A stretch of DNA of 64,000 nt from Octopus vulgaris (Eukaryota): the NCBI GenBank assembly GCA_951406725.2, contig OX597835.1, positions 20,770,001 to 20,834,000 of the forward strand, given 5' to 3'. The position numbers were made by a program, and so were the translations under genes. Of this stretch, positions 1-64,000 are shown piece by piece. Under the pieces are notes generated by a model. That model ran no database searches. It saw only the letters and a list, made by a program, of their open reading frames with translations, and was not told the DNA's origin. The stretch's first letter is position 1. Each line of letters starts with the position of its first letter.

Positions 1-138
1 CATATATACAAGTGAGGATATACATATACGAATAGGTTAGGTACATTATGTACATGACAGATATAAAACGCTGATATATATGCATGTTTTCTGTGTATAA
101 ATATATGGTGCATATATATGAGAAGTATATATATATAC

Positions 139-169
<31 letters not shown>

Positions 170-173
170 CACT

Positions 174-229
<56 letters not shown>

Positions 230-1686
230 CTTAAAGATATAAATAGATATGAGTACATATATCTGTATATAAAATTATATATGCATAAATATGTATATGT
301 ATATATAACCTATAAATGTGGCAACGGAATTTTCAGTGGAACTGAGCAACTGAATATATATTCAAGGTTTAATTAGTTTTAGAACTGTTTCCACAATGCA
401 AACTATCACAAAATCCCAGGAGAATATCTACGCTTATTTATCGCGCACATGTTGTCACATCGCTCACTCTTATCCTTTTCTGATAAGAAACCTCGATAAA
501 TATTTATTTTCTATATTGTGTAAAGAAACCAAAATCTAGGTTAATCTCTAAATGAAACTACTTCAGGGGATAGAGAGGAAAGAACGAAAACCAAAATTTA
601 TAGTGTATTCATATAGCCTATACTATGTCAGTTGCTGAAAATGGATGCAAGGTAAGAAAGAAAAATAAGGCAGTAAAATTAAGTTTTATGATCCTATTCA
701 TACTACGTATCAATACAATCAGAAAATATATAATGGAGCGGCATCATATCTTGAAGATTATCGATATACATATTTACTCATTGTAGATCATCGATTGACA
801 GAAGTATTTCAATAAATATAGTCAACATTTTTGCTTTCTTGTTCTTGATTGGATGGAAATCATAAAAGTTTCCTTGCAAATTTAGCTATAAAAATTGCAA
901 ACGGAAACGTTATCTCTGGGAGGTTAAAAACGTAATTTCTGTGTCTGGACACTTTGTATGACATGCGAAAATAGTTTGAATGATAAAGCAAATTTAACGC
1001 TGGAATTCAACATAGATGCTCTTTAAAGTTATTTTCGTCTAAGATGAAGAACTTTAATAAGTCAATTACTCCCAGAATATGTTTTCAATTTGATTGTGAA
1101 AACTATTATGAGTTTTACACTTCAATAATCACAAAAGTAATCTGAAATTTTTATTTAAACTTTGGAACGGTGTTTGATTTTTGCAGTATTCTTATCGAAC
1201 AGAATCACCATCAGCAAAATTCTAACGTTTGGAAGGTCATCGTAGGAGATTTTTACCGTGTGACCTCTGAAAAGGCTACAAGAAGTTTGTTTCTCGTACT
1301 TTACTCGCTATCCCGACACAAAAGTTTCGTTCTAATTTTTACGAAAAGACTGATTTGATTTTACAGAAACAGATATACGCGTAGGCGTAGGGGTGGCTGT
1401 CTGGTAAGTAGCTTGCCTACCAACCATATGGTCCCGGGTTCAGTCCCGTGATGAATTTGGATAGAAACGAATATAACCCGGCAGCATGCGAAATCTATAG
1501 TTAGCGGATCCATTAATTTTGCGCAATCCAGACTCTGTCAGAAATTAACAGACAAAACACACCCAGAGGAAAAGAAAATGGGCATTTTATACACCTGACA
1601 GTTACCTACCTATTTAACTATTCACATTACCTCATGCTTTGTCTCTTATAATCACCGCATCCTAGTAGCTACTTATACCCCGCTTG

Positions 1687-2031
1687 GTGGAGGCGCAATG
1701 GCCCAGTGGTTAGGGCAGCTGACTCGCGGTCATAGGATTGCCGTTTCGATTCCCAGACCGGGCGTTGTGAGTGTTTATTGAGCGAAAACACCTAAAGCTC
1801 CACGAGGCTCCGGCAGGGGATGGTTGTGATCCCTGCTGTACTCTTTCACCGCAACTTTCTCTCACTCTTACTCCCTGTTTCTGTTGTACCTGTATTTCAA
1901 AGGGCCGGCCTTGTCACTCTCTGTGTCACGCTGAATATCCCCGAGAACTACGTTAAGGGTACACGTGTCTGTGGAGTGCTCAGCCACTTACACGTTAATT
2001 TCACGTCGTAACCGACAGAGTGCTTCCATCC
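1687..2031 (+). mobile_element. SINE family A (tRNA-Arg-like head, OR1/OR2-like), tail type 1, small internal deletion
   Basis: A box TGGCCCAGTGG, B-box-like GTTTCGATTCCC; TSD ACCCCGCTTG at 1677-1686 and 2032-2041; homologous to 8931 and 39930 copies. Confidence 0.9.
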
Positions 2032-2600
2032 ACCCCGCTTGCATGATGCAATCAATCCTTATATGACCGAAGAAATCACGACACCCTAACTGCCATTATT
2101 CCAAAATATTCTTATTAAAATTCAAGCTCTTCATTCATAGTTATCTCAAACTATAGCACGTGCAGACTAATTGATCCTAACAAGTTACTGGCTGCTACTG
2201 ATATTTCATATTTCTACCACTCATAACTACTTATATATTTGGCGCACAAATAAGTTCAAACTTCAATTAGGCCTGAACAGACAGACATGGTTAGCGTTCT
2301 TTTGTTATATTCGCTCTTATATTTGAAAAGGTGATGATTCCCGAAATATTTTAGGATTATTAAACAACATAGGTTTGGCTATATTTTAATCTTTGCCTTT
2401 ATTTATTGATATCACCTGATATACTTTGATTTAGATTAATAACTCACCTCAGGTATTCCGAGATTTCCAAGCAGTTAACATTATTTACATACAGGAAAGA
2501 TTAATGCAATGTACATTATCTTATATGTATATATGCATGATTTTATGTATACACACATATGTATACTACATATACATGTATGCACACACACAAACACACA

Positions 2601-2763
<163 letters not shown>

Positions 2764-3036
2764 CAGGAAATTTGAAATTTCTTCTATTATTTATTCATCA
2801 TTATACAAGTTACATTAGATTATACGAATCACAAAGTTTTACATGTTAGATAGACATGTAAGGAATTTCTCATTACAAATTTTTCAGAGAAATTAATAAT
2901 TTTAACTTTAGACGAAGCGTTTTTTAATCAGGAGAGCCCCAGTGAAGGCATGAAAGAGAGACAGAGCTGGAAAGAAACAGAGAAAGAGAGAGAGGTACAT
3001 ATGTATGTACGTATGTATATATACATATACATATAT

Positions 3037-3341
3037 CACGTGATCACGTGACCGACCAGACCATCAGATGTTGTTACACATCGCTGGTCACAATGCGTTC
3101 GCATTGTTTTAGCCTTCGAATGACGCCACCCCGCTGGCTAAGCGAGCAGGCCAACAGAAGAAAAAGTGGGAGAAAGAGTGGTGAAAGAGTACAGCAGGGA
3201 TCACCACACCCTGCCGGAGCCTCGTGGAGCTTTTAGGTGTTTTCGCTCAATAAACACACACAACGCCCGGTCTGGGAATTGAAACCGCGATCCTGCGACT
3301 GCGAGTCCGCTGCCCTAACCACTAGACCATTGCGCCTCCAC
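3037..3341 (-). mobile_element. SINE family A, tail type 2 (ends TCACGTGATCACGTGA)
   Basis: Reverse complement of 31451-31755 copy; TSD CATATACATATAT at 3024-3036 and 3341-3353. Confidence 0.9.
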
Positions 3342-3524
3342 ATATACATATATATGCATGTATATATGTCTATGCATATAAATGAATACGAATGTGTGGA
3401 GGCGTAGATGTGTATGCATGTGTGCGTATGCACGGGTATGTTCGATCATATGTGTGGAGGCGTGTCCGTGCGCGCCCATGTACAGATGCGCACGCTCGCA
3501 TCAATACAGACAAGAACGCAAAAC

Positions 3525-3762
3525 CATGTGTGTTTATGAGTGAAACACCTAAGTTCCACGAAGCTCCGCCAAAAGGTAATGGTGAACTTCTGCTGACTCT
3601 TTCGCCACAACTTTCTCTCACTCTTTCCTCCTGCATCTAGCAGCTCATTTGCGACGGACCGACTTCCCGTCCAGGTGGGAAACCGATACGCCAAGGAAAC
3701 CGGGAAACCGGCCCTTATGAGCCAGACATGGCTTGAGAAGAAACAAACAAAACAACAACAAA
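3525..3762 (+). mobile_element. Diverged SINE family A body with tail type 3
   Basis: Body GAAACACCTAAG...CACAACTTTCTCTCACTCTTTC shared with family A, then a distinct tail TGCGACGGACCGACTTCCCGTCCAGG...GAAACCGG ending in (AAAC/AAC)n. Confidence 0.7.
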
Positions 3763-3764
3763 AA

Positions 3765-4030
3765 CATGGTACTCCGTCGCTTACGCCGATCTGTTTTCCA
3801 GTTTATAAGATCAACGGAACAACCTGGCCTGATATTAACGTCCAAATGACTGTGCCCTCTAAAAGACACGCATACCCTTAAAGTAGTTCTCAGGTAGATT
3901 CAGGGTGACACTGTATGTGAAAAGGCTGGGTCCTCGAAATACAGGCACTTTTCATTTTTTGTTAACTGAGTGAAATTAGTCAAGGACCGATCCGTGCACA
4001 GCCTTGAAGCGAACTCATGACCTTACGATC
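3765..4030 (-). mobile_element. Old degenerate SINE carrying tail type 1
   Basis: Diverged reverse-complement match to the tail-1 sequence (GACGGAGT, GTTCCGTTGATC, GAGAACTAC-TTAAGGG). Confidence 0.6.
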
Positions 4031-4119
4031 GGGAAAATAAATACCACTAAGCCACGCACGTTCACAATGGTGGTAATGACGACAAAGTTGACAGCAGCAC
4101 TGGAAAAGGCTAACGCTGT

Positions 4120-4855
<736 letters not shown>

Positions 4856-5058
4856 AGGTCTTAACATTTAACGCAACAGTGACAGTCGCTGTGGCTTAAT
4901 TTTCAAGTGAGAAGGTTTATCATGTTGATTGGATGAATGTCGTGTTTGTATCTGTGACAATTGACGTAATTATAGTTTGAATGTCTTTCTAACCTCATTT
5001 CCGTTGTTTAATTGGCGAGAGTTTAGGTTAAGAGAGAACGATATAATCACAGGGCAAT

Positions 5059-5225
<167 letters not shown>

Positions 5226-5284
5226 TACATATATACATTCATATATACATACAGACATACATATATTTATACACATTCACATAT

Positions 5285-5338
<54 letters not shown>

Positions 5339-5427
5339 GCCTCTCTGTTCACAAATTCAAATTCAATTCTCTCTCTCAATCTTTCCCTCTGTATATACAT
5401 ACGTATGTGCATACACGTATGTATATA

Positions 5428-5517
<90 letters not shown>

Positions 5518-5552
5518 TATATATATATGCATATACTTACATGCAGTTAGAC

Positions 5553-5638
<86 letters not shown>

Positions 5639-6259
5639 TTAGTTAAACAGACAGACGAGCAAACATAGGGAGAGAGCGTAAGAAAGAGTGAAACCAAGAA
5701 TAAGAGAGATAGGAGAAGAGAGAGGTAAATACTGTAGCATTGAATGACCGAAGTTAGATGGGAGACTGGAGATTGGATGAAATATTGTAAGTGATATAGA
5801 CAGGAAGAAAGGCAGAATGTTTAGAGAATGTTAGCTTTAGAAGGTGCAATAAATTGCATGATAAATGTAGATGTTTATAGCAGGAGGCAAAGAGAGAAAG
5901 AAAACGAGAGAGAGATAAAAAATAGAGGACAATATAGGTTACACAAAGTATAATACGTATGAATGATAAACCTAATATCGCGGTCGAGTTACATGCCACC
6001 AGATTGGTGAATTTCTTTGTTGAAATATTATTTCAATAAGTGAATCATTGGTCGCTAAAAACGACATTGAATATTTATAGCCATGGACTCTCAGGATTTT
6101 TTTCTTGGAAAAGAGTTTTAATATCGTCGCAATACACAAGTGGATAGATGACTGGATGGTAAGATGGCGACGTATGAGAAGGGGAGATAAATAAATAATG
6201 GATTGTTTTCTGTTTCTGTTCTCCTGCTCCTATTCTTCCCTTCCTCTCCGTACTACTAA

Positions 6260-6374
<115 letters not shown>

Positions 6375-6511
6375 GCCACTACCCCATCTCTTGTTTTTTC
6401 TATTGCTTTCTTTATAGTGCAGACTAATTCTGGAAGCCTTCTTAGCCTAGTTCTACCAGCATCTCTCTCCTTCTTCCTCTCTGTCTGTCTGTATCTTCCT
6501 TTCTGCTCATC

Positions 6512-6593
<82 letters not shown>

Positions 6594-7003
6594 CGTATAT
6601 GTATATGTATGTATACGTAAATGTGTGTATACGTATATATATATATCTATATATTATATCTACCTGTCGGTCTCTGAATCTATCTATCTATATGCATACA
6701 CTTACACACACACTTACACACACCAATGTATGTATGTATGTATGTATGTATGTATGTATGTACGCACGCGTATATGTATGTAAATATATACATTTCTTTT
6801 TATTTCATTGTTGTGGAAATCTTATGGAGGCTTTACTTATCATAACCGAAGCGCGAAATAGGAGAATCGATAGATTATAGTATTTATCCAGAAGTGTAGC
6901 TTTGTCAGTTCCCTGAAGACCTCTGAAAGTAAGCATTATAATTTACTATGAAACAATGAAGTAAAATAGGAAAATGTGATAATAAAGAAACCTATAATTT
7001 TAT

Positions 7004-7075
<72 letters not shown>

Positions 7076-7082
7076 AGATATA

Positions 7083-7114
<32 letters not shown>

Positions 7115-7147
7115 AATGCAAGTAGATAGATGGATATATAGATAGAT

Positions 7148-7216
<69 letters not shown>

Positions 7217-7809
7217 AATCGTTAGAAATAAAATACAACGAAACTGTGATTTTAGTGACAGTTGCAACAGGTTTTCTAAAACCTACAATGACGAAGAATA
7301 AATAGTCAAAACCTTGAAAGTCCAATAGTGTTGCAGAATATAACACTGACGTTCTTATTATCGATTTCAGAATAATGCATGGTCAAGTTTATCTTGTCCT
7401 GTTTTATTCACCATTTTTTGCTTCACCATTTTTATTTTTCTCCAAGACCTTTCCTGTACATTTTCCGTTTGTTTTATGATATGTAATGGTCTCGACTAAA
7501 TAGACATAACGTTATCTTGGTTTCGTATAGCATCGCCCCAGTTGTCAAAACCTGAAATGAGCTGAACCTTTCATTCGAGCAAATTATATCGTTGACATAG
7601 GGTCGTGATTTACTTTGATTTGCTACTGCCGTAAATGGGGAAGAATAAATGTTGGGAGTGTTTTTGGTGCTGCTACTGCTGTTGCTGTTTTCAAACGACA
7701 TTACCCACTAAATACGTACTGAACGATCAGATTTATGGTTGATGGAATTTACAAACTTTAATCGTAGGATTGGTTCCGGGTTCAGTCCCACTGCGTGGCA
7801 CCTTGGGCA

Positions 7810-9470
7810 AGAATCGTTAACAGGCCGACATAATGTTTAGCGCTATTTCATCCGTTTTTACGTTCTGAGTTCAAATTCCACCGATGCCGACTTCAGATTT
7901 CGGCGTTGATAAAATAAAAACCAGTGGAGAGCAGGTGTCGATGGAATCGACTTGCCTCGCCCCTTATTTTGCTGCCTTTGTGCTAAAATTTGATACGAAT
8001 ATTAGTTGATATCTAACTGATATCAATGGTGATGTTGTCGTTCCTGGTGTTGTGTAGTTGTTAAAATTGTTGTTTATCTGTGTTTTTTCTCTTTTTAATT
8101 GTTTTATTTTAATGCTGTTACCATAGTTTTCTTGGTGTTTTTATAGTTATTGTTGTCGATGATGCTCTGATGCTGACAATTTATTGTTGTTATTATTTGT
8201 AAAGTTGAAGCCAGCGAGCTGGCAGAGCCGTTAACTCGCCGGGTTAAATGCTTGGCGGCATTTCGTCAGTCGCTCAAATTCCGTCGGGTTCGACTTTGTC
8301 TTTCATCCTTTTGGGGGTCGATAAAATTAGTACCATTTGAGCATTGAGTCAATGTAATTGACTCCTTCCCCCGAATTTCGGGTCTTGTGCATTTAGAAGA
8401 AAGGACTATTTGTGAAGTTGAAAGACGCTGAACTGGCAGAAACGTTAGCATATCGGACGAAATATTTAGCGGTATTTCGTCTGTCTTTACGTTCTGATTT
8501 CAAAAATTCCGCCAAGGCCGATTTTGCTTTTCATCATTTCGGAGTCGATAAATTAAGTACCAGTTACATACTGGGGTCGATCTAATCGACTGGACCCCTC
8601 CCCAAAAATTTCGAGCCTTGTACCTAGAGTAGAAAAGAATCGCTAGCACACCGGATATTGTGCTTAGCGATATGTCACCCATCTTAACTTCTAAGTCCAA
8701 ATTCCGCCATGGTCGACTTTGCCTTTCGTCCTTTCGGGATCGATAAAATAAGTACAATTTAAACACAAAGGTCTACGTAATCGACTTACCTCCTCCTCCT
8801 CACCCAACTTGCTGTCCTTGTACCAACATTTGAAACCATTATTTGAGGAGTTGAAAGCGGCGAAGAGTTAGAGTAGTTAGCAGACCGAATAATATGATTG
8901 ACGTTGTTTCGCCCCTCTTTAGGGGGTGAGTGGAGGCGCAATGGCCCAGTGGTTAGGGCAGCGGACTCGCGGTCGTAGGATCGCGGTTTCAATTCCCAGA
9001 CCGGGCGTTGTGAGTGTTTATTGAGCGAAAACACCTAAAAGCTCCACGAGGCTCCGGCAGGGGACGGTGGTGATCCCTGCTGTACTCTTTCACCACAACT
9101 TTCTCTCACTCTTACTTCCTGTTTCTGTTGTAGCTGTATTTCAAAGGGGCCGGCCTTGTCACTCTCTGTGTCACGCTGAATATCCCCGAGGACTACGTTA
9201 AGGGTGCACGTGTCTGTGGAGTACTCAGCCACTTACACGTTAATTTCACGAGCAGGCTGTTCCGTTGATTCTGATCAACCGGAACCCTCGTCGTCGTAAC
9301 CGACGGAGTGCTTCCATCCAGGGGGTGAGTTGAAATTTCGTCGTGATGACCTGATCTTGCATCCTTTCGTGGGGTCGACGAAATAAGTTACAGTTGAGCA
9401 CGTTGAGCAATATAATCGACCAGCCTTTTCCTGCAAAATTTCAGCTGTTCTGCTTATTGTATAAAAGGAT
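7810..9470 (+). mobile_element. Cluster of about 5 head-to-tail degenerate SINE family C copies
   Basis: Recurrent GAGTTCAAATTCCGCC-GGTCGACTTTGCCTTTCATCC-GATAAA-AAGTACCAG-GGGGTCGAT at about 7860, 8275, 8500, 8695, 9330. Confidence 0.8.
8931..9319 (+). mobile_element. SINE family A, tail type 1, full length, nested in a family C copy
   Basis: TSD AGGGGGTGAGT at 8921-8931 and 9320-9330. Confidence 0.92.
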
Positions 9471-9805
9471 TACTTGTGATATTGTTCGGGCTTTTGAATC
9501 TCATTCATCTCTGTTCGTTTTTCTTCTTCGTAATGCTGCCATATACTCTTTTCATATTACTGACATTCTGACATTATCAACCATCATCCACCACTGTTGT
9601 ATTGTACTCTATAAACTGTTTCCGTTATAATCATTCCGTTATTATCATGGCTCCTGTATAACGAAGTGTAGAGTCGTCTCCTTTGTGCTTTAATAGAACA
9701 CTGACGATATGTCCGCTAGACATTAAACATCTTCGGGAAGCTAAGGAATACGCTTTGCATTCTGTTTGTATCACAAGATTTCCTAAGTTATATACAACAA
9801 ATATA

Positions 9806-9970
9806 GGCGCAGGAGTGGCTGTGTGGTAAGTAGCTTGCTAACCAAGCACATGGTTCCGGGTTCAGTCCCACTGCGTGGCATCTTGGGCAAGTGTCTTCTG
9901 CTATAGCCCCGGGCCGACCAATGCCTTGTGAGTGGATTTGGTAGACGGAAACTGAAAGAAGCCTGTCGTG

Positions 9971-10013
<43 letters not shown>

Positions 10014-10240
10014 GTGCGTGTGTGTGTGTCTGTGTTTGTCCCCCTAGCATTGCTTGACAACCGATGCTGGTGTGTTTACGTCCCCGTCACGTAGCGGTTC
10101 GGCAAAAAGAGACCGATAGAATAAGTACTGGGCTTACAAAGAATAAGTCCCCGGGTCGATTTTCTCGACTAAAGGTGGCGCTCCAGCATGGCCGCAGTCA
10201 CATGACTGAAACAAGTAAAAGAGTAAACGAGTAAAAGAGT
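9806..10240 (+). mobile_element. SINE family B (tRNA-derived, internal TA/TG microsatellite, (AAAAGAGT)n tail)
   Basis: A box TGGCTGTGTGG, B box GGTTCAGTCC; TSD AAATATAG at 9799-9806 and 10241-10248. Confidence 0.92.
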
Positions 10241-10815
10241 AAATATAGCCCATAAAACAGCAATACAACAATTTGTAAGTGGCGAATTCACACCGCCATA
10301 CGTAAACGTTTCTTTTTATTAAATTTTACTTATATATGTATGTAACATTATAGTTATTGCTATGGCGGCGAGATGGTAAAATGGTTTTCACGCCGGGAAA
10401 ATTGCAGATATGTTGCTGACATTCTCAATTATCTTTTATTTTATTTCTCAAAGTTTAACTCCCAACAAGGCAACACCATACATGGAAATCTCGCAGAGAA
10501 CAGAAGAGAAAAATAAAGGAAGTACTACGATCTAACCGTTGAATTAAAGCCCCTGTAGCTGCAATGATGCACGAATGTTTCGCTTATTTTGGCAACTCCT
10601 GCTTAAAAATGATATACCAGTCCCTGTGTAAAGACATCCAGCCGATTATATATTAGGGTAAAGAGAGGCACGATTGAGAAGATAGTAATATTCTGAGTGT
10701 TAAATTGTGTTAGGGCATTTTAACCTAGCATTTGTTAATATTTAAAAGCTTGGTTAACCACGAAATTATTGTTGATTTGGGGAATAGATTCTGAAAGTTT
10801 TCAAGCGATAACAAA

Positions 10816-10876
10816 CACCTATATTTAGAAATGAAACATGATGATGCCGAAGACATTGATATAACATTATTATTAC

Positions 10877-10934
<58 letters not shown>

Positions 10935-10953
10935 TTTTTTTTTTTTTATGATA

Positions 10954-11033
<80 letters not shown>

Positions 11034-11107
11034 CACCTATATTTAGAAATGAAACATGATGATGCCGATGACATTGATATAACAATATTATCATCATTAT
11101 CATTATA

Positions 11108-11190
<83 letters not shown>
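10816..11190. repeat. Local tandem duplication with (ATT)n arrays
   Basis: About 50-bp unique segment CACCTATATTTAGAAATGAAACATGATGATGCCGA at 10816 and 11034, each followed by (ATT)n. Confidence 0.9.
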
Positions 11191-11191
<1 letters not shown>

Positions 11192-11635
11192 GAGTGACTG
11201 ATGTTAATGAAATTATATTTGCTACCAATGCTAAATAGATGAAAAATATTAATATAAGAATCGAAAAATTTGTGAAGATAAATGCCATGATTCATGTACA
11301 CACATATATGCATCCTTTACGTGTGGGCGTCTCTGTTGGTGTGCGCGTGTGTGAATAGATGAACCTTGATATATATATATATATATATATGTATGTATAT
11401 ATATAAATATACACACATAGACATAAGGAGAGAACAGTGATTTATGTACATACACACATAAATACGTACTTAATTTCGAATATGTATATATGCATATACA
11501 CGCATGTACTTTAATACACTATTGTATAGATCTAGATATTCATGAAATCACTCACATGCATGTATGCATATATATATGCTTATATATATATATACATATA
11601 TATATATATGTGAATATATAGAATATATACATATA

Positions 11636-11666
<31 letters not shown>

Positions 11667-11894
11667 ATATATACATATACATATATAAATAAATAAATAT
11701 ATATATATATATATATATGAATATAAACATATATATGCATATACGTATATATATATACACATATACATATATATGCATATATATATATATATATATATTC
11801 ATATACATATATATATATATATACATATACATACATATGCATATACATATATACATATATATACATATATATACATATATACATATACATCTAC

Positions 11895-12016
<122 letters not shown>

Positions 12017-12702
12017 TGTGTATATATAAAATTGAAATACTATTAATAATGATGATGATGTTGATGCTGATGATGCTGATGATGACCACTACGTTGCGGA
12101 TTATGGTGACGGTGTCGGTGAAGATGATGGCAATAATGATGATGATGATGATGATAATGATGATGGCAATAATAATAATAATAATTCATCAGTAAGTAAA
12201 TAAATAAATAAATAAATAAAAAGCAATGCAGTCCGATTTTTTTTTTTCAATTCGTCAGCGAATAAGTGAATCGAATGATTACCATTTGAGACCAAAGTGC
12301 ATGGTACTGCTGCTACAATACAAAATAATAAGTCAAGAACAGGGAGGAGAAAAAAAAAGCTATTTTATCAAACTGCAATGTTGACAATGACTAAAACTGA
12401 TTTCCCTTGATACTAAACGAGGAAGAAAAAAATACTGCTTGCTGCGCCACAAAGGAATGATAAACGCAGGAAGGGACAGCGTTTTGAATACCCCACTACC
12501 TCTGAATCCGAGATATTAGACAGTGGCATATTATTAATAATTGCCGTCCTCAGTAGTCTTTCATACAATTCGCTGATCTCGGGAAAACGCGCGCGCACTA
12601 CACCCGCCTATATAAATAGATGTATGTGAGTATGCATATCTATATCAACAAGAGATACATTCACTGATATACATACATATATATATATATATAAATATAT
12701 AT

Positions 12703-12914
12703 AAATTTTACGAAAAACAAACAAAAGACGAAGACAGGTGGTGTACAAAACAAGCAGATATATTAGTATAGCGCCCAGGAATAGAAAAAGTCTTTTACGT
12801 TTCGAGCCTACGCTCTTCTACAGAAAGGTACACAGAAAAAGCAAGTAGAGAAGAAAGGAGAGAAACAAAGGAGAGGAAAAAAATGTGTGTAGTGGCTAAC
12901 GATCTATCATGACG

Positions 12915-12916
<2 letters not shown>
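12703..12916 (-). mobile_element. TA-flanked Penelope-type terminal-repeat derivative with hammerhead-like motif (12792-12827)
   Basis: Homologous to 28800-28995; minus strand CTTT-CTGTAGA-A-GAGC-GTAG-GCTC-GAAAC-GTA-AAAG. Confidence 0.7.
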
Positions 12917-12957
<41 letters not shown>

Positions 12958-13098
12958 TATACATATATGTATATATGGGGGGGTCTTTTTGAGTGTGTAT
13001 ATGTGTTTTTCTGTGCGCATGAGCGTTTATACATACGCACAAACACACATATATATATATACGTATGTGTGTATGCATGTATATAGATAGATAGATAT

Positions 13099-13182
<84 letters not shown>

Positions 13183-13625
13183 CAGACACAGGCATTATAA
13201 TAAACAGACGATAATAATAGCTATTATGTACGATGGTTTAGAACAACAGTTATGAATAACAGTTATCTCCAGTCTCTGACTTAGTTGCTGCAGCAACAGA
13301 CAAAATGGTGGCTAATCTATTTGGTGCTTGTCGACGATGTTAACTCAAGACGACGCGGCCAATGTTCCGCGTTAAATTTGTAAAAACACATTCTTTCATT
13401 TTTTTTATTTGTTTGTCATTTGACGGCGGTAATGGTAGAGCAGCACTTTAAAGGATTTCAGTCGATGTAATCGTGCCGAGGACTTATTCTTTGTAACACT
13501 AATACTTATTCAATCGCCTTCTTTTGGCGTACCGCTAAACTACACGGATGTAAACACAAAATCGAGTGTCAAACGATGGTGGATGGGGACAAACAGAGAC
13601 AACACACACACATACACACACACAA

Positions 13626-13666
<41 letters not shown>

Positions 13667-13685
13667 CATATATATATATATATAC

Positions 13686-13730
<45 letters not shown>

Positions 13731-13750
13731 CATATATATATATATACATG

Positions 13751-13848
<98 letters not shown>

Positions 13849-13903
13849 CATATATACACACACACACATATATATATACATATATGCACACATGTATATA
13901 TAT

Positions 13904-13960
<57 letters not shown>

Positions 13961-14385
13961 GATATATATCGTCCTCTCCCGTTTATGTAGGGACCCGTTT
14001 GCTCTATGATCCTCTGTTTAATTTCTTATGAGGATCCTTTATCCTTAAGACTCTATACATGGCTGGCCAGGGACGTAACATATCGTTTTACCGGAAGTAG
14101 TTCGAGGTGACCCGATATATCTCAAAACTCGTGTGCTGGTTGTGTATTCTATTCTTTGTTAACAAATTAACTTACTGTAATGGATTTGTACCTCCGTTTG
14201 GAAGACGGGTAATATGCCCTACGCCATTATAATCTGATGATTCTGCCTTAAAGGTAAGCGCTTGATGGATGTGAAATCATTGGTCACTCTATGACCGGAA
14301 ATATATTTAACTGCACAAAAATACATCACTGCCCTATTCTTTTATTCTTTTGAGTGTACTTCTTTTTCAGATGTATGATCCAGTG

Positions 14386-14448
<63 letters not shown>

Positions 14449-15158
14449 CTGTGCATTATAGGCACATCGGTGTAGTTTGGAAAAATATGAAAGTTCTCAA
14501 TGACAGAAAATTGTTGAGTTTGAATTATTAATTTTAAGAAGTAAATCTGATCATGATAGATGATGCACTGAGGCTATGTCCCTTCTATATTTTAGATGAG
14601 AAATGGGTTTTGGGTGACTTGCATAACCTGCTTTCCTCTCTCTCTCTCTCTCTCTCTGTGAGCTGCGTTTTGTAGCGACGTTTGAAAATGTCACATTTAC
14701 AATTATATGCATATCTTAATGAGAGTTCTATTAAATATTTGTAAACCATTGTACAACCATTTCTCACAATAGTTTCAGATGTTTTAAACCGAGATACAAT
14801 GCACTTACTTATACATCGGTTATGCCATAGATATAACTCAAAATTTCGATAATTTCTCATAAGCATTCGAGGGATACATCTGCTAGTGAAAATGTCCATA
14901 GCGTGCCTGCATATCAATATTTTAAAATAGGGGTCACCAAACACTTTTCACGGCGGACCAGAAAACTGAGAGAATCTCGAGCGCGGGCCGCATAACCATT
15001 TTGTTCGATACAATACAGTGAATACACAAAAAAAAAAATAAACACAGCCAACATATTTATTTACCAAAATATTATGAAAGTAGGTGATGTTTAGCAATAA
15101 GATAACGTCGAGTTATATCATACCCAGTGCACACATATCCAAATCTCATAAACTAAGC

Positions 15159-15257
<99 letters not shown>

Positions 15258-15322
15258 ATGTGTATATATATAGATATATATATATGTATATGTATATATA
15301 TATATATGTATATATATATCTA

Positions 15323-15441
<119 letters not shown>

Positions 15442-16211
15442 ATATAAACAGATATATACATGCATGTTTATATATCATTCGTAAACAAGAATGTCAGACA
15501 TATACATACACATATATAAATGTACGATGGGCTTCTTTCAATTTCTGTCTGCCCCGAGCCAGGACTAAAGTAGAAGACACTTGTTCAAGGTGCCATGCAG
15601 TGGGTCTGAACCCGGAATTATGTGTTTGGAAAGCAAGTTTTTTACCACATAAACAAGTCTGTTTTTGTTAGTTATTTTAAATCATTTCCTGTTTATATTT
15701 GGAAATACCCTTAATAGCGACAAGTAAGAAATGTAACCATCTAAAGTATACCCTCTACCCTCATTCTTGTGTGAACCTTTAAAATATATCATCACAAAAG
15801 AAAATCTTGACACAGCGAATTACTGTTGTCTTCCATGGAGGACTTTCAATCTTTGACGTTTGCACTGCCAAAGTATAAGATTATATCAAATATAATCAAA
15901 AATATCTGAAACTACTATCGGTTGTTGTACCTACTTACCAAAACTGAGACATCTAAATATACACATCTGCTTACCAAGGATTACATGATTAAACTCTAAA
16001 CAACAGCATAACCGCAAATTTAATCAAAAGTTTCCCCATGACAACTCACACTACAAATTAATTATCACTGCACTCAAATCCACATAACCAAGGAAGACTT
16101 TAACTAATTCATCTTCAATGATTAACTTCTGTGCATTGTACTTCGATACTCTGACAAAGGCTGAGCTGCACGAAACTCCAACGTCATTGTCACCAACATT
16201 GTTATTTTACA

Positions 16212-16503
16212 GGGCGGTGAGCTGGCAGAAACGTTAGTACACCGGGCGAAATGCGTAGCAGTATTACGTTCGGATTTCAAATTCCGCCGAGGTCGTCGTT
16301 GCCTTTCATCCTTTCGGGATCGATAAATTAAGTACCAGTCACGCACTGGGGTCGATGTAATCGGCTTAATCCGTTTGTCTGTCCTTGTTTGTCCTCTCCG
16401 TGTTTAGCCCTTTGTGGGTAGTAAAGAAATAGGTAATTCGTCTGCCGTTACGTTCTGTGTTCAAACTCCACGGGAGTCGACTTTCTTCCTTTCGGGGTCG
16501 ATT
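16212..16503 (+). mobile_element. SINE family C plus partial second copy
   Basis: Head GGCGGTGAGCTGGCAGAAACG, tail TAGCCC-TTGTGGGTAGTAAAGAAATAGGT, continuing into an internal C fragment. Confidence 0.88.
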
Positions 16504-16515
16504 AAATATGTATAT

Positions 16516-16552
<37 letters not shown>

Positions 16553-17125
16553 GATAGATATGTGCATAAATACGCACTCACGCATATATATGTACATAAA
16601 CATATACACACTCATGCATAAGTAACACTATATAAGTGAATACCTGTACTCGTATCTACCAAGCTCATATGAAACATAATGCTGTATGGTCGTTACATTA
16701 AGCTAAATTCTGTATATAACGAATGTTGATGTTTTCTCAAGGAAATAGAACAAGATATAATGATGAAGTTTCATAAAACAGAAACATGCTATTTACTTTG
16801 AAAAACTTGGTCCACTCCGTTGTATATCTAGAATATTGACCAACTACTTCAACCCGCTAATTCTCTTTCAATTATCTCAATTCCTGCTTCAATTCTAAAC
16901 GCCTCAGGAAGGGGATTAAATTTAGTAATTTTTTGCACAACATCAGACTATTAAAAATCTGTAATTCACGGTATGAAACATTAACTTATACATACATACT
17001 TACATACATACATACATACATACACACATGCATACATACATACATACATACATACATACATACACACACATATATATATATGCATACATATATATATATA
17101 ATATATATATTATTACATATATAAT

Positions 17126-17149
17126 ATATATGAATGTGTACACATATGC

Positions 17150-17180
<31 letters not shown>

Positions 17181-17301
17181 TATATGTGCATACACATATA
17201 TACATAAATATATATTATATCATATATATTATGTATATATAATATATATATATGTATATACACACACACTTATAAACATGTATATACATAGACACATATG
17301 T

Positions 17302-17345
<44 letters not shown>

Positions 17346-17414
17346 TATTCACTGTGTGAGTGGAGCAGTGCATAGAAAAAACAATCACCCATCATATATG
17401 AATGTGTACACATA

Positions 17415-17454
<40 letters not shown>

Positions 17455-17591
17455 GTGTGTGTGTGTGTGTGTGTGTGCATACACATATATACATAAATAT
17501 ATATTATATCATATATATTATGTATATATAATATATATATGTATATACACACACACTTATATACATATATATATATACATAGACACATATG

Positions 17592-17661
<70 letters not shown>

Positions 17662-17704
17662 CTGTGTGAGTGGAGCAGTGCATAGAAAAAACAATCACCC
17701 ATCA
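17126..17704. repeat. Tandem duplication of microsatellite-rich unit (about 270 and 310 bp)
   Basis: Both units end ATTCACTGTGTGAGTGGAGCAGTGCATAGAAAAAACAATCACCCATCA. Confidence 0.9.
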
Positions 17705-17876
17705 AACGAATTAACTGAAGCAAATTTCAAGGAAAGCAAAATTAAATTAGTTGAATTTCATGGAAGACTGATTTGTTATTTTAACCGAATCATAAACACT
17801 GAAGTAATAACGTGCCATTTCATTAAATGTACCTACATCCACATGTAATATATTTTTACCAATACACATACATACA

Positions 17877-17941
<65 letters not shown>

Positions 17942-18109
17942 TATATGTATATGTATATATATGTTCATATATATACGCACACCCTTGTATATATTTATAT
18001 ATATATGTATGCATGTATCTAGAAATATATGTGTGTATGTTTGTATATATATATATGTATATACACATACGTAACTGAACGTAATTTCATACAAATAAAT
18101 GTGTATATC

Positions 18110-18163
<54 letters not shown>

Positions 18164-18241
18164 AATACTTATGAATAGACACACGTGTGTGTGTGTGTGT
18201 GAGTGAGTGTGTGTGTGTGTGTGTGCCTGGAGACTTTTTAG

Positions 18242-18470
18242 ATGAAGTCTTAAATGCGATTGTGTGGATAGATTCTTCGCATGAATAGTGGTGGGATACG
18301 AAAGCAAATATTTTGTGGTTTCCTCGAAAGTTCAGAACTCAATGAAAGTCGGTCACGTCTACGGTATAAAGACAAATTCGAAGATTATTGGAGACGCCTG
18401 AATATTAGGAATAAAAATAACATTAAGAATATTGTTAAGAACTGTGTAAACTGGAAGAGAAATGGCTTTT
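18242..18470 (+). pseudogene. RTE-clade LINE RT C-terminal remnant
   Basis: ILRMNSGGIRKQIFCGFL...SRSRLRYKD resembles RTE HVxRMxDxRIPKQIFYGEL...GRPRLRYKD; contains stops. Confidence 0.65.
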
Positions 18471-18755
18471 CTCCATCTTCAAACTTTTGAAAATCAAAGA
18501 CTGTTACATCAAGAGTGTTTAAGAAGAAAAAAGGAACAGAAACCAACAAAACTACAGACTTCTTGCAAACTACCATCGTCCCCATTGGGGTTTCTCTATT
18601 AGGTCACGTACTGGATTCATAAAACATGCTCAATCTTGTAACCATGGTGTGTTTTGGCGGACTGAGGATTCACATGAATGGTTGCCAGGTAAAGTCAATG
18701 GATTGTAGACATTGATGAATAGTAACGATAGTAATATGTGTTGTTGATGGTCTAA

Positions 18756-19163
18756 TACTCTTTACTCTTTTCTCTTTTACTTGTTTCAGTCATTTGACTG
18801 CGGCCATGCTGGAGCACCGCCTTTAATCGAGCAACTCGACCCCGGGTTTTATTCTTTTGTAAGCCAAGTATTTATTCTATCGGTCTCTTTGCCGAACCGC
18901 TAAGTAACGGGGACATAAGCACACCAGCATCGGTTGTCAAGCGATGTTAGGAGGGGACAAACACAGACACACATACACATACATATATATACATATATAC
19001 GACGGGCTTCTTTCAGTTTCCGTCTACCAAATCCACTCACAAGGCTTTGGTCGGCCCAAGGCTATAGCAGAAGACACTTGCCCAAGGTGCCACGCAGTGG
19101 GACTGAACCCGGAACCATGTGGTTGGTAAACAAGCTACTTACCACACAGCCACTCCTGCGCCT
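18756..19163 (-). mobile_element. SINE family B
   Basis: Full-length reverse complement of 9806 copy. Confidence 0.92.
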
Positions 19164-19518
19164 TGGTTTTTTCCTGTCTTCTGCTGAACACTCATACATC
19201 ATCTTCGACGATCATTGTGCTTCAATTATACACAGGCGCTGGTTGCATTTCACTTCAGATTTATCAAGAGTTTCTAAATTTGTTAGTTAAAAAAAAACTA
19301 TTTGTTAACTCAGTTGTTGGATTGACATAATTCTTTTGTCACGGGTTGTGAACTCATCAACGGCGATGTCCCTCTTTTTACCTTTCTTGGAATCAAATTA
19401 ATACTTTTCCATATTCGTTATACAGATACAGTACACAATAGTAATGCGTTTCAATGTGCGTTCATAAGCTGGTTGATAGATAAACATATAGACACATATG
19501 GGAACATATATATCTATA

Positions 19519-19560
<42 letters not shown>

Positions 19561-19779
19561 TGCGCGTGTGTGTGCATGAGTATTTGTGTTTCCGTGTGTA
19601 AGCTGCATCATAAGTACTGAGTTTTAAAACAAATCTGCACACAATTGTAAATTACACATTTGTGTGCACAGGGTATACAAATTCTTAAGCTGCGTAAACT
19701 ATGAAGAAAGAAAGTTTATGTATACGTAGTATGCTAGTAATGATCAATCCAAAGTATGAATGACATCGTCGGTATGTAG

Positions 19780-19812
19780 GACACGTGTTTCTGCCCCTTT
19801 ACACTTCATCAG
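19780..19812 (-). ncRNA. Degenerate type I hammerhead motif
   Basis: CTGATGA...GAAAC-ACGT-GTC with palindromic helix III; helices I and II poorly paired. Confidence 0.45.
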
Positions 19813-20755
19813 GAGCAAAACCCTAATCAGTCCTCCATAATCCATTAAGAATTGTTGTTATTGTATTTAAAAACATATTGCTGGCGTGTGCAAAGCTTTG
19901 TTAAGCAGAAATGAATTAGTTAAACGCACACAAATCAGTTTTGATAAATATCAATATGTGAACATGTTATATTTATAAAGATTGTATATAATCAAATGCG
20001 GAAGTAGATTTGCTGAGATACGGATTTGTAGACTGTTTGTGAATGTACATCAAGCAATATAAAATGTTGATATCGATCCCACTATCAATAAATCTTTTAG
20101 GTTATATATGGTTAACTATTTATTGCCAAGATTAGTCGTATTACAAATGTCTAGAAAACACGGGTCAGAACGATTTTTCTTAAAGAAACTTATGCATGTC
20201 TTCAAAACTTACTGTAAACATATAATGAACTTTCACACTGAATTTATTGGAAAGAAAATCAGATTCCGAAGGGTAGAAAGGGAAAATATAAATGCTCAAG
20301 AAAAAATATTGAACTCAGAATTAAAGAAGGCGATAAAGATAGAGTTGATAGGACCATATTTACAAATTATGGTAAAAATCATGTATTTAAACTGTTAGAA
20401 AGTAATTATTACCATGAAATAATTGACAACTATAAACTCTTAAAATAATGGGAACCCTGCTGCCTTTATTGACAAATGAAGAATTAAATTAAACGAGAAA
20501 CTTCAAAAGTCAAGCCAAGCATTTCCTTAGCCAACACAAATTATACAAAAAATGTCTCTATAATGTGACGATTGTAAAAACATTAAATTTTTTTCTACAG
20601 TAAGTTTGAAAATGAGAACGATTATAGCTGTTGAAGTCAAATTTAAATCATATATAGTTTTATTCGAAATTTCTACTTATATCTATCCACTTACTAAATA
20701 TAATTGCTCATATTACAATTATTGTTTTCTTTGATGTTGTTAATTTAAACATTAA

Positions 20756-21137
20756 CTAGCAGTATCGCCCGGCGTTGCTCAGGTTTGTAAGGGAAATAAC
20801 TATAAAGCATTTTTAGAGAGTTATAGCCAAAAAATAGCAAAAAAATGGGAAAAAATGATGGTAAATTTTTTGGGGGAGTTAAAAAAGGATGGAGTTGCGT
20901 CCCCTAGACAGTTTGTGGTTCGTGTTTCTGATTTTCGACCCCATGTCGAATTTATCGATTTTTTCAGAACTGGGGAAACTTTTCAAAATTTTGGCTGCGT
21001 TAGTTTTGAATTATGACATTGGGCTATGTGTGTGTCAAGTTTCATCAGAATCGGTTGAAAGCCGTGGTCAGGGTGAGGGTACAAGCAAACAGACACACAG
21101 AAACACGCACAGACAAACTGCCGTTTATATATAGAGA
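20756..21137 (-). mobile_element. Non-autonomous Helitron
   Basis: 5' TC, 3' CTAG, A/T target site, subterminal hairpin GAGCAACGCCGGGC; 3' end shared with 45414-45806. Confidence 0.85.
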
Positions 21138-22934
21138 TATCAATGAAATATATGGAATCACTGTGATTAAATATTGGCTTGATTCCTATCAATTTCAGTT
21201 ATCAGAACAAATTGCAAGAACTTCATACTTGATGGACTGACATACATATCATAAGACGTATCTCAATGACTCGGTGGAGCGTCATATTACAAGATGAGCG
21301 ATAGGCATTCAATTTGTCTCCAGTTACGACAACTTAACTCTGAGTTTCCAAGAGAGGTTATTCGGTGAATCTCTAAAAGTATTTAGAAAATCATTTAATA
21401 TATATTTACAAAACAAATGAAAAAATATATAAAAAAACTGATTTTAGGACAAAATAATCTTTGTTAACTTGAGGAAATGAAATATCTTATCAGCTCTTAT
21501 ATCAAATTTCTGATTCGATTCAACAAGAACTGCCGCTTTGAGATATCTAAATTATGAAACAGTTGGTATTTTAAAAATAGTCATTCAGATCTCTACTATA
21601 AAACTATGGAATCCAAACAGCATCGAACCTTTCCATTGTGTCATACTAAACATACAACAATAAATGAGTCTGTCATTTATTCTGTCGAGGATTTTGCCGA
21701 CCGAACGGCTATGCTACGCAGAGGCAAAGACATCAACACTTGTTATAAAAGAGGTGGCAAACGTTAAGAGGAAAAACACAGACACACATACACATACATT
21801 CACGCGTTTATGTAAGATGGGCTTTCTTAGCTTCCATCAATTGAATTCACAGACTGGGGATAGGTTGACTAGGGCTATAGTAGAACACACTTGTTGACCA
21901 TTTGTCCTCACATTCTGACTGAACTTGAAACCACGTGGCTTGAACGCCAGCTTCTTAACCACAAACCATGACAAAATGGTTAAAATTTCATTGAATTGGC
22001 CATATCGTGATATGTACAGAAATGCCGTAATTTAATTTCAAATTATTTTCAATTTATAATTGCTCGCATTCCACCACAGCGCAAGCAAATAAGCAAATAA
22101 GCAAAGGGAAAGCATTAAACAATATAAGCCATACACAATCGTTTGTTTAACAATTTATAACATTTAAATACAAAGAAAGAGGGAGAGATACGAAAAGAAA
22201 AGAAAGCAAAGGAAAATGGTAGAAAAACGCAGCGAAAGAAAGAGATGGACAACATACCCCAGCTCACGTGATGTGCTCAGCCGCTCCTAGTAATGCCGAT
22301 GATGGTTTTGCCGCGGAAAATGGCTAAAGATATCCGCTGCAGCTGTCACTCCACTTCGCAGAGTTCAGTTCTCCGAGGGACCGAAATCATTCCTATTTTG
22401 CAAAAGAATATAAGAACACATGACCTCTCAATAATGAGCGGCAGAAACTGATAGCAGTCGGTCAGGCCATTGTATTGACTGATTTTTCTCTCCTCTGTGT
22501 TAATAGTTGTAAATAATGTGCAAAAAAGCAATCGTTTGCAAAGACAAACACTACAAGCAGCAACGGTTTCTTTTATTTTTTTCTTTGTAAGGTACATCAG
22601 CAACAAAATATTCAATCTTCTTCAATACTTCTTAGAGTGTAAACCGGTTCGTTATTAAATGCGAAAATATGAATATAACTAATAGGGATGTAAAACTATT
22701 CTTATTTAATACATTCAGTAAATATTCAACAATTATTACAACTGAGATGTGCATTTTCCGCGCTATTAGAGCTTATATATCTATATAAGTATACGTATAA
22801 ATAAAAATACATCTATGAATATACATGTGCGTGTGCATATGTAAAATGTCTAAATGCATACAAACACACAATTACGTATATGTATAATATATATACATAT
22901 ATATTATATACATACCTATATTTATATAAATCAA

Positions 22935-23189
22935 AAAAATGGAACCTATAATGCAACAGAGGATAATAAAACATTCGAAAAGGTAGACAATACAAAGACG
23001 GACAGGAAAAATAAAACAAAAGACCGGAGAGGAAAAAAAACAAAGACGGGTCATTTGCAGCCTTATCTCATCAGTCAAGTTGCCAGGTCATCATTTTAGT
23101 TTCAGCCGATTACACTTGAGACTGTTCAAATCTGACCGGCCCCAAATTTCTTGGAAGAAAGCAAGCGAATATGTATGACAATAAAGACA

Positions 23190-23190
<1 letters not shown>
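22935..23190. repeat. TA-flanked dispersed repeat homologous to 50605-50890
   Basis: Shared GACGG-TCATT-G-AGCC...CAGTCAAG...TCATC...TTTC-GC-GATTA-CTTGAGA-TG-TC-ATCTG-CC-GCCCCAA. Confidence 0.6.
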
Positions 23191-23238
<48 letters not shown>

Positions 23239-23911
23239 TGTATGTATGTATGTATGTATGTGTGTATGTATGTATGTGTGTGTGTGTGTGTGTGTGTGTG
23301 CTTGTCTGCTTTTGTGTCAATAGGTTTTACCTGAACTTGTTAGAGTACATCTAAACTCGCCCAAATTAAGCATCATTCAGCAAAAGTGCTCCACGAATAA
23401 TTATTTCTAATTACACACTCGTGTTATATATCTACAGGGAAAGAAATAGAGGTAGAAAAGAATGAGGAATAGACAATGGATTGAGGGAAACATAGAGAAT
23501 GAGTCAAAGATTCTAAGAGAGATACAAATCGAGATACTAATTTATGGTAAAATCTTAGGAAATAGTGTTTTGTATTGTGAGCCTGTCTCTGTATAGTCAA
23601 ATACAATGCAACCAACATTTTAGCAAGCTTTCTCTTCTCTAATTGTAAGTCTTCAAGAAGTAGAATTTTGTCGGTTGTTATTAACGTGTAATCAATATCG
23701 CAGCAGTAGACTTAGTGTGATAAGAGGTTACCTACAAAGTGATACGTAGTCCTTCATTTCCTTGTTATATATGTGTAGTAATCTTTAAAATGTGTATATG
23801 ACGTCTCTACGATAAACATCAGATATTAACCCACCTATTTTAAATCTAGAAATAGAAAACCAATTGCAACAACTTTTTTTTAAACAGGTGAACCGCACAT
23901 AATTTACAATT

Positions 23912-24444
23912 AGGCGCAGGAGTGGCTGTGTGGTAAGTAGCTTGCTAACCAACCACATGGTTCCGGGTTCAGTCCCACTGCGTGGCATCTTGGGCAAGTG
24001 TCTTCTACTATAGCCCCGGGCCGACCAATGCCTTGTGAGTGGATTTGGTAGACGGAAACTGAAAGAAACCTGTCGTATATATGGATATATATATATAGGT
24101 GTGTGTGTGTGTGTGTGTGTTTGTCCCATTAGCATTGCTTGACAACCGATGCTGGTGTGTTTACGTCCCCGTAACTTAGCGGTTCGGCAAAAGAGACCGA
24201 TAGAATAAGTACTGGGCTTACAAAGAATAAGTCCCGGGGTCGATTTGCTCGACTAAAGGCGGTGCTCCAGCATGGCCACAGTCAAAATGACTGAAACAAG
24301 TAAAATAGTAAAAGAGTATATATGTATATGTGTATATATATGTGTGTGTATGTGCGTGTGTGTATGTACATGTATATATTTATGTGTTTGTTTGTTTGTG
24401 TGTGTCTATGTGTGCGTAAAAGAGTAAAAGAGTAAAAGAGTAAG
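23912..24444 (+). mobile_element. SINE family B with 100-bp insert in its tail
   Basis: Full-length B, then 24318-24417 matching 60350-60449, then a second (AAAAGAGT)3 tail. Confidence 0.9.
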
Positions 24445-25061
24445 TTCATTTAAGGAAATTTAATATCTGTTTAACTTCAGGCAGCGAGTTAGCAGAATCG
24501 TTAGCACGCCGGATAAAATTCTTAGCGGTATTTGGCTGAAATTCCGCCGAGATCGACTTTGTTTGTACTCCGGATTCACGACATAACATCTGGGAAAGAC
24601 ACCCTTATAACACTGAGTGTTAAAACACCTGAAAGTCGTTGACTAGGGCAACAGCTCGCCCCGGATCCAATTCAGAAGTGATGGATACCGATATTTCGCC
24701 ATTTTTGTAGCTTATCAATTTCACGTACATGAATCGAACTGGGGACGTATCGAAACGCCAGTCTATGACCATATGTAAATAGTCTGAAAAGTATTCGGGA
24801 ATGTACCACAGCGACGGTCAGGTAAAAATTCAATAAGGTATTAACAGCACCATTATTGATACGAACATAACCGATTTCTCATACTCAACTGATGTGCTTC
24901 GCTTGGTCACCGGATTCACAGCAGTATAGAATTTGGTGAAATCTTTCTTATCACGTTTAAACCCCAGCGTTATATGGGAGTCAATCCGGCGAGCAAACAA
25001 AGCACATACATGGAGTGTATGTACGATCGGTAATGTTTACATATGTATATATATATGTATA

Positions 25062-25121
<60 letters not shown>

Positions 25122-25188
25122 TGTGTGTGCGTGTGTGTCTGTGTGTGTATGTATATACATTGGTATATATATATATATATATATATAA

Positions 25189-25223
<35 letters not shown>

Positions 25224-25227
<4 letters not shown>

Positions 25228-25422
25228 TGTACTCGCATAGCAAGTGATTTGATCTGAGATCGTGTGCTGAAACGAAAATAATTGCAGCGTGGAAGGTGTT
25301 TGTAAGCCATTTAAGAAACACACAAAAGCCGTTCGATTCACTTCAACATTTAAGTTTAATTTGTCAAAATATTTTCGTCGCTAAAATCCACGACCTGTTC
25401 ACTGACAAAAATCCGTGCTGCA
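25224..25422 (-). mobile_element. About 200-bp dispersed repeat carrying a G3-C8 hammerhead variant
   Basis: Homologous to 27978-28180 and 27737-27861. Confidence 0.8.
25360..25409 (-). ncRNA. Type I minimal hammerhead, G3-C8 core variant
   Basis: TTTGTCA-GTGAACA-G-GTCGT-GGATTTTA-GCGAC-GAA-AATATT-T-TGACAAA. Confidence 0.65.
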
Positions 25423-25445
25423 TCTCTCTCTCTATATATATATCT

Positions 25446-25517
<72 letters not shown>

Positions 25518-25699
25518 ACGAGGAAAGAGATAAGTTGAAAAATCACAGCAGATTTGTTTTACGAGACTAAAGAATATATCTAAGTCGTCATGGTAAAAAT
25601 ATTATGCAATAACTTATAAAATAATTTTTTTTGTTACTTACAATATGACCGGTCTCGCTGAAGCTTTTCAAATTTTGAATGTTAAATGCAATTCGAAAT

Positions 25700-25900
25700 G
25701 TGAAATTTTGTTTGTTAGTGGGAGATAATTGGTAACCAAGGTATTTTTCAGTAAAGGGGAGCTAAATCTGTAATTCTGTTCTTCGGTATCTTTTTCAGGC
25801 TCTATGGTGCAAATCCTCCTTGCAAGGTTGAATGTGATCAATGTTTTCATATGTCTCTGGTGGCATGAGCTAAATGACAGGTACTGTCAAGCGTCTGTAT
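25700..25900 (-). pseudogene. Penelope-like RT/thumb remnant (inverted copy)
   Basis: TDA*QYLSFSSCHQRHMKTLITFNLARRICTI matches Penelope-type TDxxQYLxFxSCHPRHxKxxIPFNLARRI. Confidence 0.8.
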
Positions 25901-25907
25901 GAAAGAA

Positions 25908-26183
25908 AATTGGAAAAGAGTTTTGGACAACTGGTTTATCTTAGGGAATGAAAACAGATAAACTCATGGATTTCAAAAGACCCTTAATAGCATTAACACA
26001 AACATACAATTTACAAAGCAACACAACCAAGAGAAACTCCCGTCCCTCGACATGCTGGTTGAAAAATTAAACTAACAAATAGAAACGGACATATTTTACA
26101 AAACTACAGATGCTAAAGATAACATATTATTTAGCTCATGCTGCCTAAGGCTCATTAAAACAAGTATCTCCTTCAACCTTGCA
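25908..26183 (+). pseudogene. Penelope-like RT remnant
   Basis: NWKRVLDNWFI (decayed WKRYLDD)...LNSINTNIQFT...KLPSLDMLV...TDIFYKTTDAK...FSSC...FNLA. Confidence 0.85.
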
Positions 26184-26280
26184 CTTCAACCAACACTACC
26201 ACTACCGACACTACTATTGCCTATACCACCATCACTGCCACCAATGCCATACCACCACCACCACCACCACCACAATAATA

Positions 26281-27007
26281 CCTGTTTCTTTACTACCTAC
26301 AAGGGGCTAAACACAGAGGGGACAAACAAGGACAGACAAACGGATTAAGTCGATTACATCGACGCCAGTGCGTAACTGGTACTTAATTTATCGACCCCGA
26401 AAGGATGAAAGGCAAAGTCGACCTCGGTGGAATTTGAACTCAGAACGTAACGGCAGACGAAATACGGCTATGCTTTCGCCCGGCGTGCTAACGTTTCAGC
26501 CAGCTTGCCGCCTTCCACCACAATAATATCCATTTCTTTACTACCCACAAGGGGCTATACACAGAGGGAACAAACAAGGACAGACAAACGGATTAAGTCG
26601 ATTATATCGATCCCATTTCGTCACTGGTACTTAATTTATCGACCACGAAAGGATGAAAGGCAAAGTCGACCTCGGCGGAATTTGAACTCAGAACGTAACG
26701 GCAGACGAAATACGGCTATGCATTTCGCCCGGCGCGCTAACGCTTCAGCCAGCTCGCTGCCTTCCACCGCAATAATATCCATTTCTTTATCCAAGAGGCT
26801 ATACACAGATAGGACAAACAAGGACAGACAAACGGATTAAGTCGATTACATCGACCCCAGTGCGTAACTGGTACTTAATTTATCGACCCCGAAAGGATGA
26901 AAGGCAAAGTCGACCTCGGCGGAATTTGAACTCAGAACGTAACGGCAGTCGAAATACAGCCATGCATTTCGCCCGGCGTGCTAACGTTTCTGCCAGCTTA
27001 CCGCCTT
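26281..27007 (-). mobile_element. Three tandem SINE family C copies
   Basis: Units of about 248 bp separated and flanked by CCACC(A/G)CAATAATA at 26267, 26515, 26765, 27008. Confidence 0.93.
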
Positions 27008-27618
27008 CCACCACAATAATATCGCCTATGCAGTGAAACTATCACACACACACACTTATAGTAGCCCACTTGAAAATTTGAATAATGAGTGAAAAATCAA
27101 TTTATAACACGTTTGCCATTCCTCATTTTATTTTGTACGTTCATTGTTACGAATCGATTTTCCTTTGCGAAATCGTTTGAAAACTAGCGTTAAAATCTCA
27201 AACTTTAACATTTATGCCTTCAAACTCCGCAACGCACTTGAAATTTCGAAATTAAGTGAAATAAATAGAAATTTTGAATTTGTTTGACTTTATTTTTAAT
27301 ACTAGGTTACCGAATATATGTCTTACATTACGTCTAGATTACACACGCAATAAAATAAAATTACGTGTAAACCAATTTTTGGTTCTTGACACATTTTGGT
27401 GATAAAACATCGTGTTCTCTCTGTAGTACTTTTTTGTCTCTACTACAACTGCAGTTTTTAAAGGAGTTGCACTTGCGAAAAGAAATGCCAAATAAATCTT
27501 TTGTTGCATTGTTTTTAGACACATTACACTTTGAAGTGATGGCACATTTTTTCTATTTTTCACAGATTTTAGTTATGCTTGGTACTTTGCATTAAAGTTT
27601 AAGATTTTCGGTATAAAT

Positions 27619-28103
27619 GACTCTATCATTACACAAGCGATGGATGCCTTTTTCCAAAGAAGAATTATCTTTTCTACAACAATCTTGACAACTTGCTTAA
27701 TTGAAGGATCTTTCTTAAGTACATTCTATAATTTACGGGAGATGTACTTGCATAGCGAGTGACTCGATCTGAGATCGTGTACTGGAACGAAAACAATTGC
27801 AGCGTGGAAGGTATTTATAAGGCATTTAAGAAACACACAAAACCGTTAGATTCAATTCAACGACTCTATCGTTACACGAGCGATGGATGCCTTTTTCCAA
27901 AGAAGAATTATCTTTTCTACAACAATCTTGACAACTTGCTTAATTGAAGGATCTTTCTTAAGTACATTCTATAATTTACGGAGATGTACTTGCATAGCGA
28001 GTGACTTGATCTGAGATCGTGTGCTGGAACGAAAACAATTGCAGCGTGGAAGGTGTTTATAAGCCATTTAAGAAACACACAAAACCTTTAGATTCAATTC
28101 AAC
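27619..28103. repeat. 243-bp tandem duplication
   Basis: GACTCTATC... at 27619 and 27862, high identity. Confidence 0.93.
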
Positions 28104-28115
28104 ATTCAAGTTTAA

Positions 28116-28166
28116 TTTGTCAAAATATTTTCGTCGCTTTGAAACCGCGACCTGTTCACTGACAAA
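28116..28166 (-). ncRNA. Type I minimal hammerhead, G3-C8 core variant
   Basis: TTTGTCA-GTGAACA-G-GTCGC-GGTTTCAAA-GCGAC-GAA-AATATT-T-TGACAAA. Confidence 0.68.
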
Positions 28167-28799
28167 GCTTCGTGCTGCATATCTATTCTTGTTCTTGTTC
28201 AAATAAAGCACATTTTAGTGCGTCCTTGTAATTTGGCAAAAAGTGCTCGCTAACATCACATATAATACCAAATATTGGGTATTCAATATCATATCACTTT
28301 ATTGGTTTATGAGTCATCCCTAATTGTAAACGACACTAAATTTAACACGATCAATAATTTTAATACAATGGCCTAAAGTCAAGGTACAAAACAGAAAACT
28401 TTATACACGTACCACGTATATCTAAATGCAACGACCGTTGCAGCGGCACTAGAGAGAAGTTCACTCTCCCGTTCTCTTTATTGTTAATACGGAACCTCAA
28501 GATGTTAGTCAATTGTACCGAAATTTGGTATGCAACCTCGTAAGGCTACTATATTTTTGTGTTCTGCTATGTAGATATATGTATTTGCTACGACGTACAA
28601 TCTACGAAATCCAATCTTCGACCAGAAATAACAATTTAAAAAATTTCCAGTTGTGTTGCAGAACCTTAAAAAGATATATAACCACAAAGTCCTTTACACA
28701 CCCTTCTTTTAACTGTCGTTTGCAACAAAATATAGATTCCTGGTTACCAATTTCGAAAGTTACAATTTTTGCCCCACCCTAATATACATATATATATAA

Positions 28800-28995
28800 C
28801 GGGAAATTTTACGAAAATAAACAAAGGACGAAGGCAGGTGGAGTGCAAACAAACAAATGTATTAGTATAGCGCTCAGGAATAGAAATAGAAAAACGTATT
28901 TTACGTTTCGAGCGTACGCTCTTCGACAGAAAGGTACACAGAAAAAGACAAGGAGAGAAAAAATGCGTGTAGGAGTTAACGATCTATCATGGCAT
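28800..28995 (-). mobile_element. TA-flanked Penelope-type repeat with hammerhead-like motif (28898-28933)
   Basis: CTTT-CTGTCGA-A-GAGC-GTAC-GCTC-GAAAC-GTA-AAA; homologous to 12703-12916. Confidence 0.7.
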
Positions 28996-29075
28996 CCTGA
29001 TATATATATGAGAGGTATAACCACTATGTGGACACCCTTATGCTAGAAGTAGATCCGCAATTGTCTATATATATA

Positions 29076-29521
29076 TATTGGGTTGATGCATAATCATTGT
29101 GGTTATTTTTTAACAAATTTTATTCAACAAGAACAATAAAAACCTGTAACAAAAACATCTTTATATGATTATTCCGGAGCATATTCACCATCTACTTTAA
29201 TTACCTATTTCTTTATTACCTACAAGGGGCTAAACATAGAGGGGACAAACATGGACTGACATAGGTATTAAGTCAATTACATCGACCCCAGTGCGTAACT
29301 CGTACTTTAATTTATCGAAAGGCAAAGTCGACCTCAGAACGTAACAGCAGACGAAATATCCGCAAAGCATTTCGTCCGGCGTGCTCACGTTTCTGCCAGC
29401 TGGCCGCCTTTAATTACCGCTTCGCGTTTGCTTGGCAGACGGTCAGGCCGTCATTTAAATATGCTTTTGTTAAATAAAATTTGTTGAATGAAAGCCGCAA
29501 TAATCATGCACCAACACTATA
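29076..29521 (-). mobile_element. Internally deleted mariner (MITE-like) with nested SINE C
   Basis: Imperfect TIRs TATTGGGTTGATGCATAATCATTGTGG / CCGCAATAATCATGCACCAACACTATA; remnant DRLPSKREAVIKVDGEY; SINE C 29206-29407 with TSD CTTTAATTACC. Confidence 0.78.
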
Positions 29522-29683
29522 TATATATATATATATAAGTGTGTGTGTGTGTCTATGTATATATGTGTACACACACACATACACACACACACACACACAC
29601 ATACACACATATATATATATATATCATATATATGTTGTTATATTTCAGGATGTTCATTTTTGTTTGCCACACATACACACACA

Positions 29684-29718
<35 letters not shown>

Positions 29719-30011
29719 TATATATATATACTCGTTTTTCAAAGGAATTTTATTACCATTCTTACTGTCGTGTCCTTTATCTGAAATCTTTCGGTATACG
29801 TCCTCTTACTTCTTCTGCTCCTCCCCATCCCACGTGTCTCCACCTGTCCTGCTTAGTCTATTCTTGCTTTCTGAGCTGTGTATCCTTTTCTGCGCATCTG
29901 TTTGCGTCTGCATGTGTGTGTACGTGTGTGTACACGGGCGTTTGCATATGTGTCTGTGACGATGTCTCTGTGTTTAGTATGCGTCTGTATACTGTTTGTG
30001 GCCATATCCTT

Positions 30012-30428
30012 TACTCTTTTACTCTTTTACTTGTTTCAGTCATTCAACTGCGGCCATGCTGGAGCACCGCCTTTAGTCGAGCAAATCGACCCCGGGACTT
30101 ATTCTTTGTAAGCCCAGTACTTATTCTATCGGTCTCTTTTGCCGAACCGCTAGGTGACGGGGACGTAAACACAACAGCATCGGTTGTCAAGCAATGCTAT
30201 GGGGACAAACACAGACACACAAACACACACACACATACACACATATATATATATATATACATATATACGACAGGCTTCTTTCAGTTTCCGTCTACCAAAT
30301 CTACTCACAAGGCATTGGTCGGGCCGGGGCTATAGCAGAAGACACTTGCCCAAGATGCTTCGCAGTGGGACTGAACCCGGAACCATGTGGTTGGTTAGCA
30401 AGCTACTTACCACACAGCCACTCCTGCG
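30012..30428 (-). mobile_element. SINE family B
   Basis: Full-length reverse complement. Confidence 0.92.
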
Positions 30429-31450
30429 ACTATATTTAGGTTTTTTAGTTATTTATTTGCTTATTTATTTCTCCATTTTTCTCATCCCACCTGCGGTATG
30501 TGTATGAGTGTCTTGTGTGTATGTGTATATGAGTTTATGCATCCCACCACATCTATACATTCAAAGCAGTTTGCACACGGTCCTTCAGCAAAAACACATC
30601 CTGATAAGCCCATTGATTACTACTAAATTCAGGCCACGACAGACGGAGAGGATATTCTTGATGCCGAGAATGTGAAGTTACAGAGACAGCATTTACATAT
30701 CACCTGAGGAAAAACAATTAGATCTCATAATGCAGGGAAACGCTTGCATAATTAAATACTTGCAAACTTGGAGAAGTATGTTGCGTAGAAACAATTGTAG
30801 TGATTGAAAAATAAATGTCCAACTTCTTGTTGACACCAAATATTTTCAATTAAACACACACACAAACACACACACACATACACACCCACAAATACTCACA
30901 CACACATACACAAATACTCACACACACACACACACAAAATGCAGTGAGTGGCATAATTTTGTTGGCAACTTGTATCTGTTAACACAGGAAAAAAGAGTTT
31001 TTGTAGAAGCTAAACAGTTCTTATGAGGAAGAAACTCTGACACATCTTTATTATATATTCATAACACAATAGCGTAGAATGACAGACTTTGAAAATTTAA
31101 TAGATTTCATATTAAGATTGAGTCGTGTTTTCTTACAGTGAATTCATTTGTCTTATAGAAATATGCGTCGGAATATAAGTTGAAAAATGTATATTTACAA
31201 CCTAATTTGAAACAAAAAGCGCAAAGCTACACGGAATCAACTCATGCATAACTTAAACATAAGTTTGTACGGGGGCTTCCTTCTTTATTCTACATTACAC
31301 GCGTAACAAAAGGTACTGAGCATGCATTTCTGCATGATTAACTATACAATTTAATTGCTATAATTACCACATCGACTTTATGCATAGTGATACTAAATCT
31401 TGCCCTTGTCACCTATGGAGCATCCAAATTATATCTAGTATATATTTACG

Positions 31451-31755
31451 TGGAGGCACAATGGCCCAGTGGTTAGGGCAGCGGACTCGCGGTCGGAGGA
31501 TCGCGGTTTCGATTCCCAGACCGGGTGTTGTGTGTCTTTATTGAGCGAAAACACCTAAAAGCTCCACGAGGCTCCGGCAGGGGGTGGCGATCCCTGCTGT
31601 ACTCTTTCACCACCCTTTCTCCCACTCTTTCTTTTGTTGGCCTGCTCGCTTAGCCAGCGGGGTGTCGTCGTTCAAAGGTTAAAACAATGCGAACGCATTA
31701 TGACCAGCGATGTGTAGCAACATCTGATGGTCTGGTCGGTCACGTGATCACGTGT
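31451..31755 (+). mobile_element. SINE family A, tail type 2
   Basis: TSD TATATTTACGT at 31441-31451 and 31756-31766. Confidence 0.92.
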
Positions 31756-32355
31756 TATATTTACGTAGCCACTGATAGGGTATCGTTGTTTCTCATTTGT
31801 AAAATATCCCCCAGAAGAGAAGATGACTCTCTGATATCTAACGTTTACATGAGATGGTGACTGACTATGAAATATCGAGTAATATAATTCTAAACGTTCA
31901 AATAGTTCAAATAAAACAATTATAAATGATTGGTCTCATATCGAAATCGAAGTAGTCAAATAAATATCGGTTTCAAATCTTAGCACCAGGCCACCAGGTT
32001 AAAGGCAGCGAATAAGTCGCTTACATACACACACACACATGCACTGGCTCACATAACTATGCCTGCATTATGCATGTTTAATGTGTGTGTGCACCTAACA
32101 GTTCATGTTTTCATATATGTGCACTTGATTGCGGGGTTTCACTTCTTTTTCACATATTAGGGCGTCAAATTTGATACAAAGTGATGTTGTAAATTGATAG
32201 GGTCGTGTAATTATGAGTTTGTGTATATATTCATTCTGAGAATCACGCCTTGTTATCCGCTTTGAGATATATGTCGTATTTTATACACATACGTATCATA
32301 ATAGCATGAAACTATTAGTAGCACTTTCCATTGTATAATACATACATATATATAT

Positions 32356-33428
32356 ATCCTTAAAATCCTTAAAAAATGTTTTAGCCCGAAGGCCGCGGCC
32401 ATGCTGGGGCACCACCGCTGAATGAGCTACACTAAGTTTGTGAATCCACCTCTGATACGTGGCACTTGATCAACAAGGGAGTTCGATGCTGCTGCCCGCA
32501 TCCGTGTCTCCTGTCGTGTGGTAGGTTCATCTGGGACTCCCAACAAGAAGAGATCCAGTTTAGTTTTAAAGAAACCCACATCCACACCATGTAAGTCTCT
32601 CAGGCATTTAGGGAGGATGTTAAAGAGCTGTGGTCCTCTGAAACCCAAGCTGTTGCAGTATCTGGACCTGTATTTTGATGGTGATGTTGGAATCCTTGGC
32701 ACCACGCAGCGGCGCCCCGTTCTGCGGTTGGAGTAACTTTGAATGCCAAAGTTTGGGACAAGACCCTCCAAGATTTTCCAGATGTATATCACTGCATATC
32801 TCTCCCGCCTCCGCTCCAGGGAGAAGAGGTTTAATACCTTCAGTCTTTCCCAGTAGCTGACATTTTGCATTGAGACGATTTTCTTTGTGTAGCTTCTCTG
32901 AGTTGCTTCGAGTTCTGCTGTTTGTTTTATATTGTGTGGTGACCAAAGTTGGGAGCAGTAGTCCAAGCGGCTGAGGACAAATGTTTTCCATAGGACCATC
33001 AGTGTCTCCTTCTCTCTTGTTCTGAAAGTTCGGAGAATCCATCCAGCTAGCCGTCTGCATTGTATCACCAGATTAGCAATATGCATTTGGAAAGATGCAT
33101 CATTGCTCATGTCAATGCCCAGGTCACGCACTGATTTTGACTCAGGGATTGCAATTCTTCCTGGGCCAGTGTATCCAGTCTTCACGTCATTTACCTTTGT
33201 GTGCCAGTAGCGCAGGGCCTGGAACTTACCTGCATTAAACTGCATGATGTTGTCCTCAGCCCACCTGTATATTGTGTCCAGCTCATGTTGCAGATGCGCA
33301 ATATTTTCAGGGTTTTGTATTGCGTGGGAGACTTTTGTGTCATCTGCATAGCTAGCAAGGGTGGTCATCGTAGCAACTGAAGGCATGTCTGAAAGACAGT
33401 GCCCTGTGGGACACCGCTTGTTATTTGC

Positions 33429-33430
<2 letters not shown>
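32356..33430 (-). mobile_element. 5'-truncated CR1/L2/Crack-group LINE
   Basis: SGVPQGTV remnant at about 33395-33418 (out of frame after a small deletion), [35 protein letters not shown]; short 3' UTR and (TTTTAAGGAT)n tail; (TA)n on both sides. Confidence 0.93.
32427..33386 (-). CDS. LINE ORF2 fragment: RT C-terminal half and downstream domain (319 aa, stop-free)
   Basis: ORF track; [10 protein letters not shown] motif; truncated, so not an autonomous gene. Confidence 0.85.
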
Positions 33431-33501
<71 letters not shown>

Positions 33502-33777
33502 TTTCCACATACAGGTATACACATATATTTATGTTTATATATACATGCATATATATATATAAAACATTTCTGTACACATATATATATATATATATATATA
33601 ATATAATGTATATTTAAACACATAGAGAATCCACTTATAGGGATTCTACGCATTAGAAAGAACAGCTAAGTTCTATGACCACCAAAAATTCGGAACAAAG
33701 TTCGACAGGAAATGTAAAGTTTAATTGAATGTTTTTAATTTTAATTAAATTCCATTTCCCTTTGATGTGTTTAAATA

Positions 33778-33920
<143 letters not shown>

Positions 33921-34015
33921 TGTATGCGTGTGTGTACATCCATATATATAAACATAGATAGATGGACGCATATATTTATATACATACATATATATATCTG
34001 CATATATATATTATA

Positions 34016-34056
<41 letters not shown>

Positions 34057-35101
34057 GTGTGTGCGTGTGTGTTTGTATTAGATTCGTGCAGCACAATGTC
34101 TTTACTAACGATTTTTCAGGTGCTACATTTGGAAGATAACATTAAAGTCCATTTTAAGGATGAAGTTTGGAAGATTACCCTCCTCGATCTTCCATACATA
34201 AATAATCGCTTACCTCTCCATACGTTGTTCAAGGGTGAAGAGACGTTGACATTTCAAATATTTCTAGTGATTAAGTCTTCTATCTAAAAGTAGCTTCTTT
34301 GCGAACGCCCTCTGCAAGCCTTGTCTTTTTCCTATCAGACTACCTGTATTCTCAGTACGAAGTTGTGAGCAATAACCTAGTGTTTTCAAATCTAAGGGTG
34401 CTGATTTTTTATGTACAGACTGAGCATAATTATTGCTTCTGATGCTATGATGGTAGACAGGATCCATCCTTCGAGGCGCCTATATTTAGATTACATGATA
34501 GTAATCTATACTATAATGGAGAAAGCCGCTTACTAATTAGTATGTAACAATTCCTAAAAAGTACTAAAAGAAGGCCATATTCAACGCTTGACCATCTGGA
34601 AATATTTTTATGAATTCATGTCCTAAGAAATGGCCTATAATTTCAATTTCTGAAGTTTACTGCATTTTTAACTCCAAATTCTCGCAAATTTAAACATTCA
34701 GCATACCACTATTAACCCCCAGTTATACATTCGCTATTTCCAACATTAAAGCCACATCGCCTGAAGAAATGAACACATGAATATAATCCACCCGATGTCC
34801 ATGGATACTATGGACAGCACTGTAATCATCTCAAGAATACGGACTATGATCATAAGAAGCATGTGATATCTGGAAATGCGATGCATTAAAATAATTATAA
34901 AATTCGTAGTATGGATTATTATCGTTATTATTTTTTTTTTCCTTCTTTCTTAAAATTTTCTTCCATTTCTCGCCGAGTGATCCCCGCACAACTAGGGCAG
35001 AGAAGCTCATTGTATGCATTCCCAGATTACACACGCAAATTCACACATAAAATATATATATAAAAATTAATAAACAAATAAATTTGTTATTATTATTATC
35101 A

Positions 35102-35154
<53 letters not shown>

Positions 35155-35158
35155 GTTG

Positions 35159-35253
<95 letters not shown>

Positions 35254-35785
35254 CATTATTCAGAATTCAAAGCGTTTATATAACAACACTCAAGTGTTTG
35301 TGTTTGTTTCTGACCGTTGTGAATTATTCGTCTACTATTTGAGCATTGCGCTGATATGACGTATTGCTTTCGTCATTAAGCGTTGTCTGTTTCCGTAGGG
35401 GAATATGTTAGAGCAAGTAGGTGGTGTACACTAACGTTATACAGTATCGTTTATCACAACATATATTCAGTAATATATTGTGCGATAAAATCTTTCTTTT
35501 CTCTCTTAGTTCGATTATCATTTACACTTTGATAAACCGCTTTGACCCTTGGATATTCTACATCTGGATAATTCTGATCTTACAATAATTCGAAAGTGCA
35601 GATACTCTAAATTTCAGTTGGAGCACTGCACAAGGAGTGCCATTTGTTTTATATCCTCCTAAGGCCATACATACGTCTGTATATATGTGTGTGTTTGTGC
35701 GTGTAGACACGAGCAAGTACATATATGTGAAACAAAGTAGAGGAAATAGTACTCAAATACCAAAGGTAGAGTAAATATGTAAAAT

Positions 35786-35902
35786 CATCACAAAAAAACT
35801 GCTATTCACAGTTTCACGTTCCCGTCAGTTGTGCAGTTGTGAGCAAGCTCTTTGATCGCGGGAACGGGATCGGGAAACTCTGAATAGCAGTTTTTTGTGA
35901 TG
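35786..35902. repeat. Inverted repeat (about 30-40-bp arms) in a TA-flanked element
   Basis: CATCACAAAAAAACTGCTATTCACAGTTTC / GAAACTCTGAATAGCAGTTTTTTGTGATG. Confidence 0.85.
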
Positions 35903-35931
35903 TTTTGTGATGCAGGTTTCACAATAAAAAA

Positions 35932-36009
<78 letters not shown>

Positions 36010-36013
<4 letters not shown>

Positions 36014-36316
36014 AGGCGCAATGGCCCAGTGGTTAGGGCAGCGGACTCGCGGTAGTAGGATCGCGGTTTCGATTCCCAGACCAGGCGTTGTGAGTGTTTA
36101 TTGAGCGAAAACACCTAAAGGTCCACGAGGCTTCGGCAGGGTTGGTGGCGATCTCTGTTGTACTCTTTCGCTACAACTTTCTCTCACTCTTTCTTCTCTT
36201 GGCCTGCTCGCTTAGCCAGCGGGGTGGCGTCATTTGAAGGCTAAAAGAATGCGAAGCGAATTGTGACCAGCGATGTGTAGCAACATCTGATAGCCTGGTC
36301 GATCACGGTGATCACG

Positions 36317-36320
<4 letters not shown>
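36010..36320 (+). mobile_element. SINE family A, tail type 2
   Basis: Homologous to 31451 copy; tail GATCACGGTGATCACGGTGA. Confidence 0.9.
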
Positions 36321-36372
<52 letters not shown>

Positions 36373-36392
36373 GATAGATAGATAAATAAACA

Positions 36393-36612
36393 AGAGTGGT
36401 TTGAAACGTTGCTGGCATGAAGGGTATCACGAAAAAACTGGTTGGAAGCCCAGCCTTCCAAGTTTGCTTCCAGGGAGACTTAGAGAACAGAAGTACCACT
36501 ACAATAAATGCATGACTCTGATAGGGAAATATGTTGAATACAATTGTAAAGAACTCATCCCCTTGTATTTTCTTTTACCGAAAGCCAGGAACATTTCAGC
36601 CCCCGCCTCGTA
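36393..36612 (+). mobile_element. Mariner 3' remnant
   Basis: HYNKCMTLIGKYVEY transposase C-terminus; TIR AAGCCAGGAACATTTCAGCCCCCGCCTCG plus TA. Confidence 0.7.
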
Positions 36613-36672
36613 TACATATATACATATATATATAAATATATATATATATAAATATATATATAAATATAGTAT

Positions 36673-36903
36673 GGCGGTGAGCTGGTAGAAACGTTAGCAC
36701 GCCGGGCGAAATTCGTAGCCGTATTTCGTCTGTCGTTACGTTCCGAGTTCAAATTCCGCCGAGGTCGACTTTGCCTTTCATCCTTTCTGGGTCGATAAAT
36801 TAAGTACCAGTTATGCACTGGGGTCGATATAATCGACTTAATCCCTTTGTCTGTCCTTGTTTGTCCCCTCTGTGTTCAGCCCCTTGTGGGTAGTAAAGAA
36901 ATA
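36673..36903 (+). mobile_element. SINE family C
   Basis: Full head to GTAAAGAAAT tail. Confidence 0.9.
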
Positions 36904-36942
36904 TATATATATGTGTGTGTGTGTGTCTTTGTTTAACTGAAC

Positions 36943-37075
36943 ATCCATTATGCTAGATCTGCTATGGTCTTTCCACTAAGAAAAGAATGTTCTCAAGCAA
37001 ATTTAGCTAAATTTCCTTGGGAACATTCCTTTCTAGTGGTAAGACCATAACGGATCTTCTTCTAGCATAATGGAT
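36943..37075. repeat. 133-bp imperfect palindrome
   Basis: ATCCATTATGCTAGA...TCTAGCATAATGGAT around centre AAATTTAGCTAAATTT. Confidence 0.88.
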
Positions 37076-37928
37076 TGTCACTTACAGGTCATCCACTTAT
37101 ATGTATGTAATATAATCTTTTCTGAAACTTCAGATTTTTCAATATGCTAGAGCAGTGGTTTTAAATTGATATTAATCGAATTAAAATTCAATTTTTCACC
37201 CTTATTATTTTTAATTTATATATATATATATGTGTATGTGTATGTGTGTGTGTGTGAGCGTGCGTGTGTGTGTGTGTGTGCGTGCGTGTGTGTGTGTGTG
37301 TGTGTGTGTATAAGTGTGTGTGTGTATAAGTGCGTGTGTGTTTGTGTGTGTGTGTGTATAAGTGCGTGTGTGTGTATGCGTGTGTGTGTATAAGTGTGTG
37401 TGTGTGTATGTGTGTGTATAAGTGTGTGTGTGTGTATAAGTGTGTGTGTGTGTATAAGTGTGTATCTGTGGATAGTTTATTTGCTGTCAGTTAAGTAGTG
37501 TTCTCAATTTGTAACGGCTAATTTCTTCATGTTAAATATGCTGGCCTAGTGCCTAAATCAGATACCAATAAAATACTTCAAATTATCTTACGTTTAATGT
37601 ATCGATATTTCATATATAGAACTTCTATCAGTAGACGTTGATCTTCATTTGCTTTCTTCATCAATATTCCACTCATAGTTTTTTTTGTCTTCTTTTCTGT
37701 TCGATTTTTGTCTGCATTATTTAATATTATATCGTATTGCATTATTCTTAATTCTTTATATTTGTTTTACTTTGCATTTCTTTAACGTTGAAATCGATCA
37801 GATAAGATCGATTAATATATGTTAATAATTTTCTTTAATTTTGTATTTGCATTTTATTTGTTGTAATTGTCGTTTTATTTTCTTGCTAATGAGTGTATAT
37901 GTATACCTGTATATATCAATATATATAT

Positions 37929-37959
<31 letters not shown>

Positions 37960-38365
37960 CAAATATATATGTGCATATAAATACATACATATATATATGT
38001 ATATATATACATATATATAGCCATATATATACACATATATATGTATATATATATATATATATATACATATATACATATATATATATATATACATATATAT
38101 ACATATGTATATGCATATATGTATATATATATATGAACATATATATATATATATGCATATACATATGCATATATATGTGTATATAGAAAGGTAGCTAACT
38201 GGACAGATAGATAGATAGATATACGTACATATATACATACAAATATGAATGTGCAGAATGCGTGCATCATATACACGTATGCATGCATTTATATAAGTGT
38301 ATATATAGATATATCCATATCTGTATTCATACTCTTATCCCCCTTTCTCTCTCTCTCTCTATCTA

Positions 38366-38434
<69 letters not shown>

Positions 38435-39161
38435 CGCTGTCTATTTGTCTGTCTGTGCCTATCTGTCTTACCTGTGACTATATATTGTGATTCGCTTCTT
38501 AATTGCTTGAACACCTTATATTATCGTCTGTTTTCCCGATTATCTCGGTAAAATTACCGATTTTCCTGCACTCTAGCTTCATTTTTCCCTCCTTAACACT
38601 TTCCTCCCTAACTTTACTGATTGGGCACCCACGCAGCAATGACATCCAATTATTAATAACTATAAAACTCTTGTGAATACTACTGTTTCTGTGCCATCAA
38701 CACCTCTACCAGCAATAACATTACAGCAACAACTAACAGCAATATCATCTGATAACATTATAAGTACATCAATCATTACTTCATACCCTACCTTAACCTA
38801 ACACTTTAACTATCATTTTACTACTGCTACTACCACTTACTAAATCTATATGTTTTACTAAGGCCATTATTGCAACCAACACAATAACCCTCGGTAGGCA
38901 TCGGAAAATATACAACCAGTACAATTATACATATTTTCTTTATGATCACATCCTTATGAACGCTACTTACCTGTTCTAATACCTATTTCTTTATTACCCA
39001 CAAGGGGCTAAACACAGAGGGGACAAACAAGGACAAACATAGGTATTAAGTCGATTACATCCACCCAGTGCGTAACTGGTACTTAGTTAGACATAACAAT
39101 CTCTAATATCACTGTTTTATTGGCTTCATATTTTAGCACAAGCCCAGAAAGTTTAAAGGTA

Positions 39162-39705
39162 TCTTTTACTCTTTTATTTGCTTCAGTCATTTGACCGTGG
39201 CCATGCTAGAGCACCGTCTTTAGTCGAGCAAATCGACCCCAGGACTTATTCTTTGTAAGCCCAGTACTTATTCTATCGCTCTGTTTTGCCGAACCATTAA
39301 GTTACGGGGACGTAAACACACCAGCACGTAAACACAACCAAATTGGTTGTCAAGCGATGTTGGGGGGACAAACAGATACACAACCATATACACACACATA
39401 CATATATACGACAGGCTTCTTTCAGTTTCCGTCTACCAAATCCACTCACAAGGCTTTGGTCGGCCCGAGGCTATAGTAGAAGACACTTGCCAAGGTACTG
39501 AACCCAGAACCATGTGGTTGGTAAGCAAGCTACTTACCACAAAGCCACTCCAGTTACATCGACCCCTGTGTTCAACTAGTACTTGTTTTATCAAGCCCTA
39601 AAGAATGAGAAGAAAGTCAACCTCGGTGGAATTTGAACTCAGAATGTAAAGAATAATGAAATGCTGCAAGGTATTTTGTTCGGTGCGCTAATAATTCTGC
39701 CAACT
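39162..39705 (-). mobile_element. SINE B (39162-39550) adjoining a degenerate SINE C (39550-39705)
   Basis: Reverse-complement matches to both consensus sequences. Confidence 0.85.
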
Positions 39706-39929
39706 CTCTCCTCCTACTATCACTTCTATATTAGTCCCACACATATGCTACCGCCACCTATGTGATTGTAGCAACACTGCAAAAGCGCTAAAGATGGTGA
39801 CTGTGGAGTGAGCGGCGGTGTCGCCAGTGGTGTCGGTTGTAGTTAGTATTGGGGGTTGATTCTGTTGATAGTGTTCACATGTTTGATTTGCTGGTGATAT
39901 TAGTGGTGATTTTGTTAGTATTGCTGCTG

Positions 39930-40313
39930 TGGAGGCGCAATGGCCTAGTGGTTAGGGCAGCGGACTCGCGGTCATAGGATCGCGGTTTCGATTCCCAGAC
40001 CGGGCGTTGTGAGTGTTTATTGAGCGAAAACACCTAAAAGCTCCACGAGGCTCCGGCAGGGGATGATGGTGATCCCTGCTGTTCTCTTTCACCACAACTT
40101 TCTCTCACTCTTACTTCCTGTTTCTGTTGTACCTGTACTTCAAAGGGCTGGCCTTGTCACTCTCTGTGTCACGCTGAATATACCCGAGAACTACGTTAAG
40201 GGTGCACGTGTCTGTGGAGTGCTCAGCCACTTACACGTTAATTTCACGAGCAGGCTGTTCCGTTGATTCGGATCAACCGGAACCCTCATCGTCGTAACCG
40301 ACGGAGTGCTTCC
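39930..40313 (+). mobile_element. SINE family A, tail type 1
   Basis: TSD AGTATTGCTGCTG at 39917-39929 and 40314-40326. Confidence 0.93.
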
Positions 40314-40331
40314 AGTATTGCTGCTGCTGGT

Positions 40332-40721
40332 TTGTTTGTTTGTTTATTGAGCGAAGCGGTCTTCGTCCCAGTGCTCGCAAGATCACGCCTCTGTTGTGGG
40401 AGAAGTCCGAAACGTGGTCCTTTTTGCTATTCGTTAGACCCGCAGAAGAGAAGGCAGGTAAACCCCCGACACCGAGAGCATCGACGGATGGATGAATGCG
40501 CATCCAGGCTCAGCGCTTGCGTAGGAAGTCGGGGACAAGAAACAGGAAGAAAGTGTGAGAGAAAGTTGGAGAGAAAGAGTACAACAGGGGTCGCCACCAC
40601 CCCGTGCCGAAGCCTCTTGGAGCTTTAGGGGTCTTCGCTCAATAAACACACACAACGCCCGGTCCGGAAATCGAAATCGCGATCCACCGACCGCGAGTCC
40701 GCTGCCCTAACAATTGGGCCA
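40332..40721 (-). mobile_element. SINE family A, tail type 4, (AAAC)n end
   Basis: Family A head and body, unique tail of about 200 nt; TSD CTGCTGGT at 40324-40331 and 40722-40729. Confidence 0.88.
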
Positions 40722-41599
40722 CTGCTGGTGAATATACTATCTGTTACTTTTGCACCTGCGGTAGGGATGTCGATGATAATGACATCAAACTAGCATCACC
40801 GTCAACAGTTCCAAAGAGAACAACAATTATGTAAATACCGCGCTTTATATTTCTGCTCTTTACGTTTTTGGTCCGTGAAAGTTTCACGCCCATTGCTATC
40901 ACTGCAATTAGTTTTTATGCAATACTACCACCTCACCCTCGCCCATTCATGAAGCTATCTGTTTCACATTTATCACGATACTCATCCTCATTATCATCAT
41001 CACCACCACTACTACCGCCACCATCATCATCATCACCACTACCATTACAACCACCACCACCACCACTACCATCATCATCATCAATGCTATCACCATTAGT
41101 AACACAACCAACGCCGTCACTATGTCAACCCTCTTCTTCATCACCTATCCTACTAACACCATTGCTACTATCGAGAACAGCCACATGTGACACCACCAGT
41201 ACTTAAAGTATAATTACTAGTAATATCACATGTAGTAACAATACCAGCCAACAACAACAACACACCACCACCACTACTACCAGCGCTACCACTGTGACTG
41301 CCACAATTATAGCAAGGAACTTCATCATCAACAATAGCATCAGCATTATTAACGACAGGAAATCAACCACCACTACCGAGACTACTATTGCCTACACCAC
41401 TACTACTGCCACCAATACCATTACAATCAACACCACCACCAACACCACCACAATAATGTTGCCTATGCAGTGAAACTATCATCACAAGTATCATCGTCAT
41501 AAGCATAAACAACATTTCTGCTGCCATTACCCAAACCATCGACCCCACCACCAACGTCAACTGTATCATCAACACCAACACAATGATCACCATCAATAG

Positions 41600-42430
41600 C
41601 AGCAGCATCACCACCACAACCACCACTGTGACAACCATTTCAAGTACCACCGTCACCACCACCTCAAACACCACCGTCACCACCACCACAACCACCAAAT
41701 TCACTACCACCTCAAACACCACCGTCATCACCACCGTTACCACCACCACCGTAACTACCACCACAAGCACCACCATCACCACCACCTCAAACACCACTGT
41801 CACCACCACCTCAAACACCACCGTCACTACCACCTCCAACACCACCGTCACCACCACCATAACCACCATCGTCACTACCACCACAAGCACCACCATCTCC
41901 ACCACCACAACCACCAAAGTCACTACCACCTCAAACACCACCGTCATCACCACCGTTACCACCACCCACCGTCACCACCACACAAGCACCACCATCACCA
42001 CCACTGTCACCACCACCACAACCACCAAAGTCACTACCACCTCAAACACCACCGTCATCACCACCGTTACCACCACCATCGTCACCACCACCACAAGCAC
42101 CACCTCAAACACCACTGTCCCCACCACCTCAAACACCACCGTCACTACCACCTCCAACACCACCGTCACCACCACCATAACCACCATCGTCACTACCACC
42201 ACAAGCACCACCATCACCACCACCACAACCACCAAAGTCACTACCACCTCAAACACCACCGTCATCACCACCGTTACCACCACCATCGTCACCACCACCA
42301 CAAGCACCACCTGAAACACCACTGTCACCACCACCTCAAACACCACTGTCACCACCACCTCAAACACCACCATCACCACCACCTCAAACACCACCATAAC
42401 CCCCACCGTTACCACCACCACAACCACCAA
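41600..42430. repeat. ACC-derived minisatellite with higher-order structure
   Basis: Unit ACCACCTCAAACACCACCGTCACC and recurring longer blocks; translates as Thr-rich TTTSNTTV. Confidence 0.9.
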
Positions 42431-43527
42431 CAACTCAAACAGGATCAGCGTCAGCAACACGCTATCACCACCATCACCAGCATCATCAACACCACCCAAA
42501 CGACCATCGCAACCACCACGACCACCAGAGGTAATTACAATGAATCTACCCTTACCATGAATACCATCCCAATCACCATCACAATCGCCACAACCAGCAT
42601 CACCTACAACAAGAACACTGTCACTATCATCACCAACACCAACATCACCAACATCACCACTACCATAACAAACAACTCAACTAACACCACCACCAGCACA
42701 ACCGAGAACACCACCACCACAAACATCATCACCACCATCGCCACCATCGCAACCACAACCATCACAAGCACCACCGCCGCTACCATTATTCAACAAAACA
42801 GAAACGTCGATACCGTATACCACCGCTACCACTACTGCCACCAACATCGCAACCACCACCGCAACCACCAGCATAGGAAACAGCATCACTATTATCGCAT
42901 GACCTCTAACAACAACACGCCAGCAGCACCACCACTGCCGCCGCCGCCGCCAACGACCTCAGCAACAGTAACAAGAACGATAAAGACAACAACAAAAATA
43001 CAACATACAACAACAACAACAACAACAACGACACTATGGAGCACTATATTTCGGTTGTTTACGTCTTTGAACCAGTAGAAAGATATATAAAAGTCAATGA
43101 AACGATGTTATCTTTATTTGGCAAGGTCAAAATATTTCTTAAGGAGACGTATTTATCGATCTTTGATCAGATGTGATAAAATGAGATGAAGAAGGTGTGA
43201 AATAAATATTGATTTCTGATAAAGGCACAAGAACAAGTTATCTAGGTGATAGGTTTTGGCGATTCAGATAGAATTAAGTGTATAACTAACAGCATAAATC
43301 TAGCGATTAATTAAACGTTATTTTTTAATTCTTTTGCGCGCGGTTTTCAATATGTATGACCCCTTAACTTAATTATTAAAATCCATGCCGTTGGTCCATA
43401 TCAGATGTTTCCCTTAGAAAATTTTTATTTTTAATTACGCAAACTATACTAGCCAAAACTTATTCATGGCTCCTTTCTTTTACGTAAATATATGTGTGTC
43501 GACTCTTCGGCTGACCTGGCTAAATTG

Positions 43528-43571
43528 GACAATGCTGATGAGGTTTAATAGACAGAAACTTGTGCATAGTC
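43528..43571 (+). ncRNA. Type I hammerhead motif (slightly decayed)
   Basis: GACAATG-CTGATGA-G-GTTT-AAT-AGAC-A-GAAAC-TT-GTG-CATAGTC; helix I 6/7 paired. Confidence 0.6.
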
Positions 43572-43627
43572 TTCCCTTGTCCACAAAAGAAGATAAGACA
43601 AAATTGGGATTGAAGAAAGGAAGAGAG

Positions 43628-45194
43628 ATGGAAAATAGGCAAAGTTACGCAGCGGCAACGACACAAGGAATAAATGCCAACACCCTGGAAGTACAGAAAA
43701 TAGAAATTGACACAAGAAAGAGGAAGGAAGGAAGAAAATTTGTAAAAAAAGGAGGGAGTCAGTCTAAAGATGACTACCCCCAGAAGAACTGATGAAAAGC
43801 ATAGCGAAGAGGACGGTAGTATACAGAACGTTGTCTACGTCCTCGAACAAGATAGAATTAGCCCCAACAGAAGAAATAGAGGAATGCCTCAAAAATGTTT
43901 TAAAAATTGACCACATTCTATACACGTGGAGAAAAATATGGCTCAGTGGAAGTTAGGTTTGGCAACAAAGAAGATGTCATAAACCACTCCACGGACCCGT
44001 TACTGACAAAGAAATGGATACTACTTCTGACGTACTGTGGCAAACGCGTTGCCAGAGCGAGAGTTGGAAGAGCCCCCCCCCCCCCAGCCCACCCCGAAAT
44101 CGAGGAAACTGGCTGGTGGCAGCCATAATGCACGATATGAAGGATGGGGTAGAGATCCTCAAGATAACGAGGATCTAAAAGGTCAATTGGCCTGGATATG
44201 GCCTCGAAGTGGCCCATGCAGGTTTCTTTGGAAGACTTGCATAGTAGAACGGCAGAAATGATACTCCCGGAAGACACCAGACTTCGAATAACAGTAGCAG
44301 GAAGACCACCAACATGCTTCCTATGTGGCAAAAAAAGGGCACATCAAAGTAAGATGTCCCGAGAAGGAAAATGAAGAGAAGAAATGTGTAGGAAACAATA
44401 CCGAAGAGGTAGTAACAACAAAAGAGACAGATAGAGTGGAGAAACCCTTCACAGTAGTAAACACGAGGAAGAGAAAGAAACGGGTGAATTCTCACCCAGA
44501 GTGTCAAAAAAGGCTAAAAGGCTAAAAGAGATTGTGATGGAAGAAAAAAGAAATAGGTGTGAAGTACCACCAGCAGCAGTCGTGAAAGAAGGCATACAAG
44601 AAAAAACAGCATTACAACAGAGGAAACGTTCATAAAATTGGTTATGATGATTCTGCTGGACCAAAGAGATCAGGATGGGAGCCGAAGCAAGCAGAAGTGA
44701 AAAGGACGAGATATAAGTGGCATTTGGTCACGTATACCAAAAGTAAAGGAATAGAGAAAACGATTGTAAAATAAGCATAATTAAATCTCAGAATGAGATT
44801 GAAACAGTAATCGCTCGATAATGTAAAGTATAGAAGCCATCTTATCATGGCTAACCACATTAGGGAGGGGGTGTTACTGTAGCTTTATAGCCCCAAGAGA
44901 TCTTCGTCTCAAGCTGGCTTTAGACACAATATCAGTGTCCTTGGAGTATTTGCAAAGGGAGGCCATCCCTTCCTCGCAAGCCTGAGTGTAAAATATAAAT
45001 CGGTAATAAGAGTAAAGCTGCCGCCAGGAAAATACCCGGAATACACTAAAGGAATGGTCATAGATAAAGAGGGATTTTTGAAATTAAGAGAGATGTATGA
45101 AGATTTCATAGACACGCTGAGGGTTGAGGTCGAGTTTGACGAGCTGCCAACGGTCGTGGAATTAGACGATTTGAAACCATTTATGAACATGTAA
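43628..45194 (+). pseudogene. Decayed Gag/ORF1-like CCHC zinc-knuckle protein gene (Tx1/L1 ORF1-like)
   Basis: MENRQSYAAAT start; TVAGRPPT-CFLCGKKGHIKVRC at 44315-44357 (one extra A); several frameshifts; stop-free frame 44883-45194; A-rich tail after. Confidence 0.72.
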
Positions 45195-45413
45195 AAACAA
45201 GTAAGTAAAATTTGTACTACATATAAAAAAAAAACGAGGAAAATAAACTGTTAAAAAATTTAAAGAAAAAAAGGAAAAGAAAAGATGATAAAAAACAAAC
45301 AAAAGACTAAGAAAAAGAACAAGCTAAAAAAGAAAAAAGACTGTAAGAACGTTTAACTGTAAAAAAGTAATCGCGGTTTCGTCTCGGAGCGGGACCGAGA
45401 AGACCGACTCATA

Positions 45414-45806
45414 TCTTTATATATAAAAGCGAGGTTGTGTGCTGTCTTTCTCCTACGATTTAGATTCCTAACTACTCCCACATTTTGCGGTGCAGTTTAA
45501 CCAAAACCGGGTATCTTATAGTCGTAATTCCTATCGAGCCCTTCTGGGTATTAGCGCACGTCTACGATGAGTCTACGATTTAAAAGAAAATTACCATCAA
45601 TTTTTACCATTTTTAATGCATTTTTGGCATATATAATGGAAGTAACTCTCTAAAATTTATTATTAAAACTCAGAACGTAAAAAGCTACAGTAACACCCCC
45701 CTTTGTGGTTAGCCATATTGAGATGGCTATTATACTTTACATCTCTAAAAATGTTTATATAGTTATTTCCCTTACAAACCCGAGCAACGCCGGGCGATAC
45801 TGCTAG
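45414..45806 (+). mobile_element. Non-autonomous Helitron
   Basis: A|TCTTTATATATAAA...CCCGAGCAACGCCGGG-CGATACTG-CTAG|T. Confidence 0.87.
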
Positions 45807-45926
45807 TTCATTATAATTTAATTCATTGTAATTCATTCTTTCATATGTTTTTGTGTTCCCGCATGTTCGTGTATGTCCTCTCTGTATTCAAGCCTTGTGC
45901 CTATAATAAAGAAAAACGGTGATTGC

Positions 45927-45971
45927 CACACGCTGATGACGGGTCAATACCCAGAAAATTGAGTCCGTGTG
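45927..45971 (+). ncRNA. Type I hammerhead ribozyme motif with GUC site
   Basis: CACACG-CTGATGA-C-GGGT-CAAT-ACCC-A-GAAA-ATTGA-GTC-CGTGTG; perfect 6-bp helix I. Confidence 0.72.
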
Positions 45972-46094
45972 TATCACGTCAGATTGAAGATGGGAAGGGT
46001 GGCTTCCCTTTGCAAATACAGAATGTGTGTCAATTGCCAGCTGGAGAAGGGTTGGCCACATTTAAGTGGAAAATATACTTCACGATATATATAT

Positions 46095-46890
46095 AATCGA
46101 CTTAATCCGTTTGTCTGTCCTTGTTTGTCCGTTTTATGTTTAGCCCCTTGTGAGCAATAAATAAATAAGAATCGTTAGCACGCCGGGCAAAGTGCTTAGC
46201 GGCGTTCCATCCGTCTTTACGCTCTGGGTTCAAATTCCACTGAGGTCGACATTGCCTTGCATCCTTATAAAATGAGTTCTAGTGGAGCGCTGGGGTTGAT
46301 GTAATCGACTTAATTCCATCGCGAAATTTCTAGTCTTGCTCCAAATTTTGAAGCTGATATAATCCTAGACAAAATCTTCGGAGAAATTCTCTTAATGTAA
46401 TGTACCAAAACTATACGTTCTAGAATAAGGAAACAGTAAACCTATGGAAAATCTATTCATTCATTAACGTCCGGTCATTTATACTAGGAAGACTTACATT
46501 TTATACGGTGGGAGAAATATGCGTAAATATTAAATAATGAATAACTGAAAATGAACTGTCCATGCAGCTAAATTAGATAAGTTGAATAATGATGTGTTTA
46601 ACTTAAAGGCGAGCGAAATGCTTAGCAGTATTTTGTCTGCCGCTACGTTCTGAGTTCAAATTTCGCCGAGGTCGACTTTGCCTTTCATCCCTTTCGGGGT
46701 CAATTAAATAAGTGCCAGTTACGCTCTGGGATCGATGTAATCGACTTAATCCGTGTATCTGTTCTTGTTTGTCCTCTCTGTGTTTAGCCCCTTGTGGGTA
46801 GTAAAGATATAGGTATTTCGTCCGTCTTAAAGTTCTCAGTTCACATTCTGCCAAGGTAGTTTTTGCATTTCATCGGGGTGATAAAATGTC
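46095..46890 (+). mobile_element. SINE family C copies and fragments
   Basis: Matches at 46095-46350 and 46605-46890. Confidence 0.8.
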
Positions 46891-47280
46891 GACTAGTTGA
46901 GCACTGGGCAAGTGTCTTCTACTATATATCCCCGTGCAGGGCGTTCGATTAAATTTGGTAGGGTCAGACATTATGGATATTAATAATATTAATACAAATG
47001 CATGGTGTGGTGGGGGCGTCTTTCTATGTGTTTATTCCTCCTCCTCCCCGCTACGCTTGATGACTGTTTTGCTTTGTATAAAGGTGCATCAAAGGAAAAC
47101 GAAAGAAGACTGTTCATAAAATTAACTGCGGTGCATTTGCCCAACTAATCCCTTTTAAGTGGGGCCCCGGCATGGCCGTATTCCAATGAGTGGAACAAGT
47201 AATCGATATAAGATACACAGTGGTGATATATAAGGAAACATAGCAGTCTTTCAATAATATCTGTATATTGATAAATGTGA

Positions 47281-47311
<31 letters not shown>

Positions 47312-47357
47312 CGAATGAATACTTGAATATATATCTGTGTGTATTCACATGTAGGTG

Positions 47358-47402
<45 letters not shown>

Positions 47403-47403
47403 A

Positions 47404-47434
<31 letters not shown>

Positions 47435-47783
47435 TGTATACCGGTGTATTTCATTACCAGTGCTTGTGAGTGTGATCGTGTGATCTGTGATAGAGATATG
47501 TGATTTCATTATTTTGAGAGTGTGTAAGATGTAAAGATATGCAATTAATGAAGCTGTGGGACGAATTATTACATTAAGGAAAGAAACTGATAAGGCCAAG
47601 TGCGTAATTAAGAAACGAGATAAGCTCCAGGTGACAACCTTTCACGGACATTTTAACACTGGAATGTAATCCTATATATTCCATACACAACCAACATCAA
47701 AACACACATGATAAATATGCACACAAGCGCACAGGCACATATCTATTCACACACGCACAAATATGTATGTGATATACACACAA

Positions 47784-47850
<67 letters not shown>

Positions 47851-47858
47851 CTTGTATA

Positions 47859-47891
<33 letters not shown>

Positions 47892-48062
47892 TGTGCATAT
47901 GAATATGTGTGTGTGCGTGTATACATCTATGCATACATGTCTGCGTGTGTAGTTAAGGAGCTTGCTTTGCGGTCACGTTGATTAGGGTTCAATCCCTCAG
48001 CACGGCATCTTGTGCAAATGTCTTTACCTATAGTCCCGGATCAAACATTGCTTTAGTTTTTT

Positions 48063-48257
48063 ATTTCTTTATTGCCCACAAGAGGCTAAACATAGAGGGG
48101 TCTATCAAGGACAAACAAATGGATTAAGTCGATTATATCGACCCCAGTGCGTAACTGGTACTTATTTAATCGACCCCGAAAGGATGAAAGGCAAATCGAC
48201 CTCGGCGGAATTTGAACCAAGAACGTAGCGGCAGACGAAATACCGCTAAGTATTTCT
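48063..48257 (-). mobile_element. SINE family C (head lost)
   Basis: Reverse-complement match. Confidence 0.85.
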
Positions 48258-48260
48258 CCT

Positions 48261-48831
48261 GATGCAGTACCTCGCAGTGGCTCTCATGGCTTCTGATCTT
48301 AATTGATTGGAAGTGTTAACATGTATATTGTTTTGTCTTGGTATAAAAGATGGGCTACAGCAAATATTCTGCTCAATACCACAAATTTGCTTGTCGGTTG
48401 TTTGATCTTAACCAGTTGAGCATGTCCCTTGGTGGCTGACACTATGTGCATCTCTGATCATGAGCAGAATCAGTGGGAGAGCATTGTAGCCATGTGTTGA
48501 GAGGAATTTGGGGGTGGGGGTGAATAATTCACCTATGGAAACATAGGTGTGTCGTTCAACATAATTAAACAAACCTTATTCAGGGACCTTTCGAGCGGGA
48601 ACGGTTACTCGACCAGAAGAAAATTCTAACTGGGCCCCACCTGCAAGGTCATACGTTGCTTATCTTTGTATGAAATCCCCATGTCGCACACATATAGTTG
48701 TGATGCATGTGCCTGGCGTACCCTTATCAGACAGGTAGTCATGGTGAGTATACTGGGCCTTGTATATTTTACCTCGGTGTCACTTTGAGGGCATACACTG
48801 CTCTATGACTCAATAATAATAACAATAATAA
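48261..48831 (+). mobile_element. Repeat family D, about 560 bp, (AAT)n tail
   Basis: Colinear with 60723-61283. Confidence 0.88.
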
Positions 48832-49034
48832 GCATTATGGCGAAGTATCACTAGAATTGCCTGTAATTCATTTGTATGTATAAATACAGCCTCAAATAGA
48901 ACTGGATCGATGAGTAACTGTTTCGATGTCATCTTTATTATAAAACCTGTGCAGTTTCGTCATGATTTTTCACTGTAATATTCTTCGATATTTCACTGGT
49001 TAGGGTTTTAGGTCGATTTTCTATGAATTCAATA

Positions 49035-49435
49035 TTGAACAGCAGTTTTTAACATAATTTCTAGGTAACTAAAAAAATTTAAACTTCGTATACTGGTAGA
49101 ATGTGTTTATAAAACATCTTTTTTCTCTTGGCTTTATTGAGAAAATTCTATAGTTTGTAAGATATTTGGTCTTTAATTTCTTGCATTTCGGCAATTTCAA
49201 CAAATCAATGACCGTCTATTGAGGTGAAACCATTCTGTGCCGTATGAATATGGGTCTCGTTTAAGAAACAGATTGGGTTTATTTACATTTGTGAAGAAAA
49301 AAAGATACACCCCCCCCACCCTAACCCTAACCCTAAAATTGGGTGAAATGCAATAGATCGATTCTAGGGTGATAATTATGGGTGACAATGTCATATTACA
49401 TCGCTAGAAAAAACTGCCGTTCAAACCGAAAAGAT
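49035..49435. mobile_element. MITE/Helentron-like element containing (CCCTAA)3
   Basis: Inverted TTGAACAGCAGTTTTT / AAAAACTGCCGTTCAA; telomere-like repeat at 49319-49336. Confidence 0.6.
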
Positions 49436-49796
49436 GCTTTGTGTGTGTAGATGAAGTAGTGTGTTTACGTATGTGTTTGCGTGTGTGTGGGTAAAAGAAT
49501 ATAAGTATTGATGCCTAGTTTCTATCTCACAAAATAAAACTGTATCTTATGACAATACATGATAGCATTCTGCGTGCAGAACAATCACTGCGGCACTCAC
49601 ACACAGCAACAAACACATACACACGGACCGCCACTGCCGCAACCGCCCCACTCACAAGCACAACCGTTAGTTTTTCCTGTCACATAATATATTTAACTTT
49701 AATTAATCACTCTCAACCATTCTACTTTTCCCTCCCCTCATCTCTCTAACTCTCTTGCTCTCTCTCTCTCTCTGTTTCTCTCTCTCTCTCTCTTTA

Positions 49797-49831
<35 letters not shown>

Positions 49832-50566
49832 ATTCTTCTGTCTCTGATCGTCTCATATTTACATCTGCCAGCTCATAAGTTACAATCAAACAGGTGGAAA
49901 CTCTGTCTCCGAAATACGTTTGAGTATATGTACGTATACACGCATGTGTGTATATAGTAATGTATGTTTGTGTGTAAGTTGTGTGAATTTACATGTGTAT
50001 CTGTGTATCTGTGTGTGCGTGTGTGTGTGTGTGCGTGTGTGTGTGTGTGTGTGTGTGACACATATATTCACTGGCAGACATTTACTGTCTTATATACGAC
50101 GAAATCTTCTATAATATATATTTAACATTAAACAATAGCGAGATACATACAGAATCCGTTCGGTATATCATGTTTATGCACCTGAAAAAACAGATGCATA
50201 TGTTGCTTTATCGCTGTATGTCATAGCAAAAATATACAATTGGTCTACGAGGTGGTATCAAAAACTTCTAGCACTAGTTATGTCTAATAAATAATAACTT
50301 CTTCACCTAAGTTTTAACATCAATATAAATATATATATATATCGTACTGACTTTCATGGGAAACATGTATTTTTGTGGTTGAAACCTTTTGGATTAACTG
50401 GTGCTAGAGTGAGCCATATAGTGACCACTCTCTTATATTTATTTTGTAAAAATATTATAATATGTTATAAAATATTATAATAATCCAGGTTTCTCGGAGC
50501 ACTAGGCCACTTGGTGTTGAATAGATATACTATTAAATTAGTATCTAATTCTCTCACCCTTATTAA

Positions 50567-50606
<40 letters not shown>

Positions 50607-50894
50607 CGAAATGGGACAAGAGCGCAAAACATTCAAATAGTCGATGCAAAAAACACGGACGGATCATTCGGAGCCTCTAATCTTCAGTCAAGAACCGGAT
50701 CATCCTCGCAATTTCGGCTGATTAATCTTGAGATTGCTCCGATCTGGCCAGCCCCAAGGACAGACTAACCTACAGACATTAGATTTCATGGAAAAAGGAG
50801 CGAATATATACGAAACAAGAACAGAAAAACGGATGATGTTACACGAATATAAATACAAAAAACAAAAAATAATACGACTATAAATACAAAAAAC

Positions 50895-50928
<34 letters not shown>

Positions 50929-51607
50929 GGACATATTTCTTTGCGTGAGTGTGTGTCTGTATGAGTGTGCGTATGCATTCAAATATGTATTGCAAATTTC
51001 CATGGTTTGTACGTTCCTCCCATCAACCCCGACCGAGAGACTAAAGGACGTCCGTTGCAACGGCGGCCACCAGACGATATTTCCAGTTTAAGCTGAAATT
51101 ATTTCTCCGCCATTACACATGGAGATGCTCTAACACTTCACACGAACTAAACTCGCTACGTTATCTACATTTAAAAGAAAAATGGACGAAAAGATGTGAG
51201 TTAAATGATAGATAATTTCTCATGAAAAAAAAGTTCAAGGAATTCATTGTTTGTGTTGCACAGCTTTCGTAAAGCGAGTTTAGTTAGTTCACCAACTTTT
51301 ATTATATTCATATCATAGACTAAATATGTGTATGTTAAGTTCATATCTTATAGTAAAGACTCATATATGTTTATCTAATGGTCTTTATATATATATATAT
51401 TTAAGTATTTAAATTGTTAATGAGCGTTATTTATTAAGAGGCACATGAGACGATAAGCGTAAACCACTTTATAATTTTGTGATATATAACTAACTTCAGA
51501 AATATGCAAACATCAAACATCCATACGCTCGTAAGTACACACAGGAGCACATACATATACACAAACATATACACGTACCTTACACATATACGTACAACCA
51601 AATACAT

Positions 51608-51682
<75 letters not shown>

Positions 51683-51814
51683 CACAGATACGTCTCATAT
51701 GTAAGAAGACAACTCACGTGCATACACATATTTATGTGCGAATGCATGTACGCATATATACATATGTACATGTAAGTATTCATACACACACACGCACACA
51801 GACAGACAGACAGA

Positions 51815-51890
<76 letters not shown>

Positions 51891-51892
<2 letters not shown>

Positions 51893-52158
51893 CGAGGATG
51901 TACCCAAAAGAAACCGGAATTTTGCAATATTATTTTATAAACATTTATCGCCTTGAAAGTATTCTCCATTTGAAGCAATGCATCGGTCCAGATGCGTTTT
52001 CCACTGTCCGAAGCAGTCCTGGAACTCTTGCGAAGTGTTGCCTTTTAACCCCTTACTTGTTGTTTCTTCACCTCTTCCTCATCTGCAAAACCTTTTCCTT
52101 TCGGGCTTTTTTACATTCAGAGGAACAAAGAAAAGTTGCAGGGAGCAAGGACGGGTCA
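51891..52158 (-). mobile_element. Mariner transposase 3' remnant with TIR
   Basis: PVLAPCNFSLF...FADEEEVK...FQDCFGQWKTHLDRCIASNGEYFQGD; TA-CGAGGATGTACCCAAAAG terminus. Confidence 0.85.
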
Positions 52159-52162
52159 ATAG

Positions 52163-52303
52163 CGCCTGCTATTCCCGTTGAAGCTGAGCTTTGCAATGAG
52201 CATTAATAAGGGCCAGGGACAATCCCTGGATGTGGTAGGTCTGAACCATGCGGAACCAGTTTTCTCCCATGACCAACATTGTGTGGGATGCTCAAGAGTC
52301 GGC
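52163..52303 (+). pseudogene. Helitron RepHel Pif1-helicase motif V-VI fragment
   Basis: [24 protein letters not shown]...[15 protein letters not shown] vs FPxRLAFAMTINKSQGQ...FSHGQLYVAxSRV. Confidence 0.88.
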
Positions 52304-52309
52304 GATATT

Positions 52310-52470
<161 letters not shown>

Positions 52471-53418
52471 GACATTTACCGTGTCACATATAAGCCATTC
52501 ATGTCGCTATACATACTGATGTATGATATGTGTCTATATAATAATATATGCTTAATAGCTCGACGTAACGAACTCACGCAAATATTTAACAAAATAAAAA
52601 ACTTTTTGCAATCTGATAACGAGGCCCAGCGGAATCGAATGTTTAATGAGAATTAATTATTAAAATCAATTTCATTCATCTTTCTAGATATATAACAAGA
52701 GGCAGAATTTAGTGTGTCTCCGTATATCTGCAAATGTATATATAGTGTAGCTTCTGCAATGATGACACAGACAGAATATGAAGGGTTCCAATATATATAT
52801 ATATAATGAATTATTACGAATTGGACAGCCATGAAACGATCGTAGTGTTTTACTCATTATCTTTTGTTAAACTTTTAATAATTTTGATATATATTTAAAA
52901 TAATATAAATTAATTAATTTTATGTATTGGCTTAAGTTTTTTATTGTTTGATTTGCTTAATAGTGGTTTTATCTCTAATTTAATATAATATATATATATA
53001 CACACACTTTTACTTGTTTCAGTCACGTGACTGTGGCCATGCTGGAGCACTGCCTTTAGTCGAACAAATCGACCCTAGGACTTATTCTTTGTAAGCCTAG
53101 AACACACACAAACACACATAAACACAGACACACACACATATATATATGAAGATATAACAAAGAATGGAGATTTTATACGTTGAATTATGTGTTCTTTCGG
53201 CACATACTTTTCCGACACGTGTTTCTTCTGCGTAAGTGTTTTAAATACTTTAGATGTGATAGCTCTTTGCATGAAATCGATTTATATTAAATCAATCAAT
53301 TCCAGTAGAAATTCAGATCCAAAGATTGACATTCTCATTGGCAAACAATGTCTTTTCCAAGGCGTACCCCATACGGGGGAATGAAGAGAACTGAAACTTT
53401 TACCATTAAAGATAAGTC

Positions 53419-53477
<59 letters not shown>

Positions 53478-53484
53478 GTGATCT

Positions 53485-53687
53485 CTTGAGCACCACCAGC
53501 TCAAATATTTTCTCCTCTGTCTTCCCTCCTTGGGATCTTTCCTTCTCCTTGTTTCCGACGAAGAGCTCCGCTCGAAACGTTAAACCCTCCTTCCCTTATT
53601 TCCTGAGCGTCAATAATATTTTAATTGTTCCACGTCCTGCGTTGCTGTGTTTTTTTTCTCTTTTTTTCTGTGTTTTCTTGTTTGGAT

Positions 53688-53692
<5 letters not shown>
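53485..53692 (+). mobile_element. TA-flanked Penelope-type repeat with hammerhead-like motif (about 53551-53586)
   Basis: GTTT-CCGACGA-A-GAGC-TCC-GCTC-GAAAC-GTT-AAAC followed by TTCCTGAGCG as in the 28800 copy. Confidence 0.68.
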
Positions 53693-53769
<77 letters not shown>

Positions 53770-53799
53770 GTAGTAGTAATCGCAGCACTAGCATCAGTT

Positions 53800-53866
<67 letters not shown>

Positions 53867-53872
53867 CAGTGA

Positions 53873-53927
<55 letters not shown>

Positions 53928-53930
<3 letters not shown>

Positions 53931-54164
53931 CGCCTCGTCACTAAAACAAACTCGCTTGAGGAATGCTTCAACCTCATTTTTATAGGGGTTCAGTGAATCA
54001 GATCCCTTTCCATTAACAGAGGATGTGAAACCATAAAAATTTAATATCAATGAAAACTTTTAATAAACAATTATTAAAATGAACCAAATCTGGTTAAAAT
54101 ATTTCAGCATCTGCCTTTGTAATAATTTTTTTAAATTGTAAAGAGACTTTATGGACACCCTGTA
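53928..54164 (-). mobile_element. maT/rosa-like (Tc1/mariner) deleted remnant
   Basis: TIR TA-CAGGGTGTCCATAAAGTC; FLKRVCFSDEAT first-catalytic-Asp motif broken by (TAG)n. Confidence 0.7.
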
Positions 54165-54929
54165 TATCATACTATCTTCACGTTCTTTCTTTCTTTCTTG
54201 TTATTTTTTTTTCCTTTCAGACACTCTTTCGCTCACACTTTCCATCTTCTTTCTCTATCCCTCTTTGGCTCCCTAAATTAGTTTTGAGCGTATCTAAATA
54301 TCTGAATCTCTTTATTATCTCCTTCCTATTTTCTCTTAAACATCCTCCATTAAAGCCGTCTTAATTCTTTACCAAACCCACAGTTCTCTAACCCATCTTC
54401 TCATTCATTAATTACATTGCACATTGTTTCTCATTGTCTCTCTCTTCCCCACTTTCTTTCTGACTTTCTCTCTCCCTCTCCCTCTCTCTCCCTCTCTTCC
54501 TCTCTCTTTCTATCTCCCTCTCTGTCTCTCTGTCTCTCTCTCTCTCTCTTTCAAGCTTATTTTTTATTCTTCTTTCGATCGTCTGCTTTTAAGCATTTTT
54601 CACTGCGTGTTTTCTTCTCTCTCTCTCTCTCTCACTCTCTCTCTCTCTCTCTCTCACTCCTGCTATTTCTTCCTTTCTCTTTATCTCTATCTCTATTTAT
54701 CTCTCTTGCTCCTACCTCTGTCTCTGTCCCTCTCTCACTCTCCCTCTCTCAAATGCACACGCACACATTTGTACACTCAAGCACTTTCACACACACAAAT
54801 ACTTGCACACGCACACACACAATATTTTTCGTAATCTTCAGCTTTCCAATATTCTCCCACGTACGACACTTCTCCTCTTTCTCTGACTCTCCTCTCTCTC
54901 TTTCTCACTGTATATATACATATATATAT

Positions 54930-54962
<33 letters not shown>

Positions 54963-54963
54963 C

Positions 54964-55010
<47 letters not shown>

Positions 55011-55036
55011 CATATATATATATATATAATACATAC

Positions 55037-55073
<37 letters not shown>

Positions 55074-55087
55074 CATACATATATATA

Positions 55088-55137
<50 letters not shown>

Positions 55138-55994
55138 TGTATGTATTTATGCTTGCATGTATGTATGCGTGGTTGTGTGCATGTATGAATATACAGCTGG
55201 GTGTATATCTATTTACATACACGTCTCATTATTTGCATCGCCTTCCTATTACATTCTCTCTCTCTCTCAATCTCTCTCATTCCCGTTTCCCTCTACCTTT
55301 CACTCCTCTTTCACTCCTCTCCTTTCTTCCTATTTCTCTCTTTCTCCCTCTCCCTCTCTCTCTCTCTCAGCAAATTTTTTCATTATTTCATCTCCTAAGG
55401 CAGAATACCCGTCTTTATTTTTCCTTATGACTTTTTATCTATATCTCCCTCTCACTCGGCATTTCTCTCTACACAGATACACACCTCTCTCTTTCCTTTC
55501 CCTCCCTGTACAGATACATCTCACTCGCTCAATGTAAATCTCTCACATGCATTCGCTCTCTTCACTATCAACACACACTCTCTCTCTCTCTCTATCTCTC
55601 TCGCTTTGTTCTCACTCTTCTTTCTCTTCTTTTCTCTCTCTTTTCTTTCATTCTCTTCCCCAGTTACCTCCCTCCTTTTCGTCTTCAGCCCCCTTCGTCT
55701 TCAGCCCACCTTTCTTTATTTCGCATTCTTCATTCCAAACGTATTCTCTTTTTATCTCCCTTTATAACCCCCACGCATTCTCTCCCTCCTCTTACCACCT
55801 CTTTCCTCCCCCTCCATTCTCCCTCACTTATTCAGATACATTTACTCATACCACACCCCTAAACATATCTCCTCTCGCCTCCTTCCAATCAATCCCGCAA
55901 AATTCAATGACTGTTATATCGTTAACCCAGTCTCACCCTCAGTCTCACCATTCTGTCTCTCTTTCTGAACCTATCTATCTCCCTCTCGTTCTTT

Positions 55995-56039
<45 letters not shown>

Positions 56040-56559
56040 CTCCCACCCTCCTCTCACTATATATGGTTCCTATTCTTCCTCTGTATTACTCTCTTACTAT
56101 TTCTCTGCCTCCCGCTATACCTCTCTATCTCCCAATCACCTTCCTTCCTTACTACCCTTTCTTTATCTCTCACGTCCTCCTCTCCGCTAGAAGGTATCTC
56201 CTATAAATAAAATACCTATAAGTACTTGACAAATTTTGATGTAATTACTTATCGATATTTTCTACCGTTTCCTTGCAGATCCAAACCAATGTATAATGCC
56301 TGAAGCCTGTCACAAGCGAAAGCAAACGAGGAAAAACAAAAAAAGATAAATAAAACAATTACAGTAAACTTTTTTTCTCCCTCTTATTTTATCTTTGTTT
56401 TTCAAAGATCGCGTACGAACCGAAGAATAATTAGAGTAGGATTTGAAAGAAACTACGAAACAACGATACAAGAATATCAAGCAAGAAGACAAAAATTCTA
56501 AGCGAAATAGCATCGCAGAAAACTCAGAAGAAGATAGATACGAAAACATAGAAGTGAAA

Positions 56560-56732
56560 ATGGATTGTAAAAAGAAAATGAAAACACGAATAAATGAAAG
56601 AAAGTGTAAAAGAAATGTCTCCGTGACAAATTTGATGGATGATGTTAGTAGAAAAATAACAATATGGCGGCAATTTCATGTAATGGCGGTTGTAGGTGTA
56701 TCTATTGTTTTTTTGGTTGTTGTGACTTCAAT
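56560..56732 (+). CDS. Candidate coding exon of unknown membrane protein
   Basis: Basic N-terminus plus hydrophobic VMAVVGVSIVFLVVVTS; upstream acceptor TTTCCTTGCAG (56278); donor AT|GTAATT. Confidence 0.25.
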
Positions 56733-56942
56733 GTAATTATATAATGAATAAACAAAGACAGAAACGGAGGAAATAATGATGAAATAAAAGGATGAGTGTA
56801 TGCTGCTTTGAAATGGCAACAACTTTGTCGACAATTGGACAAACTCTGTACATGTATGTATGCTGATATGTGCGTGTGTGTGTGAGTGTGTGTGTGTGCG
56901 CGCGCGCGTGTGGGTGTGTATGTGTGTGTATATATAAATATA

Positions 56943-57155
56943 TACTCTTTTAGTTGTTTCAGTCATTTGAATGCGGCCATGCTGGAGCACTGCCTTTAAT
57001 CGAGCAACTCGACCCCGGGACTTATTCTTTTGTAAGCCCAGTACTTATTCTATCGGTCTCTTTTGCCGAACTGCTAAGTAACGGGGACATAAACACACCA
57101 GCATCGGTTGTGAAGCAATGCTTGGGGGACAAACACAGACACACAAACACACACA

Positions 57156-57206
<51 letters not shown>

Positions 57207-57366
57207 GTATATACGACGGGCTTCTTTCAGTTTCTGTCTACCAAATCCACTCACAAGGCTTTGGTCGGCCCGAGGCTATAGTGGAAGACACTTGCCCAAG
57301 GTGCCACGCAGTGGGACTGAACCCGGAACCTTGTGGCTGGTAAACAAGCTACTTACCACACAGCCA
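56943..57366 (-). mobile_element. SINE family B
   Basis: Near full-length reverse complement. Confidence 0.9.
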
Positions 57367-57864
57367 GTGTGTGTGTGTGTGTGTATAAATATATACATGT
57401 AGATTTGTGTGTGTGCTGCATTGCGGTCGTTCGACGATAGGGTACGTGCATTTGGGTATCACACTTTCTAATATAGCTATTTGTTCGATTAGGCGAATTA
57501 TTTACTCCTGAATGAATATCTATGTACCTGAATGTTCAACAGGTGTGTATACATTTAACATATTTCTGGGGCAGAATAGGCTAAGCGCAATTACATGAAG
57601 CAGGAACTACAGGTAAAATCCAGCAAAGAAACATCTAATCAGTTTCTATTTGCACAACATTGCCCATCCGGTTTAGGTTGAATTAAGTTTTGGTTGAAAA
57701 TGTTGTCAAGCAGTAGAACCGAAACCGGGCCTTATGGTTGTGAAGCCAACTTGTTACCTCTGCTGTTATTCTTTGCAAACACACAGGCACACACACAATG
57801 GAAGCACACACACACATACACACGCACACACACACACATGTATGTACAAATCTATCTGTATCGT

Positions 57865-58004
57865 AAGAAGGTTGTTTCCGAAACACATGGTTCTAGGTTC
57901 ACTCCAACTGCGTGGCAGCTTCGGCTAATGAATTCTGCTATTACCTCGGGCCAACCAAAGACTTGTGAGTGGATTTGGTTGACGGAAACTGAAAGAAGAC
58001 CCTC

Positions 58005-58089
<85 letters not shown>

Positions 58090-58307
58090 TATTTGTCTAT
58101 TTGTGTGTCTGTGTTTGTCTCCCAACCATCGCTTAACAACCGATGTTGGTACAATTTAGGTTCTGGGACATTGCGGTTCGGCGAAATATGGCCGATAGAA
58201 GAAGTACCAGGATTACGAAAAAATAATTCCAGGGGTCAATTTCTTCTACTTAATGTCAGTGCTCCAGCATGGCCTCAGTCAAAATGACTGAAACAATTAA
58301 AATATTA

Positions 58308-58392
<85 letters not shown>

Positions 58393-58791
58393 ACCCCACC
58401 ATTTATTGATTTATATATATATACACACATATATATATGTGTATTTATATATACATATAATATATATGTATATATATATGTTACATATATATGTTGAAAC
58501 CTCTTGATTAATGGTGCTAGAGTATATATAGTGAACACTCTCTTATATTTATTTTGTATATATATATATATATATATATATGGTCTAGTTTCAGCTCATA
58601 GCAGCAGACATGCTGGAGAACCTCCTTTAATCGAGCAAATACACCCCAGGACTTATTCTTTGTAAGCCTAATACTTAATCTCTCGTTCTCTTTTCCGGAA
58701 CCGCTAAGTTTCGGGAGCGTTAACACATCAGCATCGGTTGTAAAGCGATGTTGGAGGAACAAATACAGACACAACACACACATACATATAT

Positions 58792-58890
<99 letters not shown>

Positions 58891-58982
58891 CATATAAACC
58901 TTTAAGCCTTCTGTAGTTTTTTCACTTTTTACTATTTTCTATATATTCAACCACGTGCTTTCACAAATATAACTTTCTTATC

Positions 58983-59033
<51 letters not shown>

Positions 59034-59197
59034 CGGGCTTCTCTCAGCTTCCGACTACCAAATCCACTCAGAAGGGTTTGGTCGGCGCGAGGCTATAGCA
59101 GAAAATACTTGCCGAAGTTGCCACGCAGTTGGAATGAACCCAGAACATATGTGTTTGTGAAGCAAGCTACTTACTTACCACACACCCACTCCTGCGC
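57865..59197. mobile_element. Two degenerate SINE B copies in opposite orientation
   Basis: Plus 57865-58300, minus 58585-59197. Confidence 0.8.
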
Positions 59198-59212
59198 CTA
59201 TATACATAGATT

Positions 59213-59283
<71 letters not shown>

Positions 59284-59753
59284 TGATATTATATATATAT
59301 ATATTTATATATATATATATAAATATATATATATGTGTGTATGTGTGTGTGTGTGTGTTTATATATGAATGAATGTTGAACGTACGTATGTATAAAGTCA
59401 TTAACGACAATGAAGGACAACGCATATCTTAAATTCAGAATTACAACTTACTAAAAGCCAACACGCGTTTCTTTTCTGTAGGCATTTTGGGGATATAATA
59501 GCGTAATGGTAAAATATACAATGCAGTCAATAATGAATAGATCTTAATATCTCATACATATGCCAAATTTTATATTAACCTAATTTTGTCAAGGCAAAGA
59601 ACTACATATATATATACTCTCAAAGAACTAAAAAGTTTTGCATCAATACAGGAAACTAATTAACGTGTGGTTTAAGAAGTTAGTAAGATTAAAGATACCT
59701 GCCTGGAATTGTAAATCCTTACATGACATATATATATATATATGCGTGTGTGC

Positions 59754-59796
<43 letters not shown>

Positions 59797-59897
59797 TGTG
59801 TGTGTGTGTCTGTGTGTGTGTGTTTGAGTGTGTGTGTGCGTGTGTTTGTGTATGTATATATATATATATATATATATACATGTGTAAATATATATGC

Positions 59898-59942
<45 letters not shown>

Positions 59943-59943
59943 T

Positions 59944-60349
59944 ACAGGAGTGGCTGTGTGGTAAGTAGCTTACTAACCAACCACATGGTTCCGGGTTCAG
60001 TCCCACTGCGTGGCATCTTGGGCAGGGGTCTTCTACTATTGTCTCGGGCCGGCCAAAGCCTTGTGAGTGGATTTGGTAGACGGAAACTGAAAGAAGCCTC
60101 TCGTGTATATGTATATATATGTATATGTATGTATATGTTTGTGTGTCTGTGTTTGTCCCTCTAGCATTGCTTGACAACCGATGCTTGTGTGTTTACGTCC
60201 CCGTCACTTAGCGGTTCGGCAAAAGAGACCGATAGAATAAGTACTGGGCTTACAAAGAATAAGTCCCGAGGTCGATTTGCTCGACTAAAGGCGGTGCTCC
60301 AGCATGGCCACAGTCAAAATTACTGAAACAAGTAAAAGAGTAAAAGAGT
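59944..60349 (+). mobile_element. SINE family B
   Basis: Full-length with (AAAAGAGT)2 tail. Confidence 0.92.
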
Positions 60350-60722
60350 ATATATGTATATGTGTATATATGTGTGTGTGTGTGTGCGTGTGTGTATGTA
60401 CATGTATATATTTATGTGTTTGTTTGTTTGTGTGTGTATATGTGTGCGTGTAATGCAATAAGAATTTAGAAATCCAAGCAGATATTTTTTGTTCTGTCCT
60501 CCTACATTCTCTAACCTTATATTTAATTAGGTTCGTATATTAAATATGGCGAAAGGACAACTGATTTTTCCATGCTTTTATGATGCTATAACTAATCATT
60601 TACAAAATACACCATGTTTCTCGAAGCAAGCTTTCAGGATCTTTTTATGCTCTAGATATACTTTAAATAAAGAACAAGGGCGTCGGACACTGAGAAAATA
60701 ATAATAACAGTAATAATAATAA

Positions 60723-61545
60723 TACCAGGCAGTGGCTCTCATGGCTTCTGATCTTAACTGATTGGAAGTGTTATCATGAACATTGTTTTGTCTTGGTATA
60801 AAAGATGGGCTACAGCAAATATTCTGCTCAATACCACAGATTTGCTTGTCAGTTGTTTGACCTTAACCAGTTGAGCATGTCCCTTAGTGGCTGACGATAT
60901 GTGCATCTCTGATCACGAGCAGAAGTAGTGGGGGAGCATCATAGCCATGTGTTGAGAGGGATTCTTTGGGGTTTGAATAGTTCACCTCTGGAAACATGGG
61001 TGGTTCTTTCAACATCCTTAAATAACCCTTATTCAGGGACCTTTTGAGCGGGATGAGCTACTCAACCTGAAGAAAATTCTAACTGGGCCCCACCTGTAAG
61101 GTCATGTGCTGTTTATCTTGATATAAGATCACCATGTCGCGCACATATGGTTGTGATGCATGTGCCTGGTGTACCCTTATCAGACGGGTAGTCATGATGG
61201 GTATATTGGGCTTCGTATATTTTACCCCAGTGTCACTTTGATGGCATGAACTGCTCTCTCACTCAATAATAATAATAATAATATGATGCAGTACCAGGCA
61301 GGGGAAAGACCCAGATGCAGTACCAGGCAGTGGCTCTCGTGGTTTCTGATCCTAACAAATTGGAAGTGTTATCATGTACATTGTTTTGTCTTGGTATAAA
61401 AGATGGGCTACAGCAAATATTCTGCTCAGTACCCCAGATTTGCTAGTTAGTTGCTTGACCTTAACCAGTTGAGCATGTCCCTTGGTGGCTAACGATATGT
61501 GCATCTCTGATCACGAGCAGAAGTAGTTGAGGAGCATCATGGCCA
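60723..61545 (+). mobile_element. Repeat family D, full copy plus tandem 3'-truncated copy
   Basis: 60723-61283 between (AAT)n runs; second copy 61285-61545. Confidence 0.88.
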
Positions 61546-61801
61546 CCTTTTGTTTAGTAGTTTACAGAATCATTTGGAGGACATAACTTTCGCAAGCCAG
61601 GAGGAAGTCAAAACTGACATTTCAGAGTTCTTCGCTTTGCAACCAAAGGAGTTTTACATTGATAGGATTAACAATCTTGTAAATAGATGGAAGGAAGTCA
61701 TAGATAATCAGGGAAAGTATAGTGAATGTTAAATTTAAATTAAATATAACAGTTGATCACTTGTTTTCTTTATTCAAAATTCAGACAGAACTTATGGGAT
61801 G

Positions 61802-61809
<8 letters not shown>
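61544..61809 (+). mobile_element. Mariner transposase 3' remnant with TIR
   Basis: LFSSLQNHL...EFFALQPKEFYIDRINNLVNRWKEVIDNQGKY; terminus GACAGAACTTATGGGATGACGTGA-TA. Confidence 0.88.
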
Positions 61810-61863
<54 letters not shown>

Positions 61864-61872
61864 TAGATAGAT

Positions 61873-62266
61873 AGGAGTGGCTGTGTGGTAAGTAGCTTGC
61901 TTACCAACCACATGGTTCCGGGTTCAGTCCCACTGCATGGCACCTTGGGCAAATGCCTTCTGCTATAGCCCCGGGCCGACCAATGCCTTGGGAGTGGATT
62001 TGGTAGACGGAAACTGAAAGAAGCCTGTCCTATATATGTATATATATGTGTTTGTGTGTCTGTGTTTGTCCCCCTAGCATTGCTTGACAACCGATGCTGG
62101 TGTGTTTACGTCCCCGTCACTTAGCGGTTCGGCAAAATGAGACCGATAGAATAAGTACTGGGCTTACAAAAATAAGTCCCGGGGTCGATTTGCTCGACTA
62201 AAGGCGGTGCTCCAGCATGGCCGCAGTCAAATGACTGAAACAAGTAAAATAGTAAAATAAAATAGT
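61873..62266 (+). mobile_element. SINE family B
   Basis: Near full-length. Confidence 0.92.
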
Positions 62267-63214
62267 ATATATATATATATATATATAAGAGAGAGAGAGA
62301 GAGAGAGCAGTATGTCGATTGAAATTGATGGCTCTGATGGACAGTTTTTCACTTTGGGGGGGCATCCCATCATTGCATCTACTTTGGATGTGAATCCGGA
62401 AGAATACAGTGTTATCACAGAATAAACACCCTGATAAGTAGTTACACATGACCAGTTGCCTAATCGTAAAACAGGAATCATATTTTGTTCGTCCGTATCT
62501 TTAATTCTGCAAGGGCAGGAAATTTTGTTGATGTATGATATTTGGTGCTTGGTGCGAAGTCACACAAAAAAAAAATGAAGAAATAAGAAAGCAATCGGTT
62601 TCCAAGCGACTAGAATTCAATTGTCTTGGAGTGCATTATTTATTGCCTTCGTTTTTTTCTGTCTTTCTCTCTTTCATTTTTTTTTTTTGCCTTTCTTTTT
62701 AAATACGATACAACGCCATCTTGGGAGCACATTTTGATGCTTTAAGCTCTATCAATAGATAATGATAAAGTGTGTCTATTCGAGAAACTTCCAATGATTT
62801 ACGCTGAGAGTATCCCAAATAAAGTGCATGAAATAGATAAAGGATGTTGTAGTTATGGAGCTGGAGTTAGTTACTGAAGGTTTCGTTGTTTCTTTGTGTA
62901 TATAATCTTATGCGTATATCTATATACATATATGTATATATATATATATATATATAGATAGATAGATATATATATATATGTATATATGCATATATATATA
63001 ATATGTATAAAACATGTATATATATATGTTATAATATTATATAATATTTAGAGTTATGTATATATAGTATAATATATCTATATATAAATATATTTATATA
63101 TGTGTGTGTGAATGTATGCGTGTAATAATATATATATATGTATTATAATACATATATATGTGTAACATAATATATAAAATTTATATATATATTATATGTA
63201 ATATAATATATGTG

Positions 63215-63272
<58 letters not shown>

Positions 63273-63417
63273 TATACATATCATACATTTATATATATGT
63301 TATATATATATATATATATATATACATATTTATAAAATATAATGTATAATACGTATATATAATATATATATATATATTATATATATACATATATATGCAC
63401 ACATATATATATTATAC

Positions 63418-63472
<55 letters not shown>

Positions 63473-63707
63473 TATGCATGTATGTATGTATGTATGTATG
63501 TATGTATGTATGTATGAGCACAGACACAAACTCACGTGCATTTATTGTGGGAGAGAAGGATGGTGAGAGTGTTTGAATGGAGAAGGGACAGAAGGAAGAT
63601 ATGGCGATGTCTTATAGTGGAATGGTTTCAAGGTAAAGCTAGAATATACAAGCAAATTGGTTAAGGTGAAGGATCAAATTTTTCTTCTTATCTTGAATTC
63701 CTTGCAG

Positions 63708-63861
63708 GTTGTATCGATTTGGAAAAAAAATATCTGGAATATTTTCCTGTAGAATGGTAAAACATTCCTTTTGGTGCATGGATAAACACTGGCTTCTCAA
63801 ACTTCTGTGGTACGAAAAGTGGATTTACGACTTCAATGAAAACACGTTATCTAAACTATTA
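63708..63861 (+). CDS. Candidate internal exon
   Basis: Polypyrimidine tract plus CCTTGCAG acceptor, stop-free phase-2 frame, GTGAGT donor. Confidence 0.25.
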
Positions 63862-64000
63862 GTGAGTAAAATCTCCCATTAGTGTATTCATGTCCAAAGC
63901 CAGAGAACTAACGAAGTCATCAGTATCAGCAACATAGTCAAAAGATTTCATCGAAACAATTATTTGGTAAAATATTCTTCAATATTTTAAAATCTAAAAC

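Follow-up and report, generated by a model that had tools for sequence, protein, structure and literature searches.

We interpret the element at the centre of the window (the whole 64-kb stretch of Octopus vulgaris DNA that was analysed) as an ORF1-only LINE, moved by the reverse transcriptase (RT) of full-length relatives and sitting, as do most of the relatives examined, where transcription of a hammerhead-bearing repeat is likely to start, with a probability of about 0.8. This reading builds on the homology of its ORF to LINE ORF1s, the lack of an ORF2, a 3' tail shared with other elements, target-site duplications, APE-RT elements found at the same sites, mixed arrays, and purifying selection on ORF1. 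Judged from its sequence, the window copy is a 5'-truncated, decayed ORF1-only (HAL1-like) LINE of the L1/Tx1 group; such elements are about 1.8 kb in length and belong to a very large, partly young system. The original prediction had described a coding retrozyme, that is, a protein-coding element bracketed and processed by hammerhead ribozymes, without RT and mobilised in trans. The features of the copy and its surroundings are listed in Table 1.

Table 1. Parts of the window copy and adjoining repeats (positions in the window)
Feature	Position	Strand	Remarks
Older separate hammerhead-bearing repeat	43380..43595	+	Outside the LINE; core at 43535
5'-truncated start of ORF1-only element	43607..43627	+	Full copies have ~170 nt of extra 5'UTR
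Decayed ORF1	43628..45194	+	ATG at 43628; several frameshifts, one insertion
Domain order of ORF1	43628..45194		Two RRM-like domains, CCHC knuckle, charged linker, C-terminal domain of ~110 aa
Later insertion: antisense fragment of hammerhead repeat unit	44774..44986	-	72-74% to the local unit
A-rich 3'UTR with conserved hairpin	45195..45413	+	
Non-autonomous Helitron-like insertion	45414..45806	+	TC...hairpin-CTAG at AT site
LINE 3' tail, AATAAA at end	45807..45916	+	Also present in autonomous APE-RT elements, further ORF1-only families and local SINEs
3' copy of target word	45916..45929	+	5' copy missing in window copy
Hammerhead repeat unit (insertion target)	45917..46086	+	355-nt monomer, internally deleted in window, (TA)n end; core at 45933

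Several of these parts had been recognised correctly. Both sense type I hammerhead cores are real, as is the frameshifted ORF with its CX2CX4HX4C (CCHC) knuckle, which is split near 44335; the A-rich tail corresponds to the A-rich 3'UTR, and the Helitron insertion is indeed Helitron-like (TC...CTAG between A and T), with further copies in loci L010 and L016. The predicted lack of APE/RT is borne out across the whole 64-kb window, where two LINE ORF2 queries gave no match. Other parts read differently. The 103-codon frame (44883-45194), taken as a single frame, is a chimera, the first ~34 codons of which come from the antisense hammerhead-repeat fragment, while the remaining part is the C-terminus of ORF1 (79% to locus L009); this fragment is flanked by 9-bp repeats (TGTAAAATA), and the insertion is present in the window copy only. 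The supposed antisense hammerhead half (45365-45412) is without CUGANGA in any copy shown and is the conserved 3'UTR hairpin in sense orientation. What had been called an unpaired A before GAAA belongs to the first pair of stem II (C-A or G-A), a position that is A-T, T-A, G-C, G-T or T-T in related motifs, and the supposed SINE-C tail remnant belongs to the element itself as its 3' tail, which ORF1-only elements have in common with autonomous APE-RT elements and local SINEs.

A protein search of the genome with the ORF gave 18,402 candidates, and among the best 150, which were scored, many have open frames of 440-490 aa, some of them identical. The matches lie in head-to-tail arrays in which subfamilies are mixed, and at the end of three such arrays an ORF1 is followed by an APE-RT ORF2. 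Moreover, the ORF1 of family A, the family of the window copy, matches an autonomous ORF1 directly upstream of an APE-RT ORF2 (33% over 180 aa, E 3e-32). By homology, the ORF is identified as the ORF1 of an L1/Tx1-type LINE. The structure model of a relative with 39% identity (pLDDT 79) contains two RRM-like domains (best Z 8.6, rmsd 2.6, 78 aligned), and named relatives are found in Octopus species and Argonauta. In a tree of 18 natural ORF1s, from which five rows were excluded as too short, 9 of the 11 ORF1-only rows, family A among them, group apart from the autonomous ORF1s (94/93, below the starred level), and none of the autonomous elements in this tree has the ORF1 of family A itself. 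The dN/dS ratios are 0.11-0.23 in six between-subfamily pairs and 0.50 and 0.68 in two within-subfamily pairs, with one pair saturated; judged from these ratios, ORF1 is under purifying selection in the relatives. Membership among the non-coding retrozymes was tried as well and failed on account of this selection. Six autonomous ORF1 regions were searched for the conserved C-terminal domain without a match, and it has no Pfam family above the cutoff, no PDB sequence match and no Atlas match. Its model is confident (pLDDT 91), and the fold gave no Foldseek match at E 0.001 and no clear match otherwise (best Z 5.0).

To delimit family A, we searched the genome at the nucleotide level (1,950 candidates, the best 40 scored) and found, among these 40, 29 loci other than the window copy, with identities of 76-87%. 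The original prediction had made the 5' hammerhead a part of the element and had stated beforehand that copies lacking it would mean chance adjacency; the motif is present in none of the 22 other copies examined, all of which have a different 5'UTR in its place. The repeat that carries this motif has four other matches (68-82%), and the ORF follows in none of them. The 5' hammerhead is thus part of an older separate repeat and not of the LINE. A 3' end is visible in 23 of the 29 copies (classed by eye), and it leads into the 355-nt hammerhead unit in 19, into a different hammerhead in 2, and into a target remnant plus other sequence in 2. Because none of these 23 copies enters an ORF2, the element, protein-coding and without RT as originally proposed, is predicted to move in trans. 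At the 5' junctions of the 29 copies (by eye), 11 adjoin the upstream half of the unit, 8 adjoin the tail of another element, 1 shows a duplication at another target, and 9 have no target sequence, as in the window copy. In full-length copies the target word is present on both sides, and one family A copy (L004) has a 15-bp duplication and sits before a different hammerhead.

The nine copies and the window copy that keep the 3' unit without a 5' target would also be expected if the element and the downstream hammerhead unit moved together as one ribozyme-cut RNA by a Penelope-type RT, the window copy being a 5'-truncated product. The inverted units upstream of several full copies and a Penelope RT fragment between unit pieces at L088 agree with such joint movement, which we nevertheless consider unlikely. 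In 6 of the 29 copies it is the 3' end that is missing, as later insertions and deletions would lead one to expect, and inverted units are also seen where there is no ORF (L057, L060 and L065). The same unit subtypes are seen in two family A subtypes (by eye), and the distances of cassette and unit are uncorrelated (Mantel rho -0.10, n=14), in what is a weak test with a positive control of 0.16. Furthermore, a search for Penelope loci with the 355-nt unit as terminal repeat found no match in 24 of 25 loci, L088 being the exception, that is, no Penelope ORF with this terminal repeat in the 24 others. Membership of the element itself among Penelope-like elements was also rejected, since it has no RT plus GIY-YIG ORF between hammerhead pLTRs.

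To characterise the insertion sites of the ORF1-only LINEs independently of the hammerheads, 70 loci picked by protein match alone (30 returned by the search and 40 from the remaining rows outside the fetched arrays) were used, and the tail is recognisable in 63 of them. Target-site duplications of 9-23 bp are found in 45 of the 63 loci, after five doubtful ones had been removed by eye, and these 45 duplication-bounded relatives measure 1.57-2.54 kb; the duplication score is at least 12 in 39 of 63 loci versus 13 of 189 null pairs. A hammerhead core follows the tail within 90 nt in 37 of 63 loci; such a core is found in 4 of 308 control windows, and in antisense orientation in 0 of 63. Matches to ORF2 in the 70 loci occur only upstream (2 of 70). 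The hammerheads beside the insertions belong to several unlike subfamilies, and each duplication matches its own local target; because the duplications follow the local target, the 12-bp repeat is no longer read as a split direct repeat or a pLTR. A genome search with the 3' hammerhead unit, the 355-nt spacing of which recurs in L044 and L053, gave 3,145 candidates, and of 30 loci inspected 21 have no LINE tail before the unit (empty sites), whereas 9 have tails, which come from at least three diverged ORF families. These comparisons identify the hammerhead as a landing site of the element family, not a component of the element, and the 3' hammerhead of the window lies in the insertion target, set off by the target-site duplication. 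The predicted bracketing dissolves accordingly, the 5' motif being outside the element and the 3' motif beyond the duplication. Membership as a coding retrozyme with a hammerhead at both unit ends failed on these two points (0 of 22 for the 5' motif), and the name is unsupported, with the 5' hammerhead coming from an older repeat, the 3' hammerhead from a retrozyme-like target and the ORF from a LINE.

Rfam scans gave no hammerhead call, the 5' motif included, and in single-strand folding neither window hammerhead was better than shuffles. It is evident from 39 related motifs, however, that the stems covary: a self-complementary stem III together with a cleavable H17 is found in 27 of 39 (G-U allowed; 13 different sequences), and at least 4 of 5 positions of stem I are paired in 29 of 39. 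Metazoan type I motifs with such a short self-complementary stem III have been described (PMC4209133, PMC7229834). Both window hammerheads look damaged, the 3' one by a mismatch in stem III and the 5' one by a stem III mismatch and a G at H17 (the cleavage position), and the latter is likely inactive. The 355-nt unit, a short tandem unit with a covarying type I hammerhead, resembles a non-LTR retrozyme, for which self-cleavage and a circular RNA would be predicted. As the cleavable architecture is kept in 27 of the 39 hammerheads beside insertions, and tail and target bases blend at the 3' junctions, one could suppose that the hammerhead is chosen for use, cutting the read-through transcript ~50 nt past the tail and leaving bases that guide priming at the next repeat. 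This is quite improbable, since these families also insert at Helitron, U2 and other hammerhead-free sites, every tail has its own AATAAA, and within arrays a hammerhead stands behind the last element only.

The autonomous elements encode an ORF2 with Pfam PF03372 and PF00078, and PF13966, the C-terminal zinc domain, is present in relatives; among solved structures, human L1 ORF2p is closest to this ORF2 (E 7e-65). With APE, RT and the C-terminal zinc domain, an L1-like relationship and a target-site preference, they are probably members of the Tx1 clade, a label that draws on this target specificity. Among 30 ORF2-bearing elements, 11 lie directly before a hammerhead, 7 before a target remnant and another element, and 12 are unresolved, and full ORF1-ORF2 copies are among the elements at these hammerhead sites. 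Of 30 copies of a young APE-RT family, 20 are located before the hammerhead unit, 3 before a remnant of it, 5 at the U2 start and 2 elsewhere (partly by eye), which places 23 of 30 at hammerhead-unit sites, remnants included. The ORF1-only element is likely moved by an APE-RT LINE, which has the tail in common with it and occupies the same sites, and not by a Penelope element.

The sites used also have a position in common. In 39 of 41 primary sites, a TATA-like 7-mer begins 18-42 nt upstream of the duplication, versus 6-22 of 41 in control windows, values inflated by shared flanks. When 57 sites (16 read by eye), 44 of which form one homologous class, were collapsed into 11 non-homologous target classes, including hammerhead repeats, a Helitron, a Penelope-type repeat and others, the motif was found in 10 of the 11, at a distance of 20-41 nt upstream (background 0.21-0.23, P ~4e-6). 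It is absent from 3 of 12 family A primary sites and from site L246. Copy L326, 99.6% identical to copies at hammerhead sites, lies at +1 of a complete U2 gene, which scores 185 bits in Rfam, with a duplication at about -6 to +14, unlike Keno, the U2 site of which is internal; a clear TATA is absent from this U2 gene, and 4 of the 5 U2 copies are in one cluster. Moreover, three copies (L123, L124 and L142) have foreign 5' extensions of 13-15 nt that represent the target of another locus, and the U2 copies start with the start of the hammerhead unit, such foreign bases being expected if the RNA is transcribed from a host promoter. The 5' ends of L189, L339 and L340, the last of which is joined to Penelope coding sequence, were looked for and not located. 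From the TATA spacing, the U2 sites and the 5' extensions, the insertion sites are likely Pol II transcription start sites of host repeats. The hammerhead adjoins the element because these repeats place the ribozyme 15-35 nt past the start site.

The same element and targets would also result if sites were chosen purely by sequence, with one endonuclease word per autonomous family, ORF1-only copies following whichever family is moving, and the words found at start sites since promoterless lineages survive nowhere else. We give this alternative slightly less than an even chance. Endonuclease-led targeting has been stated as a rule for Tx1 elements (PMC4494074), and in a second family, with at least 131 copies at 96-100%, 27 of 30 copies are inserted at a single Helitron word. 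The hammerhead and U2 sites of the young family share TT(C/T)ATCG, often with CGG 4-6 nt later, so sequence alone may explain them. On the other hand, a 7-nt word is expected, by arithmetic, several hundred thousand times per 2.8 Gb, GAG1 copies with 94-95% protein identity are found both in a Helitron and in a Penelope-type repeat, and family B covers many unlike words at a steady distance from the TATA.

For an ORF1-only LINE at start sites, we propose the following cycle. Lacking a promoter of its own, the element would probably be transcribed from the TATA/initiator of the host repeat; ORF1p would then, with somewhat greater confidence, coat its own RNA in cis, while the tail recruits the ORF2p of a relative. 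The step of which we are most confident is that target-primed reverse transcription at the start site would produce the 9-23 bp duplication, and that the next copy would land before the last, at the site thus regenerated, giving rise to arrays. The choice of site could perhaps be aided by the Pol II initiation complex or by open promoter DNA, in addition to a short nicking preference, but here the odds lie a little below even. Only tentatively, and with still lower confidence, we extend this to a LINE system that homes to Pol II start sites generally through tethering by the initiation machinery, in which promoterless lineages, autonomous as well as ORF1-only, colonise the promoters of retrozymes, Penelope repeats, Helitrons and snRNA genes, and the diverged ORF1-only proteins, with an additional C-terminal domain whose fold has no match, serve as interchangeable targeting or packaging modules.

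HAL1 (half-L1) is a non-autonomous L1-group element that encodes ORF1p alone (PMC5753468), and the octopus element is likewise of the L1 group and ORF1-only, with homology to the ORF1 of an APE-RT LINE, no ORF2, a shared tail and duplications, and with mobilisation in trans predicted. Unlike HAL1, the octopus elements are site-specific, form arrays, comprise many diverged lineages, and carry the C-terminal domain absent from the six autonomous ORF1 regions. Insertion into a non-autonomous DNA transposon or into U2 genes is known for Tx1 (in Tx1D), Keno (in U2) and SINEU, and in Tx1-clade elements and SINEU tandem insertions share a duplication and transcription from upstream host DNA has been proposed (PMC4494074, PMC4640811); the octopus targets differ in including hammerhead repeats and many unlike promoters, and the partners in being protein-coding and ORF1-only. 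In Dictyostelium, TRE5-A.1 and TRE5-A.2 are an L1-type pair in which an ORF1-only partner is moved in trans and ORF1p has a cis preference, and the position of TRE5-A is fixed with respect to a transcription complex (PMC3159450, PMC5911963). However, TRE5 inserts ~50 bp upstream of Pol III genes, in opposite orientation, via TFIIIB and with its own promoter, whereas the octopus elements lie in sense at likely Pol II start sites, and their tethering is only proposed. Head-to-tail mixed arrays, and ORF1-only lineages yielding new ORF1-only lineages, are also seen in HeT-A/TART of Drosophila (PMC13534243), which belong to the Jockey clade and are telomeric, whereas the octopus arrays are interstitial and nested in other repeats. 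The target unit itself, with 355 nt, partial tandems, a type I hammerhead and a short palindromic stem III, is similar to non-LTR retrozymes and Penelope pLTRs (PMC7229834, PMC4209133, bioRxiv 10.64898/2026.07.22.740005), although retrozymes are non-coding and the ORF here belongs to the inserted LINE.

On active L1-Tx1 families, the 2026 Octopus repeat annotation gives no more than a table (PMC13282606), and searches of the open full-text literature listed no description of Tx1 elements with hammerhead repeats or start sites as targets; these families may already be catalogued in Repbase/Dfam. The system joins HAL1-like ORF1-only lineages with Tx1-like site specificity and HeT-A-like arrays, the targets being hammerhead repeats and likely start sites. 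It accounts for hammerheads recurring beside Gag-like ORFs with no need for a new ribozyme-coding element, a coincidence that could mislead genome scans, and points to an active LINE system living as a parasite on promoters that belong to other mobile elements and to U2 genes. If the targeting is by tethering, this would be a Pol II counterpart of TRE5/Ty3 targeting, and the near-identical young copies make the targeting directly testable. The system also bears on how ORF1-only LINE lineages persist under selection. As a separate observation, contigs from four runs guessed to be RNA, which we do not take as expression, span the hammerhead unit and some of the cassette, and in places they contain joints at which the cassette is skipped.

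The hammerhead repeats next to the insertion sites and their relatives form a large and diverse superfamily, in which CCGAUGA, UUGAUAA and UUGACGA occur as core variants and a TATA box accompanies a conserved upstream palindrome. Neither of the two superfamily hammerheads in the window received an Rfam call, and a hammerhead-unit piece of ~65 nt is carried by the Helitron insertion there. At L088/L050, pieces of the unit are located on both sides of a Penelope RT/GIY-YIG fragment, with an inverted full unit upstream, and this arrangement suggests template switching by a common RT. Fragments of Penelope-type RT in both orientations are also present in the window. Upstream of the ORF1-only LINE copy, CAC/ACC-rich sequence forms a long, imperfect tandem array.

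The C-terminal domain of the ORF1-only elements is confidently predicted to fold (pLDDT 91), and structural comparison of the model gave no clear match. Mixed ORF1-only cassettes, up to 10 or more per array, are nested over 10-20 kb inside a non-autonomous Helitron, which bears a decayed ORF1 fragment within its own 3' part. One array (L003) also contains short non-coding derivatives of family A, the family of the window copy, in which the ~200 first nt are fused to the 230-375 last nt.

Near-identical autonomous LINEs of 5.3 kb are found in tandem arrays, several units with an intact 1,132-aa ORF2. The +1 position of U2 snRNA genes, themselves intact, is occupied by inserted autonomous LINE copies, some of them in tandem. 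At the 5' junction of locus L135, the first ~25 nt of the ORF1-only copy presumably resemble the U1 snRNA start, for which Rfam made no call there.

Coordinates of the features (L, fetched loci; G000:C, genome contigs)
Feature	Location
CAC/ACC-rich array	window 41443-42960
Hammerhead-unit piece in Helitron	window 45678-45742
Penelope-type RT fragments	window 25719-26183
Penelope RT/GIY-YIG fragment with hammerhead-unit pieces	L088/L050, G000:C15:17541033-17545053
ORF1-only C-terminal domain	L147:5698-6045; window 44987-45191
ORF1-only cassette arrays in Helitron	G000:C4:70018001-70058000, C14:37730001-37750000, C1:142943001-142973000, C8:56777001-56807000
Non-coding family A derivatives	L003 867-1309, 3183-3745
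Tandem 5.3-kb autonomous LINEs	G000:C27:32953173-32985823, C30:10433730-10450457
Autonomous LINE at U2 +1	L326:8722-8915; also L329, L331-L333, L342
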